Source of the DNA: a virus
Virus record (IMG/VR): IMGVR_UViG_3300043434_000693
Span: 1 to 64,000 of that record
Length of the DNA stretch: 64,000 bases
Reading direction: 5' to 3' (one strand)
The position numbers and the translations under genes are program-made. Below are positions 1-64,000 of the stretch, piece by piece. Position 1 is the first letter of the stretch; each line of letters begins with the position of its first letter. The notes under the pieces were generated by a model, which worked only from the letters and a program-made list of their open reading frames with translations, had not been told where the DNA came from and ran no database searches.

Positions 1-2
1 CA

Positions 3-635
3 ACAACCGAAACTAGCGATAAACGATTATTCAATTATAATGTTAGACCTTCGCTAGATTTAATTTATTTCTGCAGAGATAATAATATAAAATTACAATA
101 CGCTAGTTCAGCAAGTGTGTATGGTAATCTGTCAAAAGAAAAATGGCATTCTTCAAATAAAGAGTTATCACCTCTTAACAAATATGCGAGTTCTAAAAAA
201 GAAATTGATTATGTTTCAAATCTAGTTATTAATAGTACTAGACCGCCTGTGTTGTTACAAGGAATGAGGTACTTTAATGTGTACGGGCCAAATGAAGATC
301 ACAAAGGCGATCAATCTAGCCCGCATCATAAATTTAAAACTCAATTATTAGAAACAGGAAAGATCAGATTGTTTGAAGGATCTAAAGAGTTTTATCGAGA
401 TTTTGTTTCTGTAGAAAAAGTAATTGAATTAAAATTAAAAGCATTAGAATCTATGCCGTCAGGTTTTTATGATGTAGGAACAAGTAATCCTAAGTCTTTT
501 TACGAAATAGCTGTACAAGTTTGTCAAGAAAACGGCATCGAGAATTCAAACGACTATATCGAATGGATTTCAATGCCGAATAACTTATCATCTCATTACC
601 AACGGTATTCTTACGCTGATTCTTCTTGGGTTTAA
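3..635 (+). CDS. NAD-dependent epimerase/dehydratase, ADP-L-glycero-D-manno-heptose 6-epimerase (HldD/RfaD)-like; 5'-truncated by window edge
   Basis: Frame is open from position 3 (TTETSDKRLFNYN...YASSASVYG). Extended-SDR motifs YASSASVYG, YxxxK (YASSK), RYFNVYGPNEDHKG and RDFVSV are typical of HldD. Confidence 0.8.
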   Translation, partial: TTETSDKRLFNYNVRPSLDLIYFCRDNNIKLQYASSASVYGNLSKEKWHSSNKELSPLNKYASSKKEIDYVSNLVINSTRPPVLLQGMRYFNVYGPNEDHKGDQSSPHHKFKTQLLETGKIRLFEGSKEFYRDFVSVEKVIELKLKALESMPSGFYDVGTSNPKSFYEIAVQVCQENGIENSNDYIEWISMPNNLSSHYQRYSYADSSWV

Positions 636-3600
636 GCCTGCGCTTCGCCCCATCTTAATACAATATTACAGTTAATAGCTGCACCTGTTGCCTTATAAAC
701 ATTAATTGCAAGAACGTCTGGACCATTTGGATACGTTCCTCTTCCTCCTAATGTTGTATTTGTTAATTCTTTTAAATCCGATAATGATAATACCGAATTT
801 GACGACGGAGCAGCAATGAATGAAAATACTGTTTCGCCAGGTTGCGCATATGGAGCAGCACCAAATTTAAATGTAATCGTAGTTGTTCCTGCGGTTATTG
901 CAGTTGAAGTCGATGTTTGATTAAATGTTACACGATAGTATTGTGTTCCAAAATACGACAATAACGAAGAAGTATTAACAAATGTACCAGCTGGGAACAA
1001 TACATCACTTACTTCTGTTCCTGCTTTCGCACCTGCAGATTCCCAACTTAATTTTTGGAAGAACATAGTACTAGTATTACTTAACGGATATGCCTTTGTA
1101 ACTGTTAATGTAGCATTGCCGTTAACATTTTGATTTGCTGCTTGACTTAGATACAAATAATAAATTGGACCAAGAGTTCCGTCGTTATACCAATATGCAA
1201 TACTTTGTATAGTAGTATTTGCTGCAATACCAGTTCCGCTTATTCTGTCGCCCGCTGCGAGGCCATTAGCAATATATGTATTATAATTAGACTGTGTTAG
1301 CGCAAGATACCTGTCACCATTTTGAATGCCTCTATTACTTCTCCAAGATAATGCAGACACAGTGATTGATCCAGTTAAGAATGCTTGAGAAGTAACTGCT
1401 GCTGTGGTTTGTGATGCACTAGACCAAACAACAGAACCTCCTGGTGCAATCTGTGCAAAACTAGGTTGTCCACCTTGCGCCGAACTTTGTAGCCCTGTCC
1501 ATGTAATATCGCTTACGTTAGCAGGATAATTTTGCGGGTTTAATACCCCTTCAACAACAATACCGCCTGTTCCAGTGTCCGAAGTAATCGCAATTTCTTT
1601 TAATAACAATTGCGCTCTATTTAGAAGTTCTCTATCTCCTAGGTCTCCAACAATCGCATTACTTACACTAGGTGCTAAACGGATTAAGAATGCAGTTTGC
1701 CTAGTTGTAGTAATCGAAACATTAGTTGCTGCGTAGTTAAAGATGTAACCGCGGTCTTCATCAAATCTACCATCAGTTAGCATAGCAGATCCCCAGTGAC
1801 TAATGATAGGGCTAATAGTGTTACTTACTAGTACCACACCGGTATTGTACTCGTGTGTTACTGCTGTACTAGCGGTAAATGTTCTTTGCGCGCCGCCGAC
1901 AAAATTAACCATAGGTGCAGCTCGAGTGCATCCAGTTAATGTATTACCAGATTTTCCATTAAATGCAATTAGTTCATTATCGATATATACAATTCCTGAT
2001 TCATTAGGGAAGTTAGATGCATCCATTAACGGAATTGTAGTTTGTGTCGCAGTAATCGATGATGCTAATTTTCCAATAGCACTTTCATTAATAACTTCAT
2101 ATCTTACCGGCATGTTACCAGTTCGCATGTATGCTTCAGTATTAACATTTGAATTACGAATACGATGACAGAACACGTAATTACCGTCACTGCCTCTTAG
2201 CATGTAATCGATAAATCCTGCACCATACCATGTCCATTGCATACCGATCATTTGCATTTTAGAAATATCAAGTTGATAACCACTAGGGCCGGTTCCGTCA
2301 AGTCTATCAATGTTAAATTGACTTTGTGGTACAACAAGATCTTGTACTAAACAAATTTTTGCTTGAACGGCATTACTAGCTCCTCGATAATCAGGATTTA
2401 CCGTCATTGATGTTTGACTTAACACATTAGTAACTGTATGTGTCATCCCTTTAATTACAATCTTGTCGCCGGCTTTAACTTGGTCTCTAAATCTTGTATT
2501 CGTTCCTGTAAGTAAATTACCATCTCTAGCAATATCAGCTACACCAACAAGTTGAAATGTGCTTGAACGTCGAACAACTGATAATTCTTTTCCGTTATAT
2601 TGCCAGAACATTCCGTTTTGATCGTCGTATGTACCAGCGCGAACACTTGCACCGTGCCATTCTTGTAATGACATTTGAGCTGTGGTACCTAATGTAGCAA
2701 TAGTATTCGCTAATACTGACTGTGCTTGAACCTTTAATGTTCGTTCGTTTACAACATCAGTAATTGTGTACGAACCGTTATATCCAGATGTATCAACACC
2801 GATAATCTTTATAACACCACCGACTTGACATCCGTGATCAACATCATCTGTTACAAGTGTAATGAATGACCCTATTGCAGTTCCTGTTGATGTTAACGAT
2901 TGGATATTATAACTAGGTGCAAATAAAGCACCAGTTGTATACATTATTCCTTTACCTGATTGATAACGAATGTATTTTTTACTCATACGTATTGCTTGCG
3001 CACCGTGCTGAGGGCCACCTGTGCCTAATTGCACGCCGCCGTCATATGGTCGATGTATGAAATAGCTGTCTGCTCTAGTATATACTATTCCAGATAAAGA
3101 CGTAGTTTCGTCAATAGTTCCTGCTGTTCTTGCAGTATATCTTATTTTAGTTGTGCTCGGAACCTGTTCTACATAGAACGGTCCTTTAGCAAGCTCATGA
3201 TTAGTTCCGGCACTACTAATATCAATCATTATTCCTGCACCAGGAATTAATCCGTGTGCAGTTGTAAATGTAACTTCCATTAGAGCAATTGCAGTTGAAG
3301 AAATCGTTGTTCCTGCTGGAATCAATGCTGTTGTTATTTCTGTAAATGAAATTGAAGAATAAAAGTCAACTGATGTGCCTGCCGGACCAGATCCAGCAAT
3401 AGTTATACCGGTAATTTGTCCACCTGACACAGTTGTTATTGTAAGTGTTGCATCATGGGTTGGACTCGAACCTCCTAGATCTGTTCCTAATATTAGTATT
3501 CGTTCTCCAACAAAATAATTCGACCCACTTACATTAACAGATGCATTATATGATGTTCCAGTTTTTGTTATATTAAAGGTTGCATTAGCTCCTATCGGTA

Positions 3601-6600
3601 AAACATTATTACCTGTTTTCAAAGTAAATGTAAAATCACTTGAAATTGCTGTACCAGAATAGGTAATCGAAGTTATCGGTCCTAGCGGACCTGCACCAGA
3701 TATAGATCCTACTGTAATAATTAAATCGTTTGTTGGTGTTGAACCCCCCAGATTTGCACCGCTTATTGTTATCTGTTGACCGACTGCATATCCTGCTCCG
3801 CCCAATGATAATGTCGGTGTATAAGATCCTGCTGTGCGATCTACATTAAATGTTGCACCGGATCCAGATGTTGTATATGGTGCAACACCGGTATATGTTC
3901 CATCGGTAGATGATCCAGTTCCTACAAAAGAGAATGTTGAAATTCCTCCTAATGGACCGGCGCCGTCTATTGCAGTAACGGTAATTGTAAGATCATTTGC
4001 AGGTGTTGCTCCGCCTAAGTTTGCACCACTCAATGTCACAGTTTGGCCGACCGTATACGATGATCCTGCATTTGCTAACGTAACAGAATATGCAGTTGAG
4101 GAAACTGTTACATTAAATGTTGATCCTGAACCTGACACACTTGTTTGAGCTACACCGGTATAAACAGCATCTCCGCTTACACTATCTCCGTTAAATGCAA
4201 CTGCGGTTACGCCGCCTCCGCCGTCGATACCTGTAACAGTTATAGTTAAATCGTTTGCAGGACTTGCACCGTCTAAATCTGTACCTAAAATTAAGATTCT
4301 GTCATCTACTTGATAATTAGATCCAGCGGTTGTAGGAGTTACGTTACTATATTCACCGATTGTTCGAGTTACAGAAAATACTGCACCTGCACCAATTGGA
4401 TTAATATTAGTTCCGGGAACATTGACAAAATTAGCAGTATTACCAACTTTAGGAGCAGTAAGAGGAGCAGTAAGATTTACGGTTGTTCCTGCAATACTAC
4501 TTACAAATGTAGAAGTTCCATTACCATTGTCTATCGCCATTCCTTCTAATATCCCAGTGGCATCTGATACTTCTATCTCGGTTTCTCCGATTAATGCATT
4601 TGTTGCTAATGCCGCAGTAACAGCAATTCCTCCAGATCCGACTACGCCCGAAACTTGAGATCCTGATGCTATTCCAGTTCCTGTTAAAGGAGCACCGATC
4701 GACGGTGCAGTTCCACTAAATGCAACTTGGTCTGATCCTAATATCGTGTTAAATTCACTAGTAAATGAACTAGCCGAACCGTTACTGTAAACACTAAATG
4801 CCGGAGTTCCTAACGATGCTCCGGTATAAAATGCTGCTTTTCTTAACTGTGTATAACTTGTAGCAAGGATTTGTCCGTTTGATGTTCCTACTTTTGCAAC
4901 AGCATAATATGTAAATGTAGTAGTTGACGGAACAGAATTGATAATAAATGTTCCTTCTGCTCTACTAAAACCAGTAATAGTATTTGCTAAAGCTCTAACG
5001 GTAATCGGAGTACCAATTGTAAATCCATGAGGGCCGGTCGTGGTTACTGTGATTAATGATTCACCGACTCCGCCTGTACCAATCGAAGCATCTGTAGTAA
5101 CAGTAACAACCGATGTATCTGTACCCGGAACTTCGTATACAGACGGATATCCTCTTGATAATCCAATAGCTTGCCATTTTGTTGGCTGTAATCCGTATTC
5201 AAAGTCTGCATCTAGCATCGACTGCGGAGCAGCAATACGCATACGTTCAATAGCATCTGTTCCAAAATCGTAAGGTCGAACTTTTATTTCGGGCATTTCT
5301 ACAAACATTTGAATACTATCAGTACTCGATGATGTAGAAGTATCTGCATCAAGTGTTAACGTAGTGACATAGTCTGATGTTTGTAAGAATGCCGGAAAAT
5401 CGTCGTCGGTGTAATATCCATTGCTATTATAAGCAGTATTAACATTTGCAACACCTCCTAATTGAGGATCACTAAAGTTGTAGATAATTTGATTATTAGT
5501 TGTGTTAGTTATTAACAATAAGTCTTCAAGAGTGTGATGTCCTTGAACTTTAATAGTAGTTACACCATTAACTAATGCAGGTAGACTATCTAAACCCCCT
5601 GAGATAACATCAGTTAATATAGTTGTTAAGGTTGTTATTCTTACATTAACTCCAATTTCCGGTGTTAATGAAGGATTAATATCTAAATTAACTTCAGTTT
5701 GAAGTGGTGTATATGACTGTCCGTTGATGATTACATCATTAATTAAGTCTCTAATAAATTCATGTGTTACAATTTCCGGCTCTCGACTGCCGTCAACCTG
5801 TGGTAATAGTCCGTTCCAATATCTCGATGATACGTGTCTAATTTGTGCATTTCCGCCGTATCGCAAGTCGTTTAGATATGCATCTAATACATATCCAACA
5901 TCTCTCTCGCATTTAGATTGATCATATATGTAAGCTGCAAAAGGGTATTGGGAATTCGTAATCGGACTAGTAACAAAAATGCTTAATCCGTTAGCAATAA
6001 CATTCGTTAATCTAGTAGATAACGCTGTTATAATTGTACTTGCGCCTGCTTCTCCGTCAGTTCCCGATGTATTTTGAGTAGCAATAACCGGGCTTTGTTG
6101 AGACGTATACAACGTTTTTGTAAAAATATATGTATTAATGATGTTCTTAAGTTGTGTATGCGCTTCAACTTCCGGAGCTCTATTACCGTCAATCTGCGGT
6201 GTACCACTAATCCAATATTGTTTTGACACAGCCGATGTCTTTTCATTTCCGCCATATCTTAGATCGTGTATGTATGCATCAATAACATATCCAACATCCC
6301 TCTTACATTTGGCCGAGTCGTACGTGTACCCAGTAAACGAAGGACTTCCTGCTAACACTTGTGCTGCAATCCATGCTGTAATTTCTTCTTGTAAAAATGT
6401 TTTGTTATTAGTTAATAATGCTACTGCATTTGGAAACAAATTTTCTAAAGTTTCATTAATAATAGAGTCAGCAATAAATGCCGATGCTTCTTTTTTAAGA
6501 AACTCTTTATTATCGTTTATGAGTTCGTGGGCATTTGGAAATAAATTTTCAGATCTCGAAACTCCTGGTAGGAAAACGTAATTTTGTATTCTTTGTTTAG

Positions 6601-6604
6601 CCAT
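632..6604 (-). CDS. Giant virion structural/fibre protein (~1990 aa)
   Basis: Long Thr/Gly/Ser-rich ORF. Likely start is MAKQRIQ at 6604 (GGAG upstream). Contains two N-terminal KCxRDVGY helical repeats and four central ~95-aa Gly-rich repeats; lies in the structural cluster. Confidence 0.7.
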   Translation of the reverse strand: MAKQRIQNYVFLPGVSRSENLFPNAHELINDNKEFLKKEASAFIADSIINETLENLFPNAVALLTNNKTFLQEEITAWIAAQVLAGSPSFTGYTYDSAKCKRDVGYVIDAYIHDLRYGGNEKTSAVSKQYWISGTPQIDGNRAPEVEAHTQLKNIINTYIFTKTLYTSQQSPVIATQNTSGTDGEAGASTIITALSTRLTNVIANGLSIFVTSPITNSQYPFAAYIYDQSKCERDVGYVLDAYLNDLRYGGNAQIRHVSSRYWNGLLPQVDGSREPEIVTHEFIRDLINDVIINGQSYTPLQTEVNLDINPSLTPEIGVNVRITTLTTILTDVISGGLDSLPALVNGVTTIKVQGHHTLEDLLLITNTTNNQIIYNFSDPQLGGVANVNTAYNSNGYYTDDDFPAFLQTSDYVTTLTLDADTSTSSSTDSIQMFVEMPEIKVRPYDFGTDAIERMRIAAPQSMLDADFEYGLQPTKWQAIGLSRGYPSVYEVPGTDTSVVTVTTDASIGTGGVGESLITVTTTGPHGFTIGTPITVRALANTITGFSRAEGTFIINSVPSTTTFTYYAVAKVGTSNGQILATSYTQLRKAAFYTGASLGTPAFSVYSNGSASSFTSEFNTILGSDQVAFSGTAPSIGAPLTGTGIASGSQVSGVVGSGGIAVTAALATNALIGETEIEVSDATGILEGMAIDNGNGTSTFVSSIAGTTVNLTAPLTAPKVGNTANFVNVPGTNINPIGAGAVFSVTRTIGEYSNVTPTTAGSNYQVDDRILILGTDLDGASPANDLTITVTGIDGGGGVTAVAFNGDSVSGDAVYTGVAQTSVSGSGSTFNVTVSSTAYSVTLANAGSSYTVGQTVTLSGANLGGATPANDLTITVTAIDGAGPLGGISTFSFVGTGSSTDGTYTGVAPYTTSGSGATFNVDRTAGSYTPTLSLGGAGYAVGQQITISGANLGGSTPTNDLIITVGSISGAGPLGPITSITYSGTAISSDFTFTLKTGNNVLPIGANATFNITKTGTSYNASVNVSGSNYFVGERILILGTDLGGSSPTHDATLTITTVSGGQITGITIAGSGPAGTSVDFYSSISFTEITTALIPAGTTISSTAIALMEVTFTTAHGLIPGAGIMIDISSAGTNHELAKGPFYVEQVPSTTKIRYTARTAGTIDETTSLSGIVYTRADSYFIHRPYDGGVQLGTGGPQHGAQAIRMSKKYIRYQSGKGIMYTTGALFAPSYNIQSLTSTGTAIGSFITLVTDDVDHGCQVGGVIKIIGVDTSGYNGSYTITDVVNERTLKVQAQSVLANTIATLGTTAQMSLQEWHGASVRAGTYDDQNGMFWQYNGKELSVVRRSSTFQLVGVADIARDGNLLTGTNTRFRDQVKAGDKIVIKGMTHTVTNVLSQTSMTVNPDYRGASNAVQAKICLVQDLVVPQSQFNIDRLDGTGPSGYQLDISKMQMIGMQWTWYGAGFIDYMLRGSDGNYVFCHRIRNSNVNTEAYMRTGNMPVRYEVINESAIGKLASSITATQTTIPLMDASNFPNESGIVYIDNELIAFNGKSGNTLTGCTRAAPMVNFVGGAQRTFTASTAVTHEYNTGVVLVSNTISPIISHWGSAMLTDGRFDEDRGYIFNYAATNVSITTTRQTAFLIRLAPSVSNAIVGDLGDRELLNRAQLLLKEIAITSDTGTGGIVVEGVLNPQNYPANVSDITWTGLQSSAQGGQPSFAQIAPGGSVVWSSASQTTAAVTSQAFLTGSITVSALSWRSNRGIQNGDRYLALTQSNYNTYIANGLAAGDRISGTGIAANTTIQSIAYWYNDGTLGPIYYLYLSQAANQNVNGNATLTVTKAYPLSNTSTMFFQKLSWESAGAKAGTEVSDVLFPAGTFVNTSSLLSYFGTQYYRVTFNQTSTSTAITAGTTTITFKFGAAPYAQPGETVFSFIAAPSSNSVLSLSDLKELTNTTLGGRGTYPNGPDVLAINVYKATGAAINCNIVLRWGEAQA
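3380..4400 (-). repeat. Four tandem ~95-aa repeats (GAxFxV..G.Y...G.xY.VG..I.I.GxxLGGxxPxNDLxITV) in the giant fibre protein
   Basis: Visible in the translation (LDGASPANDLTITV, LGGATPANDLTITV, LGGSTPTNDLIITV, LGGSSPTHDATLTI). One more copy (VGGASPLNDVSITV) occurs in the 14922-21674 protein. Boundaries approximate. Confidence 0.85.
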
Positions 6605-6611
6605 AAAATTC

Positions 6612-7298
6612 TTATACTCCAAATGCTATCGAAAACGCAGATATCCTAGTATCTACATAGTCTTTTCTAACAGCTTGATTATTGTTTGTCGGGGGATTGT
6701 TTATTTGTAAATCATTAACTATTACTGTACCTGTGCCTTGAGGGTCAATAATAATATCGTCATTTGTTTCTGCTGTAATAGTTGAATTATTAAATGAAAT
6801 TGTTCCAGTTGAAGTGGTTTTCCAACTAGTACCGTTATAGTAATTGATAGCGTTATCTTCAGAATTGAAGATAATATCTCCTAATTCAGCATCTATTAAA
6901 TCACGATCATTTTCGGTATATGATAAAATTTGTAAAGGGCTATTACTAACAACTACACGTGTACCAGAATCTAAAATTATAGTATCAGTATTCGTTAAAT
7001 TTCCTGTTATTAATTCGGTGATAATAGTTAAATTTGTTATTTCCGCTGTTTCTATAATACTATTAACCGACTCAGTATCGTTGAATACAACTAGTTGATT
7101 CAAAAATTCTATAGTTCCATTATCTACTGAATCTATAGTTGCATTTTCAAATATAAAATTTTCAAGTGTAAATTCAGCTGTTGATTCGATAGAGTTTGCT
7201 ATTACAGAATTAACTGTCATAACTCCCGACGAGCTCACAGAAAAATTAGGACTTTGAAAGCCATACTCTGATCGTAATGGTTTGTAATCTATCGACAT
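6612..7298 (-). CDS. Putative virion structural protein (fibre connector-like)
   Basis: 228-aa ORF with GDIIFNS..INYYNGTSW and AVRKDYVD fibre motifs and a hydrophobic C-terminus AFSIAFGV; late box upstream. Confidence 0.55.
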   Translation of the reverse strand: MSIDYKPLRSEYGFQSPNFSVSSSGVMTVNSVIANSIESTAEFTLENFIFENATIDSVDNGTIEFLNQLVVFNDTESVNSIIETAEITNLTIITELITGNLTNTDTIILDSGTRVVVSNSPLQILSYTENDRDLIDAELGDIIFNSEDNAINYYNGTSWKTTSTGTISFNNSTITAETNDDIIIDPQGTGTVIVNDLQINNPPTNNNQAVRKDYVDTRISAFSIAFGV

Positions 7299-7315
7299 TG
7301 ATCGTTCCTTTTGTA

Positions 7316-7323
7316 TATTTATC
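7316..7323 (-). promoter_or_regulatory. T4-type late promoter box GATAAATA
   Basis: NATAAATA 17 nt upstream of the 7298 start; same motif recurs upstream of structural genes. Confidence 0.65.
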
Positions 7324-7329
7324 TAGTGA

Positions 7330-7731
7330 TTATGCTTCTATTTCGTTTAGAGTGTAATAGTAGTTTGCACTAAAAATTACCTTACTCCCAGATACAGAAG
7401 TACTAGCAGGAGAGACTTTCAAATATACTCTAGAACTATCAACAGTGGCCGTTAAATTAATTAAATTTTCGTTTAAAGACGTACGACCGTAAACTGTTAA
7501 ATCTGCGTTGTCCGGACTAGCAACTAGCACACATTTAATAACTTCTTTTTTATGAGTGTTATAATCTACTGTAATAGTATAATCAGCACTAGCAAAGTCA
7601 CCTACATACCATTCATCAATAACTATAGTGTCTGCAACAGTTACCCAAGGTCCTTTATAGGAAAACTGAGTTCCGTTAATTAATCGTAAAGTATTGTGCA
7701 GACCTTGGATAAAATATTTTTTAAAGTTCAT
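7330..7731 (-). CDS. Hypothetical virion protein (133 aa)
   Basis: Start re-assigned to ATG 7731 (AAAGGA RBS; late box and terminator lie between 7748 and 7785). Beta-rich composition. Confidence 0.6.
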   Translation of the reverse strand: MNFKKYFIQGLHNTLRLINGTQFSYKGPWVTVADTIVIDEWYVGDFASADYTITVDYNTHKKEVIKCVLVASPDNADLTVYGRTSLNENLINLTATVDSSRVYLKVSPASTSVSGSKVIFSANYYYTLNEIEA

Positions 7732-7747
7732 TTTTAATCCTTTTAGA

Positions 7748-7755
7748 TATTTATG
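7748..7755 (-). promoter_or_regulatory. Late promoter box CATAAATA
   Basis: Lies immediately after a terminator and upstream of the 7731 start. Confidence 0.65.
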
Positions 7756-7756
7756 C

Positions 7757-7785
7757 AAAAAAAAGCACCAATTAATTGGTGCTTT
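7757..7785 (-). terminator. Rho-independent terminator after the carbamoyltransferase gene
   Basis: AAAGCACCA-ATTAAT-TGGTGCTTT hairpin running into a T8 tract on the minus strand. Confidence 0.8.
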
Positions 7786-7795
7786 GATTAGAACT

Positions 7796-9595
7796 TTAAT
7801 TTGCAATTTTTATTAATTTTCCGTATTCGGGCAAATACAGATATTCGATATCGCTGTTTGCTAATGTTTCAACAGCATCAAATAATGTTTCAACTAATGG
7901 ATCTCCTCCGAGATTAAAACTAGTGTTAAATAAAATTGGACATCCGGTTGCATTATAGAAAGTGTTAATTAACTCGTAATAATGTTTATTTTGTTCTGGT
8001 GTTACTGTTTGAATTCGACAAGTTCCGTCGATATGAATAATGCTCGGAATCTTTTCTTCGACTCCGGGCTGACAATTAACAGCATACATCATTGTCGGAC
8101 TTTCGTCCATTCCTCTTAAATCAAACCATTCGTGGACATGTTCTTTTAGAATAGTACCTGCAAATGGTCTAAAATATTCTCTACGTTTAACACCATTAAC
8201 AAAATCTTTTCCGTCTTTAAATCTCGGATCAAATAATACCGATCTGTTTCCTAATGCTCGAGGACCGTTTTCGCTTCTTCCTTGGAAAATAGTAACAATA
8301 TTTTTTTGAGTTAATAAATTAACAATATCATCGGGCGTAGCGTTAGTTATTTCAGCGGCATGTGTTTCTGCATAACTGTTTATTTCATCGTCAGAATAGC
8401 AATACTGCGGACCTAAATACAAAGTATCTGCACGAGGACTTACAGTTGTATCTTCACTCAATGCTCTCCAAAACATTAAACTCGCACCGATAGCTGTTCC
8501 GGCATCATTACTTACTGGTTCACAATATAACTCGATACCGGCATCTTTTAATGCTTCGAGATAGTAATAGTTTGCTACGCAATTTAATCCAAATCCGCCG
8601 CTTAATACAACTTTCTTTCTTCCGGTCATTTGTACTGCTTTTTTAATCAGCTTAACTACTTGTTCTTGAGTTTGTGTTTGACATGCATACGCAAGGTCTC
8701 TTCGATTTTGTAATTTAGTAATGTCAGATGCATTACTATCAGTTAATTCGTCAAATAATGTAGCATTAACCCACGCCCCATTTGGATATGTTGGAACAAT
8801 AGCGTTTCTATTTGACATCGGGTAAATGCCAGATTCATCAAATAATTTTGGTATATTGTCGTTCGGTGCTCCATAAGGGAACAACCCCATAGTTTTACCA
8901 GCTTCGATCGAACTCCATCCGCAATATTGGGTAACTGCTTCGTATACTTTAGTAATCCCAGCTCTTTCTGAAATTAAGCACTCATGTGTTCCTTCTTCAT
9001 CATATAAATTGCTGTTAAAATCTTTAACTAACCCTCCAACATTTGGTCCTCGTAAACCAATATGCTTAAAAATAGTTTTAAATTCTGCTGGATAATTGCA
9101 ATTAATAATCGATTCAACTTCCCATCCGGTTTCATGTTGATTATCAATTTGTAAAGGAATAAATGTTCCAGCACCGTCGACAACTACTGAAACTGCTTCG
9201 TCGAACCCTGATCGATAAAAAGAACAAGCAGAATGAAGTTTATGGTGCATATGGCTCATATCAATCACTTGCGGATGATTTCTACCTTTATACGATCTAT
9301 CTATCAATCCTAACTTTCTAGCTAATCCGGTATACACATCATCGCCGCTATAGTCAACTCTTCCTGCTGTATCTTGCAAACTTTGTGTATGTGCTACAAC
9401 AAGATAATCTAATCGATCAGTATATTCTAAGATTTTAACAATCGATGCATATGGTCCACCATCGTATTTTGCTCGTGTTATACGTTCTTCTTCGATTGAA
9501 AAAACAATTTCCCCATCTTTAAGTAAACATACTCCAGCATTATGCCCTCTTGCTATACCGGCAATCCAAACTGGTTTCTTTGTTTCGTTAGTCAT
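7796..9595 (-). CDS. Carbamoyltransferase, NodU/CmcH/TobZ family
   Basis: N-terminal GHNAGVCLLKDG..EEERITRAK, HHKLH, VVDGAG, GKTMGL, LSGGFGLNCVAN, NDAGTAIGA, GRSENGPRALGNRS, KRREYFRPFA, HIDGTCRIQTV and NTSFNLGGDPLVET. Confidence 0.93.
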   Translation of the reverse strand: MTNETKKPVWIAGIARGHNAGVCLLKDGEIVFSIEEERITRAKYDGGPYASIVKILEYTDRLDYLVVAHTQSLQDTAGRVDYSGDDVYTGLARKLGLIDRSYKGRNHPQVIDMSHMHHKLHSACSFYRSGFDEAVSVVVDGAGTFIPLQIDNQHETGWEVESIINCNYPAEFKTIFKHIGLRGPNVGGLVKDFNSNLYDEEGTHECLISERAGITKVYEAVTQYCGWSSIEAGKTMGLFPYGAPNDNIPKLFDESGIYPMSNRNAIVPTYPNGAWVNATLFDELTDSNASDITKLQNRRDLAYACQTQTQEQVVKLIKKAVQMTGRKKVVLSGGFGLNCVANYYYLEALKDAGIELYCEPVSNDAGTAIGASLMFWRALSEDTTVSPRADTLYLGPQYCYSDDEINSYAETHAAEITNATPDDIVNLLTQKNIVTIFQGRSENGPRALGNRSVLFDPRFKDGKDFVNGVKRREYFRPFAGTILKEHVHEWFDLRGMDESPTMMYAVNCQPGVEEKIPSIIHIDGTCRIQTVTPEQNKHYYELINTFYNATGCPILFNTSFNLGGDPLVETLFDAVETLANSDIEYLYLPEYGKLIKIAN

Positions 9596-10528
9596 TTATT
9601 TCTTTCCTGTAACCGTTTCTATAACAACTTTAATAATATCGTCATTCATTGACATTATACCTTCATGCTTTCTATCAAGACGCTCGTCGACTGCTATTCG
9701 TATAGGACTATATTCTCGTTCAAGTTCTCCCATATCAAGTATGTTCACATGTTTGCAATCAGGGTAAGAAACATTTATAGGGAATGTTGAGCCCGTTACA
9801 ACCGTCGATTTAGAATCAACACAATATGCTAAATGTTGTCCTAAACTATCGCAACCAAGAAAATGATCTGCATATTTGATAATAGCGGCCCATACTCGAA
9901 TACCTACGTTTTCGGGCATTGCAAGCTCGTCTTTTAAATTAGCTTCTTTAAAATCGACACCAAATTCGCTCATTAAAATTACAGCATAATTCTTATCTTG
10001 CAATCTCCGAATAATGTTTTTAATGTCTCTAAATTCAAAACTTCTATTAGAACGATCAACAAATGACCCGTCTATATGCTCAATGCCTCTACCAAATGGC
10101 TGAAAAACAACAACTTTATCTTTTTTGATTTTTTCTTTAACTTCATTTACTAATTGGCGCCCGCTTAACAACTCGTCTTTACTAAGTCGTAGAGTCGGTT
10201 TTGGCAAAGGTCGGATTCCTTTATTATTAATTTCAATATCAAATGCTTGAGCAATGGAACATTTTTGATTGTAATACTCCCAAACACGATAAGGTTCTAA
10301 ACTAATAACATCCATATTAACTAGTTTGTCTCTAAACAAATCTTTGTGCCAATTATCATATACTCGCTTATCTAATGTAGGATGCCCTTTAAATACGTCA
10401 GTTCCGCCTTCGCATACAATTATAAAATTCTCATCACCCGATTCTTCAAGGTATTTTTCAAGTGCTGGAATTGCACATAGTAAACGTCCTGTACCGCCAT
10501 TTAAAAAAAAGGCCTTAGATCTTTGCAT
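9596..10528 (-). CDS. Glycosyltransferase, GT9 (ADP-heptose heptosyltransferase)-like
   Basis: N-terminal GGTGRLLCAIPAL and C-terminal IIKYADHFLGCDSLGQHLA match the GT9 pattern (A..fiG.DSg..HlA). Confidence 0.65.
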   Translation of the reverse strand: MQRSKAFFLNGGTGRLLCAIPALEKYLEESGDENFIIVCEGGTDVFKGHPTLDKRVYDNWHKDLFRDKLVNMDVISLEPYRVWEYYNQKCSIAQAFDIEINNKGIRPLPKPTLRLSKDELLSGRQLVNEVKEKIKKDKVVVFQPFGRGIEHIDGSFVDRSNRSFEFRDIKNIIRRLQDKNYAVILMSEFGVDFKEANLKDELAMPENVGIRVWAAIIKYADHFLGCDSLGQHLAYCVDSKSTVVTGSTFPINVSYPDCKHVNILDMGELEREYSPIRIAVDERLDRKHEGIMSMNDDIIKVVIETVTGKK

Positions 10529-10539
10529 ATATTTCTCCG

Positions 10540-10588
10540 AAAAAAAAGTCCTGTACGGTATATAGCAATAACGCTATTCGTACAGGAC
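10540..10588 (-). terminator. Long terminator-like hairpin directly upstream of the GT gene RBS
   Basis: GTCCTGTACG/CGTACAGGAC 10-bp stem plus inner ATAGC/GCTAT stem, followed by T8 and then CGGAG RBS on the minus strand. Confidence 0.7.
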
Positions 10589-10613
10589 CTTTCTTGAACG
10601 AAATTTAGTCGAT

Positions 10614-11252
10614 TTATAGGAACGGAATATTTGTTGGGAACGGTATCTTCCAATGATCGATACCATCATACATAGTTTCTAATGTTAGTAACCATGCTGC
10701 ATGTTCTTCTAAAATTTCTCTATCTTCATCAGAATAATCGTTTTCTGCTAGGCATTTTGTAATTTCTGCCGAATACATTTTTGCAGATTCAATTACACTT
10801 TCACGTGTTAGCGCATGTTCGCGATATTTAGGTGAAGTAAATGTCTTTGTAGTTGGATTATACTCTAATGTATTGATGTAAAAACATTGATTAATACCAC
10901 CAGTATTATCATCATAGTGATATGTCCAAGAACCTAAATTGTTTGGTAAAACAAATGTTGGATCGTCAATAGTTTCATGTGTATAATTACTAGTCAAGTA
11001 TGCTGCTTCAAATGGATTTACTGTTGCATCGAGAAGGTAAAAACTAAATCCTTCTTCAACAAAGTTGTCAATCTCTAATGCTTCAGCTGTGTCTGCACCT
11101 CTTGCAATATTTTGAACAATTCCTGTGCTGTCTTCAACGCGCATTACAAGATATCTAAATCCATCATATGTAGCATTTACTACTTGATTAAGAGCTGTAG
11201 TTGTTTTGTACGGCTCATCCGGCAAAACAAAAGTAAAATTCTTCTTTATCAT
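10614..11252 (-). CDS. Hypothetical protein, possible tail-fibre assembly chaperone
   Basis: 212-aa ORF immediately downstream of the Cys-rich triplet. C-terminal W..L..L....W.IPFP loosely resembles fibre-assembly chaperone ends. Confidence 0.4.
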   Translation of the reverse strand: MIKKNFTFVLPDEPYKTTTALNQVVNATYDGFRYLVMRVEDSTGIVQNIARGADTAEALEIDNFVEEGFSFYLLDATVNPFEAAYLTSNYTHETIDDPTFVLPNNLGSWTYHYDDNTGGINQCFYINTLEYNPTTKTFTSPKYREHALTRESVIESAKMYSAEITKCLAENDYSDEDREILEEHAAWLLTLETMYDGIDHWKIPFPTNIPFL

Positions 11253-11275
11253 TTTTAATTCCTTTAATTTAAAAA

Positions 11276-12235
11276 TTAACTTGCAATATATTTAATTCTA
11301 ACGGCGCCCCAGCCACCTCGAACTCCATGATCGCGGACATCACCGCATGGATGAGGAGGTAATCCGCCCGATCCAATCGGAGTATATGTATTACAACCTT
11401 GCATTTCGTAGCATCCGCAAGATCTATCTGATCTCCAACATGATACTACTGGATGAGCAGCGTGAGGATGTCTTGCTGCGGCGTTAATAGCAGTAAAGTA
11501 ACCAAATAATGATCCACCTGACCAACTTGAAGCTGGTGTTCCGTCTGAGTCATTAGCATACGTAACAAGTACACCATTTTCAGCAAATACGCCTGCAGGA
11601 GTCGGCACGTGATACTGATAGTAGCAGAAGCAGTTTGGATAACAGCCAAAAAAGCTAGCACATCCAATTTGACCGCAACAATTAATATCACCTCCAAATC
11701 CTAATGCTTCCCAACCGCCTGAGCAGTGATTACAAATCATGCCGCAGTTATCGCCTGAGCATTTTTGACCACAGAATCCGTTAGCATAAAAACAACACCA
11801 AGCCGATGGAGTTGTAGAACAGAAACTAGTTCCGCCACGTCCTCCTCTTGCACAAATACATCCGTTGGTTCCACAACCAAACCAGCAAAGACCGGTTGCA
11901 TCTCCACATCTACTAAAGCACAATTCGTGAGCGTACCACGGCATTCCGGTTCCTCCACAGACATAACATCCTGCTTGTACCGAAATTGTTTTCTTTACAT
12001 ATGCGCCGGCATTGCCCGGAAGACCGTATCCACAACAACACATACGTGATCCGGAGCCACCTGCACCCCATGCTTCAATAACTGCTGTCCCAGTGCCGGG
12101 TGATTTCCAGCAAAATCCACTCCAAAAATTTGAATAATTTGTTCCTGGAGTATACACCCAAACTTGACCTGTTTCTAGATTTTCTTCTGATCTAACAGGA
12201 CTTCTATTTTTAAGAATATTTGTCAGTGATGCCAT
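11276..12235 (-). CDS. Cys/Gly-rich putative fibre-tip protein, paralog 3
   Basis: IEAWGAGGSG...GGWGAVRIKY Gly-rich fibre-domain frame; about 31 Cys by hand count, including CCC. Confidence 0.65.
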   Translation of the reverse strand: MASLTNILKNRSPVRSEENLETGQVWVYTPGTNYSNFWSGFCWKSPGTGTAVIEAWGAGGSGSRMCCCGYGLPGNAGAYVKKTISVQAGCYVCGGTGMPWYAHELCFSRCGDATGLCWFGCGTNGCICARGGRGGTSFCSTTPSAWCCFYANGFCGQKCSGDNCGMICNHCSGGWEALGFGGDINCCGQIGCASFFGCYPNCFCYYQYHVPTPAGVFAENGVLVTYANDSDGTPASSWSGGSLFGYFTAINAAARHPHAAHPVVSCWRSDRSCGCYEMQGCNTYTPIGSGGLPPHPCGDVRDHGVRGGWGAVRIKYIAS

Positions 12236-12238
12236 AGT

Positions 12239-13207
12239 TTAGCTCGCAATAAATTTAATTCTAACAGCACCGTGACCACCACGATAGCCCATATCTCTTA
12301 CATTATCACATGGATGTGGAGGATGTCCTCCAACTCCTGGAGGTAAAAACGGCATACAACCATTTGCTTCATAGCATCCGCATGTTCTGTTACCAGTCCA
12401 GCAACCAGTGTAATGGTTCGATTGTGTTGGTTGTTTTCCTGCGGCATTAATTGCGGCAATAAGATTCATAATACCGTATCCTGCCCAGTTTGATGTTCCG
12501 TTGTCGTTTTCAGTATTATATGTTACAACTGATCCGTCGGTTGAAATGAATCCCGGTGGAACATAAACGTGGAATTGATACTGACACACGCAACTTGGAT
12601 AACATCCAAAGAAACTTACACAGTTAAATCTACCGTAGCAATTAACGTCTCCGCCGTATGCTTGAGCGCAACAACTTGCAGTACCTGGTCCATAATTGCA
12701 CACAACACCACAGTTTTCATTGCTAGTTTTTGTTGTACAAAAAGATCCTGCTGTAAAACAGCAATACGCTGACGGTGTGGTTGAACAAATACTTGTACCA
12801 CCTCTTCCGCCTTGAGCACAAATGCATCCATTAGTTCCGCATCCAAACCAGCATAATTGAGTCGGTTCCGAACAACCTCTAAAGCACAAATCAGTGTTAC
12901 CACAAGAAAACCCAATGTCTCCACAAACATAGCAACCTGCACTTACCTGAATAGTTTTCTTAGAATAAGATCCAGAATTACCAGGTAGTCCGAATCCGCA
13001 ACAGCACATACGTCCTGCAGATCCGCCTGCACCCCATGCTTCAATAATTGCAGTTCCTGCAGCCGGAGCCCTCCAACAAAATCCCGAAGGCAACTTAGTT
13101 CTTATATTAGTTTGTGCATATAGCCAAACTTGTCCTGTTTCTAAATTATCTTCTTGATTTAGATAATTGTTGTATTTTGTTTTTAATAATGTCTTTAATG
13201 ATGCCAT
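12239..13207 (-). CDS. Cys/Gly-rich putative fibre-tip protein, paralog 2
   Basis: IEAWGAGGSAG..MCCCGFGLPGN...GGHGAVRIKF; about 31 Cys; collinear with its neighbours. Confidence 0.65.
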   Translation of the reverse strand: MASLKTLLKTKYNNYLNQEDNLETGQVWLYAQTNIRTKLPSGFCWRAPAAGTAIIEAWGAGGSAGRMCCCGFGLPGNSGSYSKKTIQVSAGCYVCGDIGFSCGNTDLCFRGCSEPTQLCWFGCGTNGCICAQGGRGGTSICSTTPSAYCCFTAGSFCTTKTSNENCGVVCNYGPGTASCCAQAYGGDVNCYGRFNCVSFFGCYPSCVCQYQFHVYVPPGFISTDGSVVTYNTENDNGTSNWAGYGIMNLIAAINAAGKQPTQSNHYTGCWTGNRTCGCYEANGCMPFLPPGVGGHPPHPCDNVRDMGYRGGHGAVRIKFIAS

Positions 13208-13211
13208 ATTT

Positions 13212-14192
13212 TTAGCTCACTGGTATAAATTTAATTCTTACTGCGCCGTCGCCGCCCATGTGAGCGTGATCTCGAACGTCGGCACACGGGAAAGGTCCAG
13301 TGCCCGGAACTCCGACTGGTGAATTTCTTACACAGCCGTCATTATCATAACATCCACAGTTACCACTCATTCCCCAACATGTAGCAAATGGAACGCCATG
13401 CGATGGCCATCTACCAGCTGCATTTAACGCAGCCATTTTTTGGTAATGTCCTTGTCCAGACCAGTTTGCAAATTCGTTGCTATTTTCAGTATTAAATGTT
13501 AAAACTGCACCTTTAGTAGCAATAATACCTGGACTTACTGCAACGTGTTGTTGAAATAAACAAATACAATTCGCTGTGCATCCAAAGAAGCTCACGCAAC
13601 TAATGCCGCCGCAACAGTTAAAGTCTGCGCCATAACTACATGCAATCCAACCGCCTGAGCAGTGATTACAAATAACTCCGCAATTATCATTTAATGTTTT
13701 TGTTCCGCAAAATCCGTTAGCATAAAAGCAACAATAACCCGACGCTCCGGTAGTACAGAAGCTTACACCTCCGCGACCACCTTGTGAACACACACATCCG
13801 TTAGTTCTACCATTTACGTCAACACCTTGCCAACAATATCCCGATGCTGTGCCGCATCCTCTAAAACAAAGATCATTTGAATTAGCACATGCTCTACCAA
13901 CAGATCCGCAAACATAGTTTCCTGATCGAACGCAAATAGTTTTTTCGCTATATGCTGCTGCATTTCCTGGTAAGCCAAATCCACAGCAGCACATTTTCGA
14001 ACCACTGCCGCTTCCGCCCCAAGATTCAATAATAGCAATTCCGTTACCTGGTGATTGCCAACAAAATCCATAAGGCATATCGGTATAAGACGTACCGTGA
14101 GTATAAACCCATATTCTTCCTTTCTCTAAATTTTGTTCAGTATCATACATGACACTTGATTTAGAGCTTAGTAATGAAGATAACTTTGCCAT
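13212..14192 (-). CDS. Cys/Gly-rich putative fibre-tip protein, paralog 1
   Basis: IESWGGSGSG..MCCCGFGLPGN...GGDGAVRIKF; about 31 Cys. Confidence 0.65.
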   Translation of the reverse strand: MAKLSSLLSSKSSVMYDTEQNLEKGRIWVYTHGTSYTDMPYGFCWQSPGNGIAIIESWGGSGSGSKMCCCGFGLPGNAAAYSEKTICVRSGNYVCGSVGRACANSNDLCFRGCGTASGYCWQGVDVNGRTNGCVCSQGGRGGVSFCTTGASGYCCFYANGFCGTKTLNDNCGVICNHCSGGWIACSYGADFNCCGGISCVSFFGCTANCICLFQQHVAVSPGIIATKGAVLTFNTENSNEFANWSGQGHYQKMAALNAAGRWPSHGVPFATCWGMSGNCGCYDNDGCVRNSPVGVPGTGPFPCADVRDHAHMGGDGAVRIKFIPVS

Positions 14193-14227
14193 ATTAACTG
14201 TTATTCCTATAGTTTAAGGCTGCATCA

Positions 14228-14560
14228 TTAAACAGCGGTATATACCCATCCGTATGTAACGCCAGTATAAATTAATGTAACCGATGCATTGTTAAGGTCT
14301 AACACAAGGTCATCTGATGCTCCTTGAATTAATGCCCCGTTACGTGCAATCGTAATATTGTTAGTCAACGCTGCACCACCGACATCGATAATTTGAATAG
14401 TATCGTTTTCTAGTAATGTTGTGCTGACCGGTAATGTAATTGTAAATGCTCCGCCTGACGAATTTGCTAAAATTCTATCGTTAACAGTAGCATTGAAATT
14501 AGCCGATACGGTTCTAAGAACGACACCGCTAGTCCCAGTTGTTGTAATATATCTTCCCAT
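14228..14560 (-). CDS. Small fibre/baseplate adaptor-domain protein (110 aa)
   Basis: Start re-assigned to MGRYITT at 14560 (AAGGA RBS). Motif GAFTITLP..D.IQIID..NNITIARNG..IQG..DLVLD..VTLIY..GW is common in T4-like fibre/baseplate proteins. Confidence 0.6.
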   Translation of the reverse strand: MGRYITTTGTSGVVLRTVSANFNATVNDRILANSSGGAFTITLPVSTTLLENDTIQIIDVGGAALTNNITIARNGALIQGASDDLVLDLNNASVTLIYTGVTYGWVYTAV

Positions 14561-14579
14561 AAGTATTCCTTTGACTATA

Positions 14580-14587
14580 TATTTATT
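14580..14587 (-). promoter_or_regulatory. Late promoter box AATAAATA
   Basis: Upstream of the 14560 start; heads the adaptor/Cys-rich cassette. Confidence 0.6.
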
Positions 14588-14906
14588 AAATTGTTGAGGT
14601 CTCAATACCGAAGGTCACTGCGCTAACATTATTAGAACTTGACCAAACTACTAGATTTTTGCCTGCTTGCATAACAATGCCGGTTCTTTCTAATACCCCT
14701 TTTGATAATATTTCTGTATTATATTCGATCCATTCTGCACTTGTTGGAGTAGTTGTGTTTGAAGTTGCTACTCTCACAGAAATTGCCGAATTAGATCTGT
14801 TGCAAATCGACACAGTTAATACTGTGAAAGTATCTGTAGGAACGGTGTATAAAGTAGTATTTGTTCCTGCTACGAGATCTGCCGATCCTAATCTTCCTGT
14901 TGCCAT
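14586..14906 (-). CDS. Small virion protein (~110-aa family, copy 1)
   Basis: TTLYTVP..TV..SICN pattern shared with the 36554-36886 and 26389-26718 products; follows a giant fibre gene. Confidence 0.6.
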   Translation of the reverse strand: MATGRLGSADLVAGTNTTLYTVPTDTFTVLTVSICNRSNSAISVRVATSNTTTPTSAEWIEYNTEILSKGVLERTGIVMQAGKNLVVWSSSNNVSAVTFGIETSTI

Positions 14907-14921
14907 AAATTTAAATCTCCA

Positions 14922-17900
14922 TTATCCTTGTAAAAACAAACTCATTGCTACTGGCGAACCATCAATACCAGCTGTGAAGTTCATTTTACTTAAAACGTTA
15001 ATTTGAACACCAGTTGTTGTAGTGATATAATCACCTGCAACATATACAACACCAGCAGTGAGCGTATTTACGTTCAGAGAGCTTCCTCCGCCACCTATTT
15101 GGCTGCTAATATATGCTTTGATTGCGCGTTGTGTCGGAATAATACTGTCTGAATCCGCAGTAAAGAACGGGTCTGTTGAGAATTCTGTAATAGTAGCGCC
15201 CGAACCTCCTAATGCAACTGCACCAAGTGTTAGTTCGTTCAATCCAGCAATATTAAACGCATCAGCATTTAATGTTGCAACACCTGTTGCTTGCTCTACT
15301 GAGAACAAAGTTCCTACACGGAAGTTACCGTCTTGGTCTGTACTTGTGTAGAACACTCGTCCGCCGCCTGATTCAATAGTTTCATTTTCCGGTATCGGCA
15401 GTATAGCTGGTATTCCTGGGTAGTTTGTGCTAGCAAAATTACCAGTGCCTATTTCTAAGAAGTCATGTCCAGTTAATCGAACTTGACTGTACTTAATTTT
15501 AATTGTAAGATCAGTATTATGTGCCGGCGAATCTGCAACTTCCATCGGAGGGCTAATCTGGAATCTTGCGGTATAAGGACCTGATCCAACAAAGTTTGTT
15601 ACTGTAACAAGTTTATAGTAATTTGGATCTCCATCAAACTGAATATTTGAACCCGGTACTGGATTTGCTGAAAGATCTTTAACATACAAATAACTGCCTG
15701 TTTGATAAATGTCAGCAGTTCCGTTACCGTCAACTGTTGCAGTAGAGGTTGCATACTGCGATCCTCTATTTGTAAACGTTGGATTAGCAAGTACGCCGTT
15801 TCCTGTTCTAACAGTCCAAGTTGCTTCGCTTGTGTTATTCGGATCTGTTAATGTTAATGTTGGTGCAGAAGTATATCCGCTGCCAGGTTCAACAATTCTA
15901 AATTCAGTAACTTTATTATCGACAACCTTACATCTTGCCTTAGCAGTTGCTCCTGTAACTACACTATTAGCAGTTGTAGTTCCAGTAGTAATTACTGCCC
16001 AAATTGGGTTAGAATTAGGATTACCAAACGCAACTGACTTCCATGCAGCTGATCCTGATAATGATCTCGATGTCCAAATTAATCCGTCTTCTGAAGTATT
16101 AATAACATCTGTCGATCCAGTAGCTACTGCTGCAAAAATGCCTTGTCCGTAACTTACCTTATTCCATGATGCTGACGCAGTTAATGCTCCACCGGCATAC
16201 CAGGTAATACCATCTAAAGAATATGCAGTCGATGTTCCACCAGTTGCAACTGCAACAAATCTTCCATTACCCCAAGTAACTGATTGCCACGATGCTGATG
16301 CAATTGTTCGTACTGTCCATAGAGTTCCGTTATTAGCAGACGATGCTGCAACGTTTGTTCCTACTGCAACCCAAATACCAGGTCCATATGCTACACTAGT
16401 CCAAGTTCCAGCAGGTAATGCTCCACCGGCAATCCAATTTGCTCCGCCGTCTGATGAAACATTAGTTGTAGTAGCATTGTTCGAAATTGCAACAAAATAC
16501 CCATTTCCAGCTGCTACATCAGTCCAATTGGATGAAGTTGTTAATGCTCCGCCCGATGTCCATATTGCGCCACCGTCTGTAGTTTTTGCTGTTGCAGTAC
16601 TTCCGTTACTAACAGCTACCCAAGTTCCAGTTCCAGATACCTTTCCGTATGCAAGGCTGTTCCATGTACCTGACGGTAATGCTCCACCGGAAGTCCATGT
16701 AGTGCCATTAACACTATACTGGCTTGCATTTCCAGTAGAAGATACCGCAACGAATTTTCCACCTGCTGCTTGTCCAGTATAACTAAAGTTAGTAATAACA
16801 CCAGTTAACGATACATTAGTAACGGTTATACTTACATCATTTAATGGACTAGCACCGCCAACGTCTGTGCCTGCAAGTGTTAATACATCACCAATTTCAA
16901 AACCGGTCCCGCCGTTGTAAAGTGTAATTGAATATGCTATTCCTGTCTTAACTACCGCAAATCTACCGTTAGTTCCGATGCCTCCAGTTGCTAATACATT
17001 AGCAAATGTAGTGTTTACATCACCGTATTCAACATCTGACCATGCTTGATTCACTTGTGTTTGAGCTGTTGCTGCATATGCTGGTGCAGTTAGTGTAACT
17101 CTAGGTTCTATAATGTAGCTAGTTGTTAAATCTAAATTAGTTACAATAGGTGTTCCAGGAACTACATGATCCCATCCTGCGGTGCCGTCAGATTCTTTTC
17201 TAATTTGTGCAATCTTACTACCTGCATTATAGGATTGAACATATCCATATTGTCCTACGCCTGTTCCGCTGATAATTAAAATTCTCATACCAACATATGC
17301 GGTACTAATAGCATTGTCTGTTGCTGCCAATGTGATTGCAGTAGTTGTACCTGCCTGTGCAACATTTGATGCAGTAACGTAATTTTCTCCACCTGTTCCA
17401 GATCCAGTATCAGTCAATCTAACTTCAAATACTGCGTCATCTCTAAACTCATCAGCTATTGCTGTTGCATTTAATCCAGAACCATTAATAGTGAATGTTG
17501 CAGAATTGTAATTAATACCTGCATTAGAATATTCTAATCTGTAAATTGAACTACCACTAGTTACTACATTACCGATTAATGCATCAACTGCTCTATTATT
17601 GACACTAGCAGTAATTGCTTCTTCAGTTGGATCAACGCCTTCAGAAACACAACCATATGTACCATATGACGAGTTACCGTTTGTAGCACGTATCTTTCCG
17701 CCGTTTTCTGCTAGGTATCCAATATGACCATAATATGAGAACACAGATACAAGTTCTGCTCTACCTAAATTAGTAACCCACGCACCGATACCGTCGCTTA
17801 AAATTTGGGTAAAGTCGTTTGCTACAACAGAGTCATTCCCGCCGTTATGTAATGCACCATCAACTTTTAGTCCAATACATGCAGTACCGAATGTTGTTAC

Positions 17901-20900
17901 ATTTTGAACATATGGTGATCGATTAGTGATCCATGCTTCGATGTGGTTTGGTCCAAATCCCGGATCTAAACTTACAAACGAACCAGCTGTTGGTCTTTTT
18001 GTACCATAGCTATTAACTGGACCTAAAGTGCCAGTTAACCCTTGAATAGTCATGTTGCGTAAACCGGTACCATTTCTTACATAGAACATATCTTCTTCAA
18101 TCGAGCCCGATACATTGTATGCGTTACGATAATAACGAGTTGCTAACACTGATTTATAATTTCCTGTATAAATTAAATCGTATGCTAGTGCTTCAATTAA
18201 CTCTACAGCATCTCTTTTGCAAACATCTTCGTTATATGTTCCTGAATAAGCAGGGTAAGCATCATTAATGTACGCAACTGCTTCTTCGGCTAAGAAATCT
18301 TTGTTTAATAAAAGATTATATGCACCGACAATAATGTCATTGTTGTTAACTTCGTAATTTGTTCCAGCAACAGGTGGTTGATTGCCGCCGTTCATGTATG
18401 ATAAAATGTCGTTCCATAGTGCATCTGCTAATGCCTCGGCTCCGCTTGCTGCAATATATTTTGCTTTATACTTTAGGAAATTGAGCATGTCTAAATGCGC
18501 TGTTAGTTGATCAGTCATTACAACTTGTAACGATGGAAGATCTCTGTGATAAGACATCCCTGATTTAATTGATCTAAAGTTACTTCCGAACATAAGATCA
18601 TATCCAAGAGCATCAACAATATAACCAACATCTCTCGAACAGATTGTTTGATCAAAAACTAGAGTTGGGTAATTTGCTTTTACAAATTGAACACAGTCTG
18701 ATTGTATTTCTGTCTTTTTTGCTTGCAATGCAGTATATGCTGCTAGTAAGCTAGCACTAACCCACGATGTATCCGGAGCAATAGTTGACGGTGCTGTTCC
18801 TGTATTAATAGTATCGTAAATATCTTGTACACGTGCTTGTGCGAATGTAGCAGCCCCTGCTGAACCAGGAGTTCCGCTAACATCCTGTGAAACAGAATTT
18901 CCAGCTGATGCAGGTACTGAAACACCGGTAACAATATCATCTATAATAGACTTTAAGTAAACTTGCACCGCTAATGCTTGATCTTTTTCTCCAGTTTCAA
19001 CAAAGGTTCCTAAAGAATAATACGAGGTTGCTGCAACTAAAGTTTCTAAATTTCCACCGTATGTTAAATCATAAGATAATGCATCAACAATGTATCCTAC
19101 ATCTCTTTCACATGCAATTTGGCCTGCGCCCCCGTATACGAATCCAATAAACGGACTAGCATTTGCTGCGATCTGTGCATTAATCCACGCACTAATTTCA
19201 GCAACAAGGAATGATTTATTTGCATTTAACAATCGACGAGCATTAAAATAACCAGTATCATAACCAGTAGGATCCGGTGTTACAAATGCATTTACTGATC
19301 CTAACCCATTATCAACAATATCAATAATTTCATTTGTATTATTAATGATTGATGTTACTGCTGTCGAACTGCCAACTGATCCTGCTACAACATTAGTATT
19401 TTGTGTTGCCGACGACATCGGTGTAATAGCAGTACCGGAAATAATATCTGCTGTAATCGATTGAATATATTGGTATGCTTCTACTGATTTTGATTTATCA
19501 TCTAATGATATTAAATTGCCTGCTGGACGAATATTTGTTGATCGTAGTTCGTCGCCTACAATTGCTGTATTTGCAGGTACAATGATCGGTAAAGTTTCGT
19601 AGAAAGTTCCTGTCTTTACAAAGATTGTATAGTTAACACTAAGAGCAGCAGGAATACCAGACGAATTGCCAGCTGTGATTGCAGCATTAATAATTCCAAC
19701 TAATCCTGTAATTTCTGTTATAACTCCGGTTTCTGCATCTTGAGATCCAGTGTATTGAGTTACATCAACATTATATACTGTACTTGGTGCTACATTTGTC
19801 AATACTGCCTCAATGACATCGAGCATATAGTTATATCCTGCTACGTCTTGATCATCTTGCGTACCAAGCAATGTATAAGAACCATTGACATATGCTAACG
19901 CTGCTTCACGTGTCTTTATGTTTCCGCTATGACTTATATCATAAATCAATGCATCAATTACATATCCAACATCTCTTTCACATTTCGTTGAGTTGTATGT
20001 AAATCCGCTCCAGATACCTGTTCCTAGAACAATCTGAGCGTCAATCCATCCAATAACTTCTTTTTGTATAAAGATTCTATTATTAATTAATAGATTCTTT
20101 GCCACTGGATTTTTTGCACCTTTTTCAATTTGCTGTGCAGCGTATCGTACAGTCTTCCATGGTTGATCTAATGTTATTCCGTATTGCGGTGCTGGACCAT
20201 CAGTTCCCGATGTTGCAACATAATACACTTGTTCAATAACACCGAAGTATTTCCATTCTGGTGTATCGTTGTTTACTGTTAGAACTTGACCATCGGCACC
20301 AATTGGTAATCTTGTTGGACCTGCTCCACCAAAATACACAAGATCGCCTTGTGTAGTTAATACATCAACTTCGTTTCCTGCTGCAACTAAATTCCAATAC
20401 GTACCAACAGTATCATTATCTGGTCTAGAAGGAACAGATGAAGTATGTGGATTGATGCAGATATAACTATTAGATCCGTATTTTACTGTATCGCCTAATT
20501 GATATGCAGTTGTACCAGCCCATGTATTTTGCCATTCGATTCCAGAATTTAATCTAGACCAATATGTTAAATCTGGCGGTTCATGATTAGTACCATCAGC
20601 AATCGCAACATATGTGTAACCGTTAACACGAACTACATCACCGACTTTGTAAGCAGTTGCACCTGACCAATCATTTTGAAATTTAAATCCTGTGGTAAAC
20701 AAATCCCAATCATCGGAATTGCTTGTCGGAACTTGATTTGTATGGTTTGTTTTGCTAATGTATGCGTAACCACCGTAAGTAACTACGTCGCCTGGTTGGT
20801 AAACAGTAGCATTATCCCAACTGTTTTCAAATTCAAGACCTTCTACAAATAAGTACCACTTTGTTTCGTCAAATGATGCACCAGAAGTATGATAAGTTGT

Positions 20901-21674
20901 ACAGATCCATAGTTCAGCACCGTATTTTACAATGTCGTTAATTTTGTATCTTGTAGTAGGAGCCCAATCTTGTTTGAATTCAATACCTTTATTGAAATAA
21001 TCCCACTTGAGTTGATCGGCTTCTAACCCAAGAGCACCGGTCGATGCCGAAGTGTGGCCAACGTTACAAACATATAACTGTCCACCGTACTTAACAACAT
21101 CATTAATTCTATATCGAGTATCAACAGTCCATTCACCCGTCCAGTTGAAATTTTCTCCGTAAATATCCCAATCTAAAAGATTGTCTTCAAGACCTAGAGT
21201 CAATGTAGCAGCAGAAGTATGATCATTATTACAAATATAAAGTTGACCGCCATATTTGACAACATCATTAATTTTATATCGGGTACTTACATCCCAGTCA
21301 GTTTTCCAATCAAAACCTTCTGCAAATAAATCCCATTTTAACGAATCTGTTTCTAAACCTAATGTTGTAGTTGCAGCCGAGGTATGACTATCGTTACATA
21401 GATATATGTTTCCGCCATATTTAACTAAGTCGTTTAACTTATAAAATGTCGAAGTGTTCCAGTCCCCTTTCCACTCTGTCCCGTCGGATACTAAATTCCA
21501 TCGTGTTGGAATATTATCCAAGTCAGTATAAAAGTCGCCTGCACTTGTATGTCCGATTACGCAAACATAAGTTTTGCCGCCATTTCTAACGACATCATCT
21601 TTAAGATAAGTTGTTGTCGGTGCCCAAACGTTTTTCCAAATAAAACGTATTCTACCTAATTTAAATTCTGCCAT
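14922..21674 (-). CDS. Giant fibre protein (~2250 aa): 8 CBM5/12-like repeats, beta-helix region, 4 CxRD helical repeats, beta-propeller
   Basis: Start MAEFK at 21674 (GGAG RBS). W..W...T.Y..ND.VKYGG..Y.C...HTS repeats; YYVATSGTDG motif; W.S.A.G.G.FVAV propeller repeats. Paralog of 21726-25994. Confidence 0.75.
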   Translation of the reverse strand: MAEFKLGRIRFIWKNVWAPTTTYLKDDVVRNGGKTYVCVIGHTSAGDFYTDLDNIPTRWNLVSDGTEWKGDWNTSTFYKLNDLVKYGGNIYLCNDSHTSAATTTLGLETDSLKWDLFAEGFDWKTDWDVSTRYKINDVVKYGGQLYICNNDHTSAATLTLGLEDNLLDWDIYGENFNWTGEWTVDTRYRINDVVKYGGQLYVCNVGHTSASTGALGLEADQLKWDYFNKGIEFKQDWAPTTRYKINDIVKYGAELWICTTYHTSGASFDETKWYLFVEGLEFENSWDNATVYQPGDVVTYGGYAYISKTNHTNQVPTSNSDDWDLFTTGFKFQNDWSGATAYKVGDVVRVNGYTYVAIADGTNHEPPDLTYWSRLNSGIEWQNTWAGTTAYQLGDTVKYGSNSYICINPHTSSVPSRPDNDTVGTYWNLVAAGNEVDVLTTQGDLVYFGGAGPTRLPIGADGQVLTVNNDTPEWKYFGVIEQVYYVATSGTDGPAPQYGITLDQPWKTVRYAAQQIEKGAKNPVAKNLLINNRIFIQKEVIGWIDAQIVLGTGIWSGFTYNSTKCERDVGYVIDALIYDISHSGNIKTREAALAYVNGSYTLLGTQDDQDVAGYNYMLDVIEAVLTNVAPSTVYNVDVTQYTGSQDAETGVITEITGLVGIINAAITAGNSSGIPAALSVNYTIFVKTGTFYETLPIIVPANTAIVGDELRSTNIRPAGNLISLDDKSKSVEAYQYIQSITADIISGTAITPMSSATQNTNVVAGSVGSSTAVTSIINNTNEIIDIVDNGLGSVNAFVTPDPTGYDTGYFNARRLLNANKSFLVAEISAWINAQIAANASPFIGFVYGGAGQIACERDVGYIVDALSYDLTYGGNLETLVAATSYYSLGTFVETGEKDQALAVQVYLKSIIDDIVTGVSVPASAGNSVSQDVSGTPGSAGAATFAQARVQDIYDTINTGTAPSTIAPDTSWVSASLLAAYTALQAKKTEIQSDCVQFVKANYPTLVFDQTICSRDVGYIVDALGYDLMFGSNFRSIKSGMSYHRDLPSLQVVMTDQLTAHLDMLNFLKYKAKYIAASGAEALADALWNDILSYMNGGNQPPVAGTNYEVNNNDIIVGAYNLLLNKDFLAEEAVAYINDAYPAYSGTYNEDVCKRDAVELIEALAYDLIYTGNYKSVLATRYYRNAYNVSGSIEEDMFYVRNGTGLRNMTIQGLTGTLGPVNSYGTKRPTAGSFVSLDPGFGPNHIEAWITNRSPYVQNVTTFGTACIGLKVDGALHNGGNDSVVANDFTQILSDGIGAWVTNLGRAELVSVFSYYGHIGYLAENGGKIRATNGNSSYGTYGCVSEGVDPTEEAITASVNNRAVDALIGNVVTSGSSIYRLEYSNAGINYNSATFTINGSGLNATAIADEFRDDAVFEVRLTDTGSGTGGENYVTASNVAQAGTTTAITLAATDNAISTAYVGMRILIISGTGVGQYGYVQSYNAGSKIAQIRKESDGTAGWDHVVPGTPIVTNLDLTTSYIIEPRVTLTAPAYAATAQTQVNQAWSDVEYGDVNTTFANVLATGGIGTNGRFAVVKTGIAYSITLYNGGTGFEIGDVLTLAGTDVGGASPLNDVSITVTNVSLTGVITNFSYTGQAAGGKFVAVSSTGNASQYSVNGTTWTSGGALPSGTWNSLAYGKVSGTGTWVAVSNGSTATAKTTDGGAIWTSGGALTTSSNWTDVAAGNGYFVAISNNATTTNVSSDGGANWIAGGALPAGTWTSVAYGPGIWVAVGTNVAASSANNGTLWTVRTIASASWQSVTWGNGRFVAVATGGTSTAYSLDGITWYAGGALTASASWNKVSYGQGIFAAVATGSTDVINTSEDGLIWTSRSLSGSAAWKSVAFGNPNSNPIWAVITTGTTTANSVVTGATAKARCKVVDNKVTEFRIVEPGSGYTSAPTLTLTDPNNTSEATWTVRTGNGVLANPTFTNRGSQYATSTATVDGNGTADIYQTGSYLYVKDLSANPVPGSNIQFDGDPNYYKLVTVTNFVGSGPYTARFQISPPMEVADSPAHNTDLTIKIKYSQVRLTGHDFLEIGTGNFASTNYPGIPAILPIPENETIESGGGRVFYTSTDQDGNFRVGTLFSVEQATGVATLNADAFNIAGLNELTLGAVALGGSGATITEFSTDPFFTADSDSIIPTQRAIKAYISSQIGGGGSSLNVNTLTAGVVYVAGDYITTTTGVQINVLSKMNFTAGIDGSPVAMSLFLQG
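20390..21640 (-). repeat. Eight ~50-aa carbohydrate-binding-module (CBM5/12-like) repeats
   Basis: e.g. WNTSTFYKLNDLVKYGGNIYLC, WDVSTRYKINDVVKYGGQLYIC, WTVDTRYRINDVVKYGGQLYVC. Boundaries approximate. Confidence 0.75.
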
Positions 21675-21701
21675 CAAAATCTCCAGATTTTTCAGTTTTT
21701 G

Positions 21702-21709
21702 TATTTATT
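21702..21709 (-). promoter_or_regulatory. Late promoter box AATAAATA
   Basis: Intergenic, upstream of the 21674 start. Confidence 0.65.
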
Positions 21710-21725
21710 CGTTTATAATAAACCA

Positions 21726-24700
21726 TTAATCCATCTCGTGCGTATTAAAACTTTGTGCAAAGTACGACATCATTAGCATTGTGCCATCTATATTGCCTTT
21801 TACATTTACTTTTTCTAACATATTAACTTGTTGATTAGTAGATGTATCAATTTTTTGAGGACCAATTCTTACAATACCAGCTGTTAACTGCCCAGTTTGC
21901 GCATCTGCACCACCGCCCGAAATTCTTCTTGCAATATATGCTTTGATTGCTCGTTGAGTAGGAACTACATTATTCGAATCGGCTGTAAATGTTGAGTCTG
22001 TGGAAAATTCTCGTATAACTACTGATGAACCACCAATTGCAACACCGCCTAGACTTAATTCTTCAAGGCCCGATAATTCAAAGAAGTCTGCTGAAATTGT
22101 AACGGTGCCTGTTGCTTGCTCTACTTTGAATAGCTCGCCGCATCGGAAGTTACCGTCTTGGTCTGTACTTGTATAGAACACACGACCACCACCACGTTCG
22201 TATACTTCGTTTTCAGGTGCTTTTAAAAGATCATTTACGGTAGGATAATTTGTATCTACAAAATTACCTGTGCCGATATCTAAGAAGTCATGACCTGTTA
22301 ATCGAACTTGACTGTATTTTTCTCTTATAGTAAGTGCAGTACTATGCACTGGACTGTTAATAACTTTTAGTTCAGGACTTATTCTAAATTGTGCAGATCC
22401 ACTGCCTAAATCTTCGATTGTTACAATTTTGTAGATAACATTAGTAATGCCATCAATTGTTAAATTTGCTCCAGGACCGGGCAATCTATTTAGATTTGAT
22501 ACTTTTAAAAATTTTCCAACTTGATATATGTCTGCATATCCGTCACCGGTAATAGTACAAGTAGTTGTAGATGTTTGATATCCAGTTCCTCTGTTGTTAA
22601 ATGTTGGTTGTGGTAACACACCGTCACTAATACGACTTCTTAAAATTGCATCTGAAGTATTATTTGGATCTGTTATTGTAATTAACGGTGCTGCTTGATA
22701 AAACATTCCACCAGTAACTTCAGTTAATGTCACCGGAGTTGTACTTCCTTGAGTAGCACTTACTTTAAAAGACGTTCCGGAAACAATTGAACCAGCAATA
22801 ATATAATATGGTGTATTAGCTAATAATCCAGAAGTATCTGCATTGATAAATTCAATCGGTTGATTATCTATTAATCCATCAGTTAGAGAAACTTCGATTA
22901 AATTCGATCCTGATCTAGTTGCACTAACTGCTGCGTAAGGATAATTCGCACCCGGATCCCAAATTTTAACACTATCGATTCTGCCAGAAGCAACGACTAC
23001 TCGACCAAGTGCTCTAATTCCCCCAACTGTTCCAGGATCAGAAAATTCTATTCTCGGTTCGATATTGTAATAGGTAGTTGTGTCTAATAAACTTTCAATA
23101 GAATGACCGACTACTACATGATCCCATCCAGGAGTATCATCGCTTTCTTTATAAACAGTTATAACTTTTGAGACGTCGTCGTATGCTTGAATATACCCGT
23201 ATTGGCCTACTCCGGTACCCGATGTAATGATGATACGCATTCCTTCGTATTCGGTAAATGTGTTTTCGTCGTTTGCAGCAATAGTAATAGTTAAATTGTC
23301 TCCTGCTTGGCAGTTATTTCCTGCTACGAGATATGATCCTCCACCTGCTGAGACATTAGTGCTTGGTTGTAAGCATCTTACTTCTGAAACTGCTCTTGAT
23401 CGCGGAGTTCCGACTACTGCATCTACTCCTACACCTGCACCGGTGATTGAGTAAGTAGCAGTAGTGTAATTACTTCCTGCATTTGCGTATTCAAGTACAA
23501 GTATTTCATCGTTTGCTTGGCCAGCAAATACTGATGCTACTTGGGCTTGCGACGCTCTATTGTTTACGATACCAGTAATTGGGTCCTCGGTAGTGTTTAC
23601 TCCTTCTGAAACACATCCATATGTACCATATGATGAGTTACCGTTTGTAGCACGAATTTTACCACCATTTTCTGCTAGGTATCCTATATGTCCATAATAT
23701 GAGAATACCGAAACAAGTTCAGATAACCCTAAATTAGTAACCCATGCTCCGATACCATCGCTTATTACTTGAGTAAAGTCATTTGCTACAATAGACTTGT
23801 TACCGCCGTTATGTAATCCACCGTCAACTTTTAGTCCAACACACCCAGTACCAAATGTTGTTACATTTTGAACATATGGCGATCTTGTTGTAATCCAAAC
23901 AGCATCGTCGGTTGGTCCGGTGCCCGGATCTAAACTAACAAATGCCCCACCGGATGGGCGACGGGTTCCGTATGCTGTGATTGCTCCTAATGTACCAGTT
24001 AGCCCTTTTAATGTCATGTTTCTAATACCGCACCCATTACGAACATAGAACATGTCATCACCTTCAAAACCAACAGCAGGAACAATTGTTGTACTTCTTA
24101 GTTCATCGCCTACTAATGCTACATCAGCAGGAATTGATATCGGTAATTGTTCTTCAAATATTCCTGTCTTAATGAAAATAGTAGCAGGACCAGTAATGTT
24201 TTCACATGCATATTTGACTGTTCTCCAAGGATAGTTAAGTGTAGTTCCTCGGCCTACTGCATCAACTCCATCTAATGCAACATAATAAACATTGTTAATA
24301 ACACCGAATTCTTCCCAGTTAACAGAACTGGAATCCACTAATAGTACTTGACTGTCAGAGCCGATAGCATATCGATTAACGTCAGTGTCATATGTAACAA
24401 TATCACCTTGGTTAGATAATACATTTCCTGTATCACCTTCGATATATGTTGTCCAATAAGTATTAGATACATCAAGCAACGGAGTGTCGCCTAATGCTGA
24501 TGTATGATCTGCTACGCAAATGTAAGATGTTGCACGATGAGTAACAACATCACCGACTACATAATCTACATCCGGAGCCCAGAAATTTTTCCAATGCATA
24601 CCGGAAACAACTAGTTCCCAAAATAAAGTATTATCGGTTGGATTTTCGTCAATGTTATCAGCAATTGCTGTATAAAGATAACCAAACCTTCTGATAGTGT

Positions 24701-25994
24701 CACCGGTATAGTATTGTACTTCAGCATCCCATTCACCACGGATTCTAAATCCAATTGTTAATAGGTCCCAATCAGAAGTATTCGATGACGGTGCTTTATT
24801 AGTGTTGTGAGTTTTACTGTAGTAGCTATAACCGCCGTATTTAACAACATCGCCAGGTCGATACAATACTGTCGAAATCCATATCGAATCATATTCAAAA
24901 CCGGGTATTAAAGATTCCCATTTTGTAGGGTCAAATACTTCTCCGGAAGCATGATGTGCAGTACACAACCACACAGCAGCGCCATATTTTACAATATCAT
25001 TTAATTTGTATCTTGTATCTTCAGTCCAATATTGCTTAAATTCGACACCGGAACAAACGATTTCCCATTTTAATTGGTCGTTTTCTAAACCAGTTAGTGC
25101 AGTTTCTGAGCTAGTGTGACCTTCGATACATCTATAAACAATACCGCCATATTTAACAATGTCGTTACGACGATATCGATAATCAGTTGTCCAATCTGCT
25201 AGCCATTTTTCAAACAGAGTTAAAACTTCCCATTTGTCGTCGTCTACTTCTAAACCCGCTGCTAAACTTTCATCGCTAGTATGTCCTTCAACACACCTAT
25301 AAACAATACCATTGTATTTTACAATATCATTTACTCGATATCGAGTTGCTAATTCCCAGTCTTCTCTCCAATTATCAATTCTTGCATAACTGGTCCATTT
25401 TAATTGATCTGCTTCTAATCCTGCATCACTTTCAAAAAATATGTTTCCGCCAGATACATATTCATCTTCGTTAACACTCGAAAAACTGACTGAAGTTGTG
25501 GTGCAATTCGAAACAACAAAGGTACCGTTATAAGTTGATGGCGAAACTCCTGTTATAACAATAGTCGACCCGTTAACAAACGGTATTTGTTCCTGTTCTG
25601 CAAAAGTTAACGTAACTAGTGTGCCAGTTGCAACTGCATCGATAATTTGTATATTAAGCTGATTAAATGCAGAAACGTGTGTTGTATTACACAAGTAAAC
25701 GATACCGTTATAACGAACTATATCACCAACGTTATATAATGTTCCGTAATCCCATTGATCTCTCCATGCATAGCCATCGAACCATAAGGTCCACTTTGGT
25801 GCATCTGTATCTGGTTCAGTTGTTGTATCGATATAATATAAATCAGTATAAAAATTAGTATCAGAGGTATGACCTACTAAACAAACATAAGATTTACCAC
25901 CGTATCTAACAATATCATCTTTTGTATAAATTGTACCCGCAGACCAATCTCCTTTCCAGGTAAATCTAATCCTTGCTATTTTAAATTCAGCCAT
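21726..25994 (-). CDS. Large fibre protein (1422 aa) with 8 CBM5/12-like repeats
   Basis: Shares N-terminus MAEFK..RIRF.WK, SPYVQNVTTFG, NDFTQ..SDGIGAW and C-terminal SQVRLTGHDFL..GTG/YTSTDQDGNFR with 14922-21674. Confidence 0.75.
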   Translation of the reverse strand: MAEFKIARIRFTWKGDWSAGTIYTKDDIVRYGGKSYVCLVGHTSDTNFYTDLYYIDTTTEPDTDAPKWTLWFDGYAWRDQWDYGTLYNVGDIVRYNGIVYLCNTTHVSAFNQLNIQIIDAVATGTLVTLTFAEQEQIPFVNGSTIVITGVSPSTYNGTFVVSNCTTTSVSFSSVNEDEYVSGGNIFFESDAGLEADQLKWTSYARIDNWREDWELATRYRVNDIVKYNGIVYRCVEGHTSDESLAAGLEVDDDKWEVLTLFEKWLADWTTDYRYRRNDIVKYGGIVYRCIEGHTSSETALTGLENDQLKWEIVCSGVEFKQYWTEDTRYKLNDIVKYGAAVWLCTAHHASGEVFDPTKWESLIPGFEYDSIWISTVLYRPGDVVKYGGYSYYSKTHNTNKAPSSNTSDWDLLTIGFRIRGEWDAEVQYYTGDTIRRFGYLYTAIADNIDENPTDNTLFWELVVSGMHWKNFWAPDVDYVVGDVVTHRATSYICVADHTSALGDTPLLDVSNTYWTTYIEGDTGNVLSNQGDIVTYDTDVNRYAIGSDSQVLLVDSSSVNWEEFGVINNVYYVALDGVDAVGRGTTLNYPWRTVKYACENITGPATIFIKTGIFEEQLPISIPADVALVGDELRSTTIVPAVGFEGDDMFYVRNGCGIRNMTLKGLTGTLGAITAYGTRRPSGGAFVSLDPGTGPTDDAVWITTRSPYVQNVTTFGTGCVGLKVDGGLHNGGNKSIVANDFTQVISDGIGAWVTNLGLSELVSVFSYYGHIGYLAENGGKIRATNGNSSYGTYGCVSEGVNTTEDPITGIVNNRASQAQVASVFAGQANDEILVLEYANAGSNYTTATYSITGAGVGVDAVVGTPRSRAVSEVRCLQPSTNVSAGGGSYLVAGNNCQAGDNLTITIAANDENTFTEYEGMRIIITSGTGVGQYGYIQAYDDVSKVITVYKESDDTPGWDHVVVGHSIESLLDTTTYYNIEPRIEFSDPGTVGGIRALGRVVVASGRIDSVKIWDPGANYPYAAVSATRSGSNLIEVSLTDGLIDNQPIEFINADTSGLLANTPYYIIAGSIVSGTSFKVSATQGSTTPVTLTEVTGGMFYQAAPLITITDPNNTSDAILRSRISDGVLPQPTFNNRGTGYQTSTTTCTITGDGYADIYQVGKFLKVSNLNRLPGPGANLTIDGITNVIYKIVTIEDLGSGSAQFRISPELKVINSPVHSTALTIREKYSQVRLTGHDFLDIGTGNFVDTNYPTVNDLLKAPENEVYERGGGRVFYTSTDQDGNFRCGELFKVEQATGTVTISADFFELSGLEELSLGGVAIGGSSVVIREFSTDSTFTADSNNVVPTQRAIKAYIARRISGGGADAQTGQLTAGIVRIGPQKIDTSTNQQVNMLEKVNVKGNIDGTMLMMSYFAQSFNTHEMD

Positions 25995-26014
25995 CTTTCA
26001 CCTCAATTTTACTA

Positions 26015-26022
26015 TATTTATA
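26015..26022 (-). promoter_or_regulatory. Late promoter, perfect T4 consensus TATAAATA
   Basis: Contains the stop codon of the upstream gene; 20 nt upstream of the 25994 start. Confidence 0.75.
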
Positions 26023-26377
26023 TGCCAGTTGGATACTGATATTTTGTATTAGTTCTTACTACAAGCTGACCATCTTCGTCGATATAATAATATAAACTTT
26101 TGTCATCCCATCTATATTGTTCATAATTTAAGTTTTCGAACACTAAATTATGATATACATCGCGACCTTCAAAAAAATCAACACCAACTTCAAAATCATT
26201 AAAATTACCTTCCGAAGTTCCTTCGTTGTTTATTTGGAAGGAATCTTCTCGACTTAGTTGGTTGACTCGAGCAAAATAAATTTCACCATCGTCGGTACGT
26301 CTTAATGCATACAAATATCTAGGTTGATCTCCGATTAATTCTTGAGGATCTCGACCGAATACATAATTACTAGCCAT
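26018..26377 (-). CDS. Hypothetical virion protein (119 aa)
   Basis: Clean ORF with AAGGA RBS inside the structural cluster. Confidence 0.6.
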   Translation of the reverse strand: MASNYVFGRDPQELIGDQPRYLYALRRTDDGEIYFARVNQLSREDSFQINNEGTSEGNFNDFEVGVDFFEGRDVYHNLVFENLNYEQYRWDDKSLYYYIDEDGQLVVRTNTKYQYPTGI

Positions 26378-26388
26378 ATTATTTTCCT

Positions 26389-26718
26389 TTATACTATTTC
26401 AGCGTAACTAATAATTGCATCTACGCTGTTTAATGTATCACTTACCATTGTTAATGTAGTTTCTTCAGTTAAAATTAGTTTTTCACCATTAGTAATAACT
26501 TTCGCACTTGTATAAGGACTTATTATTAATTGTTTAATATAATAACCAGTGACTAATGTTGAGTCAGTTACTGTAATATCTACAATTACATCCTCGTCAG
26601 TTGTGTTTGCTAAATTACAACCAATAATAGTAAACCTATTACCAACTGTTGTCTGTAACACATTAATAGGAGTAGTTCCAATATCTTTTTCTACTTTTGT
26701 TCTAAAAAACGTTGCCAT
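26389..26718 (-). CDS. Small virion protein (~110-aa family, copy 2)
   Basis: Likely start MATFFRT at 26718. TIIGCNLAN...EKLIL pattern resembles 36554-36886 (TVIICN...EKMVL). Confidence 0.55.
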   Translation of the reverse strand: MATFFRTKVEKDIGTTPINVLQTTVGNRFTIIGCNLANTTDEDVIVDITVTDSTLVTGYYIKQLIISPYTSAKVITNGEKLILTEETTLTMVSDTLNSVDAIISYAEIV

Positions 26719-26722
26719 AATA

Positions 26723-29700
26723 TTATCCAAAAATTAATGCCGCTGAAATACCAATCTCATTTGCTTGCGGAGTTGTTACACCACTTGTAGTTCCCGCAAC
26801 ACTGCCCCAAGATACGCCGTTGTATACTTCAACTAAATCTTGATCTATATTAAATCGAATCATGCCTGTTTCAGGAACAGCAGGCCTTTGAAATTCAGTA
26901 TCCCCTGCTGGAATTACTACGCCGTTTACTCCGGCAATTTTTATATATCCTGAACCTAATTCTTCAAAAACTGTAATAGCACCGGATACTGTGTTAGTTA
27001 TAGTGTTATTTCTAATTCTTAAATTACCAATTTTAACGCCACCGGTTCCTGCTGTTGTTAAATTAATATCAGTATTAGGAGATATTGTTGTAATGGTATT
27101 ACCATTTAAATCTAACTGTGTTGTTTGTAACCGTTGTGTAAACAGTTTAGTACTATCAATTGTAGCGGTTAGATTATTGTTAGCATAAAAATACAAGGTA
27201 TTATCATTTGCACCAGGAGTTGCTTCTGCTAATATTCTAGTGTTACCGCTATTATCAATAACTCCGCTTAATTGTAACCAGTATCCGTTATTATAACCTT
27301 CATACCTTGAAAGAGATGTATTAAATCGGATCATACCGTTAGTCGGAGATAACGGTCTTTCAGCTGTTGTTCCAACCGGAATGATTAAACTTTGATTGCT
27401 GTTAACAATTACACTACCAGTACCTTGCGGTGTTAGAACTATATTCGAATTTGTCGAAACACTTTTAATATAATTGTTGTCAAATTTGATACCTTCTACA
27501 ATTACGTTGCCTGCACCGTTAGCAATCAGCTCAAGATCTGTATCTGTAGTAGTTGTAGAAATTACATTATTTTCAATTCTAATATTCGGTAACTGTACAT
27601 AACCAGTACCGATAATATTTCCAGTTATCTCCGCAGTACCGCTAGTTGTAAAATTCCCTGTTTGGTTATAATCTCCGATATGTGTAATAGTACCGATTAC
27701 ACTTATGTTCTTTAAATAAGATGTTCCGGTAGTAACTGTTAAATCGGTAGTAACTGTTAAATTTTGATCAATTTCAACATCACTTTCGGGAATATAAATT
27801 CTTCCAGTTCCATTTGCTATTAGTATTAAATCATCATTAGAATTAGTTGTACTAATTGTGTTAGAATCAATGACTAAGTTGTCTATTTCAATTCGACTTA
27901 AAAATGCTGTGTTCCATCGTAATAAATCGGAACCTAAATTATATAAACTAGTAGTAGCAGGAATTAGATCACTATTAATACTACCGATAAAATCAATATC
28001 GTCAGCAGAATTATCACCGATTTGTATATTTCCACCGATAGTAACATCACCGGTTACATCTAAATTGCCGGTAATATACGTATCATTTTGTAAATTAATT
28101 ACTCCGCTAGCCGCAGTAATATTAACATCTCCAGTAAGAGAATCAATATTGTTATCATATATCCTTATGTTGCCAGTTGTAATATCTTCCGCTGTTACGA
28201 TTGTAGTATGAACACCGTCAGTAAACGTTACTCCTGTTAAACTAGTAACACTTAAACTTTGATTGTTAAATATTACTTCTCCAGTTTTTTGGTTTACGTA
28301 AAAATTATCACCAACTTTAAAATTACCTTCGTTATCAACACTGGTATAATAGATTTTTGCATCGTTTAATTCTATTATTTCGTTAGCATCGATTCTATCA
28401 TTAGGATCGTTAGTTGTTAATTTTCCTGCACCTACATATGCAAAGTTTTGAGAAATTAAATATGCAATTACACCCGGACCGTCTCCGTAAACTCCGTAAT
28501 TACCGTATATACAAGCTGACCCTATGCTTCGTATTTCAGCACCAAAATCTGAATAATCAGCAAAATTGATTAGTGTTCCTGTTCCGCCTGCACTAGTTCT
28601 TAAATCTTGTAATGTAATACCATCATCTAAGATTACTGTAGAATTGTTTGATCCGTTAAAATGTAATAGTAAAACTGTGCTTAAATCGCCGGTAAGTGCT
28701 ATACTCGATGGTGTAAATGTTGACGAATATCGACTAACACCTTTTGATACTCTTAAATCATCAATGTAACCAGTAAAATATAAATTGAATCCTGCATTAC
28801 CACCGATCGTAAAATTCGTTGAACTTGCACTGGTCATTGCACCAGAATACGTTAATGTTGATCCTGATTGGACACCATTTATCCACAATTTAAAGTCGTC
28901 GTTTTCTCTAGTTAATGCAATATGTGTCCATGTATTTTGTGAAATGACACCGCCCGCTAGAGTTCCAAATGTACCCATTGAGTACAAATAAGTAACTCCA
29001 CTAGTGCTAGTTAAGTAAAGTCCGCAGCTAGTATTTCCTGCTCCAGCTTTAGATTGTCCTGCAATAAAAGAATATTGAGCTTCTGTAGGTATAGCTGTTG
29101 GATATATCCAACATTCTATTGTAAAATCGTCATTTTCAAAATTAAAATCTGGCTGTGGGGATATCGAAACATAACTGTTAACGCCGTCAACTGATAAACT
29201 AGTTGGACCAAACTTTTGAGCAGTAGTTGATAACTTAGCATTGCCGTTTGCATATGCTGTTTTTCCGGCACGGTCGGTAATCGTTTCGAATCCCAAACAA
29301 CGACCTGTTAAATTTACAAAATTACTGTCAATGCTATCGATAACACCGCTTGCTAAAACAGTTACACCATCAGTATCATAATAACTTAGAGTATTACCTA
29401 CATTCCAGGTTCCGACTCGATTATCAATTCTTAATCTAGTTTTACCTTGTTGTGCGAATCCGTAGTTACTAGAAAATGCATAAATTCCTCGATTAGCATA
29501 ATATGTAAACGAGTTTAACCATTCTATTCTAACACCGTTCTTAGCAGTAATTGTATCCACATTCGGTGTAATTAATGTAACCGAATGGAAGAGCATAGAT
29601 GCTTCTTTAGATGCAGAATTAGCATATGCTCCGTCTATATATGCTCCTTTACCTGCGTCTCCTTCGTCAAAACCTAAAGGATCGGAAGGGCTAGTAACGC

Positions 29701-31045
29701 TTCCTTTTGTAAGTACTGTACAGTTTCTGATATAAGGACTACGAGTTGTAACTACAAGACCTGATGCAAATCGAAATGCATAGCCGTTATCCGGAAATAC
29801 TCGAGTGCTTCCGTTACAACTAAAAGTTAATCCTGATAAGAAAATTGTTCCGGTAGCTATACCACCACTATGTGTTACAGTAGTGTCCCCTGTTGTGTAA
29901 TCATAAGTTGCACTTATAACAGCGTATTCTGTACTATTAACAGTAATTGTTCCGCCTGACACATAAGTATGGGCAAAAGGCGCTGTTCCTGCGTTAAATG
30001 TTACTGATCCCGATGATGCTGTTACAACGGAAAAATAATTACCACCACTGAAAAAATCTGCAACTGTTATATCTTCAATAGTAATATCGCCGTTTAATAA
30101 AAACGCATCGTTATATCTACTTTCTGTAGTTGGAACTATCCTTACAGCACGTATCCCAGCTCCTTTTATAGTAACCCCTGCAGGAACTGTGATTGGAAAA
30201 ATTTCTTGATAAACTCCGGGATATATATAGACAGTATCGCCAGATGATACTTGATCAAGAGCATATTTTAAAGTTAAAAACGGAGCGTGTTCGTGGTTGC
30301 CGGCATTCGAATCACTGCCCTCAGTTGAAACATAATAAATGTTACCTTGAGGTAATGCTAAATCTATTCCGTTAACATTAATGTTGTTAGAATTGATAAC
30401 ATCTGCATTTATTGTGTTAGCATAAACAGTTCGCCATTCTTTTCCACCTAACGCAGGGTCAGAACCTAAATCATATAAATTTGTAGTGTTAGGAACAATA
30501 TTACTTGCAACATCAGCATTAAACACGATATTATCTGTAGAATCGTCACCGATTGTAATATCACCGTCCGCTGTAATGTTTCCGGTCGCATGTAGATTTC
30601 CATCTACATATACATTTGAATTAATGTTAACTTGCCCTGTTCCGTTTGTTCTAATTTCTAAATTAGAGTCAACAACAGTTGTTTCGATAGAATTTGTAAA
30701 AAGCTGTAAATTGTCGTCAACAAGAATCTTTGCTTGATATATAACCGGATTCGAACCGCTAGGTTCTAAATTAATGGTCGACGAACTGCTTGCTATAGTA
30801 TCGCCGCTTATAGTAAAGGTAGCGATATCAGCTTGTGTAGTAACTTCTAGATTAGTTGTACGGGTAGTGCCAACTATTTGTAATTCGTGAGCAGGAGATG
30901 TTGTTTTTATTCCAACACGGCCGTTTATAACATCAAGATAAAGAAGGTCAGTCTCAAAAGCTAAGTTTGCTTGATCGGGTTCTAAATAGTCACGACGAAG
31001 CAAGTTTGACTTTAAGAGAGGACCGGATATGCGACCAATAGCCAT
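26723..31045 (-). CDS. Large fibre protein (1440 aa) with LamG/concanavalin-like domain
   Basis: FTIECWIYP..WTHIALTR..YIDDLRVSKG..LLLHFNG LamG motifs; YYVSTEGSD..PFLTLKYAL beta-helix start; many I.T...dL.l.anGtG repeats. Paralog of 31168-35775. Confidence 0.75.
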   Translation of the reverse strand: MAIGRISGPLLKSNLLRRDYLEPDQANLAFETDLLYLDVINGRVGIKTTSPAHELQIVGTTRTTNLEVTTQADIATFTISGDTIASSSSTINLEPSGSNPVIYQAKILVDDNLQLFTNSIETTVVDSNLEIRTNGTGQVNINSNVYVDGNLHATGNITADGDITIGDDSTDNIVFNADVASNIVPNTTNLYDLGSDPALGGKEWRTVYANTINADVINSNNINVNGIDLALPQGNIYYVSTEGSDSNAGNHEHAPFLTLKYALDQVSSGDTVYIYPGVYQEIFPITVPAGVTIKGAGIRAVRIVPTTESRYNDAFLLNGDITIEDITVADFFSGGNYFSVVTASSGSVTFNAGTAPFAHTYVSGGTITVNSTEYAVISATYDYTTGDTTVTHSGGIATGTIFLSGLTFSCNGSTRVFPDNGYAFRFASGLVVTTRSPYIRNCTVLTKGSVTSPSDPLGFDEGDAGKGAYIDGAYANSASKEASMLFHSVTLITPNVDTITAKNGVRIEWLNSFTYYANRGIYAFSSNYGFAQQGKTRLRIDNRVGTWNVGNTLSYYDTDGVTVLASGVIDSIDSNFVNLTGRCLGFETITDRAGKTAYANGNAKLSTTAQKFGPTSLSVDGVNSYVSISPQPDFNFENDDFTIECWIYPTAIPTEAQYSFIAGQSKAGAGNTSCGLYLTSTSGVTYLYSMGTFGTLAGGVISQNTWTHIALTRENDDFKLWINGVQSGSTLTYSGAMTSASSTNFTIGGNAGFNLYFTGYIDDLRVSKGVSRYSSTFTPSSIALTGDLSTVLLLHFNGSNNSTVILDDGITLQDLRTSAGGTGTLINFADYSDFGAEIRSIGSACIYGNYGVYGDGPGVIAYLISQNFAYVGAGKLTTNDPNDRIDANEIIELNDAKIYYTSVDNEGNFKVGDNFYVNQKTGEVIFNNQSLSVTSLTGVTFTDGVHTTIVTAEDITTGNIRIYDNNIDSLTGDVNITAASGVINLQNDTYITGNLDVTGDVTIGGNIQIGDNSADDIDFIGSINSDLIPATTSLYNLGSDLLRWNTAFLSRIEIDNLVIDSNTISTTNSNDDLILIANGTGRIYIPESDVEIDQNLTVTTDLTVTTGTSYLKNISVIGTITHIGDYNQTGNFTTSGTAEITGNIIGTGYVQLPNIRIENNVISTTTTDTDLELIANGAGNVIVEGIKFDNNYIKSVSTNSNIVLTPQGTGSVIVNSNQSLIIPVGTTAERPLSPTNGMIRFNTSLSRYEGYNNGYWLQLSGVIDNSGNTRILAEATPGANDNTLYFYANNNLTATIDSTKLFTQRLQTTQLDLNGNTITTISPNTDINLTTAGTGGVKIGNLRIRNNTITNTVSGAITVFEELGSGYIKIAGVNGVVIPAGDTEFQRPAVPETGMIRFNIDQDLVEVYNGVSWGSVAGTTSGVTTPQANEIGISAALIFG

Positions 31046-31049
31046 TAGC

Positions 31050-31147
31050 TCTCCTTAACTCCACCGTGTTTCACGGATAACCACCTTACATTGCGGGTTT
31101 ACCACAGTTTGTTCTTGCGTAAAATGGTCTTTTCACGCGATTAAAAG
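31050..31147 (-). promoter_or_regulatory. Candidate structured 5' leader (cis-regulatory RNA) of the 1440-aa fibre gene
   Basis: Three hairpins (31117-31138, 31092-31106, 31064-31076) lie between the late box and the AAGGAG RBS; G-U pairs form only on the minus strand. Confidence 0.5.
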
Positions 31148-31155
31148 TATTTATC
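31148..31155 (-). promoter_or_regulatory. Late promoter box GATAAATA
   Basis: Intergenic, about 100 nt upstream of the 31045 start. Confidence 0.65.
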
Positions 31156-31167
31156 GTATTTTGGCTA

Positions 31168-34100
31168 TTAACCTAAGATGAGTGCCCATGTATCCATGAT
31201 TTCTATAACTTCTTCTTCAGAAGCTGCACTAAGAGGACCAACCGCCGGAATCCAATTTATTCCGTTGAAGACTTCCATTTCGTGATCGTTGTCAGAATTA
31301 ATTCTAATTTCTCCGGTCTCAGGAGTTAATCGACGATCATCATTTCCGCCAGTTGGTATTACAATTGCAGCAGTACCTGCGAATTTATAGTATCCAGTAT
31401 CCGTGCTCGAAAGCGTTAGAGCTGTGTTTTGCTGATTTGTGATTGTATTTTCTTGAACTAAAATGTTGTTTATGTTATTCGTAATACTCGAATCAACACC
31501 GATATTAATGTCGTTCGTACTAATTAGATTACTAATAACATTGTTTGTGATCTTAATATCGTCGATGTGAATAACGTTATTAGTTAATGCATAATCAGTA
31601 ATAGTAGTATATACAGTTCCATTATTTGCGAATCGTAACGTATTGTCATTAGTTCCCGGAGTTAATTCTGCTGTAATATATGTATTACGATCAGAGTCAT
31701 ATAAATTAAACATCGATGTATTTGATGTCGAAGATATAAATCCTTCATATAACGTTGTTATATTGTGTTGTCTTATTTCCCCGACTTGGTATAATACTCT
31801 GTTTGTATCGTTTGCATACGGAATAGTCATCGAATTAGTCGAATCAATTACTACATTCCCTGTGCCGTTAGGTGACAGAACTATACTTTTTTGTAGGTCA
31901 GTTAATGCACCGATTCGTTCATTTGTAAATTCATTATTAGTGATAACTAAGAACTGCTCGAATTTAACACCTCCGGTATTATTTGCAGTAATTATTAAAT
32001 CATCATCTGTAACTGTTGCTTGAATTTCGTTTGTAACAATTTTAATATCAGGAACTTCTAGATAAGACAATGTATCTAAAACTTCTAAATTTACAGTTTG
32101 GAACGTTCCGGTGATATCAGTGTTTCCAGTCTGATTAAAATCTCCAGTTTGAAGAATATTTCCATTGATCTCAATATCTTTTATTGATGTTAAACCATTA
32201 ACAGTTAATGCAGAATTAACCGTTAAGTTTTCCGTAATTTCGACATCGGTGTCATATACATGTATTTTTCCAGATCCAGCTGCTATCAATTCTAAGTCTT
32301 GATCAACTGTTATTGTTTGTATTGTATTACTATTAACTGTAACAACATCGTCAACATTAAGAGTGGTTACAAATAAAGTATTCCATACTTTAGGATCTAA
32401 ATCTCGATGCCCTAAATCATAAGTTTGATCTAATTTTGGATTAATTGTTTGATCGAGTTTTGGTATAATAGTAATGTTGTCAAATGGAGTATCACCTAGA
32501 TAAAGTGTACCTTTGATAACAACATTACCACTGATATCTTGATTACCGGTAATATAAACATCGGTGTTTAGATATGTATCAGTTGATGCAGAATAAACAT
32601 TTACAGGACCTGATAATGATTCGATAGTATTATCAAATATACGAATGTTCCCTGTTTGTACTTGGGTTGCATCAATAATCGTAATGCCGTTAGGCCCTTC
32701 AAATGTAATGTTTCCTTGCGCTGATAGATTGATACTTTGAGCATCAAACGATATTTGTCCGGTTTGTTGGTTAACATAGAAGATGTCGCCTATTCGATAA
32801 TCGCCTTTGTGATCCATGCTATCATAATAGATCACTCCGTGATTTACTGCTACTACTTCGTTAGATTGAATTACTAAACCATAGTCGTTATTTGAATCTG
32901 CACCGCATCCTATGTAGCCAAAATTATGACCAATTAAGTACGCAAGCGTATTAAAGCCATCTGCAACTGCACCGTTTAATCCGTATACATTTGCACTATT
33001 AATACTTCTCAGCTCTGCACCGAAATCACTATAATCTAAATTTATAATTCCAGTAGCAGTTGCATTTGTAAATTTTAAATTTTGTGTCGGAGGAGCACTA
33101 TCAACAATAACTGTTGATCCATTTTCTCCGTCAAAGTGTAATAATAATGCAGAAGAAGAATCCGATGTAAACGGTGAAGACGGCGGTGTAAAATCTGATG
33201 AATATCGAGCAGTAAGTTTACTTACGCGAACTTCGTCGATATATCCATAATAGTAATCAGTATCTCCGGTTGAAAACCCAAGATTAAAAGATCCAGTGCT
33301 GTTATTAATTATTGCACCAGAACTTAATGTTAATTGTATTTTCTTAACACCACTTATATATACTGTAATTGTATCACCGACGCGAGTTAATGCAATATGT
33401 TGCCAAACATTTAAAATAATTGCAGAGTTTTCACTTATAAATGGTTCTCCATTTTCATCTGTTAATATCTGACCATCTTCAGATAACAAATATTCTAACC
33501 CGCTTTCAGCTGATGTGTTTGCCCCGTCATTAAGATAAACTTTTACTTCTCCAGTTGGCAATATTGTAAGTTTAAATGACTGTTCAGATGGTGATGATCC
33601 CCATTGAGAAAAAATTGTTACTTCTGTAGTTGGAAACCCTACTGTGTAAATCCAACTTTCTACGCAAAATGGTTGATTACTAAATGTAAAATCATAACTG
33701 TCGTTAGTTTTAAAATAACTAGTGGTTCCTTCTAAATAAAGACTAGCTGTTTCAAATTTATAATTTGCAGTACTAAGTTGGGCTAAACCTTGTGTATAAA
33801 AGACCGGAGAATTGATTTCACTTAGAAGAATTAGGTTATGAACATTACCATTTAATTTATAAATGTTACTATCAATCTCATTAACCACTCCTGATGCTAT
33901 AACTGTTGATTCATCGTCGCTGTAATAAGTGAAGGTATCCCCAATTTCAACAGTACCGGTAACTCCTGCAAGTTCAACATTTGTTGTACCTAATCCTGCT
34001 AGACCACCTTCGCCGGAAAAGATTTTAATTCCATTCTTTGCATAGTAAGTAAACGAATTTAACCATTCTATCCGAGTGCTGTTTGTGGCTACTAGTCCAT

Positions 34101-35775
34101 CAGCATTTGGAACTATAAAAGTAGTCGAAAAGAACAAGCACGACGGTAATGTTGTCATTGACGGATCAGCAACTACGCCGTCAATATATGCTCCGCCTCC
34201 TGCTGTTCCTTGATTGTATCCAAGAGGATCCGAAATAGAATATGTTCCGCCGTACGGGTTGGATGTAATAGTTCCGCTCCATGTTGCTTGCCATGGATAG
34301 TCAGTGTCGCCAACTCCTGTTGCAATAACTCCTACGGTATTGTTATAATATTCCCACTCTGTTCCAGTCCATGAAAGTGTTTCATCTACATATTGATAAA
34401 AGTTCTTGCCGTTAAGTGTTCCGTTTAGAGCCAATATTCTCCAACTTTGGCCGTAAACTCCAGAGTTAGGATCTCCTGGTACAACATACCATCCATCCAT
34501 ATACACCGATGCATCGAGAGGTATACCTTTAGTTAGAACAGTTACGTTGTAAATATATGGGCTTCGATACAAAGTTTCAAAATTTGTTGAAAGTTTAAAT
34601 GCATATCCTTCGTAAAAATTTTGAACTGTTAAGAACGAGACAGTGGTATCTCCGTTTAACAAAAATGCATCAGATCTATTTGTAGTTGCAGAAGGTTGTA
34701 TTGCAACTGATCGGATACCTGCTCCACGAACCGATACTCCTTGCGGTACTGTTAACGGAAAGTCTTCAGTATATATTCCGGGAAATATAACAACTTCGTC
34801 GCCAGATTGAGCAACACTTAATGCATGTTTTATAGTTCTAAACGGACTATGAGGATGAGTTCCATCATTCGCATTAATTTCTGTTAATACCCATCTTGAA
34901 AGATCGGTAGTAGGGTATCCGCTAGTTCCAGAATCTAAAATTCTTCTATAATAATCTCCGTCGTCTAGAACAATATCCCCAACATTATATGAGGTTATAC
35001 TGCTATAGATACCTACATAATTAAATCCTATAGAGGTTAAATCGTCGTTTCCGTTAACCGACACATAGATAGTATTACCTTGCCTTAACAATAAATCTAT
35101 ATCATTAATAGTAGTCGAATTAGTAGTAAGAGAATCTACAGTTACAGTATTTGAATAAACTGTTTTCCACGATTTGTTTAATGTTCCTACATCATACTCG
35201 TCGGATATATCAGGAATTAAATTGCTTGAAAGATCTGAATTAAAATTAACATTATCGCTATCGTTATTTCCGATAATAATCGACGAGCCGTCCCATGTTA
35301 TATCACCAGTTGCATGTAAATTACCATTAACATTAACAACTGTTGTATAAAATTGTAATTCTCCTAAACCATTAAGATTGATATTAATATCACTGTCATT
35401 AATTAAGTTTTCGATTAATTGGTTTGTAACGCTAAGATTTGCGGTACGGAATTCAATTCCTTTTACAATTGGATCAGAGAGTTGATCAGGAATTAACGAT
35501 ATGCTGTTAGTTACATTTTGAATTTGATTGTTAACAAATTCGATGTTAGCAACATTTAAGTTATTATCTGAAAGTAGATAGGTAGTGTGACTAGTACCAT
35601 TGACTTGCAAGTCGCGCGACGGGGAATCTGTGTTAATTCCTATAAATCCGTTTATAACATCGATGTATAATAAATCAGTTTCAAATGCTAGATTTACTTC
35701 GCCCGATGTTTGTCCGGCTCTAAGAAGATTATTAACTAATAAAGGGCCGCTTATTCTTCCAAGTTGTTGGGCCAT
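31168..35775 (-). CDS. Large fibre protein (1535 aa) with LamG-like domain
   Basis: N-terminal GRISGPLL..NLLR..NLAFETDLLY.DVING shared with 26723-31045; LamG motifs WQHIALTR and YIDEVRVSK. Confidence 0.75.
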   Translation of the reverse strand: MAQQLGRISGPLLVNNLLRAGQTSGEVNLAFETDLLYIDVINGFIGINTDSPSRDLQVNGTSHTTYLLSDNNLNVANIEFVNNQIQNVTNSISLIPDQLSDPIVKGIEFRTANLSVTNQLIENLINDSDININLNGLGELQFYTTVVNVNGNLHATGDITWDGSSIIIGNNDSDNVNFNSDLSSNLIPDISDEYDVGTLNKSWKTVYSNTVTVDSLTTNSTTINDIDLLLRQGNTIYVSVNGNDDLTSIGFNYVGIYSSITSYNVGDIVLDDGDYYRRILDSGTSGYPTTDLSRWVLTEINANDGTHPHSPFRTIKHALSVAQSGDEVVIFPGIYTEDFPLTVPQGVSVRGAGIRSVAIQPSATTNRSDAFLLNGDTTVSFLTVQNFYEGYAFKLSTNFETLYRSPYIYNVTVLTKGIPLDASVYMDGWYVVPGDPNSGVYGQSWRILALNGTLNGKNFYQYVDETLSWTGTEWEYYNNTVGVIATGVGDTDYPWQATWSGTITSNPYGGTYSISDPLGYNQGTAGGGAYIDGVVADPSMTTLPSCLFFSTTFIVPNADGLVATNSTRIEWLNSFTYYAKNGIKIFSGEGGLAGLGTTNVELAGVTGTVEIGDTFTYYSDDESTVIASGVVNEIDSNIYKLNGNVHNLILLSEINSPVFYTQGLAQLSTANYKFETASLYLEGTTSYFKTNDSYDFTFSNQPFCVESWIYTVGFPTTEVTIFSQWGSSPSEQSFKLTILPTGEVKVYLNDGANTSAESGLEYLLSEDGQILTDENGEPFISENSAIILNVWQHIALTRVGDTITVYISGVKKIQLTLSSGAIINNSTGSFNLGFSTGDTDYYYGYIDEVRVSKLTARYSSDFTPPSSPFTSDSSSALLLHFDGENGSTVIVDSAPPTQNLKFTNATATGIINLDYSDFGAELRSINSANVYGLNGAVADGFNTLAYLIGHNFGYIGCGADSNNDYGLVIQSNEVVAVNHGVIYYDSMDHKGDYRIGDIFYVNQQTGQISFDAQSINLSAQGNITFEGPNGITIIDATQVQTGNIRIFDNTIESLSGPVNVYSASTDTYLNTDVYITGNQDISGNVVIKGTLYLGDTPFDNITIIPKLDQTINPKLDQTYDLGHRDLDPKVWNTLFVTTLNVDDVVTVNSNTIQTITVDQDLELIAAGSGKIHVYDTDVEITENLTVNSALTVNGLTSIKDIEINGNILQTGDFNQTGNTDITGTFQTVNLEVLDTLSYLEVPDIKIVTNEIQATVTDDDLIITANNTGGVKFEQFLVITNNEFTNERIGALTDLQKSIVLSPNGTGNVVIDSTNSMTIPYANDTNRVLYQVGEIRQHNITTLYEGFISSTSNTSMFNLYDSDRNTYITAELTPGTNDNTLRFANNGTVYTTITDYALTNNVIHIDDIKITNNVISNLISTNDINIGVDSSITNNINNILVQENTITNQQNTALTLSSTDTGYYKFAGTAAIVIPTGGNDDRRLTPETGEIRINSDNDHEMEVFNGINWIPAVGPLSAASEEEVIEIMDTWALILG

Positions 35776-35784
35776 TTCACTCCT

Positions 35785-36552
35785 TTACTGGTCGAAACCG
35801 TGATATACTGTTACTATTTTTCCTAATGGTACTGGAGAATCAAATGCAATATAGTATCCTAACGAATACGGACCTACTATTGATATAGTATTACCTTCTG
35901 TTTCTGTAACTACTGCTTCGTCAACTACTAATGTACTTGAGGTAACAGTATTAATAGTATATGTTCCGTCGTTACTTCCAGATCCTGATATAGTAATAAC
36001 ATTATCAGGCTGAAATTTTAAAGAAGAAAAATTAATAATTGAAGTATTACTACTAGTAATAGTCTTTGTTCCAGAATCAAACGACAAAATATTGCCCGAC
36101 GTTCTAGCAGGATTTAAAATTAAAGAAAAGTTTGTACCGCTAATTTGAATCACGTTGTCTACAAGAACAATTAATTGTTTTGCTTGTTGAACAATGTTCC
36201 ATGTAAGACCCGATTCTGCAATTGTAGGCGGAGCAGGGTTTAGAATGCCAAACAATACTTCCACGGCATCCCCGGGACCTAGATTTTGTTGCACGATCTC
36301 AGTTGGTTCTTTAAATCGTAAACTTCTCCAAGACTCACTGCCGACTACACCTTGATAAATTTCTACTTCATTAGTAGTTGTATTATATCGAATCATTCCT
36401 GTTAACGGAGACACTGGTCTATCCGATGTTGCTCCCTTCGGCATTAATAGGTTATTTGTAGTATTCATTACTACACCGTTTGTGATATCTACTGCAAGAC
36501 GAGAGTCTGCCGGTGCTCTTCGATTTAATACTTGTTTTCTTAAATATCTCAT
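35785..36552 (-). CDS. Virion structural protein (255 aa)
   Basis: PKGATSDRP..GMIRYNTT..EIY fibre motif, also present in the neighbouring fibre proteins. Confidence 0.55.
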   Translation of the reverse strand: MRYLRKQVLNRRAPADSRLAVDITNGVVMNTTNNLLMPKGATSDRPVSPLTGMIRYNTTTNEVEIYQGVVGSESWRSLRFKEPTEIVQQNLGPGDAVEVLFGILNPAPPTIAESGLTWNIVQQAKQLIVLVDNVIQISGTNFSLILNPARTSGNILSFDSGTKTITSSNTSIINFSSLKFQPDNVITISGSGSNDGTYTINTVTSSTLVVDEAVVTETEGNTISIVGPYSLGYYIAFDSPVPLGKIVTVYHGFDQ

Positions 36553-36553
36553 G

Positions 36554-36886
36554 TTATACCGCCAATGTACTTACCGTTGATACTAAATTTGCAGGACTAT
36601 CACTATTCGCAATTAATCGATCGCCGTCTGCTAACACCATTTTTTCTTGATCAAAGCTAACGGTTTCGCCAGCTGGTATCGGCAATCCATTAACAATTAA
36701 ATTAGTTGTAGATGCAGATTGTCCATATGGTACTGCATGTAGATACAAATTAGTTTGCCCTGTTAACGGGTTCAACGAATCGTAGGTTGCAGTATTACAA
36801 ATAATAACAGTTGTAATGGCATTATTACCTGAACTTGTATAAATTGTAGTATCTGAAGTTGTAATTTGTGTATTTGTAATAGCCAT
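36554..36886 (-). CDS. Small virion protein (~110-aa family, copy 3)
   Basis: TTIYTS..ITTVIICN..IPAGETV..EKMVLADGD. Confidence 0.6.
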   Translation of the reverse strand: MAITNTQITTSDTTIYTSSGNNAITTVIICNTATYDSLNPLTGQTNLYLHAVPYGQSASTTNLIVNGLPIPAGETVSFDQEKMVLADGDRLIANSDSPANLVSTVSTLAV

Positions 36887-36895
36887 ATTTTATCC

Positions 36896-37849
36896 TTAGA
36901 ATAACATACTGAATAATAACGCACGATTTTTAGCAACTAATTCATCTGACACAGTTGAATTAGTAAAAAAGATTCCACTTTTTCCCGGACCAACTATCGA
37001 TTTAGAATATATTTTGTTTTTTCCTAAAGACGATGTTGGAGTGGTTATTTGATCTGTTAAAGAAAGAACAGCGTCAACTTCGACTAAGTTATTATTCGCA
37101 GTTAAAATTAATTGAGCAGTTGAATTATTTTTAATTGTATTGTTTAAAATGTTTACATTATTAACAGTAAGTCCTAATGTTGTTATTTCTGCTCTAAGAT
37201 AACTGTTTACTATAAAGTCAATTGAACTTGCTGTTGCTTCTACTCTCGAAAGCTCTGGGGTTCCTACTAAAGGATAATGAATATTAGTTACATTAGCTGT
37301 ACCGCCAGTTGCTGATACATAATCAGTAACAAATTTTCTATTTGGGACATCATCGTCGCCGAGTACCCGAGTTTCGTAATCAGTAGAATTAACAATTGTT
37401 AAAATGCTATCAAAATTTTGCATGTCGAATAATATGTTCGACAATCCATCTGTTGTAATAGTTGAAAGTTGAAGTGCAGACAACTTTCCATCTTCAGTTT
37501 TAAGAACAAAAGTTCCGGGTGAATCGTCTACTAGATACGGATCATAGTGAGTAACTTGTTCGTCGAAAATAATCTGAGCATCAGATAAATTTCCTCGATC
37601 AATTTGAATTCCTGCACGATAATTTAATGTACTACCTATACCATTCCCAGTTTGTCCAGCATTAATATAGATAATGTTGTCTTTAATAGTAGTATTAGTT
37701 GACTCAACCGTAGTTGTTGTTCCTTTGACGTCAAGATTTCCGGTAATAGTTACAAGTCCAATTGCAGTACCAGTATCTAAAATGATATTCCCGCCAGATT
37801 GAACCTGAAGTCGGTAATCGCTTTGATTAACTTTTAATATTCTTGACAT
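36896..37849 (-). CDS. Virion structural protein (317 aa)
   Basis: ITGNLDVKGTTTTVES..IKDNII..N..AGIQIDRG motif seen in T4-like fibre/neck proteins; hydrophobic C-terminus. Confidence 0.55.
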   Translation of the reverse strand: MSRILKVNQSDYRLQVQSGGNIILDTGTAIGLVTITGNLDVKGTTTTVESTNTTIKDNIIYINAGQTGNGIGSTLNYRAGIQIDRGNLSDAQIIFDEQVTHYDPYLVDDSPGTFVLKTEDGKLSALQLSTITTDGLSNILFDMQNFDSILTIVNSTDYETRVLGDDDVPNRKFVTDYVSATGGTANVTNIHYPLVGTPELSRVEATASSIDFIVNSYLRAEITTLGLTVNNVNILNNTIKNNSTAQLILTANNNLVEVDAVLSLTDQITTPTSSLGKNKIYSKSIVGPGKSGIFFTNSTVSDELVAKNRALLFSMLF

Positions 37850-37861
37850 TTTTAATCCTAA

Positions 37862-37886
37862 ATAAGGGGAGGGTTACTCCCCTTAT
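37862..37886 (-). terminator. Hairpin (probable terminator or stabiliser) after the 342-aa gene
   Basis: ATAAGGGGAG/CTCCCCTTAT 10-bp stem with 5-nt loop; only a short U tail. Confidence 0.6.
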
Positions 37887-37892
37887 GCATTA

Positions 37893-38921
37893 TTATGCGT
37901 TTTCAATTTGGACAACTGATCCACTTGCTGCTGCGAAAGACCATTGTGCAACTTCACCGGTTGCAAATAACCAATCTAAGTCACCACCGTCGTCAACTAA
38001 GCGGGTTAACTTTGCTTTATGTGCAGTTAATTTAGTAACATAATATGTGTTACCGTTCGCATCTGTTGCAATAATTGTTGCTTCGCCTGCTGCTGGAGTA
38101 TCTGCAACTAATGTCACACGGCCTACACCTTGTGCAGTCTTAACAATATACTTCTTGCTTCCAACTTGACGAAGAATATCGCCTAATACTGCTGATGTTC
38201 CATCTCCTGAAACATTTCCTGCTGCACCTGCTGCAGGGACCCATGCAGTAATTTGAATAGCGTTTTCTTGATTGGTTACACTACCGACATTACCTGTATC
38301 AGTAGTTAATACTGCTGTTTTAGTTGCATTACCGGTCATAGTAATTGCAGGAGCAGAAACATATCCTGAACCTTTTTCGTCAATTGCTACTGCTAACACG
38401 CCCCATGTAATGTCAACTCTTAGATTGTTACCGGTGCCGCCTGTTGTAAACATACTAGCAACTGTGCTACCTGGATCACTAACTGCTGTAGCTCCATTAT
38501 ATGCAAGTACAGTATATGAACCGCCGTCTACAAGTTCAACTGTAGTAGCTGCTCCGCCACCATCAACACTTTTAATTCTAAAACTTGCACGAGTAGTATA
38601 GGTACCGTCAACTGTTCCAGTGCCACCAGGTAAAGAACCGCTTCCTAATTCTACTAGTTCTTCATCGATATAGCTTCCGCCGCCATTATCAATACTAACT
38701 GATTTAACTACCATTGTTACAGTACCAGCTGTTGCAGTTACACCAGTAGGTAAAGTTGGTGCTGCAAAGGTTACTGAAGGAACTGCAATGTAGTTATTGT
38801 TTGTTCCACCGATAGTTACACTTGCAACTCCTTGACCGCCAATTCCATAATTGTCAGCGGTTGTGCTTGCGGAACCGACATTGCGGTTACCAAAAAATTT
38901 CTTATTTAATGGGCGTCCCAT
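37893..38921 (-). CDS. Virion protein downstream of the major capsid gene (possible head decoration/appendage protein)
   Basis: 342 aa, Gly/Thr/Ala-rich, strong AAGGAG RBS, with its own late box and downstream hairpin. Confidence 0.55.
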   Translation of the reverse strand: MGRPLNKKFFGNRNVGSASTTADNYGIGGQGVASVTIGGTNNNYIAVPSVTFAAPTLPTGVTATAGTVTMVVKSVSIDNGGGSYIDEELVELGSGSLPGGTGTVDGTYTTRASFRIKSVDGGGAATTVELVDGGSYTVLAYNGATAVSDPGSTVASMFTTGGTGNNLRVDITWGVLAVAIDEKGSGYVSAPAITMTGNATKTAVLTTDTGNVGSVTNQENAIQITAWVPAAGAAGNVSGDGTSAVLGDILRQVGSKKYIVKTAQGVGRVTLVADTPAAGEATIIATDANGNTYYVTKLTAHKAKLTRLVDDGGDLDWLFATGEVAQWSFAAASGSVVQIENA

Positions 38922-38984
38922 TTGTTTTCTCCTTTAAAACGTTCTAGGTTTACGCAGAGGGATTCTGCATAATTTTAGACAAAG

Positions 38985-38992
38985 TATTTATC
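38985..38992 (-). promoter_or_regulatory. Late promoter box GATAAATA
   Basis: Directly after the MCP terminator, upstream of the 38921 start. Confidence 0.7.
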
Positions 38993-38995
38993 AGA

Positions 38996-39026
38996 TAAAA
39001 AGAAAGGACTCCGAAGAGTCCTTTCT
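38996..39026 (-). terminator. Rho-independent terminator of the major capsid gene with cUUCGg tetraloop
   Basis: AGAAAGGACTC-TTCG-GAGTCCTTTCT followed by TTTTA; C(UUCG)G loops are typical of T4-like phages. Confidence 0.9.
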
Positions 39027-39049
39027 AAACGTTCGATAAAGAACAGCTA

Positions 39050-40219
39050 TTAACTGAACTTAACGTTACCGCTAGTGATACCAACAAGACCTAAGTAGTC
39101 TGCTGCATTACCAAGAGATGATGCAGTATTTGAAAGTTCAACATAACCATAACGTGTCATGAAGCTAACAACTGGTTCGAAAGTACTTGGATCAAGTACA
39201 ACACCGCTTGACATTAACGGAATGTATGGGCAGTAGAACGCAGGTGCGTCTGATTCTGAACCACCCTTATAACCAATAAGGATAGAAGCATTGTCAGTTG
39301 CATAAGTGTTTACATAAACCTTCATTGAGTTGTTTAAAGTACCAACAAACTTAGTGTTAGTTGGAGCTTCAAAAGTACCTTCAGTTGTACGAGCAAATGC
39401 TGAAGTAGTTGCTGATTGAAGGATAGTTAATGCAAATGGGCTAACTACAGCGTAGTTACCTGCACCACGACGAGTACGTTGTGCAATTAAGTTAGAAACA
39501 CGATTGATTTGAACAGCTAATGCAGCGTGTTCGTCACCAACAAATGTTGCTGTACCAGAAACGTTTGCTTGGTTGTAAGTTTCAATCGGTGATCCTGCAA
39601 GAGTTGTTAATGAACCGATGATTTCTTGATCGATTTCAGCGGTAATTTCTTGTGCAAGAGCAGCCATAATTTCTGCTTCAACGTCAATTCCTTGTTGTGA
39701 TTGAGCATCTTGTGCAGCTTCGAAAGTCCAGCGAGCTGATAACTTACGAGTCTTGGCTTCAACAGTTTGCTTCAAGATTTGAATTGACATTCTCTTACCA
39801 GCTGCACCTTCAAGTGTAGCTGTAGAAGCTGCCTTAGAACCTGGATCTGCGTCGTTACCTGAGTAACCTGCTGCAATCTTGAATGGGCTAAGTGCTTCTT
39901 CACCTGCTACAACACCTGTTGCGCTATCTGCATAACGAACACGTAATGTATGGATTTGACCAACTGGGCCAGTCATCGGTTGAACACCAACTAATTCGTT
40001 AGCAATAACGGTTGGCATAACACGACGGATAACTGGTAAAATAACACGATTTAATGTGGCAACGTTGCCGGCAGAAGTAGCACCAGCAGTTGGGGATTCA
40101 ATCAAATACTTACGAGTATTTTCAAGGGTTACACCCATTACTGATTTTTTTGTGCCTGATAAGCCTTCTAATAGGGCTTCTTTCGTTTCTGCCCAACGGC
40201 CAGTAAGTAGTTCTGACAT
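39050..40219 (-). CDS. gp23: Major capsid protein, T4 gp23-like
   Basis: VGVQPMTGPVGQIHTLR, VEAKTRKLSARWTFEAAQD, EITAEIDQEII, FYCPYIPL, DPSTFEPVVSFMTRYG. Confidence 0.95.
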   Translation of the reverse strand: MSELLTGRWAETKEALLEGLSGTKKSVMGVTLENTRKYLIESPTAGATSAGNVATLNRVILPVIRRVMPTVIANELVGVQPMTGPVGQIHTLRVRYADSATGVVAGEEALSPFKIAAGYSGNDADPGSKAASTATLEGAAGKRMSIQILKQTVEAKTRKLSARWTFEAAQDAQSQQGIDVEAEIMAALAQEITAEIDQEIIGSLTTLAGSPIETYNQANVSGTATFVGDEHAALAVQINRVSNLIAQRTRRGAGNYAVVSPFALTILQSATTSAFARTTEGTFEAPTNTKFVGTLNNSMKVYVNTYATDNASILIGYKGGSESDAPAFYCPYIPLMSSGVVLDPSTFEPVVSFMTRYGYVELSNTASSLGNAADYLGLVGITSGNVKFS

Positions 40220-40230
40220 TTAAATTCTCC

Positions 40231-41325
40231 TTAAACTTTAAGTCCAGCGAGTTTACGAATTTCGATGATATTATTTTCATCCTCGCTGCTACGATTGGGG
40301 TTGGAAATCTTATTTCCGGTTATTTCTTTAGCCTCTACTAGTGCCTGTTTCTTCTGCGGAGCTTTGCCAGCAATTACTGCCGGAAGATACTTTTCAAAAC
40401 TTTCATTGAGTTTTGAAGTTTTCACACTCTCCATCAATTCATTCATGATCGAACGTTGATCTGCACTTAATGGTGCAAGTAGTTCACTCATAATTTCTTT
40501 TCTTTGTTGCGACTCTTTTAATGTCGCAATCTCTGCTTCTTTGCTTTCTAGTATTTTTTCGGCTTTTACAACTGCATTTGCAGCTTCTTTCATTGCCAAA
40601 TCTTTCATGTCTATGACTTTGAGCAATTTTGCAGTTTCTGATTTTTCATTAAGGTAACTAGCTTGATATTCAGAAGCAAACGCTTCGAATAGCTTACGAC
40701 CAAATTCCATACGACGAGCTGATTCGATATCTTCTTTTAATGAAGTAATCTCTGATCTTAGTGTCTTATTAACAACACCTTCAACCATTACCGCAGCACG
40801 TTGAACAAAATCTTGTTTTACCTTCTTGAGTTGTTCACGTCCTTCACGAACTAAGCGAACTTTAGTTGCTGCTAAGTCCTGTTTGTCTTTATAAAACTCT
40901 GTAATTTCTTGAGCTAAAGCTTCAACTACAAATTGTTCTAATGTTCCAAATTTGCCTGCCATAGAAACTTGATCTTCGTGTAGTTCACGAACTTCAGAAG
41001 CTAATTGACGAGTAACAAACTCTTTCATTAATTTTGAATCGCTCGACATCTTCTTAGCATACTTTACTTTCATTTCTGCTAATGAATTACGATCATCTAC
41101 AAACTCAACAATTTCGTCTTTGATTCCATCAGTGATCATACGTTCAACTGCTTCAATCATTACTGACTTGTCATGTTCGTATTTTTGAGCAAATTCTTCT
41201 CGTAGTTGTTGAGAAACTTGTTCGCGATTTTCATTGATCTTCGCATCCCAAGCCTTTTCAATTGACTCTTTAATCTCTTCCGAAACCACATTGTTTTCAA
41301 ATAACGTTTTTAATGCATCCAACAT
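40231..41325 (-). CDS. gp22: Prohead core scaffolding protein, gp22-like
   Basis: Coiled-coil, Glu/Lys-rich protein between the protease and MCP genes; many LxE sites. Confidence 0.8.
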   Translation of the reverse strand: MLDALKTLFENNVVSEEIKESIEKAWDAKINENREQVSQQLREEFAQKYEHDKSVMIEAVERMITDGIKDEIVEFVDDRNSLAEMKVKYAKKMSSDSKLMKEFVTRQLASEVRELHEDQVSMAGKFGTLEQFVVEALAQEITEFYKDKQDLAATKVRLVREGREQLKKVKQDFVQRAAVMVEGVVNKTLRSEITSLKEDIESARRMEFGRKLFEAFASEYQASYLNEKSETAKLLKVIDMKDLAMKEAANAVVKAEKILESKEAEIATLKESQQRKEIMSELLAPLSADQRSIMNELMESVKTSKLNESFEKYLPAVIAGKAPQKKQALVEAKEITGNKISNPNRSSEDENNIIEIRKLAGLKV

Positions 41326-41338
41326 GTGATTCTCCTTA

Positions 41339-41965
41339 TTATTGGAGTTTGCTTATTATTCCTAATAAGCTCTCTTTGAGATATTGTTGTGCTTTTGGAT
41401 CGCCCTTCACCTCTTGCGCTATGCGAAGAGCATTATAACCACCTTTTGTATTTAAAAGGTGCTCATAAATTGGTGTTGGGTATGCACCAGGAGCACTAGG
41501 TTGAGCTACCATATCTACTGTGATAATCTCAAAATCTGAAACTTCACCTGACCCGTCTTCTCTTACGTTGCCGGATCCACGTGAACTTACGCCTAATTTC
41601 ACACCACTTTCAAGCATGGTACGAATTAATTGTCCCATTGGGGTTGGTAAAATTTTTAATTTACCATAACCATTTGGACCGTCCATCCACATATTTGTTA
41701 TCATGTGACTAACACGGTCCAAATTTATCTTTAAATCGTCGGGATGATCTACTTCTCCGAGGACTGAATAACCGTTCTGAATCTGATCATTGAGGGTCTT
41801 AACAGCCTTGCTAATTTCACTCACAGGATAAACACGCTGATTAGCGTTGCGGATACCGCCTTGTATACAAATTCCACTCATATACAAGTTTTTCCCATCT
41901 CTGTCGTCAGATTCAACGACCATCTTTGCTTCGTTGAAACTTAGATTTTCTCGGAGATGTAACAT
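41339..41965 (-). CDS. gp21: Prohead protease, gp21-like
   Basis: NANQRVYP, LGEVDHP, RVSH, ILPTPMG, GVSSRGSG, DMVAQPSAPGAY. Confidence 0.93.
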   Translation of the reverse strand: MLHLRENLSFNEAKMVVESDDRDGKNLYMSGICIQGGIRNANQRVYPVSEISKAVKTLNDQIQNGYSVLGEVDHPDDLKINLDRVSHMITNMWMDGPNGYGKLKILPTPMGQLIRTMLESGVKLGVSSRGSGNVREDGSGEVSDFEIITVDMVAQPSAPGAYPTPIYEHLLNTKGGYNALRIAQEVKGDPKAQQYLKESLLGIISKLQ

Positions 41966-41966
41966 C

Positions 41967-42800
41967 TTACTTCTTTCCGCCGATTAAACTTTTCTTGTTA
42001 TCTGCTTTTTCACTTTGGCCTTTCTTTTCAGGACCATGACCTGGTTCCTTGTGTGTAAATGCAGACTTTGCTGCTTTTGCACCAGGAACATTAATGTTTC
42101 CAAAGTTTTCTTCCTTAGTTGCCGGATTTAAAAGACCACCTTTAGTGCCTTCTCCTTTAGCTTCTCCGCCGAACTTAGGTGCTGTTCCGCCCATGTCGTT
42201 ATACTTTGGCTTATTGAATAAGCTCTTTGTATTTTGTCCGTTATCACCATGCTTCGGTTTTGCAACAGCGTTTACATATTCAAGCATTGCTGCAAGTTCG
42301 TCAACAGGTTCTTCTGGGCCAAACTCATCTCCGCCCATGTCGTCCATTCCGCCCATGTCGTCGTTGCCAAACATGTCATCATGTTCTGGTTCATCTTGCT
42401 CGTCGGCCATTAATTGGTCGAATTCTGCTCTTAAATCGTTTAATGCGTCTTCGATGTCAAGTACTCGATCTTCGAGGTCACCTTCTGGCTGTTCAGAATC
42501 AAATGACGGAGCTTCATCGCTGTCGCCTTCATCGTCGTCACTTTCTTCTTCCTCTTCTTCCTCTTCTTCACCGAACGCTTCTTCTACTGACTCTTCTTCC
42601 TCTTCTTCTGAAGCTTCATCCATAGATTCTTCTTCTTCCTCTTCTGATTTTTCATTGAGGTCAAAGTCTTCTGATAATAATTCTTCGTAAATTTCGCGAG
42701 ATTTCGCAACTACGATGTTATGAAAAATTTCTTTTGCGGTTTCTTGATCTTCGTTGATCAAAGCATCAAGCATTGCTTCAAATTGAGCACGATCAGTCAT
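41967..42800 (-). CDS. Acidic prohead core protein (gp67-like position)
   Basis: Poly-Glu/Asp central region; lies between the portal and protease genes. Confidence 0.6.
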   Translation of the reverse strand: MTDRAQFEAMLDALINEDQETAKEIFHNIVVAKSREIYEELLSEDFDLNEKSEEEEEESMDEASEEEEEESVEEAFGEEEEEEEEESDDDEGDSDEAPSFDSEQPEGDLEDRVLDIEDALNDLRAEFDQLMADEQDEPEHDDMFGNDDMGGMDDMGGDEFGPEEPVDELAAMLEYVNAVAKPKHGDNGQNTKSLFNKPKYNDMGGTAPKFGGEAKGEGTKGGLLNPATKEENFGNINVPGAKAAKSAFTHKEPGHGPEKKGQSEKADNKKSLIGGKK

Positions 42801-42841
42801 GTTAATTCTCCTAATTTGTTAATAATTACAAGGCTGTAATA

Positions 42842-42849
42842 TATTTACA
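42842..42849 (-). promoter_or_regulatory. Variant late promoter box TGTAAATA
   Basis: Upstream of 42800, followed by an ATTACA/TGTAAT hairpin. Confidence 0.45.
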
Positions 42850-42908
42850 CTACTTATATCAAAATAGTGGAAATATGGTGTAAAAACACCTTGTTTTTGA
42901 TCATTTTT

Positions 42909-42916
42909 TATTTATA
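42909..42916 (-). promoter_or_regulatory. Late promoter TATAAATA for the core/protease/scaffold/MCP genes
   Basis: Perfect T4 late consensus containing the stop codon of 42912-43151. Confidence 0.65.
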
Positions 42917-43151
42917 CTGCCGGGGCAGGAGGATTAGCATACATTGCGTGGATAAATTCTAATTCATTCTCTTGTTCAAGTATGTGAGCTTCGCTTGCTT
43001 TTCGAAGTTCGTTTAACTGTCGAAGAGTTAAACGAGTTTTCCTAGTATCTCCGCGATGCATTGTAGTTGTATCACGAGAAGGATTGTATCTTAGATCACT
43101 CGTCTGCGATCTAGTATCCGGATCAATATAAAAAAGTTCTCTAAGAATCAT
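42912..43151 (-). CDS. Small head-module protein (79 aa)
   Basis: MILRELF..DTRKTRLTLRQLNELRK; lies between the portal and core genes. Confidence 0.65.
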   Translation of the reverse strand: MILRELFYIDPDTRSQTSDLRYNPSRDTTTMHRGDTRKTRLTLRQLNELRKASEAHILEQENELEFIHAMYANPPAPAV

Positions 43152-43155
43152 ATTG

Positions 43156-43163
43156 TATTTATG
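43156..43163 (-). promoter_or_regulatory. Late promoter box CATAAATA
   Basis: Contains the portal stop codon; 4 nt separate it from the next ATG. Confidence 0.55.
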
Positions 43164-44907
43164 CTACTGGTGGTGGAGTTGTAGGTGGTGTTAATGGTGA
43201 TGCTTCTCCGGCAACAGGATTCGTTGCTCCTATCTCGCCTTCCATGTCTTCAGGTGCAGATAAGTCGCCGGCCATTCCAAGATCCCCTTCTATCCCTGCT
43301 GCACTCAGACCTGCTGAACGTAACTCGCCGGCGGCATCTGTATGCGTCGGCATTCCTTTACCGTTCTCTTCACCCCATAAACGTTCGTTTTCGGCTACTT
43401 CTTCGTCGGTTAATCCTAAAAATCTCTTTAATGCAAATCGATTACTAATAAAAGGAATAGCTTGAATTGTATTAAAGGTATTAATTCTTTCTGCATCTAT
43501 ACTTGCTTGGCGAGAACTTGCAAAGTTCATAGGAGGATTAAAGTTAATTTCAAATAAACTTGGATCGATGTTTAATCCTTTGGTATACATGAACATTTTG
43601 AATTCTGTATCAAAGACTTCTGTTAAAAGATATTGAAGTCTTTCGCAATACTTGTTAAATCTCAGTTCTTGAATATATGCTGTTCCAACACGACCGTCGT
43701 TGAAACTTGCTTGACTGTCATCTGCTCCGGTAGGCAAGTAACTGCTTGGGATTCTTAATCCGCGGAAAAGTTTGTTTGTAAAATATTTTAAGTCGTCGAT
43801 TTCACCTAAGTTTGTTCCGCCTGGCAAGGTATCTACTTTACTTCCTCTACCGTCAGATGTTTGCGGGAAGAAGTAATCTTCATTAATAGATAATGGATTA
43901 TAAGCACTATCGATAACATTTTGGCCGCCGCCAGATTGACTCGGGATTCTTCTTTGATGTATTTCGTTTTTGATTCTTTCTACATACGCCATAGCTAAGT
44001 GGCTTGGCATGTTACCAACATCAATGTAAAATATTCTACGTTCCGGTGCTCTTTGTATTCTGTAAATTAAAATAGCATCTTCTAATAATTCTTTTTGTTT
44101 GTATACTTTAAAAACATTTTCTAATAAACTATTACCAAACGGATAATTGTTATCTAATCCTTCTGACAGACTAAGATGAACTACATGTTCAGCATCGATT
44201 GCGCATTCGGTTTCCGATAATCCAAATCTACTGCCTGAACTTGATGTGGGATACGGCCCACTTGTTCCCCGTTGTGTAGCATTTGCACCTAAATAACCAC
44301 TAGAAGGGATAACTCCTCCGCCGTTTTGTCTCGGATTAATGTTAGGTGTGATTTGAGTAGCAACTAAATGTTCAAAATTTGGTGCTAAATCTTTGATTAT
44401 ATATTGTTCAGGTCGTTTTCCGTCGCTTTCATTGACAATAATCTTTACAATTTTGCTTGGGTCAATCCAGTGCCATTTTTGAGTTTCTGGATCTCTAATA
44501 AAAAATGAGTCACCGTACTTAAATGTGTTACGAATTATTCTAAAAATTCTAGTATCAAACTTTTGTATTTTGTTCCATTGCTGCATGTATTCGCTTAGAA
44601 TTCGAACTTCTGAGTTCGTAGCTTTGCTACGCCACTTAACAGTAAAAGGACTTTTGCCGTCTTTTAATTTTTGTGTACAAAATTCAGCAAGAATGTCCAA
44701 TGCTGCATTGATTTCAGGATCGCTATCCATAACTTCATATTGTTGATATCTTTCAATACGATTCGGACTTCCTGTATAAACATCAGGCAAGTAACTAGAA
44801 TAATTTGTTTGAGCAGGGCCAGGACGAGATGTGATCGATCTTCCAGGTATAGTGCTTATTTCAGAACTTTCTGTATTAACCGGGGTAAAATATTTTTTCC
44901 ATGACAT
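43159..44907 (-). CDS. gp20: Portal vertex protein, gp20-like
   Basis: LLEDAILIYRIQRAPERRIFYIDVGNMP, EDYFFP..GRGSKVDTLPGG.NLGEIDD..YF..KL..L.IP.S, ELRF.K..RLQ. Confidence 0.95.
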   Translation of the reverse strand: MSWKKYFTPVNTESSEISTIPGRSITSRPGPAQTNYSSYLPDVYTGSPNRIERYQQYEVMDSDPEINAALDILAEFCTQKLKDGKSPFTVKWRSKATNSEVRILSEYMQQWNKIQKFDTRIFRIIRNTFKYGDSFFIRDPETQKWHWIDPSKIVKIIVNESDGKRPEQYIIKDLAPNFEHLVATQITPNINPRQNGGGVIPSSGYLGANATQRGTSGPYPTSSSGSRFGLSETECAIDAEHVVHLSLSEGLDNNYPFGNSLLENVFKVYKQKELLEDAILIYRIQRAPERRIFYIDVGNMPSHLAMAYVERIKNEIHQRRIPSQSGGGQNVIDSAYNPLSINEDYFFPQTSDGRGSKVDTLPGGTNLGEIDDLKYFTNKLFRGLRIPSSYLPTGADDSQASFNDGRVGTAYIQELRFNKYCERLQYLLTEVFDTEFKMFMYTKGLNIDPSLFEINFNPPMNFASSRQASIDAERINTFNTIQAIPFISNRFALKRFLGLTDEEVAENERLWGEENGKGMPTHTDAAGELRSAGLSAAGIEGDLGMAGDLSAPEDMEGEIGATNPVAGEASPLTPPTTPPPVA

Positions 44908-44915
44908 AATTTTTA

Positions 44916-47360
44916 TTATCCAAATCGATTACCGGACAACCGTTGTGTCTCTTTAATCTGTTTATTGCTCGCTTCGTTAATGGCTTCTGTGTGTTCAGTC
45001 ATTCTACCAATATTGTTATTTAACTCAACTAATATATCATACACATCATTTAAGGAGACTGATCTTGCTACAACTTTTGGCTGTTCTTGAGGCACAGGTG
45101 TTGCTTTTTGAGTTTCTTTTGCTAATACTCCTGATTGTTCCGCTTCGTATTTTGCTTTTAATGCTGCTGCATCATCGCCTGCACCGAGAGTTGACATTGA
45201 AACTTTAGGTTCTTCGGGTTTTTTAATTTCAGCTAATGAAGATTTGATATTAGTTGTATCAATTTTTGGTGCAACTACTGATTTATCTGTTTCTACAGGC
45301 TTTTCTGCGCCAGTTAACTTATCATAAAGGTTTCCGAATTCATCTCCGATACCAAACATAGCATCTGATATCCCTGTCGGAACTAAATCACTTGCAAATG
45401 AAGTTAAGTCATCAAAGAAACTAGAATCGTCTCCGGTTTTTTCTTCTTCTAATTTTTTCTCTTCTTTAATCGAGCTTGTATCTAAAGGTATAATTTTAGA
45501 TAGTTCATTTACAATAGAATTTCCGATATCATCAAATTGTGGAAGAATTTTTCGAGTACTTGCTGCTATTGATTGTGCATCTGCTGGTTTGTTTTCGCTA
45601 AATGCATCGCCTAAACTTTTAAATTGCTCAGTGAAATCAAATTTTGAAAATAATTTTTGCATTTGGGCTTTGTTTGCTACAATTTCTTCACCGTGAAGTA
45701 ATGCTGGAGTACCAGATGAGCTAAATTTTTCAAACATTCCATTAAAATCTAACCCGCCGTCTAAGAATTTTTGAAAATTTGGAGTTCCGTCTGCATATTC
45801 TTGTTTAAATTCAGGAACTTTAAGCATGTCTTCTACACTTTGAGAAGGTTTTACTCCTAAGTAGTCTTTTATTTTACCCATAGCTTCAGGAACAATGTTC
45901 TTTTGCATTTCAGCTGCTTGCTCAGGAGATTGTCTAACAATGCTGTCGTTTAATTGTTTTATAGTTTCATTTAATTCTTTATTTGAATTAACAAGATTAT
46001 CCATGTTTACATTAAGACCAGCTGTTTGATCAAGTAGAGCCGCATTACTTTGAGCAATCGTGTGTGCTAATTCGATCGAAGTTTTATCTAAAGGACGACC
46101 TTCTCTATCTACTCCGGTCATTTCTCCAGTAACTTCTTTTTTCATTTGTGCCGCTGCTTCTTCAGGGGATAAAGGTTCTTTGCCCGCAGTTTCAATTTCT
46201 TTTACCTTTGCGCTAGTTGCCCTTAATGCTTCTTGGCTACCGGTCATAATATCTTTAGATGCGGTGTTTAATCCGCCAGTTACTAAGGTAATTTGGTCTC
46301 TAAAGGCTTCTGTTTTTTGATATTCAAGTACAGAAACTTTAGCTCTTTCCATTGCTGCTTGTGCTTCAGCTTTTTGTTGATCAGTTACTGCATTTTTTTG
46401 CATCATGACTGCTTGCTCAAGTTCTGCCCCTGCAGGACCCAATGCTGATATTAGTTCAGTTCCTCGTTGAGTTCTTATGCCGCCTGTGAAAATTTCGTCT
46501 GTTAAATCTTTAACTGCGGGGCCTAATGCATCGAGCTCGCTGTTCATTTGACGATATCGATCTTGTGCTGCCTCGTCTAAATGCATTAATTCAGCTTGTA
46601 TTTGTACATTGTCGAGTCTTGATTGCTGTTCTTTTATCTGTGCTTCACGACTAGTTCCGTATAATCTAGTATTTTGCTCCATTGATACTGCAAGTTCTTG
46701 TGCAGACTCAGTAAGTTGGCGTTGCGATCTTTCACTTGAAAGATCCATATTGTACCGTTTATATGCAGATGTAACCATAATGTTGTTAATGTCATCTGTT
46801 GACATTCCTAATTTGGTTAATTGCTGTATAACTCCTGATTCTCTAAGATTTTTGCCGAATAACAAGAAGTTTTCTTGAGATCTATTAACTGTAGACCCTA
46901 ACCCTGCTAGATTTTCTGAATTGTTAGCTACAACTGATCGGTATTGTTCGAGAGACATCCCTGCACCGGTGACTTGTTTGGCCATTCCGGTTAGGTCTTG
47001 ATTGAAGTTTGCGCCTGATTTTTGTAGATCTTGCTGAACATTGTATGTTGACATTACCATGTCTTGTGCAGAGCTTCCTACACTTGATAATGCTGCTCCG
47101 ATCCCAGGAACTTTCGACATTGCTTGGTTAAATGTGTCGAATGCTGTGGATACATTTACAGATCCTTTATATAAACCAGCTAACCCTGATGATGCCTTGT
47201 CTACTGCTGTGTTAAAAACTCCTAAACCAGGTACAGAACCGCTTAACGAGCTTCCTGCACTAGGTGCCGGGGCACTTGCATTTGGTCGAACTATCGATGC
47301 TAGAGTGCTCGTTTGCTCTCTAATTAGGTCTCGCATGTCTTCTTTTGTTAGATCAGTCAT
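44916..47360 (-). CDS. Tail tape-measure-like protein (814 aa)
   Basis: Ala/Gln-rich helical protein with YADGT..PALLHGEEIV motif; adjacent to the chaperone-like gene. Confidence 0.6.
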   Translation of the reverse strand: MTDLTKEDMRDLIREQTSTLASIVRPNASAPAPSAGSSLSGSVPGLGVFNTAVDKASSGLAGLYKGSVNVSTAFDTFNQAMSKVPGIGAALSSVGSSAQDMVMSTYNVQQDLQKSGANFNQDLTGMAKQVTGAGMSLEQYRSVVANNSENLAGLGSTVNRSQENFLLFGKNLRESGVIQQLTKLGMSTDDINNIMVTSAYKRYNMDLSSERSQRQLTESAQELAVSMEQNTRLYGTSREAQIKEQQSRLDNVQIQAELMHLDEAAQDRYRQMNSELDALGPAVKDLTDEIFTGGIRTQRGTELISALGPAGAELEQAVMMQKNAVTDQQKAEAQAAMERAKVSVLEYQKTEAFRDQITLVTGGLNTASKDIMTGSQEALRATSAKVKEIETAGKEPLSPEEAAAQMKKEVTGEMTGVDREGRPLDKTSIELAHTIAQSNAALLDQTAGLNVNMDNLVNSNKELNETIKQLNDSIVRQSPEQAAEMQKNIVPEAMGKIKDYLGVKPSQSVEDMLKVPEFKQEYADGTPNFQKFLDGGLDFNGMFEKFSSSGTPALLHGEEIVANKAQMQKLFSKFDFTEQFKSLGDAFSENKPADAQSIAASTRKILPQFDDIGNSIVNELSKIIPLDTSSIKEEKKLEEEKTGDDSSFFDDLTSFASDLVPTGISDAMFGIGDEFGNLYDKLTGAEKPVETDKSVVAPKIDTTNIKSSLAEIKKPEEPKVSMSTLGAGDDAAALKAKYEAEQSGVLAKETQKATPVPQEQPKVVARSVSLNDVYDILVELNNNIGRMTEHTEAINEASNKQIKETQRLSGNRFG

Positions 47361-47385
47361 AAAAAAATCTCTAAAAATATTGGTT

Positions 47386-47407
47386 TATAAATACTCTTAT
47401 ATTTATC
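47386..47407. promoter_or_regulatory. Overlapping bidirectional late promoters (+ TATAAATA 47386-47393; - GATAAATA 47400-47407)
   Basis: Two opposed boxes 6 nt apart in the 57-bp gap between divergent genes. Confidence 0.75.
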
Positions 47408-47417
47408 AGGAGTTATT

Positions 47418-48245
47418 ATGGCTGAAAATCCATTACAGCAATTTTTTCGTCAACCTAAAATTTACATTTCGCTTCCGTCAAAAGGAATCTACAATCCCCC
47501 GGGATCAATTCAAGGTGAAGTAGAGAATATTGCAATTTATGGCATGACCGGGATGGACGAGATTGTTATTAAGACTCCTGATGCATTACTATCCGGGGAA
47601 AGTACAGTAAAAATTATCGAAAGTTGCTGTCCTTCAATTAAAGATGGGTGGTCAACTTCTGCATTAGATACCGATTTGTTATTAACTGCGATAAGAATAG
47701 CAACTTACGGAAATCAATTATCTGTAGACAAGAAATGTGCAAAATGCGGCGAAGAAAACAGCTATGATATAGATCTAAGTAACATTATTGACCATTTTAA
47801 TCGTTGTAACTTCGAAAATAAAGTAGTATTAAAGGATTTTGTAATTAAATTACAACCATTAAGCTATCGTCAAACTACAAATTTTTCCATTAAAAACTTT
47901 CAAATACAACAAAGACTTGCACAATCAGATTCTATTCAAGATGAAACTGAAAAGAAAAATATCATTACGCAATTATTTAAAGAACTTGCTGAATTACAAA
48001 ATGAGATTTTTTCTGCAAGTGTAGATTCTGTTGACTTAGGAACAACAGTTGTAACTGAAAGGGTTTATATCGACGAATGGTTAAAAAACTGCGAATCTAT
48101 TATTTTTGATGAAATTAAAAAAGTTTTCAATCAAAATAGAGAAACTTGGCGTATTCCGTCGGTTAAAGTTCAATGTTCTGCGTGTGAACACGAGTCTGAT
48201 CTAACTATAAATCTTGATAATTCAAGTTTTTTCGCGAGAGCCTGA
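47418..48245 (+). CDS. Baseplate hub / tail assembly chaperone, T4 gp26/gp51-like
   Basis: RQPKIYISLPSKG..Y, MTGMDEI, D.D.LL.AIRIATYG, two CxxC pairs (CAKC, CSAC), ends in SSFF. Confidence 0.75.
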   Translation: MAENPLQQFFRQPKIYISLPSKGIYNPPGSIQGEVENIAIYGMTGMDEIVIKTPDALLSGESTVKIIESCCPSIKDGWSTSALDTDLLLTAIRIATYGNQLSVDKKCAKCGEENSYDIDLSNIIDHFNRCNFENKVVLKDFVIKLQPLSYRQTTNFSIKNFQIQQRLAQSDSIQDETEKKNIITQLFKELAELQNEIFSASVDSVDLGTTVVTERVYIDEWLKNCESIIFDEIKKVFNQNRETWRIPSVKVQCSACEHESDLTINLDNSSFFARA

Positions 48246-48466
48246 TTAGACTAGACCAATCTCAAATAGCAGATCATCTAATTGGGCTTGACAACGATGT
48301 TAAAAATTTCAAATTAGAGCTTTATCGGCTTGTTTGGTATATGCGCGGGGGCGTTAGTATCGATAATCTGTTGTATAATTTAAGTTATGACGACAGATCT
48401 GCGATGTACGCTGTTGTAAAAGACAACATCGAATTAACTAAAGAAACAAAAATGCCCCTTATTTAG
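48227..48466 (+). CDS. Probable -1 frameshift extension of the gp26-like chaperone (missed by the ORF track)
   Basis: The -1 frame opens after TAA 48218-48220, spans slippery T TTT TTC (48227-48233), has no ATG/GTG/TTG until 48341, and reads LIRLDQSQIADHLIGLDNDVKNFKLELYRLVWYMRGGVS...TKETKMPLI*. Confidence 0.7.
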   Translation, partial: FFRESLIRLDQSQIADHLIGLDNDVKNFKLELYRLVWYMRGGVSIDNLLYNLSYDDRSAMYAVVKDNIELTKETKMPLI

Positions 48467-49461
48467 AATGCTTTGATTCTAGTCTTCCCGGTTGCTGTAT
48501 TTTTTTGAACATTTGGACTTATATCTACCCATGTTCCTTGATCTGGGATTTGAGGAGTAGATACTTTAGGCTTTTCGCTCGGGGTAGGCGATTGTTTTGG
48601 TGCTGGTTGAGTTTTATTACTAGTCGACGGTTCAACTGATTGATCAGTAGGTACTTCCGGTGATTGATCAGTAGATGTATCGGCTGTTTCCGAACCTTTA
48701 ATTGCTGTAATTAATGCATTCTTTGCTTTATTATACAATGCACCCGAAATCTCAACACCTTCTGCTGTTATCAAAGTAGCAAGTGCTTTCCTTCCTTCTG
48801 CGGTATTAATCCATGCATAGAATGCTGCGGTAGCAGCAGGTGCTAGTGCAGACAATAACGGTCCCACAAATGGAATTGCACCTAAAACTTTAGTAATAAT
48901 AGGACCACTAATTAACATTGCAGCAATGCTATCTACTAATAAACCTTGTTCAAATAGTTTACGTTCGTTAAACGAAGCTTCTGTCATTTTATTGCTTGCT
49001 AGTTGTTGTTCGTATGCAGACATATGAACATAATATTGATAAAAAGGTGCTATTAATCCTATTGATTTAACAAATTTTAACAACTTACCTGCACTAGACT
49101 TAAAAATTTCAAACCCTTTACCAATTTGAGATCCTATTTGAGCTGCACTTTGTGAAACTGATAATTCTCTAGCAAGTGCAGGTGCTTTTGACTGGGCAAG
49201 TTTTAATACTCGTGGATCATTAGCAAACTTCTTTCCTACAATAGCTTCAATTTGTGCTGGATCTGTAGTTCTTATAGATCCATGATCTAAAATTTCATTA
49301 GCCCATGTTTGTGCTAAATTTTTTATAGCATCTGGCTTTGATAAAGTATTTGCGATACTTGACATCGCCGAAGAAACACCAGGGATAGCAGAAGCCATCT
49401 TTGTAAATATTCCTGCTTCATTAAGATCATTATTTTCGGAAACAATTTCACTAATTTTCAT
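48463..49461 (-). CDS. Late protein with hydrophobic segment, possible internal head/ejection protein
   Basis: N-terminal MKISEIVSE..LNE, a long hydrophobic stretch and a Pro/Ser/Thr-rich tail; perfect late box upstream. Confidence 0.5.
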   Translation of the reverse strand: MKISEIVSENNDLNEAGIFTKMASAIPGVSSAMSSIANTLSKPDAIKNLAQTWANEILDHGSIRTTDPAQIEAIVGKKFANDPRVLKLAQSKAPALARELSVSQSAAQIGSQIGKGFEIFKSSAGKLLKFVKSIGLIAPFYQYYVHMSAYEQQLASNKMTEASFNERKLFEQGLLVDSIAAMLISGPIITKVLGAIPFVGPLLSALAPAATAAFYAWINTAEGRKALATLITAEGVEISGALYNKAKNALITAIKGSETADTSTDQSPEVPTDQSVEPSTSNKTQPAPKQSPTPSEKPKVSTPQIPDQGTWVDISPNVQKNTATGKTRIKAF

Positions 49462-49482
49462 TTTTCAAAATCCTTATAGAAC

Positions 49483-49490
49483 TATTTATA
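49483..49490 (-). promoter_or_regulatory. Late promoter TATAAATA
   Basis: Perfect consensus 21 nt upstream of the 49461 start. Confidence 0.75.
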
Positions 49491-50018
49491 GTTGAACTAC
49501 GTTCAACTGTGTTTTCGCTATCGCTCAACACATATTGTTTCTTTTTTGAAGGGCGAAGCATTTTTAAGATTATCTAGATTAATCGGCCATATTTCGCCCT
49601 GCGAGGGGCGAAAAAAATAAACTGGATATTATCTGAGTATCACAGCCATATAGCGTTAGGACTATAATGTTACATAAAGATAGCATAAATCAATTAAATG
49701 TTATCTTTATGTAGCATTTCGTAGGCGGTCATCCGGTACCTACTCATCCCGTCTTCGTAATGACGGCGGTTTGCAAATATACGCTATAACATATATGCAA
49801 ACGCGAAGGGTTTCCCTTCTCTTTTAGCCTTTATTGTTCTAGATAGTTTAAACCGGTTCTGTGAAGGCACATCCGATCATGGTCCTGTTAAGGATACTAA
49901 ACTAAATCTCTGCTACAGCCCAGAAATCCCGCCTTGCGACTTCACCAAGGGTAAGGACACCTAAATATCTTGCCGGTGTGAGCATTATCTGTAGTTAAAT
50001 TGCCTAAATATGCCTTAA
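49490..50018 (-). ncRNA. Candidate large structured non-coding RNA (~450-530 nt), family not recognised
   Basis: Largest ORF-free gap in the window. More than 12 hand-paired helices, G-U pairs mostly on the minus strand, and three loop-mediated pseudoknot/kissing pairings. Confidence 0.7.
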
Positions 50019-50669
50019 TTATGATTTTTTATTAGATAGAAGCCTGCCACGAATAAACCCTTCGCTTGGACAATTTATAGACATTGTACAAGTAACTCCG
50101 TTATTCCACCAAACTTTACCTTTACGTTTTTCTTTAAGAATTGCCTTTTGTTCATCAGTCCATTGGTAGTTGAACATAGAATTGTTTTCTCCTGATGTAT
50201 GCGATCGAGGACCTCTACACGAATTAGAAATTTTTTGTCTACGTTCTTCTGATATTGGACCGTATTTTTTACCTAAATGTGATTGTCTTTTCTTTTCTTT
50301 AGTTTCTTTTGAATCTTTAATGCCTAATCTGCTAGGCGGAGTTCTAGGATTCTTTTTATTATATTCACTTAGTTTAACATTTTTAAATCCGGGTGATTGC
50401 CCATCGATACCGTTTTCGATAACGCAATTTGCCCATTCTTTTGATTCTACTATCATATTTTTTACAGAAAAATCAATTGCAAACTTTTTACACTCTTCTA
50501 AATTGTCAAATTTCCAAATTTGAACAGTTTCAACATAGTTTCCATGCTGTATTACATGTCGTTTCCAATAAATCCCTGACCCTTTATATTTGTAAGGATC
50601 CTTAATAGTTTTACCAAAGTAGTTTAAACCTGTGACTAAATGGCGTTTGTGATATAGATATGTAATCAC
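50019..50669 (-). mobile_element. Free-standing GIY-YIG homing endonuclease (Seg-like) with NUMOD3-type repeats
   Basis: YLYHKRH..GLNYFGKT..PYKYKGSG catalytic region, WANC..ENG, SKETKEKKRQSHLGKK and SEERRQKISNS repeats, terminal WWNNG..GFIRGRL. GTG start overlaps the upstream TGA. Confidence 0.8.
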
Positions 50670-51100
50670 CCAAATAATTTACCATTTATATGTTTCTTAT
50701 GAACTCGTACTTGCACATGACCGTTGTAATAAGAATCTGATTCTAATACTTTTCTACTAAATTGTTCTCTTGCCTCTACGTACGAACACTCTGCCTTTGA
50801 TTTACAATAATAAAGTATTTCTCGTTTGAAGTTATCTTCGCCTAATTTTTTAACGTCGTTATTAAGCTCGATGTTTGATCCGTAATATTCCCGCCAGTCT
50901 GAATCTATTTTAGTTTTAATTCTTTTCTTTTTCTTCTTGCCGTTTTTTAATGTAACAACCTTATAAGAAGTTTTTGTGAATTGTGCTAGTTTTTTACCAA
51001 TATACATTCGACCATTGGTTAAATTAGTGATGAGATAGACAAAGCCTACACAATCGTCGGGAAGAGTCTCGATGATTTTTTTCTTGTAGTGCCATGACAT
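50666..51100 (-). CDS. Small stand-alone GIY-YIG nuclease (144 aa)
   Basis: GFVYLITNLTNGRMYIGKK, DWREYYGS, NFKREIL, YVEAREQ, YYNG; Lys-rich insert; no C-terminal DNA-binding repeats. Confidence 0.85.
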   Translation of the reverse strand: MSWHYKKKIIETLPDDCVGFVYLITNLTNGRMYIGKKLAQFTKTSYKVVTLKNGKKKKKRIKTKIDSDWREYYGSNIELNNDVKKLGEDNFKREILYYCKSKAECSYVEAREQFSRKVLESDSYYNGHVQVRVHKKHINGKLFG

Positions 51101-51105
51101 ATCCT

Positions 51106-51387
51106 TTAATTATCATCGCTTAATCCGTCATTTGAGCCATTTTGATTTTTTCGAGCCTCTATTCTTTTTAAGCCTGCTTTACTTGCCTTCATAGGAGCAA
51201 AGTTATCATATCTCCATTCTTGGATAAGTTTTCTTTGCTCCGAACATAATTTTCTAATCTTTTTTAAACTATTTCTTACCCTAATTGCTGATCTATGACT
51301 TTGATTTACTGCCCAAAGTTGATTTAGTTCGAAATATTTTCGAAACTCTTTCATTATTTCGTCATGTAATTCAGAATCTGGAATCAT
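51106..51387 (-). CDS. Small basic protein, possibly histone-H1-like nucleic-acid binder
   Basis: SAIRVRNSLKKIRKLCSEQRKLIQE resembles the AgtRaRkaL.el.kl.k..Rk.i motif of small phage/bacterial H1-like proteins. Confidence 0.4.
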   Translation of the reverse strand: MIPDSELHDEIMKEFRKYFELNQLWAVNQSHRSAIRVRNSLKKIRKLCSEQRKLIQEWRYDNFAPMKASKAGLKRIEARKNQNGSNDGLSDDN

Positions 51388-53166
51388 TTATCTAATCTCT
51401 AAATCGTTTGCATACGATGTAAAACCGTTTTCTTTGATAACCTTTAATACATTACTAACACGACCTACTAATTCGTCTTTATGACTAATTAAGAAAATAT
51501 TTTTCTTACGTTCTCGACCCATCTTCTTTAGTACAGATAACGCATTTTCAACACCGTTTGCATCCAACCCGTTATCAATAAGTTCGTCTACAAACAACAA
51601 ATTAATTCCTTGATATAAACTTTCCCAAACATCTCTAAATGCCCATGAAAGACCTAAAATTAATCGATTCCTTTCTCCTCTTGACAAGTTATCAAAGTCT
51701 AAGTCTTGCCCCAATTGTGTAATTTCAACTGTTAGATCGTTTTGGAATGTGACAAGATGCGGTAATCCCATCTTGTCTAGATAATAAGTTAACCGATTGT
51801 TCAAATAACCTAAATTTTGATCGATAATCTTTTTTCTTATAAAACTGTCCTTACTTGTTAACAATTTTAATAGGAATTCTTGATGTTCTTTTAACTCGGT
51901 TAACGAATTTATTTCTTCCCACGAAATGTCTTGTAACGCAGTATTTCGTAAATTATCAATTTGCTCTTGATAAGGGTCTATTTCGTCAGATTTATTAATC
52001 AGTTGTGTTTCAAGAGACGCAAGATTATTTTGATGTTTTAATGCTTCTTCGACGGTTTCATAGTACGGTTCTGGTCTTAGACCTAGTTCACCAAACGATT
52101 GAAGTTCAAGTGACACTTTGTTCAATTGAGATGATACATTGTGAAGATAGTCTTGCGATTCAGATAAGTGGCTAGTAGCAAGAGCAGTTAACTCTTCATG
52201 TTTATGATCATGCAGCTCTTGATCACACGCATGACATGTTTTATTCTTTAAACTTTCTAATTCTTTAGCATACTTGTCAGATGTTTTTTGAGCCTGTATA
52301 ACTGATGATTCTAGTGTAGCTTTTTCTTTAGTAAGACTCTTAATCTTAGCTGATGCTGCATCGTATTCTTTAACGGTTGCATGTACTAATAATTCTGCTT
52401 CAATATCAATACTTTCTAATTCAACGATAGCTTTACCGATTTTTTCTAAAGTTTGATATTTTTGTTGATTCCATGCAGACAACTTTTTCTCGAGACTATC
52501 GATACTTTCTTGTATTTTTTCGTTAGTTTTTTTAATTGCTTCGATGTTAGCAGTCTCTTGAATTATTTGATCTTTTGTGGATTTAATTTTAATTTTTAAA
52601 GATTCTGCCTTATCGGATAATTGTGTAATCCCTAACAGTTGTTCGATGATTTCTCTCTGATCTGAAGACCTCATAGATAAAAACGGTTCGGAGTAGGTAT
52701 TGAGCATAAGAATATGCTTGGCCATAGTGTGGCTCATACCAATCAAATCAGTTAAATCTTTTTGAGTTTCTCGATTGTCACCTTGTGCATCATCAGTTTC
52801 TTCTTGTTCTTGTTCTTGATCGTTAACATAAAATTTAAGAATAGACGGTTTCCTTCCTCGTTCGATGCGATAGTTGACACCGTTTTTTTCAAATGCAAGT
52901 GTTACTAACATATTTTTATTATTAATTTTATTGATCAAGTTATCTTTTTTAATGTTAGTCAAAGCAATGCCAAACAACGCATAACTTAATGCATTAACGA
53001 TGGTAGTTTTTCCGGTACCGTTTCTTGATCCGCTATCGTCTCCACCTTGATCGAGATTTTCACCGAGAACTAATGTTAAGTTTTCTCGAGCGAAATCTAC
53101 AGCCTGGGTTTGATTACCCACACTCATAAAATTTTTTACGGTTAAAGTTTTTAAATTAATAGACAT
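51388..53166 (-). CDS. gp46: Recombination endonuclease ATPase subunit, gp46/SbcC/Rad50-like
   Basis: KNFMSVGN, Walker A NGTGKTT, zinc hook CHAC, signature LSRGE, Walker B LLFVDE, ISHK. Confidence 0.95.
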   Translation of the reverse strand: MSINLKTLTVKNFMSVGNQTQAVDFARENLTLVLGENLDQGGDDSGSRNGTGKTTIVNALSYALFGIALTNIKKDNLINKINNKNMLVTLAFEKNGVNYRIERGRKPSILKFYVNDQEQEQEETDDAQGDNRETQKDLTDLIGMSHTMAKHILMLNTYSEPFLSMRSSDQREIIEQLLGITQLSDKAESLKIKIKSTKDQIIQETANIEAIKKTNEKIQESIDSLEKKLSAWNQQKYQTLEKIGKAIVELESIDIEAELLVHATVKEYDAASAKIKSLTKEKATLESSVIQAQKTSDKYAKELESLKNKTCHACDQELHDHKHEELTALATSHLSESQDYLHNVSSQLNKVSLELQSFGELGLRPEPYYETVEEALKHQNNLASLETQLINKSDEIDPYQEQIDNLRNTALQDISWEEINSLTELKEHQEFLLKLLTSKDSFIRKKIIDQNLGYLNNRLTYYLDKMGLPHLVTFQNDLTVEITQLGQDLDFDNLSRGERNRLILGLSWAFRDVWESLYQGINLLFVDELIDNGLDANGVENALSVLKKMGRERKKNIFLISHKDELVGRVSNVLKVIKENGFTSYANDLEIR

Positions 53167-54179
53167 TATAGATCGTTGTATATAGATAGTAACATATTTT
53201 TATTATATGCTTCGGAATCGATATTTACAAGCTGATTTGATACAATCTGATCAATTGATTCAAATGCTTGTACATCAAATTCAGTATTGATAACTGAATC
53301 TTTCTTTTCTGCTATTAATGTGATCTCTCGAAGATTATATTCTTTTATAAATTTTTCTTTAATAAAACTAGCCTCTTCAAAAGTAATATCAATATCTAAC
53401 GAAACTCTAAGATGTTGTTTTGGCCTTAACATTTGGTCTGAATTATCGATCAAATTACTAAGACTAGTATTTCGAAAAGTTGGTTGTTGAGGCCACGTAT
53501 GAAACTCTGGCTCTTGACCCCATTCTAAGATCATCATACCTCGATCATCGTCCCAAGAATCAGAATAGTTATGAGGGAATGCATTTCCGATGTAACAGAT
53601 ATTTTTGTTTCGTTGCCGTTTATGGAAATGCCCGCTAAATGCTAGATCATAATTTTTAAAATGTCCTAATTGTATTTCTCCATGATCTGGCATTTGAATC
53701 ATTGCATTCATATAAAATGTAGGTAGTTCAAAATGACCAAAAATATATTTGGAAGATTTTTTAGTAATTTGTTTCCATTCGTCGCCGACTAGCCACGGAC
53801 ATAGTGTTACATCACCCTCGGTAAAAGGATGATGTACAACAGTAATTCCGGGTATATATTTTCCAAATTCTACAGAATGAATATCCCGCTTGTCTTTATA
53901 GTATAGATCATGATTGCCAGGGAAAAAATAAAAGTTATCAAACGCTTGACCGAGTTTTTCAAGGGCGCGTAAACTATAATCCATGGTAGTAATATTAAGA
54001 CTGTTGCGATTATGATGCCAGTCTCCCAAGAATATTCCTGTGTCACATCCTTCCTCCTGTGCTTTTTTAATAAACCAATCAACAAAGTCTTCGCAGTCTT
54101 GATTGTGGACCGAACTATTTGACTTTAAACCAAAATGAATGTCAGTAAAACATGCTGCTTTCTTAAAAAGATTGCTCAT
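53166..54179 (-). CDS. gp47: Recombination endonuclease nuclease subunit, gp47/SbcD/Mre11-like
   Basis: Metallophosphoesterase motifs DIHFG, LGDWHH, GNHD, GHFE, SGHFH. Confidence 0.95.
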   Translation of the reverse strand: MSNLFKKAACFTDIHFGLKSNSSVHNQDCEDFVDWFIKKAQEEGCDTGIFLGDWHHNRNSLNITTMDYSLRALEKLGQAFDNFYFFPGNHDLYYKDKRDIHSVEFGKYIPGITVVHHPFTEGDVTLCPWLVGDEWKQITKKSSKYIFGHFELPTFYMNAMIQMPDHGEIQLGHFKNYDLAFSGHFHKRQRNKNICYIGNAFPHNYSDSWDDDRGMMILEWGQEPEFHTWPQQPTFRNTSLSNLIDNSDQMLRPKQHLRVSLDIDITFEEASFIKEKFIKEYNLREITLIAEKKDSVINTEFDVQAFESIDQIVSNQLVNIDSEAYNKNMLLSIYNDL

Positions 54180-54403
54180 TTACCTTCCCCAAATTGCAAC
54201 ACGAACCAATTAGAATATTTCTCTTCTGAAATATCTAAGTAACCGAGGCTTAAACAAAATGGATCCTCGGGATCAGAAAAAATTTTACAATGATATTGTT
54301 CTTCGAAAAATTCATAAAATTCTTTATCTGCAGGCAAATTATGATTGTTCTTAACAAAATCGATTGCTTCATTAACCCTAGGGTCTTTTAAATCAATTCT
54401 CAT
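54176..54403 (-). CDS. Hypothetical protein (75 aa)
   Basis: Overlaps both neighbours by 4 nt (translational coupling). Confidence 0.6.
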   Translation of the reverse strand: MRIDLKDPRVNEAIDFVKNNHNLPADKEFYEFFEEQYHCKIFSDPEDPFCLSLGYLDISEEKYSNWFVLQFGEGK

Positions 54404-55230
54404 TCGTGATCCTCATTATAACGTTTTACTGAAGCTTCGTACTCTCCAGCACTAGTTCTAGTGTAGCTCGGGTTCATTCCGTTCATTTCAAGTATATCGT
54501 CTCTAATGTTTTGATTTCGTTTTTCAATGTTAATCACTCTTACAAAACTGTTTGTAACAGCAGCGGTAAAATATGCAAATGGGTTGTCTGATTTAGACTC
54601 GTCGAATTGTAATCCAATTTGAGTAAGTTGTAAAATTGCTTGGCCTCGCATTTCGTCATTGTAAGTATATCCTCGAACGTTTCCTCGAGTTGCGTATCTC
54701 TCACACAATTTTAACATCATACGAGCTAAAGTATCAGTTATTTGTCCTGCGTTTTTATCGAAATGACCAGTATCTAACGGGCCTTTCCAGTGACTCTTTC
54801 CGACGCAGACAAGTTCGTCGCTTTCATTAAATTTCCAGTGTTGGAAAGGGGGGAAATTAACTTTTTCGTGTCGATCTGCGGTGTTTTTTGGATTTTTTTT
54901 GCGAGTAGAATTAAGGGGGATATGACTAAAGGACATAATTCTAAAAACCAAATCTAATTTATTAATTTTTTTATAATCAACTTCGCAATCAGCTTGTTTA
55001 ATTTTTTCGCCTTCGGATTTTCTTCTAATATATTCAGCGTCAGCTAATCTCTTAGCTCTATTTCTTTTTGCTTCCGCAACAGTTCTAATATTAACCTTAT
55101 CAATACCTTGTAAAATAATGTCGTATTGATGATATTCTGGTTTTTCAAACACACAGTAAGAACTTTTTGATCTGTGTATTTCTAATAACATGTCCTTGTT
55201 GTTAAGATAATTTATTTTTGATGGTACCAC
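54400..55230 (-). CDS. gp55: Late-transcription sigma factor, gp55-like
   Basis: NYLNNKDML, YTYNDEM..AI, FDESKSDNPFAYFT..NSFVRVINIEK; upstream of gp47/gp46 as in T4-like phages. Confidence 0.9.
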   Translation of the reverse strand: MVPSKINYLNNKDMLLEIHRSKSSYCVFEKPEYHQYDIILQGIDKVNIRTVAEAKRNRAKRLADAEYIRRKSEGEKIKQADCEVDYKKINKLDLVFRIMSFSHIPLNSTRKKNPKNTADRHEKVNFPPFQHWKFNESDELVCVGKSHWKGPLDTGHFDKNAGQITDTLARMMLKLCERYATRGNVRGYTYNDEMRGQAILQLTQIGLQFDESKSDNPFAYFTAAVTNSFVRVINIEKRNQNIRDDILEMNGMNPSYTRTSAGEYEASVKRYNEDHE

Positions 55231-55252
55231 GTATAAAACTCCTATTACTAAT

Positions 55253-55281
55253 AATATAAACTACGCACTTTAAAAAGTCAA
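55253..55281 (-). promoter_or_regulatory. Sigma70-type promoter for the gp55-gp47-gp46 operon
   Basis: TTGACT (55281-55276), 17-nt spacer, TATATT (55258-55253). Confidence 0.75.
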
Positions 55282-55288
55282 ATAAATA
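55281..55288 (+). promoter_or_regulatory. Late promoter box AATAAATA for the baseplate operon
   Basis: 23 nt upstream of the 55312 start. Confidence 0.65.
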
Positions 55289-55311
55289 ATATACCAAAAT
55301 AGGATATAATT

Positions 55312-56208
55312 ATGACTTCAATACCAAATTACATTAGTGATGTTGGAAATGTAATTTCATCTCTCAGCCGCCCTAAAATTAATACGGAAACAGTTGGGGA
55401 TGTTTTAAGTGCAGTTGCAGTTTTTTCTGATAAAGATTCAAATGACTGGCGAGCTAGATTAAGTTTACCTCCATGGATTAGTTTTAGAACTAGTCCCGCA
55501 TTAAAGCCGTTAATTGATGCAGGCGGATTAGTTTTTCCGTATACTCCCACGATCCAACTTGAAAGTTCTGCAAACTATCAACAGATAAGTCCGGTGCATT
55601 CAAACAATGTATTTCAAGCATATCAAAGCAGTAATCCGGGAAAAATAACAGTTACAGCACCTATGAATGTTGAAGATACTTCTCAAGCATTATATTGGAT
55701 CGGTGTATTACATTTTTTAAGATCGCTTACTAAGATGTTTTCTGGTAATGATCCTAAAGCAGGTAATCCTCCTCCGATAGTATATTTCAATGCATACGGA
55801 GGTTATGTATTTAAGAATGTTCCTGTGGTAGTGACAAATTTTAATACTATGTTGCCCAAAGATTGTGATTATATTCCTGTGAATGTATCTGGAAGTTTAG
55901 CTGGTGAAGTATCGACTATTGCTGGAGGTATAGGAGGTTTAGCAAATTCTGTAGGCCAAACTATATCAGGCACCGGTACGTTAGCATCGTCGATTGCTGG
56001 TTTAGCCGGGGGTGTGCAACCAGCAGCAAGTTTATTAGGTACATTCGGTCTTGGTGGTACAGTTAGCGGCGGAACTGCATATGTTCCGTCAAAAAGTGAA
56101 TTTTCGATTACTTTACAACCTGTTTACAGTAGAACAAACGTAAGAAACTTTAGCCTAGATACATTTGTTACAGGCGGTTATCTTAATAATTATTTTGGAT
56201 ATATTTAA
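55312..56208 (+). CDS. Baseplate tail-tube initiator/cap protein (gp48/gp54-like)
   Basis: GLVFPYTPTI, HFLRSLTKM, GNPPPIVYFNAYG..FKNVPVVV; first gene of the baseplate operon. Confidence 0.55.
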   Translation: MTSIPNYISDVGNVISSLSRPKINTETVGDVLSAVAVFSDKDSNDWRARLSLPPWISFRTSPALKPLIDAGGLVFPYTPTIQLESSANYQQISPVHSNNVFQAYQSSNPGKITVTAPMNVEDTSQALYWIGVLHFLRSLTKMFSGNDPKAGNPPPIVYFNAYGGYVFKNVPVVVTNFNTMLPKDCDYIPVNVSGSLAGEVSTIAGGIGGLANSVGQTISGTGTLASSIAGLAGGVQPAASLLGTFGLGGTVSGGTAYVPSKSEFSITLQPVYSRTNVRNFSLDTFVTGGYLNNYFGYI

Positions 56209-56210
56209 AA

Positions 56211-56513
56211 ATGGCTGCAAGATACACAAATACAAGTCCTTGGTATAAAACTCCTATTCAACAAGACTATTTAGATATACTAACAATTAGACCAGTGAGT
56301 GCAGAGGTAGACGATGTGTTGTTTACTATCACACCGCAATATGCATATAGACCGGATTTGTTAGCATATGATGCATACGGTGAAGCAAGTTTATGGTGGG
56401 TGTTTGTTCAACGGAATTTAGATGTGTTGCAAGATCCGATATTTGATTTTACCCCGGGTAAACAAATTTATTTGCCGAAGAGTAGTAAACTAAAAGAAGT
56501 ATTAGGAATTTAA
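56211..56513 (+). CDS. Baseplate wedge protein, gp53/LysM-like
   Basis: YAYRPDLLAYDAYG...LWWVF..N...DPIFDF..G..IYLP. Confidence 0.8.
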   Translation: MAARYTNTSPWYKTPIQQDYLDILTIRPVSAEVDDVLFTITPQYAYRPDLLAYDAYGEASLWWVFVQRNLDVLQDPIFDFTPGKQIYLPKSSKLKEVLGI

Positions 56514-56514
56514 A

Positions 56515-58713
56515 ATGGCAATATTAGATTCAGCAACTACAATTACTTCGACAGCATCTAATGTAATTAGTGCTGCCGGATCAGCAATTAACTTGTCCGC
56601 AATAGGTGAGTTTTTTACAACAATACCTAATTTAAAGTTACCCCTAGCTAACCCGTTAAGTGAGTTTGCGTCGTACACTTATATTTTAAGTATTGGTGTT
56701 TTGCGTGATGACGAATTAAATTTTCCCGATACAACATATCGTGCCGGAAAAAAGTTAAAGTTGATTTGTAAATCGGCAAATGCTGATCCAAACAATAGAA
56801 TTAATACTTCATATGGAAAGTTTGACTTTTTTATCGACAACTTAACGTTATCGAGTATTATTGGCCATGAAAAGAATAATAATACTAATGTAACAAAATT
56901 TACTTTTGATATTACAGAACCCTACAGCATGGGAATATTCCCTATAGCTTGCCAACAAGCGGCATATGAAGCTGGACACAAAAACTGGAGATCAGCTCCG
57001 TTTATTCTAACGATTGAATTTAAAGGTAATAGAGAAAATGGAACGATGGTATCGATACCAAATACTGATAGATACATTCCATTTAAGTTTACTGAGTTAT
57101 CTATGACAGTAAATCACACTGGTAGCAAATATACTTGTAATGCAATCGCTTATAATCAAACTGCTCTAACTTCTAAACATGCACAATTAAAACATGAAGT
57201 TTCGGTAAAAGGAAAAACAGTACAAGAAGTTCTCCAAACTGGAGAAAAGAGCTTACAAGCCGTTATTAATCAGCGATTGCAACAATTAGCAAAAGATGGA
57301 ATTGTTCCAGTTCCTGATGAAGTTGTTATACTTTTCCCTAAAGATATTTCATCATCAGCAGGCGCAGCAGGTGCATCAACTCCTTCACAAGGAGCAACTA
57401 CAGGATCAGGTGCAGGCGGTTCGGTCATTCAAAAATTAGGATTAACCCGTAGTAAAATTAATCAGACGTTAGTACAAGATATAAAACAAGTTAATGAATT
57501 AGGGTCATCAATTATTACAACTGGAGAATCGTCTATTGGCAAGGATAATGCAGTTTATGACAAAGATAAAAATGTATATATTCGTGCAAATAATACATTA
57601 GAAATTGACGGCGGAGAATTAAAGTTTAATCAAGATACTGACATTATCAATGTTATCAATCAAGTTCTAATAAAAAGCGAATATCCTAAGGCTGCACTTG
57701 GAGCTAAGACTGTTACTAAAGAAGGATTTAGAAAGTGGTGGAAAATTGACACTCAGGTGTTTAATATATCATCGGACGAAAATTTAAAGTCGACCGGTGT
57801 AAAACCTCAAATTATTGTGTATCGTGTTATACCTTCTAACCATCATTTAAGCTCAGGTCCGATGCCCCCGAATGTAAAACCGCCTGGTTTTCAAGACCTT
57901 GCTAAACAAGCTGTTAAGGTATACGACTACATTTATACTGGAAAAAATACTGAAGTTTTGAAGTTTGATATTACGTTTAAAAATTCGTTTTCCACAATGT
58001 TATCGGCTGATGCAGGGCAATTTAATCAAGATATTCAAAACCCAGGATCAGTTCAGTTCATCGAAAAGGCAGTGAATAAACTATTAATGATTGGTAATGA
58101 GCCTGACAAAACATTGGGAGTAACACCGACACAAGCGACCTATGTAGCGACAAAATCGACAACAGATCATAAAGGAGGCGGCGGCCCTGAAACAGCAGCA
58201 TCAAGAGCTGCAAGAACATTCCACGATCAAATTAACTCAGGGAATGATATGATTATGCTTGATATGACAATAATAGGAGATCCTTATTTTATTGCTCAAA
58301 GTGGTACAGGTAATTATACAGCAAAATCGTCGCAATTTGTAAATTTAAACACTGACGGATCGGTAAACTATCAAAATGGTGAAGTTGATATTGTAGTAAA
58401 TTTTAGAACTCCTGTTGATATTAATCAGGTGTCGGGATTATACGATTTTGGGGGAGCGTCAAAAACATCACCGGTGATGCAATTTAGCGGACTGTATCGA
58501 GTTACAACAGTTACTAGCAGATTTTCAAACGGTGAGTTTAAACAAGACCTAAAAGGAATGAGACGCAGACAACAAGAATCTACACAAGAGTCGTCGTTAT
58601 CAGTTGGGTTTAATATTGATAATATTGTACAGGGATTAACTGACACTGGCCAATCATTATTAAGTGGTGCAGCAGATTCGATATCAAATTTTGTAGGCAA
58701 AATAATCAAATAA
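56515..58713 (+). CDS. Baseplate hub protein (gp27/GpD-like)
   Basis: Lies between the gp53-like and gp5-like genes; C-terminal IIGDPYF and FSGLYRVTTVTSRFSNGEFKQDL hub motifs. Confidence 0.65.
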   Translation: MAILDSATTITSTASNVISAAGSAINLSAIGEFFTTIPNLKLPLANPLSEFASYTYILSIGVLRDDELNFPDTTYRAGKKLKLICKSANADPNNRINTSYGKFDFFIDNLTLSSIIGHEKNNNTNVTKFTFDITEPYSMGIFPIACQQAAYEAGHKNWRSAPFILTIEFKGNRENGTMVSIPNTDRYIPFKFTELSMTVNHTGSKYTCNAIAYNQTALTSKHAQLKHEVSVKGKTVQEVLQTGEKSLQAVINQRLQQLAKDGIVPVPDEVVILFPKDISSSAGAAGASTPSQGATTGSGAGGSVIQKLGLTRSKINQTLVQDIKQVNELGSSIITTGESSIGKDNAVYDKDKNVYIRANNTLEIDGGELKFNQDTDIINVINQVLIKSEYPKAALGAKTVTKEGFRKWWKIDTQVFNISSDENLKSTGVKPQIIVYRVIPSNHHLSSGPMPPNVKPPGFQDLAKQAVKVYDYIYTGKNTEVLKFDITFKNSFSTMLSADAGQFNQDIQNPGSVQFIEKAVNKLLMIGNEPDKTLGVTPTQATYVATKSTTDHKGGGGPETAASRAARTFHDQINSGNDMIMLDMTIIGDPYFIAQSGTGNYTAKSSQFVNLNTDGSVNYQNGEVDIVVNFRTPVDINQVSGLYDFGGASKTSPVMQFSGLYRVTTVTSRFSNGEFKQDLKGMRRRQQESTQESSLSVGFNIDNIVQGLTDTGQSLLSGAADSISNFVGKIIK

Positions 58714-58722
58714 GAGAATAAT

Positions 58723-60306
58723 ATGGAAGCAAATAATGATGATTTTTCCCCCAGTCAACCTGGCGGAGAATCAAAATCAGGGCCATTTTTAGCCAAAGTA
58801 GTAAGCCATTTAGATCCTTCATACATGGGAACATTAGAGGTTACTATTTTAAGACCTGTAGGAAATACCGCATCTGAAGGACAATTGCATCATGTAAGTT
58901 ATATGAGCCCGTTTTATGGAGTTACTGGTATTGATCACGTAGGCGCTGATCCCAACGATTATAACAATACACAAAAAAGTTATGGTATGTGGATGATTCC
59001 GCCTGACCCTGGATCAGTTGTAGTTGTGTTCTTTATTGATGGAGATCCAAGAAGAGGATATTGGATCGGGTGTGTTCCTGATGAAAACATGAATTTTATG
59101 GTCCCGGGGTTAGCAGCCGCTGAAAGTGTAGTTGATGGGAAATCAATCGATGGTCAAACAGTTAGATATCCAGCTGCTGAATACAATAAAAAAATAAACG
59201 GTTCTGCAAAGGATCCTACACAACTTAAAAAGCCAAAGCATCCGATCGCTGAAGCAATTGAAGCTCAAGGATTATTATTAGATGATACGAGAGGTATTAC
59301 TACTAGTAGTGCCCGCCGTGATACACCGAGCATGGTTTTTGGTATATCGACACCTGGTCCGATCGATAAAAGATCTGGTGCAAAACAAGGAGCAATTGGA
59401 AAAAAAGAACATCGAATACCTAATGCGTTTGTTAGTCGTCTTGGCGGAACAACCTTTGTTATGGATGATGGAGATGACAAATTTTTAAGGAAAGGATCTC
59501 CTGCAACTACAGCACCAGAGTACGCTGCAATAGAACAAGGTGAAAAAGCACCTGCAGATCCTACTAGGTTACACAACGAATTGTTTAGAATTCGTACTCG
59601 AACAGGGCATCAAATTTTATTACATAATTCTGAAGATTTAATCTATATTGGAAACTCGCGAGGCACAGCTTGGGTAGAGTTGACTAGCAATGGTAAAATT
59701 GATATTTTCTCTGAAGATTCGATTAGTGTACATACAAACCAAGATTTTAATTTTTATGCCGGGAGAGATATTAATTTCGAAGCAGTAAGAAATATCAATA
59801 TGCGGGCCAATCAAGAACTACAAATAGAAACAGTTACCGACATGAATTTAGTTATTGGGCGAGAAGGAAGAATCACAACCAAACAAAATTTAAATGTAAA
59901 AACAACTCAATCTAATTTCTTTTCAGCAGGGCAAACAACTGAAATTAAGTCAGGTGGAAATCATATTGAAACCGCTGCAAAAATTCACATGAACGGACCA
60001 GCTGCAAAAGAAGCAGTTCCTGTAACACCGTTAGTATCACATATTTTGCCAACAACTGTTGATAAGCAAACTATTCGGTCTATAATGCGTCGAATCCCTA
60101 CACATGAGCCTTATCCGCAGCATGAAAATTTACAACCTGCAGATTATACCCCGGAAAAAACAAATAGAGACCTAGATGGTAGAACAATCACAGGTGACGA
60201 ATCGAAAGATAATGACACGTTAAAAGCGCCCGCAACTGTGTGGAAAAAATATGCTACAAAAACTGACACATTTGCAAAAGTTAAAGGCGAGGAGAAAAAA
60301 TCATGA
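58723..60306 (+). CDS. Baseplate central spike, gp5/VgrG-like
   Basis: OB-fold GMWMIPPDPGSVVVVFFIDGD..GYWIG, RTRTGHQILLHNSE and beta-helix repeats; no lysozyme domain evident. Confidence 0.8.
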   Translation: MEANNDDFSPSQPGGESKSGPFLAKVVSHLDPSYMGTLEVTILRPVGNTASEGQLHHVSYMSPFYGVTGIDHVGADPNDYNNTQKSYGMWMIPPDPGSVVVVFFIDGDPRRGYWIGCVPDENMNFMVPGLAAAESVVDGKSIDGQTVRYPAAEYNKKINGSAKDPTQLKKPKHPIAEAIEAQGLLLDDTRGITTSSARRDTPSMVFGISTPGPIDKRSGAKQGAIGKKEHRIPNAFVSRLGGTTFVMDDGDDKFLRKGSPATTAPEYAAIEQGEKAPADPTRLHNELFRIRTRTGHQILLHNSEDLIYIGNSRGTAWVELTSNGKIDIFSEDSISVHTNQDFNFYAGRDINFEAVRNINMRANQELQIETVTDMNLVIGREGRITTKQNLNVKTTQSNFFSAGQTTEIKSGGNHIETAAKIHMNGPAAKEAVPVTPLVSHILPTTVDKQTIRSIMRRIPTHEPYPQHENLQPADYTPEKTNRDLDGRTITGDESKDNDTLKAPATVWKKYATKTDTFAKVKGEEKKS

Positions 60307-60734
60307 GTTCAGAATTATACGATAGAATTACACTTCCGGCAGCTCCGGTTTCAAAAGATATAAAAACTAAAATGTATCGTGGATTCGGTTCTAATGCCGA
60401 GAACTTTAGTCTTTACGATTTTGAGTTAATAAAGCAAGACATCTTAAATCATTTTAACATTCGTCAAGGCGAAAAGCTAATGAATCCAGAATTTGGTTGT
60501 GTTTTATGGGACATACTTTTTGAGCCTTTAACTGAGCAAGTTAAAAGTATTATTTTGCAAAATGTAAGTCAGATCATTAATTATGACCCCAGAGTTACAG
60601 CTGACGAAATTGTAGTAACTGCATATGAAACAGGCATACAAATAAGTTGTTCGTTAACTTACCTCCCATATAACATCTCTCAAAAACTACAGTTAAGATT
60701 TGATCAAGCCAACGGGTTGCTAATACAGCAATAA
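60303..60734 (+). CDS. gp25: Baseplate wedge subunit, gp25-like
   Basis: LIKQDILNHFNIRQGEKLMNPEFGC.LWDILFEP...YDPRV. Confidence 0.9.
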   Translation: MSSELYDRITLPAAPVSKDIKTKMYRGFGSNAENFSLYDFELIKQDILNHFNIRQGEKLMNPEFGCVLWDILFEPLTEQVKSIILQNVSQIINYDPRVTADEIVVTAYETGIQISCSLTYLPYNISQKLQLRFDQANGLLIQQ

Positions 60735-60755
60735 ACTGCATAGTTAATTTTATTC

Positions 60756-60763
60756 AATAAATA
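60756..60763 (+). promoter_or_regulatory. Late promoter box AATAAATA
   Basis: 18 nt upstream of ATG 60782. Confidence 0.65.
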
Positions 60764-60781
60764 TACATATTAGGACAAGAT

Positions 60782-63700
60782 ATGAGTGCAACAGACAGAC
60801 AAAATAGGCTACTTCTAGCTGAAGATTGGAAAAAAGTTTATCAATCATTCCGAAATGCAGATTTCCAAAGTTATGATTTTGAAAATCTTCGTCGTACAAT
60901 GATTGATTATATTCGTCAAAATTATCCAGAAGATTTTAATGATTATATTGAAAGTTCTGAATATCTTGCACTTATTGATTTAATTGCATTTTTAGGGCAA
61001 AGTATTGCATTTAGAGTTGATTTAAATGCACGAGAAAACTTTTTAGAACTAGCAGAACGTAGAGAAAGTGTTTTAAGATTAGCTAGACTCATTAGCTACA
61101 ATGCCAAAAGAACAATTGCAGCTAGCGGTCTTTTAAAATTCTCTACGGTACAAACTACTGAGAATATTCTTGATAGTAATGGTCGAAACTTATCAGGACA
61201 GGTTATTAGTTGGAATGATCCTTCTAATCCAAACTGGTACGATCAATTTATTAAGGTAATGAATGGAGCAATGTCGACTAGCCAACAATTTGGAAACCCG
61301 TCAGATAAAGCTACAATCTATGATATTCCTACTGAACAATATAGATTAGAAAGCTCGAATAGCGGAGTCCCAATTTTTTCTTTTTCTAAAGTAGTTGCAG
61401 GAAGATCAACACCTTTTGAAATTTGTAGTACTACATTTACTGAACAAGAATACGTTTATGAAGAGGCTCCTAAAGTAGGTAATAAACTTGCATGTATATT
61501 TAGAAATGACGGAAGAGGTTATGGAAGTGCCGGCACTGGGTTTTTTCTTTATTTCACACAAGGAACTACTAATACAGGAACATTTTCTATAACACAACCG
61601 AGTACAACAGAAACAGTTGATATTGATTCTGCAGGAATCAATGACTCCGATGTATGGCTATATCGATTAGATAAAGACGGAAACGAATCAGAAAGTTGGA
61701 CAAAAGTTTCGAGTTTAGAAGGCAACAACATTATCTATAACAGCCTTAATAAAAATATTAGAAATATATATGCAGTTATTACTCGCAATAATGATACTGT
61801 TAGTTTAACATTTGGAGATGGTACATTCGGAAATATCCCACTCGGCACTTTTAAAGTGTATTATAGAGTGAGCAACGGATTATCTTATACTATTAATACA
61901 CAAGATATAAGAAATGTATCAATTAGCATACCTTATATTTCAAATTTAGGACAGCAAGAAACATTAACAGTTACATTAGGGTTAGTTTCTTCAGTTTCGA
62001 ATGCCGAAACATCTGAAACAAACATTAGCATAAAAAATAATGCTCCTGCTACATATTACACACAAAATCGTATGATTACAGGAGAAGATTATAATATTAG
62101 TCCGTTAAGTGTCAGCCAACAGATTATTAAAGTTAAGTCAGTTAACAGATCTTCTAGCGGGATCAGCAGATATTTTGACTTAGTAGATCCTACCGGAAAG
62201 TACAGTTCTACGAGGTTATATGCAAATGACGGGGCATTATATAAAGAAAATTACGAATCATATACACGATTCTCTTATTCAAATAGAACAGATATTGAAG
62301 GTGTAATATACAATGATATCTATTCGATATTGAAAAAAACAGAATTAAGAAACTACTATTATTCTAAATATTCTTACAAAGTAGCATCGAGTTTAAATGT
62401 TACATGGGAGCCGGTAACTGTTGATTCGAATTACACAACTGGGTATGTAAAAAGTCCGGTTGACAATGTCATTTATAAAGTTGGGTCTTTTACTGCAACA
62501 GATCTAAAATATTTCAAAGTAGGATCGTTGGTAAGATTTTCTGCTCCAACTGGTCAATATTTTGATACAATAAATGACAACGTCCTTAAAGATGGTGACG
62601 GAACAGCAGCAGGTGCAGCAACATACATTTGGGCCGAAGTAGTGTCAATTACCGACGACGGAACGGCATTAGGGACTGGTAGATTATCTACTGGATTTGG
62701 ACCAATAGCATTGAATCGAGTAGTTCCTAGATACGCTATTATTTCGCAAATTATTCCTAAATTTAGAACTACGATCGAAACCGATACAATTACTACTATG
62801 AACGACTTAATTTTTTCAAACAAGCCGTTCGGTCTAAGGTACGATTCTGTGACACAAACATGGAAAATTATCTTCGAATCAAACTTAAACACTTCGAATA
62901 ATTTTACATTAGGAAACCAAGGAGATGTGACAAATAAACAACGAGATTCTAGTTGGTTGTTATTGTTTACAACTGATAATGAATTTTATACAGTAACAAG
63001 CAGAGAGTTAAGATTTATTTTTGAAAGCGATCAACAATTAAGATTTTATTTTGACACATCATCAAAGATTTACGATACTAGATCCAATTCCTTAGTTAAG
63101 GACACTATAAAAATTTTAAGTGTTAACACCCGACCTGACAACACAATTTCTTTCTCGTCAGACTTTTCGTGGGATGTTACTTCGAATTTTATCGGTCTTG
63201 ATGGATATGTTGATAACAAAAAAATTATAGTGTCATTCTCTGACGCTGATGAAAACGGTGTAGTTGATGATCCGGAATTGTTTGACACAATTATTGATCC
63301 AACAACATCTATAACTACCAAGTATATTATACAAGAAAAATATACTATTTCGCAAGGCCAAGAAGATTACAAATATGTTTCGAATAGTGATGGAAAGGTG
63401 TTAATTTTTAATTCGGAATCAGATATTACTTCTTTATTAGCATATAATGATTCGTCAAAGACCTATTATTTTTATTTTATTGATAAGGATGTTGTTAAAA
63501 AGTTAACTACTACCGGAAAACTAGTTCCTACACTTGATTACAAAGTTTATGTTGGGCGAGACAATTTAAAATTTGAGTACGTTCATAGTGCAGATGCAGA
63601 ATCTAGAATTGATCCGGGTGCAAGCAATATTATTGACATTTATGTATTAACTAAAAATTATGATATTGAATTTAGACAATGGGTAGTAGGAGCAAGGAGT

Positions 63701-64000
63701 GATAAACCGTTACCTCCAAGCTCAGACGAGATTTATAATACTGTTTCTCCGTCGCTTAACCTAATTAAATCGATATCAGATGAGATTATATATCATCCAG
63801 TTGAATACAAAGTTTTATTTGGTCAGTCTGCGCCTTTAGAATTACAAGCAATATTCAAAGTTACAAAGACTCCGGATCAAACTATATCTGATAATGATAT
63901 CAAATCGAAAGTTATTAATTTAATAAATGAATTTTTTGCATTAGAGAATTGGGATTTTGGTGATACATTTTATTTTACAGAGCTAGCTACATATGTAGTC
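60782..64000 (+). CDS. gp6: Baseplate wedge subunit, gp6-like; 3'-truncated (absent from the ORF track)
   Basis: Hand translation MSATDRQNRLL..DFQSYDFENLR..YPEDFNDYIESSE..LIDLIAF..ARENFLELAERRESVLRLARLISYNAKR; later FGDGTFG and QNRMITGEDY. Runs off the window end. Confidence 0.85.
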   Translation, partial: MSATDRQNRLLLAEDWKKVYQSFRNADFQSYDFENLRRTMIDYIRQNYPEDFNDYIESSEYLALIDLIAFLGQSIAFRVDLNARENFLELAERRESVLRLARLISYNAKRTIAASGLLKFSTVQTTENILDSNGRNLSGQVISWNDPSNPNWYDQFIKVMNGAMSTSQQFGNPSDKATIYDIPTEQYRLESSNSGVPIFSFSKVVAGRSTPFEICSTTFTEQEYVYEEAPKVGNKLACIFRNDGRGYGSAGTGFFLYFTQGTTNTGTFSITQPSTTETVDIDSAGINDSDVWLYRLDKDGNESESWTKVSSLEGNNIIYNSLNKNIRNIYAVITRNNDTVSLTFGDGTFGNIPLGTFKVYYRVSNGLSYTINTQDIRNVSISIPYISNLGQQETLTVTLGLVSSVSNAETSETNISIKNNAPATYYTQNRMITGEDYNISPLSVSQQIIKVKSVNRSSSGISRYFDLVDPTGKYSSTRLYANDGALYKENYESYTRFSYSNRTDIEGVIYNDIYSILKKTELRNYYYSKYSYKVASSLNVTWEPVTVDSNYTTGYVKSPVDNVIYKVGSFTATDLKYFKVGSLVRFSAPTGQYFDTINDNVLKDGDGTAAGAATYIWAEVVSITDDGTALGTGRLSTGFGPIALNRVVPRYAIISQIIPKFRTTIETDTITTMNDLIFSNKPFGLRYDSVTQTWKIIFESNLNTSNNFTLGNQGDVTNKQRDSSWLLLFTTDNEFYTVTSRELRFIFESDQQLRFYFDTSSKIYDTRSNSLVKDTIKILSVNTRPDNTISFSSDFSWDVTSNFIGLDGYVDNKKIIVSFSDADENGVVDDPELFDTIIDPTTSITTKYIIQEKYTISQGQEDYKYVSNSDGKVLIFNSESDITSLLAYNDSSKTYYFYFIDKDVVKKLTTTGKLVPTLDYKVYVGRDNLKFEYVHSADAESRIDPGASNIIDIYVLTKNYDIEFRQWVVGARSDKPLPPSSDEIYNTVSPSLNLIKSISDEIIYHPVEYKVLFGQSAPLELQAIFKVTKTPDQTISDNDIKSKVINLINEFFALENWDFGDTFYFTELATYVV

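What the first reader, a model, noticed from the sequence alone, without database searches (positions are those of the whole stretch)
49490..50018. Large pseudoknotted ncRNA candidate directly downstream of GIY-YIG nuclease genes
Seen: a ~530-nt ORF-free gap in an otherwise gene-packed genome, richer in GC than other spacers and tiled with helices. Pairings in + coordinates: 49957-61/49975-79; 49932-36/49946-50; 49906-12/49921-27; a multiloop closed by 49844-50/49898-904 containing 49851-56/49873-78; 49805-19; 49769-802; 49749-66; 49721-43; 49667-717; 49641-47/49660-66; 49592-613. Three tertiary pairings involve loops: an 8-bp kissing pair UAUAGCGU/ACGCUAUA (49781-88 with 49649-56), GCCUU/AAGGC (49864-68 with 49827-31) and CUGUAG/CUACAG (49913-18 with 49989-94). 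Five helices have G-U pairs only on the minus strand, co-oriented with the upstream operon. One AU-rich hairpin (49667-717) favours the plus strand and may be a variable insert. Inference: a large, ornate RNA of ribozyme-like complexity that I cannot match to tRNA, tmRNA, RNase P or group I/II introns. It may form an RNP with the adjacent nuclease (by analogy with HEARO/omegaRNA-IscB) or act as a replication primer RNA.
Basis: partly seen in the sequence, partly recalled or inferred. Interest (0 to 1): 0.92.

Follow-up and report, generated by a model that had tools for sequence, protein, structure and literature searches.

The report
Full-length Polynucleobacter-1 twin-box phage RNA
The gene-free 557 bases behind the nuclease genes of this uncultured freshwater T4-like phage encode a real, triply knotted non-coding RNA of about 500 bases; it belongs to the orphan Polynucleobacter-1 family described in 2010, whose function is still unknown.

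Summary
Across 24 distinct homologues from uncultured phages, 87% of cells in 100 proposed pairs are base-paired, against 35-42% when partners are slid. 58 pairs show compensating double changes, including all three tertiary pairings.

The RNA is not unmatched. Its 5' part (49984-49841, minus strand) hits Rfam RF01718, Polynucleobacter-1, at 71 bits (cut-off 37). The 2010 raw alignment already drew a 'tail' with one tentative pseudoknot. Two pseudoknots, a duplicated 3' module and two terminal hairpins are not annotated there.

The full RNA runs about 49994-49491. It lies downstream of a conserved 144-aa GIY-YIG gene, as in 52 of 52 RNA-anchored loci and 68 of 79 protein-anchored loci. In this window an I-TevI-like homing endonuclease gene is wedged between gene and RNA.

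The 3' half carries one 7-nt word twice (AGAUAAU). The two copies are identical in nearly every homologue, while the word itself differs between phages. I found no partner for it.

Nothing supports a guide role for the nuclease, or an origin. Function is unknown.

This scan has reached the same reading on other genomes.

The parts
49491..49994 (-). Full-length structured RNA, about 504 nt, from the 5' strand of pseudoknot PK1 to the end of hairpin P15. True transcript ends were not determined.
   Evidence: Conservation and covariation across 24 W-like and 13 group-A homologues.
49841..49984 (-). 5' domain, the part covered by Rfam RF01718 (helices P1-P6).
   Evidence: cmscan 71.4 bits, gathering score 37, E 3.6e-13, model positions 1-141 of 141.
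49913..49994 (-). PK1: CUACAG (49994-49989) pairs with CUGUAG (49918-49913) in the P3 loop. The 5' strand lies outside the Rfam model.
   Evidence: 6 pairs, 97.9% of cells paired. Column 13/99 shows CG, AU and UA. Group A has CUACGG/CCGUAG and CUACUG/CAGUAG.
49844..49904 (-). P4, the multiloop-closing helix (49904-49898 with 49850-49844). It encloses P5 (49894-91/49886-83) and P6 (49878-73/49856-51).
   Evidence: P4: 6 of 7 pairs have double changes, with 3-4 pair types each. P5 is invariant. P6: 3 of 6 pairs have double changes.
49827..49868 (-). PK2: P6 loop GCCUU (49868-64) pairs with AAGGC (49831-27).
   Evidence: GC to AU double change in L028 and L037 (ACCU/AGGU). Group A has GCUU/AAGC.
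49805..49819 (-). P7 hairpin.
   Evidence: The 4 outer pairs are 96-100% paired, and all 6 columns show double changes.
49769..49802 (-). P8 hairpin. Its loop carries the 5' strand of PK3.
   Evidence: 7 of 7 pairs have double changes.
49649..49788 (-). PK3: P8 loop UAUAGCGU (49788-81) pairs with ACGCUAUA (49656-49).
   Evidence: 8 of 8 columns have double changes in group B. Group A uses unrelated duplexes: CUCUAAU/AUUAGAG, UUCAACUA/UAGUUGAA and AUUGGAUU/AAUCCAAU. It probably equals the tentative 'tailpknot' of the 2010 alignment.
49721..49766 (-). P9 (49766-62/49753-49) and P10 (49743-39/49725-21, inner 49735-33/49728-26), with the near-invariant core GGUACCGGAUGACCGCC.
   Evidence: Mostly invariant columns, so structure is neither supported nor refuted. 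The core is conserved in both groups and in the 2010 seeds.
49667..49717 (-). P11, a variable AU-rich hairpin insert.
   Evidence: Present in 7 of 24 homologues only.
49628..49634 (-). Twin box 1: word AGAUAAU, preceded by the invariant ACUC.
   Evidence: Alignment columns 451/519, 452/520 and 455/523 are identical in 24 of 24. The words are identical in 36 of 37 and in 43 of 43 RNAs.
49569..49575 (-). Twin box 2: word AGAUAAU, preceded by the invariant AUCU.
   Evidence: Same as box 1.
49592..49613 (-). P13 hairpin between the two boxes.
   Evidence: 97.4% of cells paired, 3 pairs with double changes. Column 283 in the P9 loop mirrors the P13 pair 484/499 in 24 of 24 sequences.
49491..49531 (-). 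P14 (49531-27/49513-09, with a GNRA-like apical GC-GAUA-GC) and P15 (49507-01/49497-91).
   Evidence: P14: 3 pairs with double changes. P15: 4 pairs with double changes. Both are absent from the Polynucleobacter chromosomal copy.
49483..49490 (-). TATAAATA, a T4-type late promoter for the 332-aa gene. It marks the 3' limit of the RNA.
   Evidence: The motif occurs only 4 times in the window, each shortly upstream of a gene start on the right strand. It is conserved at this position in group B.
50019..50669 (-). 216-aa homing-endonuclease-like ORF wedged between the GIY-YIG gene and the RNA.
   Evidence: No homologue at this position in 52 other loci. Residues 148-194 match the I-TevI DNA-binding domain, PDB 1I3J, E 0.003. 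NUMOD3 matches at E 0.029, below cut-off. An N-terminal YLY...YFGKT motif was seen by eye.
50666..51100 (-). 144-aa GIY-YIG gene, the conserved upstream neighbour of the RNA.
   Evidence: PF19835 SegE_GIY-YIG, E 7e-33. Homologues of 52-77% identity sit directly upstream of the RNA in 52 loci.

Best explanation
The gap is the gene for a full-length member of the Polynucleobacter-1 RNA family (Rfam RF01718). The RNA is about 504 nt long and is read from the minus strand.

Shown: a 5' domain (P1-P6) locked by two pseudoknots (PK1, PK2). A middle domain follows (P7-P10), whose P8 loop forms a third pseudoknot (PK3). Then comes a 3' domain made of two similar modules. Each module is a helix strand followed by about 25 similar bases that end in a pyrimidine triplet and the same 7-nt word. 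The two modules flank hairpin P13. Two terminal hairpins (P14, P15) end at the late promoter of the next gene.

Inferred: the RNA is made as the tail of the gp47-gp46-GIY-YIG transcript, because in most relatives it starts 2-16 nt after that gene's stop codon. It then acts in trans as a compact scaffold that shows the two identical words to one outside reader.

The RNA is not shown to need, guide or regulate the nuclease.
For: - Rfam hit of 71.4 bits on the minus strand.
- All 12 first-pass homologous loci also hit RF01718, at 84-101 bits.
- Conservation runs about 350 nt beyond the Rfam model in both RNA groups.
- In 18 helices, 87.4% of cells are paired against 35-42% slid. 58 pairs have double changes against 17-25 slid. 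0 of 500 shuffles reach the observed values for four of the five measures; 4 of 500 reach the count of further pair types.
- G-U cells outnumber A-C cells 161 to 54.
- PK3 is kept through unrelated sequences in group A.
- The RNA follows a GIY-YIG homologue in 52 of 52 RNA-anchored loci and in 68 of 79 protein-anchored loci.
- The distance from stop codon to RNA start is 2-16 nt in most loci.
- The twin words are identical in 36 of 37 and in 43 of 43 RNAs while the word changes between phages. I saw 13 words in phages, plus AGCGAAA in the Polynucleobacter copy.
- No complementary column for the words exists inside the RNA.
Against: - There are no expression data.
- P5, P9 and P10 are nearly invariant, so their pairing is untested.
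- No reader of the twin words was found in the RNA, within 6 kb either side, or in the window.
- The identity of the two words could also come from alternative pairing or from recombination between the repeats.
- The plus strand folds even better by energy alone.
- Related sequences share ancestry, so the shuffle statistics overstate significance. The slid control is the fairer one.
Confidence: 0.85

Rival explanations
1. The RNA is the partner of the adjacent minimal GIY-YIG nuclease. It would act as a scaffold or guide in the way omegaRNA serves IscB or TnpB, with the twin words as targeting segments.
For: - The gene order is tight: 52 of 52 and 68 of 79 loci.
- The RNA starts a few nt after the nuclease stop codon, as omegaRNAs do.
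- The 144-aa protein has no separate DNA-binding domain.
- The words are short and change fast.
Against: - The protein family occurs in 499 deposited phage records. The three I inspected (Melnitz, P-HM1, phiM12) have coding genes directly downstream and no RF01718.
- Six close homologues (65-72% identity) lack the RNA within 1-1.5 kb.
- No basic insert or other feature separates RNA-linked from RNA-free proteins.
- No protein column tracks word position 1: MI is at most 0.26 of 0.98 bits.
- Homing-endonuclease-like ORFs can sit between gene and RNA.
- In the 2010 alignment, the Polynucleobacter-type copies show no gene stop in the 100-nt 5' flank.
- A 7-nt guide is too short for specificity.
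Confidence: 0.1
2. The RNA builds an RNA-only homo-oligomer, as GOLLD, ROOL and OLE do. The repeated modules would serve inter-protomer contacts.
For: It is a large ornate RNA carried by phages with no known protein partner. GOLLD, ROOL and OLE were found to form homo-oligomers (abstract of PMC12286853). The unpaired conserved words have no partner within the molecule.
Against: Contacts between protomers through base pairs would show complementary columns, not identical ones. Only the window's box 2 region is palindromic (AUCUAGAU), and relatives are not. There is no Rfam match to GOLLD or ROOL.
Confidence: 0.08
3. The region is mainly a cis-acting part of the mRNA or DNA: a protective 3' UTR and terminator block for the nuclease operon, plus promoter elements for the next gene. 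It would not be a trans-acting RNA.
For: - It probably lies on the operon transcript.
- P13 was marked as a possible terminator in two sequences of the 2010 alignment.
- P15 abuts a late promoter.
- The boxes resemble -10 hexamers (GATAAT, CATAAT).
Against: - Three covarying pseudoknots and invariant single-stranded cores are far more than stability or termination needs.
- No helix on the minus strand is followed by a U run.
- The spacing from the -35-like block to the box is about 10 nt, too short for sigma-70.
- The downstream gene differs and is convergent in group A, yet the RNA is kept.
Confidence: 0.12
4. The region is a replication origin or primer RNA site, or a group I or II intron remnant.
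For: It lies next to the recombination genes gp46 and gp47, and it is dense in hairpins.
Against: - The cumulative GC skew shows no inflection here.
- G-U asymmetry and compensatory changes show selection on one transcribed strand.
- No intron family matches, even at E up to 5.
- The flanking ORFs are complete genes, not split exons, and the downstream gene differs between groups.
Confidence: 0.03

Closest known systems
Polynucleobacter-1 RNA motif (Rfam RF01718; Weinberg et al. 2010, Genome Biol 11:R31, PMC2864571)
   Same: It is the same family. The score is 71 bits over the full 141-position model, and P1-P6 are all present. The genomic context matches the paper's note that most copies lie downstream of GOS11034-family genes with possible homology to cyanophage P-SSM2 locus 218. 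The 2010 raw alignment's 'actual motif' also holds a tail (P7, P8, the P10 region) and a tentative pseudoknot that fits PK3.
   Different: The Rfam model stops at 49841. PK1 (whose 5' strand lies upstream of the model), PK2, the two twin-box modules and P13-P15 are not annotated in 2010; P13 was marked only as a possible terminator in two rows. The paper found no copy in any purified phage. Here the RNA sits in a T4-like phage contig, and the neighbouring gene can be named as a SegE-type GIY-YIG (PF19835).
GOLLD, ROOL and OLE large ornate RNAs
   Same: They are large, multi-pseudoknotted orphan RNAs, often phage-borne (GOLLD, ROOL), with unknown function.
   Different: There is no sequence or structure match in Rfam. 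This RNA is smaller (about 500 nt), has a different gene context, and no oligomer evidence.
HEARO / omegaRNA of IscB and TnpB
   Same: A structured RNA lies directly downstream of a small nuclease gene on the same strand.
   Different: There is no HEARO hit. The nuclease is GIY-YIG, not RuvC/HNH. No long variable guide segment sits at either end. The nuclease family is widespread without the RNA.
Free-standing Seg and I-TevI-type homing endonucleases of T4-like phages
   Same: The 216-aa ORF matches the I-TevI DNA-binding domain. It sits in an intergenic junction beside a conserved target, as such genes do.
   Different: It is an insertion next to the RNA, not part of it. The conserved 144-aa neighbour has only the catalytic domain and behaves like a stable core gene. 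It diverges about as slowly as gp46: 52-77% against 51-77% identity.

Membership tests
Polynucleobacter-1 RNA (RF01718) | Covariance-model score above the curated gathering score over the whole model | tested here: met
   71.4 bits against 37, model positions 1-141 of 141, minus strand 49984-49841.
Polynucleobacter-1 RNA (RF01718) | Helices of the model (three hairpins, then a multiloop helix enclosing two hairpins) present and covarying | tested here: met
   P1-P4 and P6 have pairs with double changes. P5 is invariant.
Polynucleobacter-1 RNA (RF01718) | 3' 'tail' with long hairpin and pseudoknot, as in the 2010 'actual motif' | tested here: met
   P7, P8, P10 and PK3 are present and, apart from P10, covary. 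Compare SS_cons and SS_cons_1. The mapping of the 2010 pseudoknot onto PK3 was made by eye.
Polynucleobacter-1 RNA (RF01718) | Location downstream of a GOS11034-family or PSSM2_218-like gene | tested here: inconclusive
   A GIY-YIG gene that is conserved in cyanophages lies upstream. One 2010 row shows the same C-terminal coding flank. I did not test directly that GOS11034 or PSSM2_218 equals this gene. In this window a 216-aa ORF intervenes.
HEARO / omegaRNA (IscB) | Rfam HEARO match and an adjacent IscB or TnpB gene | tested here: not met
   No hit at the gathering score, or at E up to 5, in 49300-50200. The neighbours are GIY-YIG proteins.
Group I / group II introns | Match to the intron covariance models, and interruption of a host gene | tested here: not met
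   No hit. The flanking ORFs are whole, and the downstream gene differs between groups.
GOLLD / ROOL | Match to the Rfam models | tested here: not met
   No hit in the window.
tRNA / tmRNA | ARAGORN detection | tested here: not met
   0 genes in the window.

The most novel reading that the evidence does not exclude
The twin 7-nt words, each behind an invariant pyrimidine triplet (CUC or UCU, both able to pair with GGG through wobble), are a programmable address. One outside nucleic acid of the phage or host would read them by base pairing. That would make this a new kind of RNA-directed recognition device in T4-like phages, possibly recruiting the neighbouring domain-poor GIY-YIG nuclease.
Probability: 0.08. 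Interest if true: 0.9.

Novelty: new member of a known kind. Interest (0 to 1): 0.5.

Why it matters
Polynucleobacter-1 has been an orphan motif since 2010. It is catalogued as a 141-nt model and was said not to occur in any purified phage.

This window and about 130 related contigs change that picture:
- The real molecule is a roughly 500-nt RNA with three pseudoknots.
- It is carried by uncultured freshwater T4-like phages.
- It is anchored behind a conserved SegE-type GIY-YIG gene.
- Its 3' half carries two words that always change together.

Letter-for-letter co-change without any complementary partner is unusual. It gives a concrete handle for finding what the RNA binds. Large ornate phage RNAs such as GOLLD and ROOL are under active structural study, and this one is a compact, well-aligned candidate for the same treatment.

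No deposited phage genome carries it, so an isolate is needed before bench work can start.

Tried and rejected
- **Deposited phages.** blastn of the gap, and of a group-A RNA, against 50,697 phage records found no match.
- **The 216-aa protein as anchor.** It gave 8 viral loci, none with RF01718, so it is not the conserved partner.
- **Representative genomes.** The core pattern in 185,579 prokaryote genomes gave 4 hits, all chance matches inside unrelated sequence.
- **Cultured relatives.** An Rfam scan of Melnitz, P-HM1 and phiM12 around their GIY-YIG genes found no RF01718.
- **A reader of the twin words.** No complementary column exists in the RNA. No positionally conserved complement lies within 6 kb either side; sites near -1120 inside gp46 occur only in AGAUAAU phages and do not covary. 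ATTATCTGGG is absent from the window. No GIY-YIG residue covaries with the word.
- **Boxes as sigma-70 promoters.** Rejected on spacing.
- **Boxes as CsrA sites or anticodon-loop mimics.** Rejected because GGA and U33 are not conserved. This is inference.
- **Two long-range helices proposed by RNAalifold.** These were GGC/GCC at columns 196-198/313-315 and CGCU/AGCG at columns 426-429/625-628. I set them aside in favour of PK2 and PK3, which have true double changes where the alternatives show only wobble or breaks.
- **RNase P resemblance.** A resemblance of ACAGAACCGGUUU to RNase P CR-V, recalled from memory, was dropped because no RNase P model hits.

Full report
**Setting**

The window is part of a 96-kb IMG/VR viral record estimated at 26% complete. 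The genes mark it as a T4-like myovirus:
- gp20 portal, 43159-44907
- a baseplate hub protein, 47418-48245
- gp46 and gp47 (SbcCD-like), 51388-54179
- the gp55 late sigma factor, 54400-55230

All of these except the hub gene lie on the minus strand.

The finding is the 557-nt gap between a 216-aa ORF (50019-50669, minus) and a 332-aa ORF (48463-49461, minus).

**Observation**

The gap folds better than shuffled sequence on both strands, with z = -5.0 on minus and -7.6 on plus. Energy therefore does not choose the strand. GC is 38.4% against 36.7% for the window.

**Identity**

Rfam finds RF01718, the Polynucleobacter-1 RNA, at 49984-49841 on the minus strand. The score is 71.4 bits against a gathering score of 37, over the full model. 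No other family matches the gap, even at E up to 5. That excludes introns, GOLLD, ROOL, HEARO and RNase P. ARAGORN finds no tRNA or tmRNA.

The family comes from Weinberg et al. 2010 (PMC2864571). Their supplement makes four statements:
- The motif occurs in environmental samples and in one Polynucleobacter genome.
- The 3' half is not always detected.
- Most copies lie downstream of GOS11034-family genes, possibly related to cyanophage P-SSM2 locus 218.
- No copy was seen in a purified phage.

Their raw alignment marks an 'actual motif' longer than the 'search motif' that became the Rfam model. It has a tail of further hairpins and one tentative pseudoknot without covariation support.

**Homologues**

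A degenerate pattern from the conserved core found 12 IMG/VR loci, and a looser one found 57. Two of the 57 were chance matches. All 12 of the first set score 84-101 bits for RF01718.

The RNAs fall into two groups:
- Group A has 13 distinct sequences. It is close to the Rfam consensus and is followed by a convergent gene.
- Group B has 24 distinct sequences, including the window. It is followed by TATAAATA and a gene on the same strand.

In every locus the ORF-free stretch continues at least 390 nt beyond the Rfam model. The sequence there is conserved in blocks in both groups.

**Structure**

I then counted it on the MAFFT alignment of the 24 group-B RNAs (A1). One search gives the results below. 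No shuffle reaches the observed value for four of the five measures; for the count of further pair types, 4 of 500 do.

| Measure | Observed | Partners slid 1-3 columns | Column shuffles |
|---|---|---|---|
| Cells forming a standard pair | 87.4% | 35-42% | 76.0% |
| Pairs changed on both sides | 58 of 100 | 17-25 | 37.7 |
| Covariation score | 0.344 | 0.06-0.09 | 0.149 |

- **Strongest helices.** These are P4, P7, P8, PK3, P13 and P15.
- **Invariant helices.** P5, P9 and P10 hardly vary, so they are untested.
- **PK1.** CUACAG (49994-89) pairs with the P3 loop (49918-13). The pair takes three states across the groups. Its 5' strand lies upstream of the Rfam model.
- **PK2.** The P6 loop GCCUU pairs with AAGGC. 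It changes to ACCU/AGGU in two phages and to GCUU/AAGC in group A.
- **PK3.** The P8 loop pairs with 49656-49. All eight columns change on both sides in group B. In group A the same pairing is kept by three unrelated duplexes of 7-8 bp, one of them in two variants differing by a single compensated pair.
- **Strand.** G-U cells outnumber A-C cells 161 to 54, so the minus strand is the one under selection.
- **Rejected alternatives.** RNAalifold also proposed two competing long-range helices. They show only wobble changes or breaks where PK2 and PK3 show true compensation.
- **Variable insert.** Hairpin 49667-49717, together with the helix 49641-47/49660-66, is an insert found in 7 of 24 RNAs.

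**Twin boxes**

After PK3's 3' strand, and again after P13's 3' arm, come two similar stretches of about 25-30 nt. In the window they read:
- AUAUGGCUGUGAUACUC-AGAUAAU
- AUAUGGCCGAUUAAUCU-AGAUAAU

The last seven letters sit at 49634-28 and 49575-69. They are identical in the two copies in 36 of 37 pattern-anchored RNAs. They are also identical in 43 of 43 distinct RNAs from an independent, protein-anchored set. The word itself differs between phages:
- Group B and the protein-anchored set: AGAUAAU, GGAUAAU, GCAUAAU, GAAUAAU, AGAUGAU, GGAUGAU, AGAUGAG, GGAUGAG, AGAUGAA, GGAUGAA, ACAUGAG
- Group A also has GGUCAAG and AGUCAAG
- The Polynucleobacter copy has AGCGAAA

Alignment columns 451/519, 452/520 and 455/523 are 100% identical, and no column in the RNA is complementary to them. 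The flanks stay different (ACUC against AUCU). That argues against simple homogenisation by recombination.

A second oddity concerns column 283 in the P9 loop. It equals the 3' base of one P13 pair in 24 of 24 sequences and complements the 5' base in 23 of 24. That suggests a base triple or an alternative pairing.

I found no reader for the words. There was none within 6 kb either side, none in the window, and none in the GIY-YIG protein sequence.

**Gene context**

The 144-aa gene (50666-51100) is a SegE-type GIY-YIG protein (PF19835, E 7e-33). In 52 of 52 RNA-anchored loci with upstream sequence, a homologue of 52-77% identity ends just before the RNA. The gap from stop codon to RNA start is usually 2-16 nt. 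The common order is gp47, gp46, a small ORF, the GIY-YIG gene, then the RNA.

Starting from the protein, 80 more loci were fetched. In 68 of the 79 with usable downstream sequence, the RNA's domains follow in order. In at least three, the RNA sits behind an inserted ORF of 275-338 aa. In six, nothing is detectable within 1-1.5 kb.

The window's own wedged ORF (216 aa) has no counterpart in the other loci. It matches the DNA-binding domain of I-TevI (1I3J, E 0.003) and has a sub-threshold NUMOD3 hit. It is therefore a homing-endonuclease-type insertion at the gene-RNA junction. L049 carries the same ORF end.

The GIY-YIG family is far wider than the RNA. tblastn finds it once per genome in 499 deposited phages, including cyanophages, Sinorhizobium phiM12, Stenotrophomonas Moby and Methylophilales phage Melnitz (53% identity). 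In Melnitz, P-HM1 and phiM12 it is followed directly by coding genes, and there is no RF01718. RNA-linked and RNA-free proteins share all motifs, and the basic insert is not specific to either group.

**Boundaries**

TATAAATA occurs only four times in the window. Each copy lies shortly upstream of a gene start on the right strand. The copy at 49490-49483 serves the 332-aa gene and abuts P15. This sets the RNA's 3' limit near 49491.

No convincing promoter precedes the RNA. Because it starts so close to the upstream stop codon, I infer co-transcription with the nuclease operon. A conserved AGGC(A) lies 6-10 nt upstream of PK1 and is unexplained.

**Function**

What is shown is a conserved, compact RNA fold with three pseudoknots and two co-changing single-stranded words.

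What is inferred is that it acts in trans as a scaffold presenting those words to a single outside reader.

- **Nuclease-RNP reading.** It keeps only synteny in its favour, and several lines count against it. I put it near 10%.
- **Origin or primer reading.** It has no support: there is no skew inflection, and selection is strand-specific and RNA-like.
- **Purely cis role.** It is hard to square with the elaborate covarying core, and with a downstream gene that changes while the RNA stays.

**Novelty**

The family is known, so this is a new member. Relative to the public record, the following are added:
- the phage home of the RNA
- the name of the neighbouring gene
- PK1 and PK2
- covariation support for PK3
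- the twin-box modules and P13-P15

Earlier agents of this scan reached the same reading on other genomes. I tested the main points independently here.

Noticed in passing
window 38919-38993 (-): Rfam RF02980 freshwater-2 RNA, 52.5 bits (gathering score 49.9). It lies in the short gap between the ORFs 39050-40219 and 37893-38921, a second orphan environmental motif in the same phage.
   Followed up: no
window 26015-26022 (-), 42909-42916 (-), 47386-47393 (+), 49483-49490 (-): TATAAATA occurs only 4 times, against about 10 expected by chance. Each copy sits about 20-110 nt upstream of a gene start on the matching strand, which fits T4-type late promoters.
   Followed up: partly
window 50019-50669 (-); L049:1-190; L089, L130, L096 about 1930-2940: The junction between the GIY-YIG gene and the RNA is a repeated insertion site for extra ORFs of 216-338 aa. 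The window's ORF is I-TevI-like. This suggests the conserved RNA gene or the junction is a homing target.
   Followed up: partly
window 49996-50015 (-): AGGCA occurs twice just upstream of the RNA in the window (AAGGCAUAUUUAGGCAAUUUA). A single AGGC(A) is conserved 6-10 nt upstream of PK1 in most group-B loci. Its role is unknown.
   Followed up: no
window 49757 with 49610/49595 (alignment A1 columns 283, 484, 499): One P9-loop base always equals the 3' base and complements the 5' base of a single P13 pair (24 of 24 and 23 of 24 sequences). This could be a base triple or an alternative pairing.
   Followed up: partly
window 48463-49461 (-): The 332-aa late gene downstream of the RNA has no Pfam or PHROG family and no tblastn match in deposited phages. 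It has a low-complexity, P/S/T-rich C-terminal third. Weak relatives (35% identity over 110 aa) follow the RNA in L045, L060 and L064.
   Followed up: no
L107:1930-2776; L076/L077:2180-2660: Close GIY-YIG homologues are followed by 480-850 nt of ORF-free DNA that matches neither RF01718 nor my sequence profiles. These may be diverged or different RNAs.
   Followed up: no

Follow-up and report, generated by a model that had tools for sequence, protein, structure and literature searches.

The locus described here lies in a 64,000-nt window (the whole stretch of DNA that was analyzed) from the 96-kb virus record of an uncultured freshwater T4-like phage. It probably combines three elements that are neighbors rather than partners: a conserved stand-alone nuclease gene, an independent large RNA of the same transcript, and a selfish endonuclease gene in the spacer between them. 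The nuclease and the RNA each live without the other, and the reading of the pair as an RNA-guided enzyme is therefore unlikely. An RNA-dependent nuclease at this locus would be the first of the GIY-YIG type, and any new RNA-guided enzyme would be a major find; the separate occurrence of the parts argues otherwise and spares bench effort. The RNA is a more interesting object than the nuclease: an orphan Rfam motif is firmly tied to T4-like phages and has whole-length homologues in small Burkholderiales genomes. The locus also offers a clean natural case in which a homing-endonuclease gene sits within a very conserved junction of gene and RNA, and its small nuclease, near-core and strongly conserved in phages, shows evidence of movement between two genomic sites.

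Gene order and the two GIY-YIG proteins

The minus-strand genes follow one another in the order gp55-like sigma factor, 75-aa open reading frame (ORF), gp47, gp46, 93-aa ORF, 144-aa ORF, and 216-aa ORF, with no gaps in the series, and a 557-nt stretch without genes then precedes the next ORF. Neither a minus-strand terminator nor a promoter-like gap is seen between these genes in the window. The gp47-like (Mre11/SbcD-type) nuclease subunit gene (positions 53166 to 54179; Pfam Metallophos, 4.6e-06) is kept upstream of gp46 in related loci, and the gp46-like (Rad50/SbcC-type) ATPase (51388 to 53166; Pfam AAA_23, 3.2e-16, and SMC_N) shares 52 to 79% identity with its counterparts in lineage-A loci. 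The 93-aa ORF (51106 to 51387) gave no match in Pfam and PHROG searches, and homologues of 32 to 47% identity occur in a subset of the related loci and in locus L114. The region has no blastn match among deposited phages. As originally predicted, the last two genes of the series are overlapping GIY-YIG genes of the same strand. The TGA stop codon (50668 to 50666) of the 144-aa gene (50666 to 51100) shares the letters GTGA with the GTG start codon (50669 to 50667) of the 216-aa gene (50019 to 50669), which may borrow its translation through this overlap.

The 144-aa protein consists of the catalytic domain only, as had been proposed: residues 3 to 128 form one GIY-YIG domain of the SegE type (PF19835 SegE_GIY-YIG; E 7e-33; 113.9 bits against a curated cutoff of 25) that covers profile positions 1 to 122 of 123, and the protein also matches phrog_447 (3e-36). 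Its AF2 model has a pLDDT of 96.4. In a wide VIA-align search with this model, the best fold match is the catalytic domain of I-TevI, the endonuclease of the T4 td intron (1LN0; Z 8.4, rmsd 2.8 A, 83 residues aligned). The other top real matches (9U75, Z 7.3; 1YCZ, Z 5.8; 2WSH, Z 5.5), comprising PD-T4-3, UvrC-N, and T4 endonuclease II (EndoII), are all GIY-YIG enzymes. A Foldseek search with the model gave nothing at an E value of ≤0.001, and a PDB sequence search with the protein gave a single irrelevant weak match. In 70 homologues, eight residues (F20, Y22, Y33, G35, Y72, S75, E109, and N126) never vary, and R93 is at least 90% conserved. By motif order, Y22, Y33, R93, E109, and N126 appear to correspond to Y6, Y17, R27, E75, and N90 of I-TevI, and the protein is predicted to be a catalytically intact DNA nuclease.

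The very basic insert noted in the original prediction is present as a Lys-rich segment (residues 47 to 64; codons at 50909 to 50962), which the AF2 model draws out into a long beta-hairpin arm with strands at residues 40 to 50 and 56 to 66. It is not peculiar to the 144-aa protein, though. The hairpin is common to the whole family, as seen in the consensus of the 70 homologues and in the alignment with the P-SSM2 protein, and phages without the RNA are included. Since it occurs family-wide, its interpretation as an adaptation to RNA binding was dropped. Among 2280 representative clusters of the nuclease family, stand-alone forms of 130 to 165 aa predominate. The cyanophage protein PSSM2_218 (BLASTP, 1e-21) belongs with the 144-aa protein to cluster T4-GC 213; its database annotation, "NAD synthetase, T4-GC 213," is a misannotation as far as the function is concerned. 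The small gene is under strong purifying selection, present as a single copy per large contig, and may serve the phage in a separate DNA-level function.

Comparison with known enzymes sets the 144-aa protein apart from homing endonucleases, which have a DNA-recognition domain of their own and a sporadic distribution. It fits the whole catalytic-domain profile of the T4 SegE/Seg family, long insert included. Seg endonucleases are sporadic and have a DNA-binding region at the C terminus. In the 144-aa protein, unlike in Seg, the catalytic domain is the entire protein, and the gene is strongly conserved and fixed in its own lineages, including the gp46-context lineage. T4 EndoII (DenA; 2WSH) is likewise a small, domain-only GIY-YIG phage nuclease, and the family members adjacent to nrdB in Melnitz, C48C1, and clade B recall the position of T4 denA, which adjoins nrdB. 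The fold match to EndoII is nevertheless weaker than that to I-TevI (rmsd 3.7 A over 84 aligned residues), and EndoII was not retrieved by the PDB sequence search with the 144-aa protein. The two are at most possible orthologues.

In the 216-aa protein, no Pfam domain reaches its threshold; a GIY-YIG domain is not detected by Pfam, and PF19835 gives no match even at an E value of 5. Its N-terminal 93 residues, modeled with high confidence (pLDDT of >90 for residues 1 to 90), again find I-TevI as the best fold match (1LN0; Z 7.9, rmsd 2.8 A, 81 of 92 residues aligned), followed by 9U75, 2WSH, 7WME, and 1YCZ. Residues Y17, G19, Y28, G30-S31-G32, N81, and E85 are invariant in 41 homologues, in which Y4, L5, and Y6 are at least 90% conserved. 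Residues 148 to 194 match the DNA-binding linker domain of I-TevI (1I3J; E 0.003). NUMOD3 is subthreshold in the window protein (14.7 bits against a cutoff of 20.4) and clear in P0013 (4e-9), a 62% identical homologue that begins with the same MITYLYHKR; P0013 also has a C-terminal NUMOD1 match (2.3e-4, just below the Pfam cutoff), and the window protein is shorter, without the C-terminal extension of P0013. The closest homologues (78% identity) are from metagenomes, and homologues carry NUMOD3; a metagenome scan with the protein returned four distant fragments only. These features agree with the earlier assignment of the protein as a Seg-like homing endonuclease, and a homing mechanism would be expected from this likeness. 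Unlike intron-encoded I-TevI, its gene is free-standing. The idea that the GIY-YIG ORF belongs to a degenerate group I intron was rejected, as no Rfam group I intron model matches and the RNA lies solely 3' of the ORF.

An extended Polynucleobacter-1 RNA

The gene-free stretch downstream of the 216-aa gene holds a structured RNA of ∼495 nt (49491 to 49984) on the strand of the nuclease genes. Its first 144 nt (49841 to 49984) are the Rfam family Polynucleobacter-1 (RF01718; 71.4 bits against a gathering score of 37; E 3.6e-13), and 14 of 19 relatives tested score 70 to 121 bits with the same model. The downstream regions of the relatives align well past the Rfam model, and the 3' two-thirds of the RNA (49491 to 49840), which are not catalogued, show conserved alignment blocks and compensatory pairs. 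A structure built on 56 diverse sequences comprises 98 pairs in 22 helices. Pairing is satisfied in 93% of the cells, versus about 39% in controls with partners slid, and 635 cells are doubly changed, versus about 95 in such controls; compensatory changes occur in 60 of the 98 pairs. The fold z-score of the window RNA is −4.8, and conserved G-U pairs indicate that the RNA is read from the strand of the nuclease genes. Judged by this covariation and fold score, the RNA is real; it is an extended form of Polynucleobacter-1.

Two AGATAAT boxes (49634 to 49628 and 49575 to 49569) flank a GC hairpin within the 3' part (49569 to 49634). In the 56 RNAs, the two boxes always change in step, as identical letters, and such fast-changing twin boxes would need some reader. 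Directly after the last hairpin of the RNA, and before the next ORF (ATG at 49461), lies a TATAAATA box (49483 to 49490, minus strand), a putative T4 late-promoter-like element; similar boxes are found at the same position in many relatives.

Polynucleobacter-1 was modeled by Weinberg et al. (2010; PMC2864571, Additional file 1) as a 141-nt motif, most examples of which stand downstream of GOS11034 genes, themselves possible homologues of PSSM2_218; no example was from any purified phage, and the GOS11034-type gene was not recognized as a GIY-YIG nuclease. As PSSM2_218 and the 144-aa protein are members of one family, the adjacency of gene and RNA is already published. In contrast to that description, the RNA is here ∼495 nt long, has 22 supported helices, and is located in T4-like phage contigs, and in the window it is parted from the small gene by a homing-endonuclease gene.

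The absence of a gap, promoter, or terminator between the genes suggests that the RNA is on the same transcript, probably as the 3' end of the nuclease-gene transcript, with the small nuclease gene as the last conserved ORF before the RNA in the lineage of the window phage.

The gene-RNA junction in related phages

Two surveys, in which most contigs are fragments, define the neighborhood of the small gene and the RNA. A protein-first survey covered 80 IMG/VR loci with small nucleases of 65 to 76% identity, all of which have the order gp47, gp46, and, after further sequence, the small nuclease gene. An RNA-first survey by sequence pattern added about 110 loci, in which the small gene lies upstream of the RNA except in L114, L122, and L137; only 2 to 3 of the about 110 loci are without it. 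Where both ends are present (173 loci), the RNA begins at most 60 nt past the small gene in 159 loci, 61 to 150 nt past it in 7, and beyond an inserted gene of 0.8 to 1.0 kb in the remaining 7. The small GIY-YIG gene and the large RNA thus form, within this phage lineage, the standing unit that had been envisaged. The tightness of this junction over deep divergence exceeds what would be expected from synteny alone, which counts against a neighbor-only reading.

The upstream side of the small gene is far looser. Its distance from gp46 has a median of 458 nt and a range of 44 to 4563 nt, with variable cargo in the relatives, and other lineages place the gene after nrdB. These observations weaken the suggestion that the link with gp46 and gp47 points to a role in recombination or replication.

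The association extends beyond the closest relatives. In marine-type contigs with nucleases 47 to 58% identical to that of the window, copies in the gp46 context are followed by gene-free stretches of 380 to 720 nt, whereas copies in the nrdB context are followed directly by the next ORF. RF01718 was not detected on the marine gene-free stretches, yet in alignments they share the core blocks, twin words, and 3' hairpins of the RNA, which indicates that the adjacency of nuclease and RNA is old where it is present. Such distant relatives with a homologous RNA directly behind the gene leave room for transcriptional or functional coupling.

In the window, the 216-aa gene is inserted precisely between the stop codon of the small nuclease gene and the 5' end of the RNA, a short spacer in the relatives. 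No homologue of it was found at this junction in about 330 surveyed loci. Partial relatives occur elsewhere and in varied orientations: adjoining phage GroEL (L209), convergent with and behind the small nuclease gene (L204), upstream of gp46 (L452), and between nrdB and the nuclease gene (L362). Relatives at other sites, with none at the junction, are the behavior of free-standing homing endonucleases, and the 216-aa gene would be a late, free-standing, I-TevI-like insertion, in line with the sporadic, later mobile insertion that was predicted. The homing-endonuclease wedge is specific to the window phage among the surveyed loci and is a new observation. The gene would most likely spread by cutting the conserved junction of phages that have no copy, and the position of the wedge in a conserved junction makes the homing target site easy to guess and test. 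The idea of the junction as a homing-endonuclease site fits this insertion but not as an exclusive property. The inserts in the seven loci with long gaps are same-strand ORFs of 257 to 337 aa, one of them methyltransferase-like, in which no endonuclease signature was found; with unrelated genes in this position, the junction is not solely a site for homing endonucleases.

Separate occurrence and competing explanations

Many phages have the nuclease without the RNA. At 66 loci in the nrdB context, a small nuclease 65 to 75% identical to that of the window is followed at once by the next ORF, with no RNA, and RF01718 finds nothing in either of the two complete nrdB-context genomes (G001 and G002). 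The RNA profiles built here, run on the whole of G001, have no match there either. A diverged RNA behind gp46 in nrdB-context genomes was considered and rejected, the corresponding region of G001 being a terminator-like hairpin plus coding sequence (z −0.77); a very divergent RNA may nonetheless be present in these phages. Melnitz, C48C1, and cyanophages similarly have the small nuclease gene and no RNA.

The RNA, in turn, occurs without the nuclease. RF01718 matches were found in 4 of 151 sampled Burkholderiales genomes (three above the cutoff), all of 1.7 to 1.9 Mb and possibly from phage hosts, and in one of them (G066) the homology extends over the whole length, 3' modules included. No small nuclease was found in these four genomes. 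In three of them, the RNA adjoins a divergent DUF6641 gene, and one RNA adjoins the defense genes Zorya ZorC/ZorD and an integrase. A pattern scan of genome contigs for the RNA returned chance matches in GC-rich genomes, none of which fits the RNA profile. Among phage loci, L114 has a PD-(D/E)XK nuclease beside the RNA in place of the GIY-YIG gene, and L137 has the RNA near a permuted tmRNA and tRNA with no nuclease. Co-occurrence of nuclease and RNA is accordingly not obligate in either direction, and their distributions across phages are largely independent, contrary to the linked distribution on which the original prediction depended. Its central claim, of an RNA that lends the nuclease specificity or regulation, is not supported.

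That claim, in its full form, describes a ribonucleoprotein of domain-only nuclease and RNA, the latter providing target specificity or control in the manner of omega-RNA with IscB/TnpB, and it is here considered highly improbable. The likeness to IscB/TnpB (HEARO-type) lies in a nuclease gene beside a large conserved RNA of the same strand, in this case a catalytic-only enzyme in tight and deeply conserved adjacency, and the basic arm of the protein model and the fast-changing twin boxes would suit such a complex. In IscB and TnpB, the linkage of protein and RNA is obligate and the RNA bears a guide. The window-type nuclease and RNA, by contrast, occur apart, and neither transposon ends nor a guide segment came to light. 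Conserved surfaces of the nuclease are not relaxed in phages without the RNA: of 69 columns conserved in the RNA-linked nucleases, 60 are identical in RNA-less ones, Y98F is the only clear switch between the two groups, and the basic hairpin, also found in RNA-less cyanophages, is equally conserved. By this comparison of sequences, the small nuclease bears no mark of an RNA-binding surface. Stand-alone forms being the norm in the family, the domain-only architecture is also unremarkable, and no GIY-YIG enzyme is known to be RNA-guided. A narrower version, in which the nuclease uses the RNA as a specificity or control subunit in the RNA-bearing lineage only, with the twin boxes as a possible element and with RNA-less relatives unguided or provided with another partner, deserves equally little credence. 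A purely cis-acting role, with the RNA as a structured 3' untranslated region that stabilizes, processes, or tunes translation of the last gene of the operon, would fit the start of the RNA 4 to 50 nt past the stop codon on the same strand in most loci and the uninterrupted gene series in the window. It is distinctly unlikely, as a conserved multihelix RNA of ∼500 nt far exceeds the needs of a 3' stabilizer, eight lineages tolerate 0.65 to 1.0 kb of inserted sequence between gene and RNA, and bacteria, L114, and L137 have the RNA but not the gene, L137 among tmRNA and tRNA genes.

The reading of gene and RNA as independent neighbors, which is preferred here, also has to be set against an explanation in which the small GIY-YIG gene is, or recently was, itself a mobile homing-type element with two preferred landing sites beside very conserved sequences, immediately downstream of nrdB and immediately upstream of the RNA gene, so that the adjacency reflects target choice. 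Several observations fit such an element. The small nuclease is the most similar protein between the window phage and G001 (70% identity), with gp46, gp47, and gp55 at 26 to 31% and nothing else above 51%. A tree of 137 proteins puts the freshwater nrdB-context clade inside gp46-context clades, beside the window protein, and Melnitz inside the marine gp46-context clade; a single nrdB-context clade is rejected (lnL difference 80.9, p-AU 0.0165). The closest fold is that of a homing endonuclease, and the slot is used by a second homing endonuclease in the window and by the PD-(D/E)XK nuclease in L114. However, the protein has no DNA-recognition domain, and the gene is fixed rather than sporadic in both contexts (recall the 2 to 3 exceptions among the RNA-first loci), under strong purifying selection and in one copy per large contig. 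The tree, moreover, is built on 142 alignment columns with modest support, and the AU test used a clade that was defined with the tree already in view. A homing-type small gene is on balance unlikely. With a clade named post hoc and 142 columns, the evidence for mobility as such is moderate, and it fits a small nuclease gene that has changed between two sites in the genome and was transferred at least twice without the RNA. This movement between sites is a new observation.

Twin boxes and probable 3' limit of the large RNA

The large RNA (~495 nt; minus strand) contains two copies of the box AGATAAT, at 49634-49628 and 49575-49569, with a GC hairpin between them. Among 56 relatives compared, the twin boxes covary as identical letters rather than as complementary ones, and the alignment of diverged marine RNAs shows other twin words. 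A further box, TATAAATA, lies at 49483-49490 (minus strand), immediately 3' of the last hairpin and 22 nt upstream of the ATG of a 332-aa ORF. This box, read from the sequence, is a probable T4-type late promoter marking the 3' limit of the RNA, and many relatives have similar boxes at the equivalent position.

Phage loci with a different upstream gene

The GIY-YIG gene is not a constant neighbor of the large RNA. In the phage locus L114, its place is taken by a 173-aa PDDEXK_15 nuclease (PF24608, 2.5e-29; phrog_244, resolvase-like) at 3963-4484 on the plus strand, in the slot order gp46, 93-aa ORF, nuclease, and RNA. The phage contig L137 carries a permuted tmRNA (RF04321, 92.5 bits; 3911-4304), a tRNA (5169-5240), and the large RNA (RF01718, 64 bits; 8395-8856); the vicinity holds no GIY-YIG gene, and the ORF upstream is amidoligase-like.

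Bacterial homologues

Small Burkholderiales genomes (1.7-1.9 Mb) carry homologues of the whole ~520-nt RNA (loci L441 [G066:C4:66000-79000], L442, and L443). A divergent DUF6641 (PF20346) gene adjoins the RNA in all three of the Burkholderiales genomes whose context was read, and in one of these bacteria (G066) the neighbors also include Zorya ZorC/ZorD and an integrase. The phage RNA may be a copy of, or a counter to, a host island RNA.

GIY-YIG families and a second Rfam RNA

In deposited phage genomes, the label “NAD synthetase” is widespread for the GIY-YIG family of the small nuclease, phrog_447/T4-GC 213 (e.g., L084:26712-27149); this name has no support from sequence or fold. Elsewhere, a different uncultured phage encodes GroES and GroEL, and these genes are immediately followed by a 309-aa relative of the 216-aa endonuclease (L209:1557-4864). 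The window also contains a freshwater-2 RNA (Rfam RF02980) at 38919-38993 (minus strand), which scores 52.5 bits, narrowly above the gathering score of 49.9.
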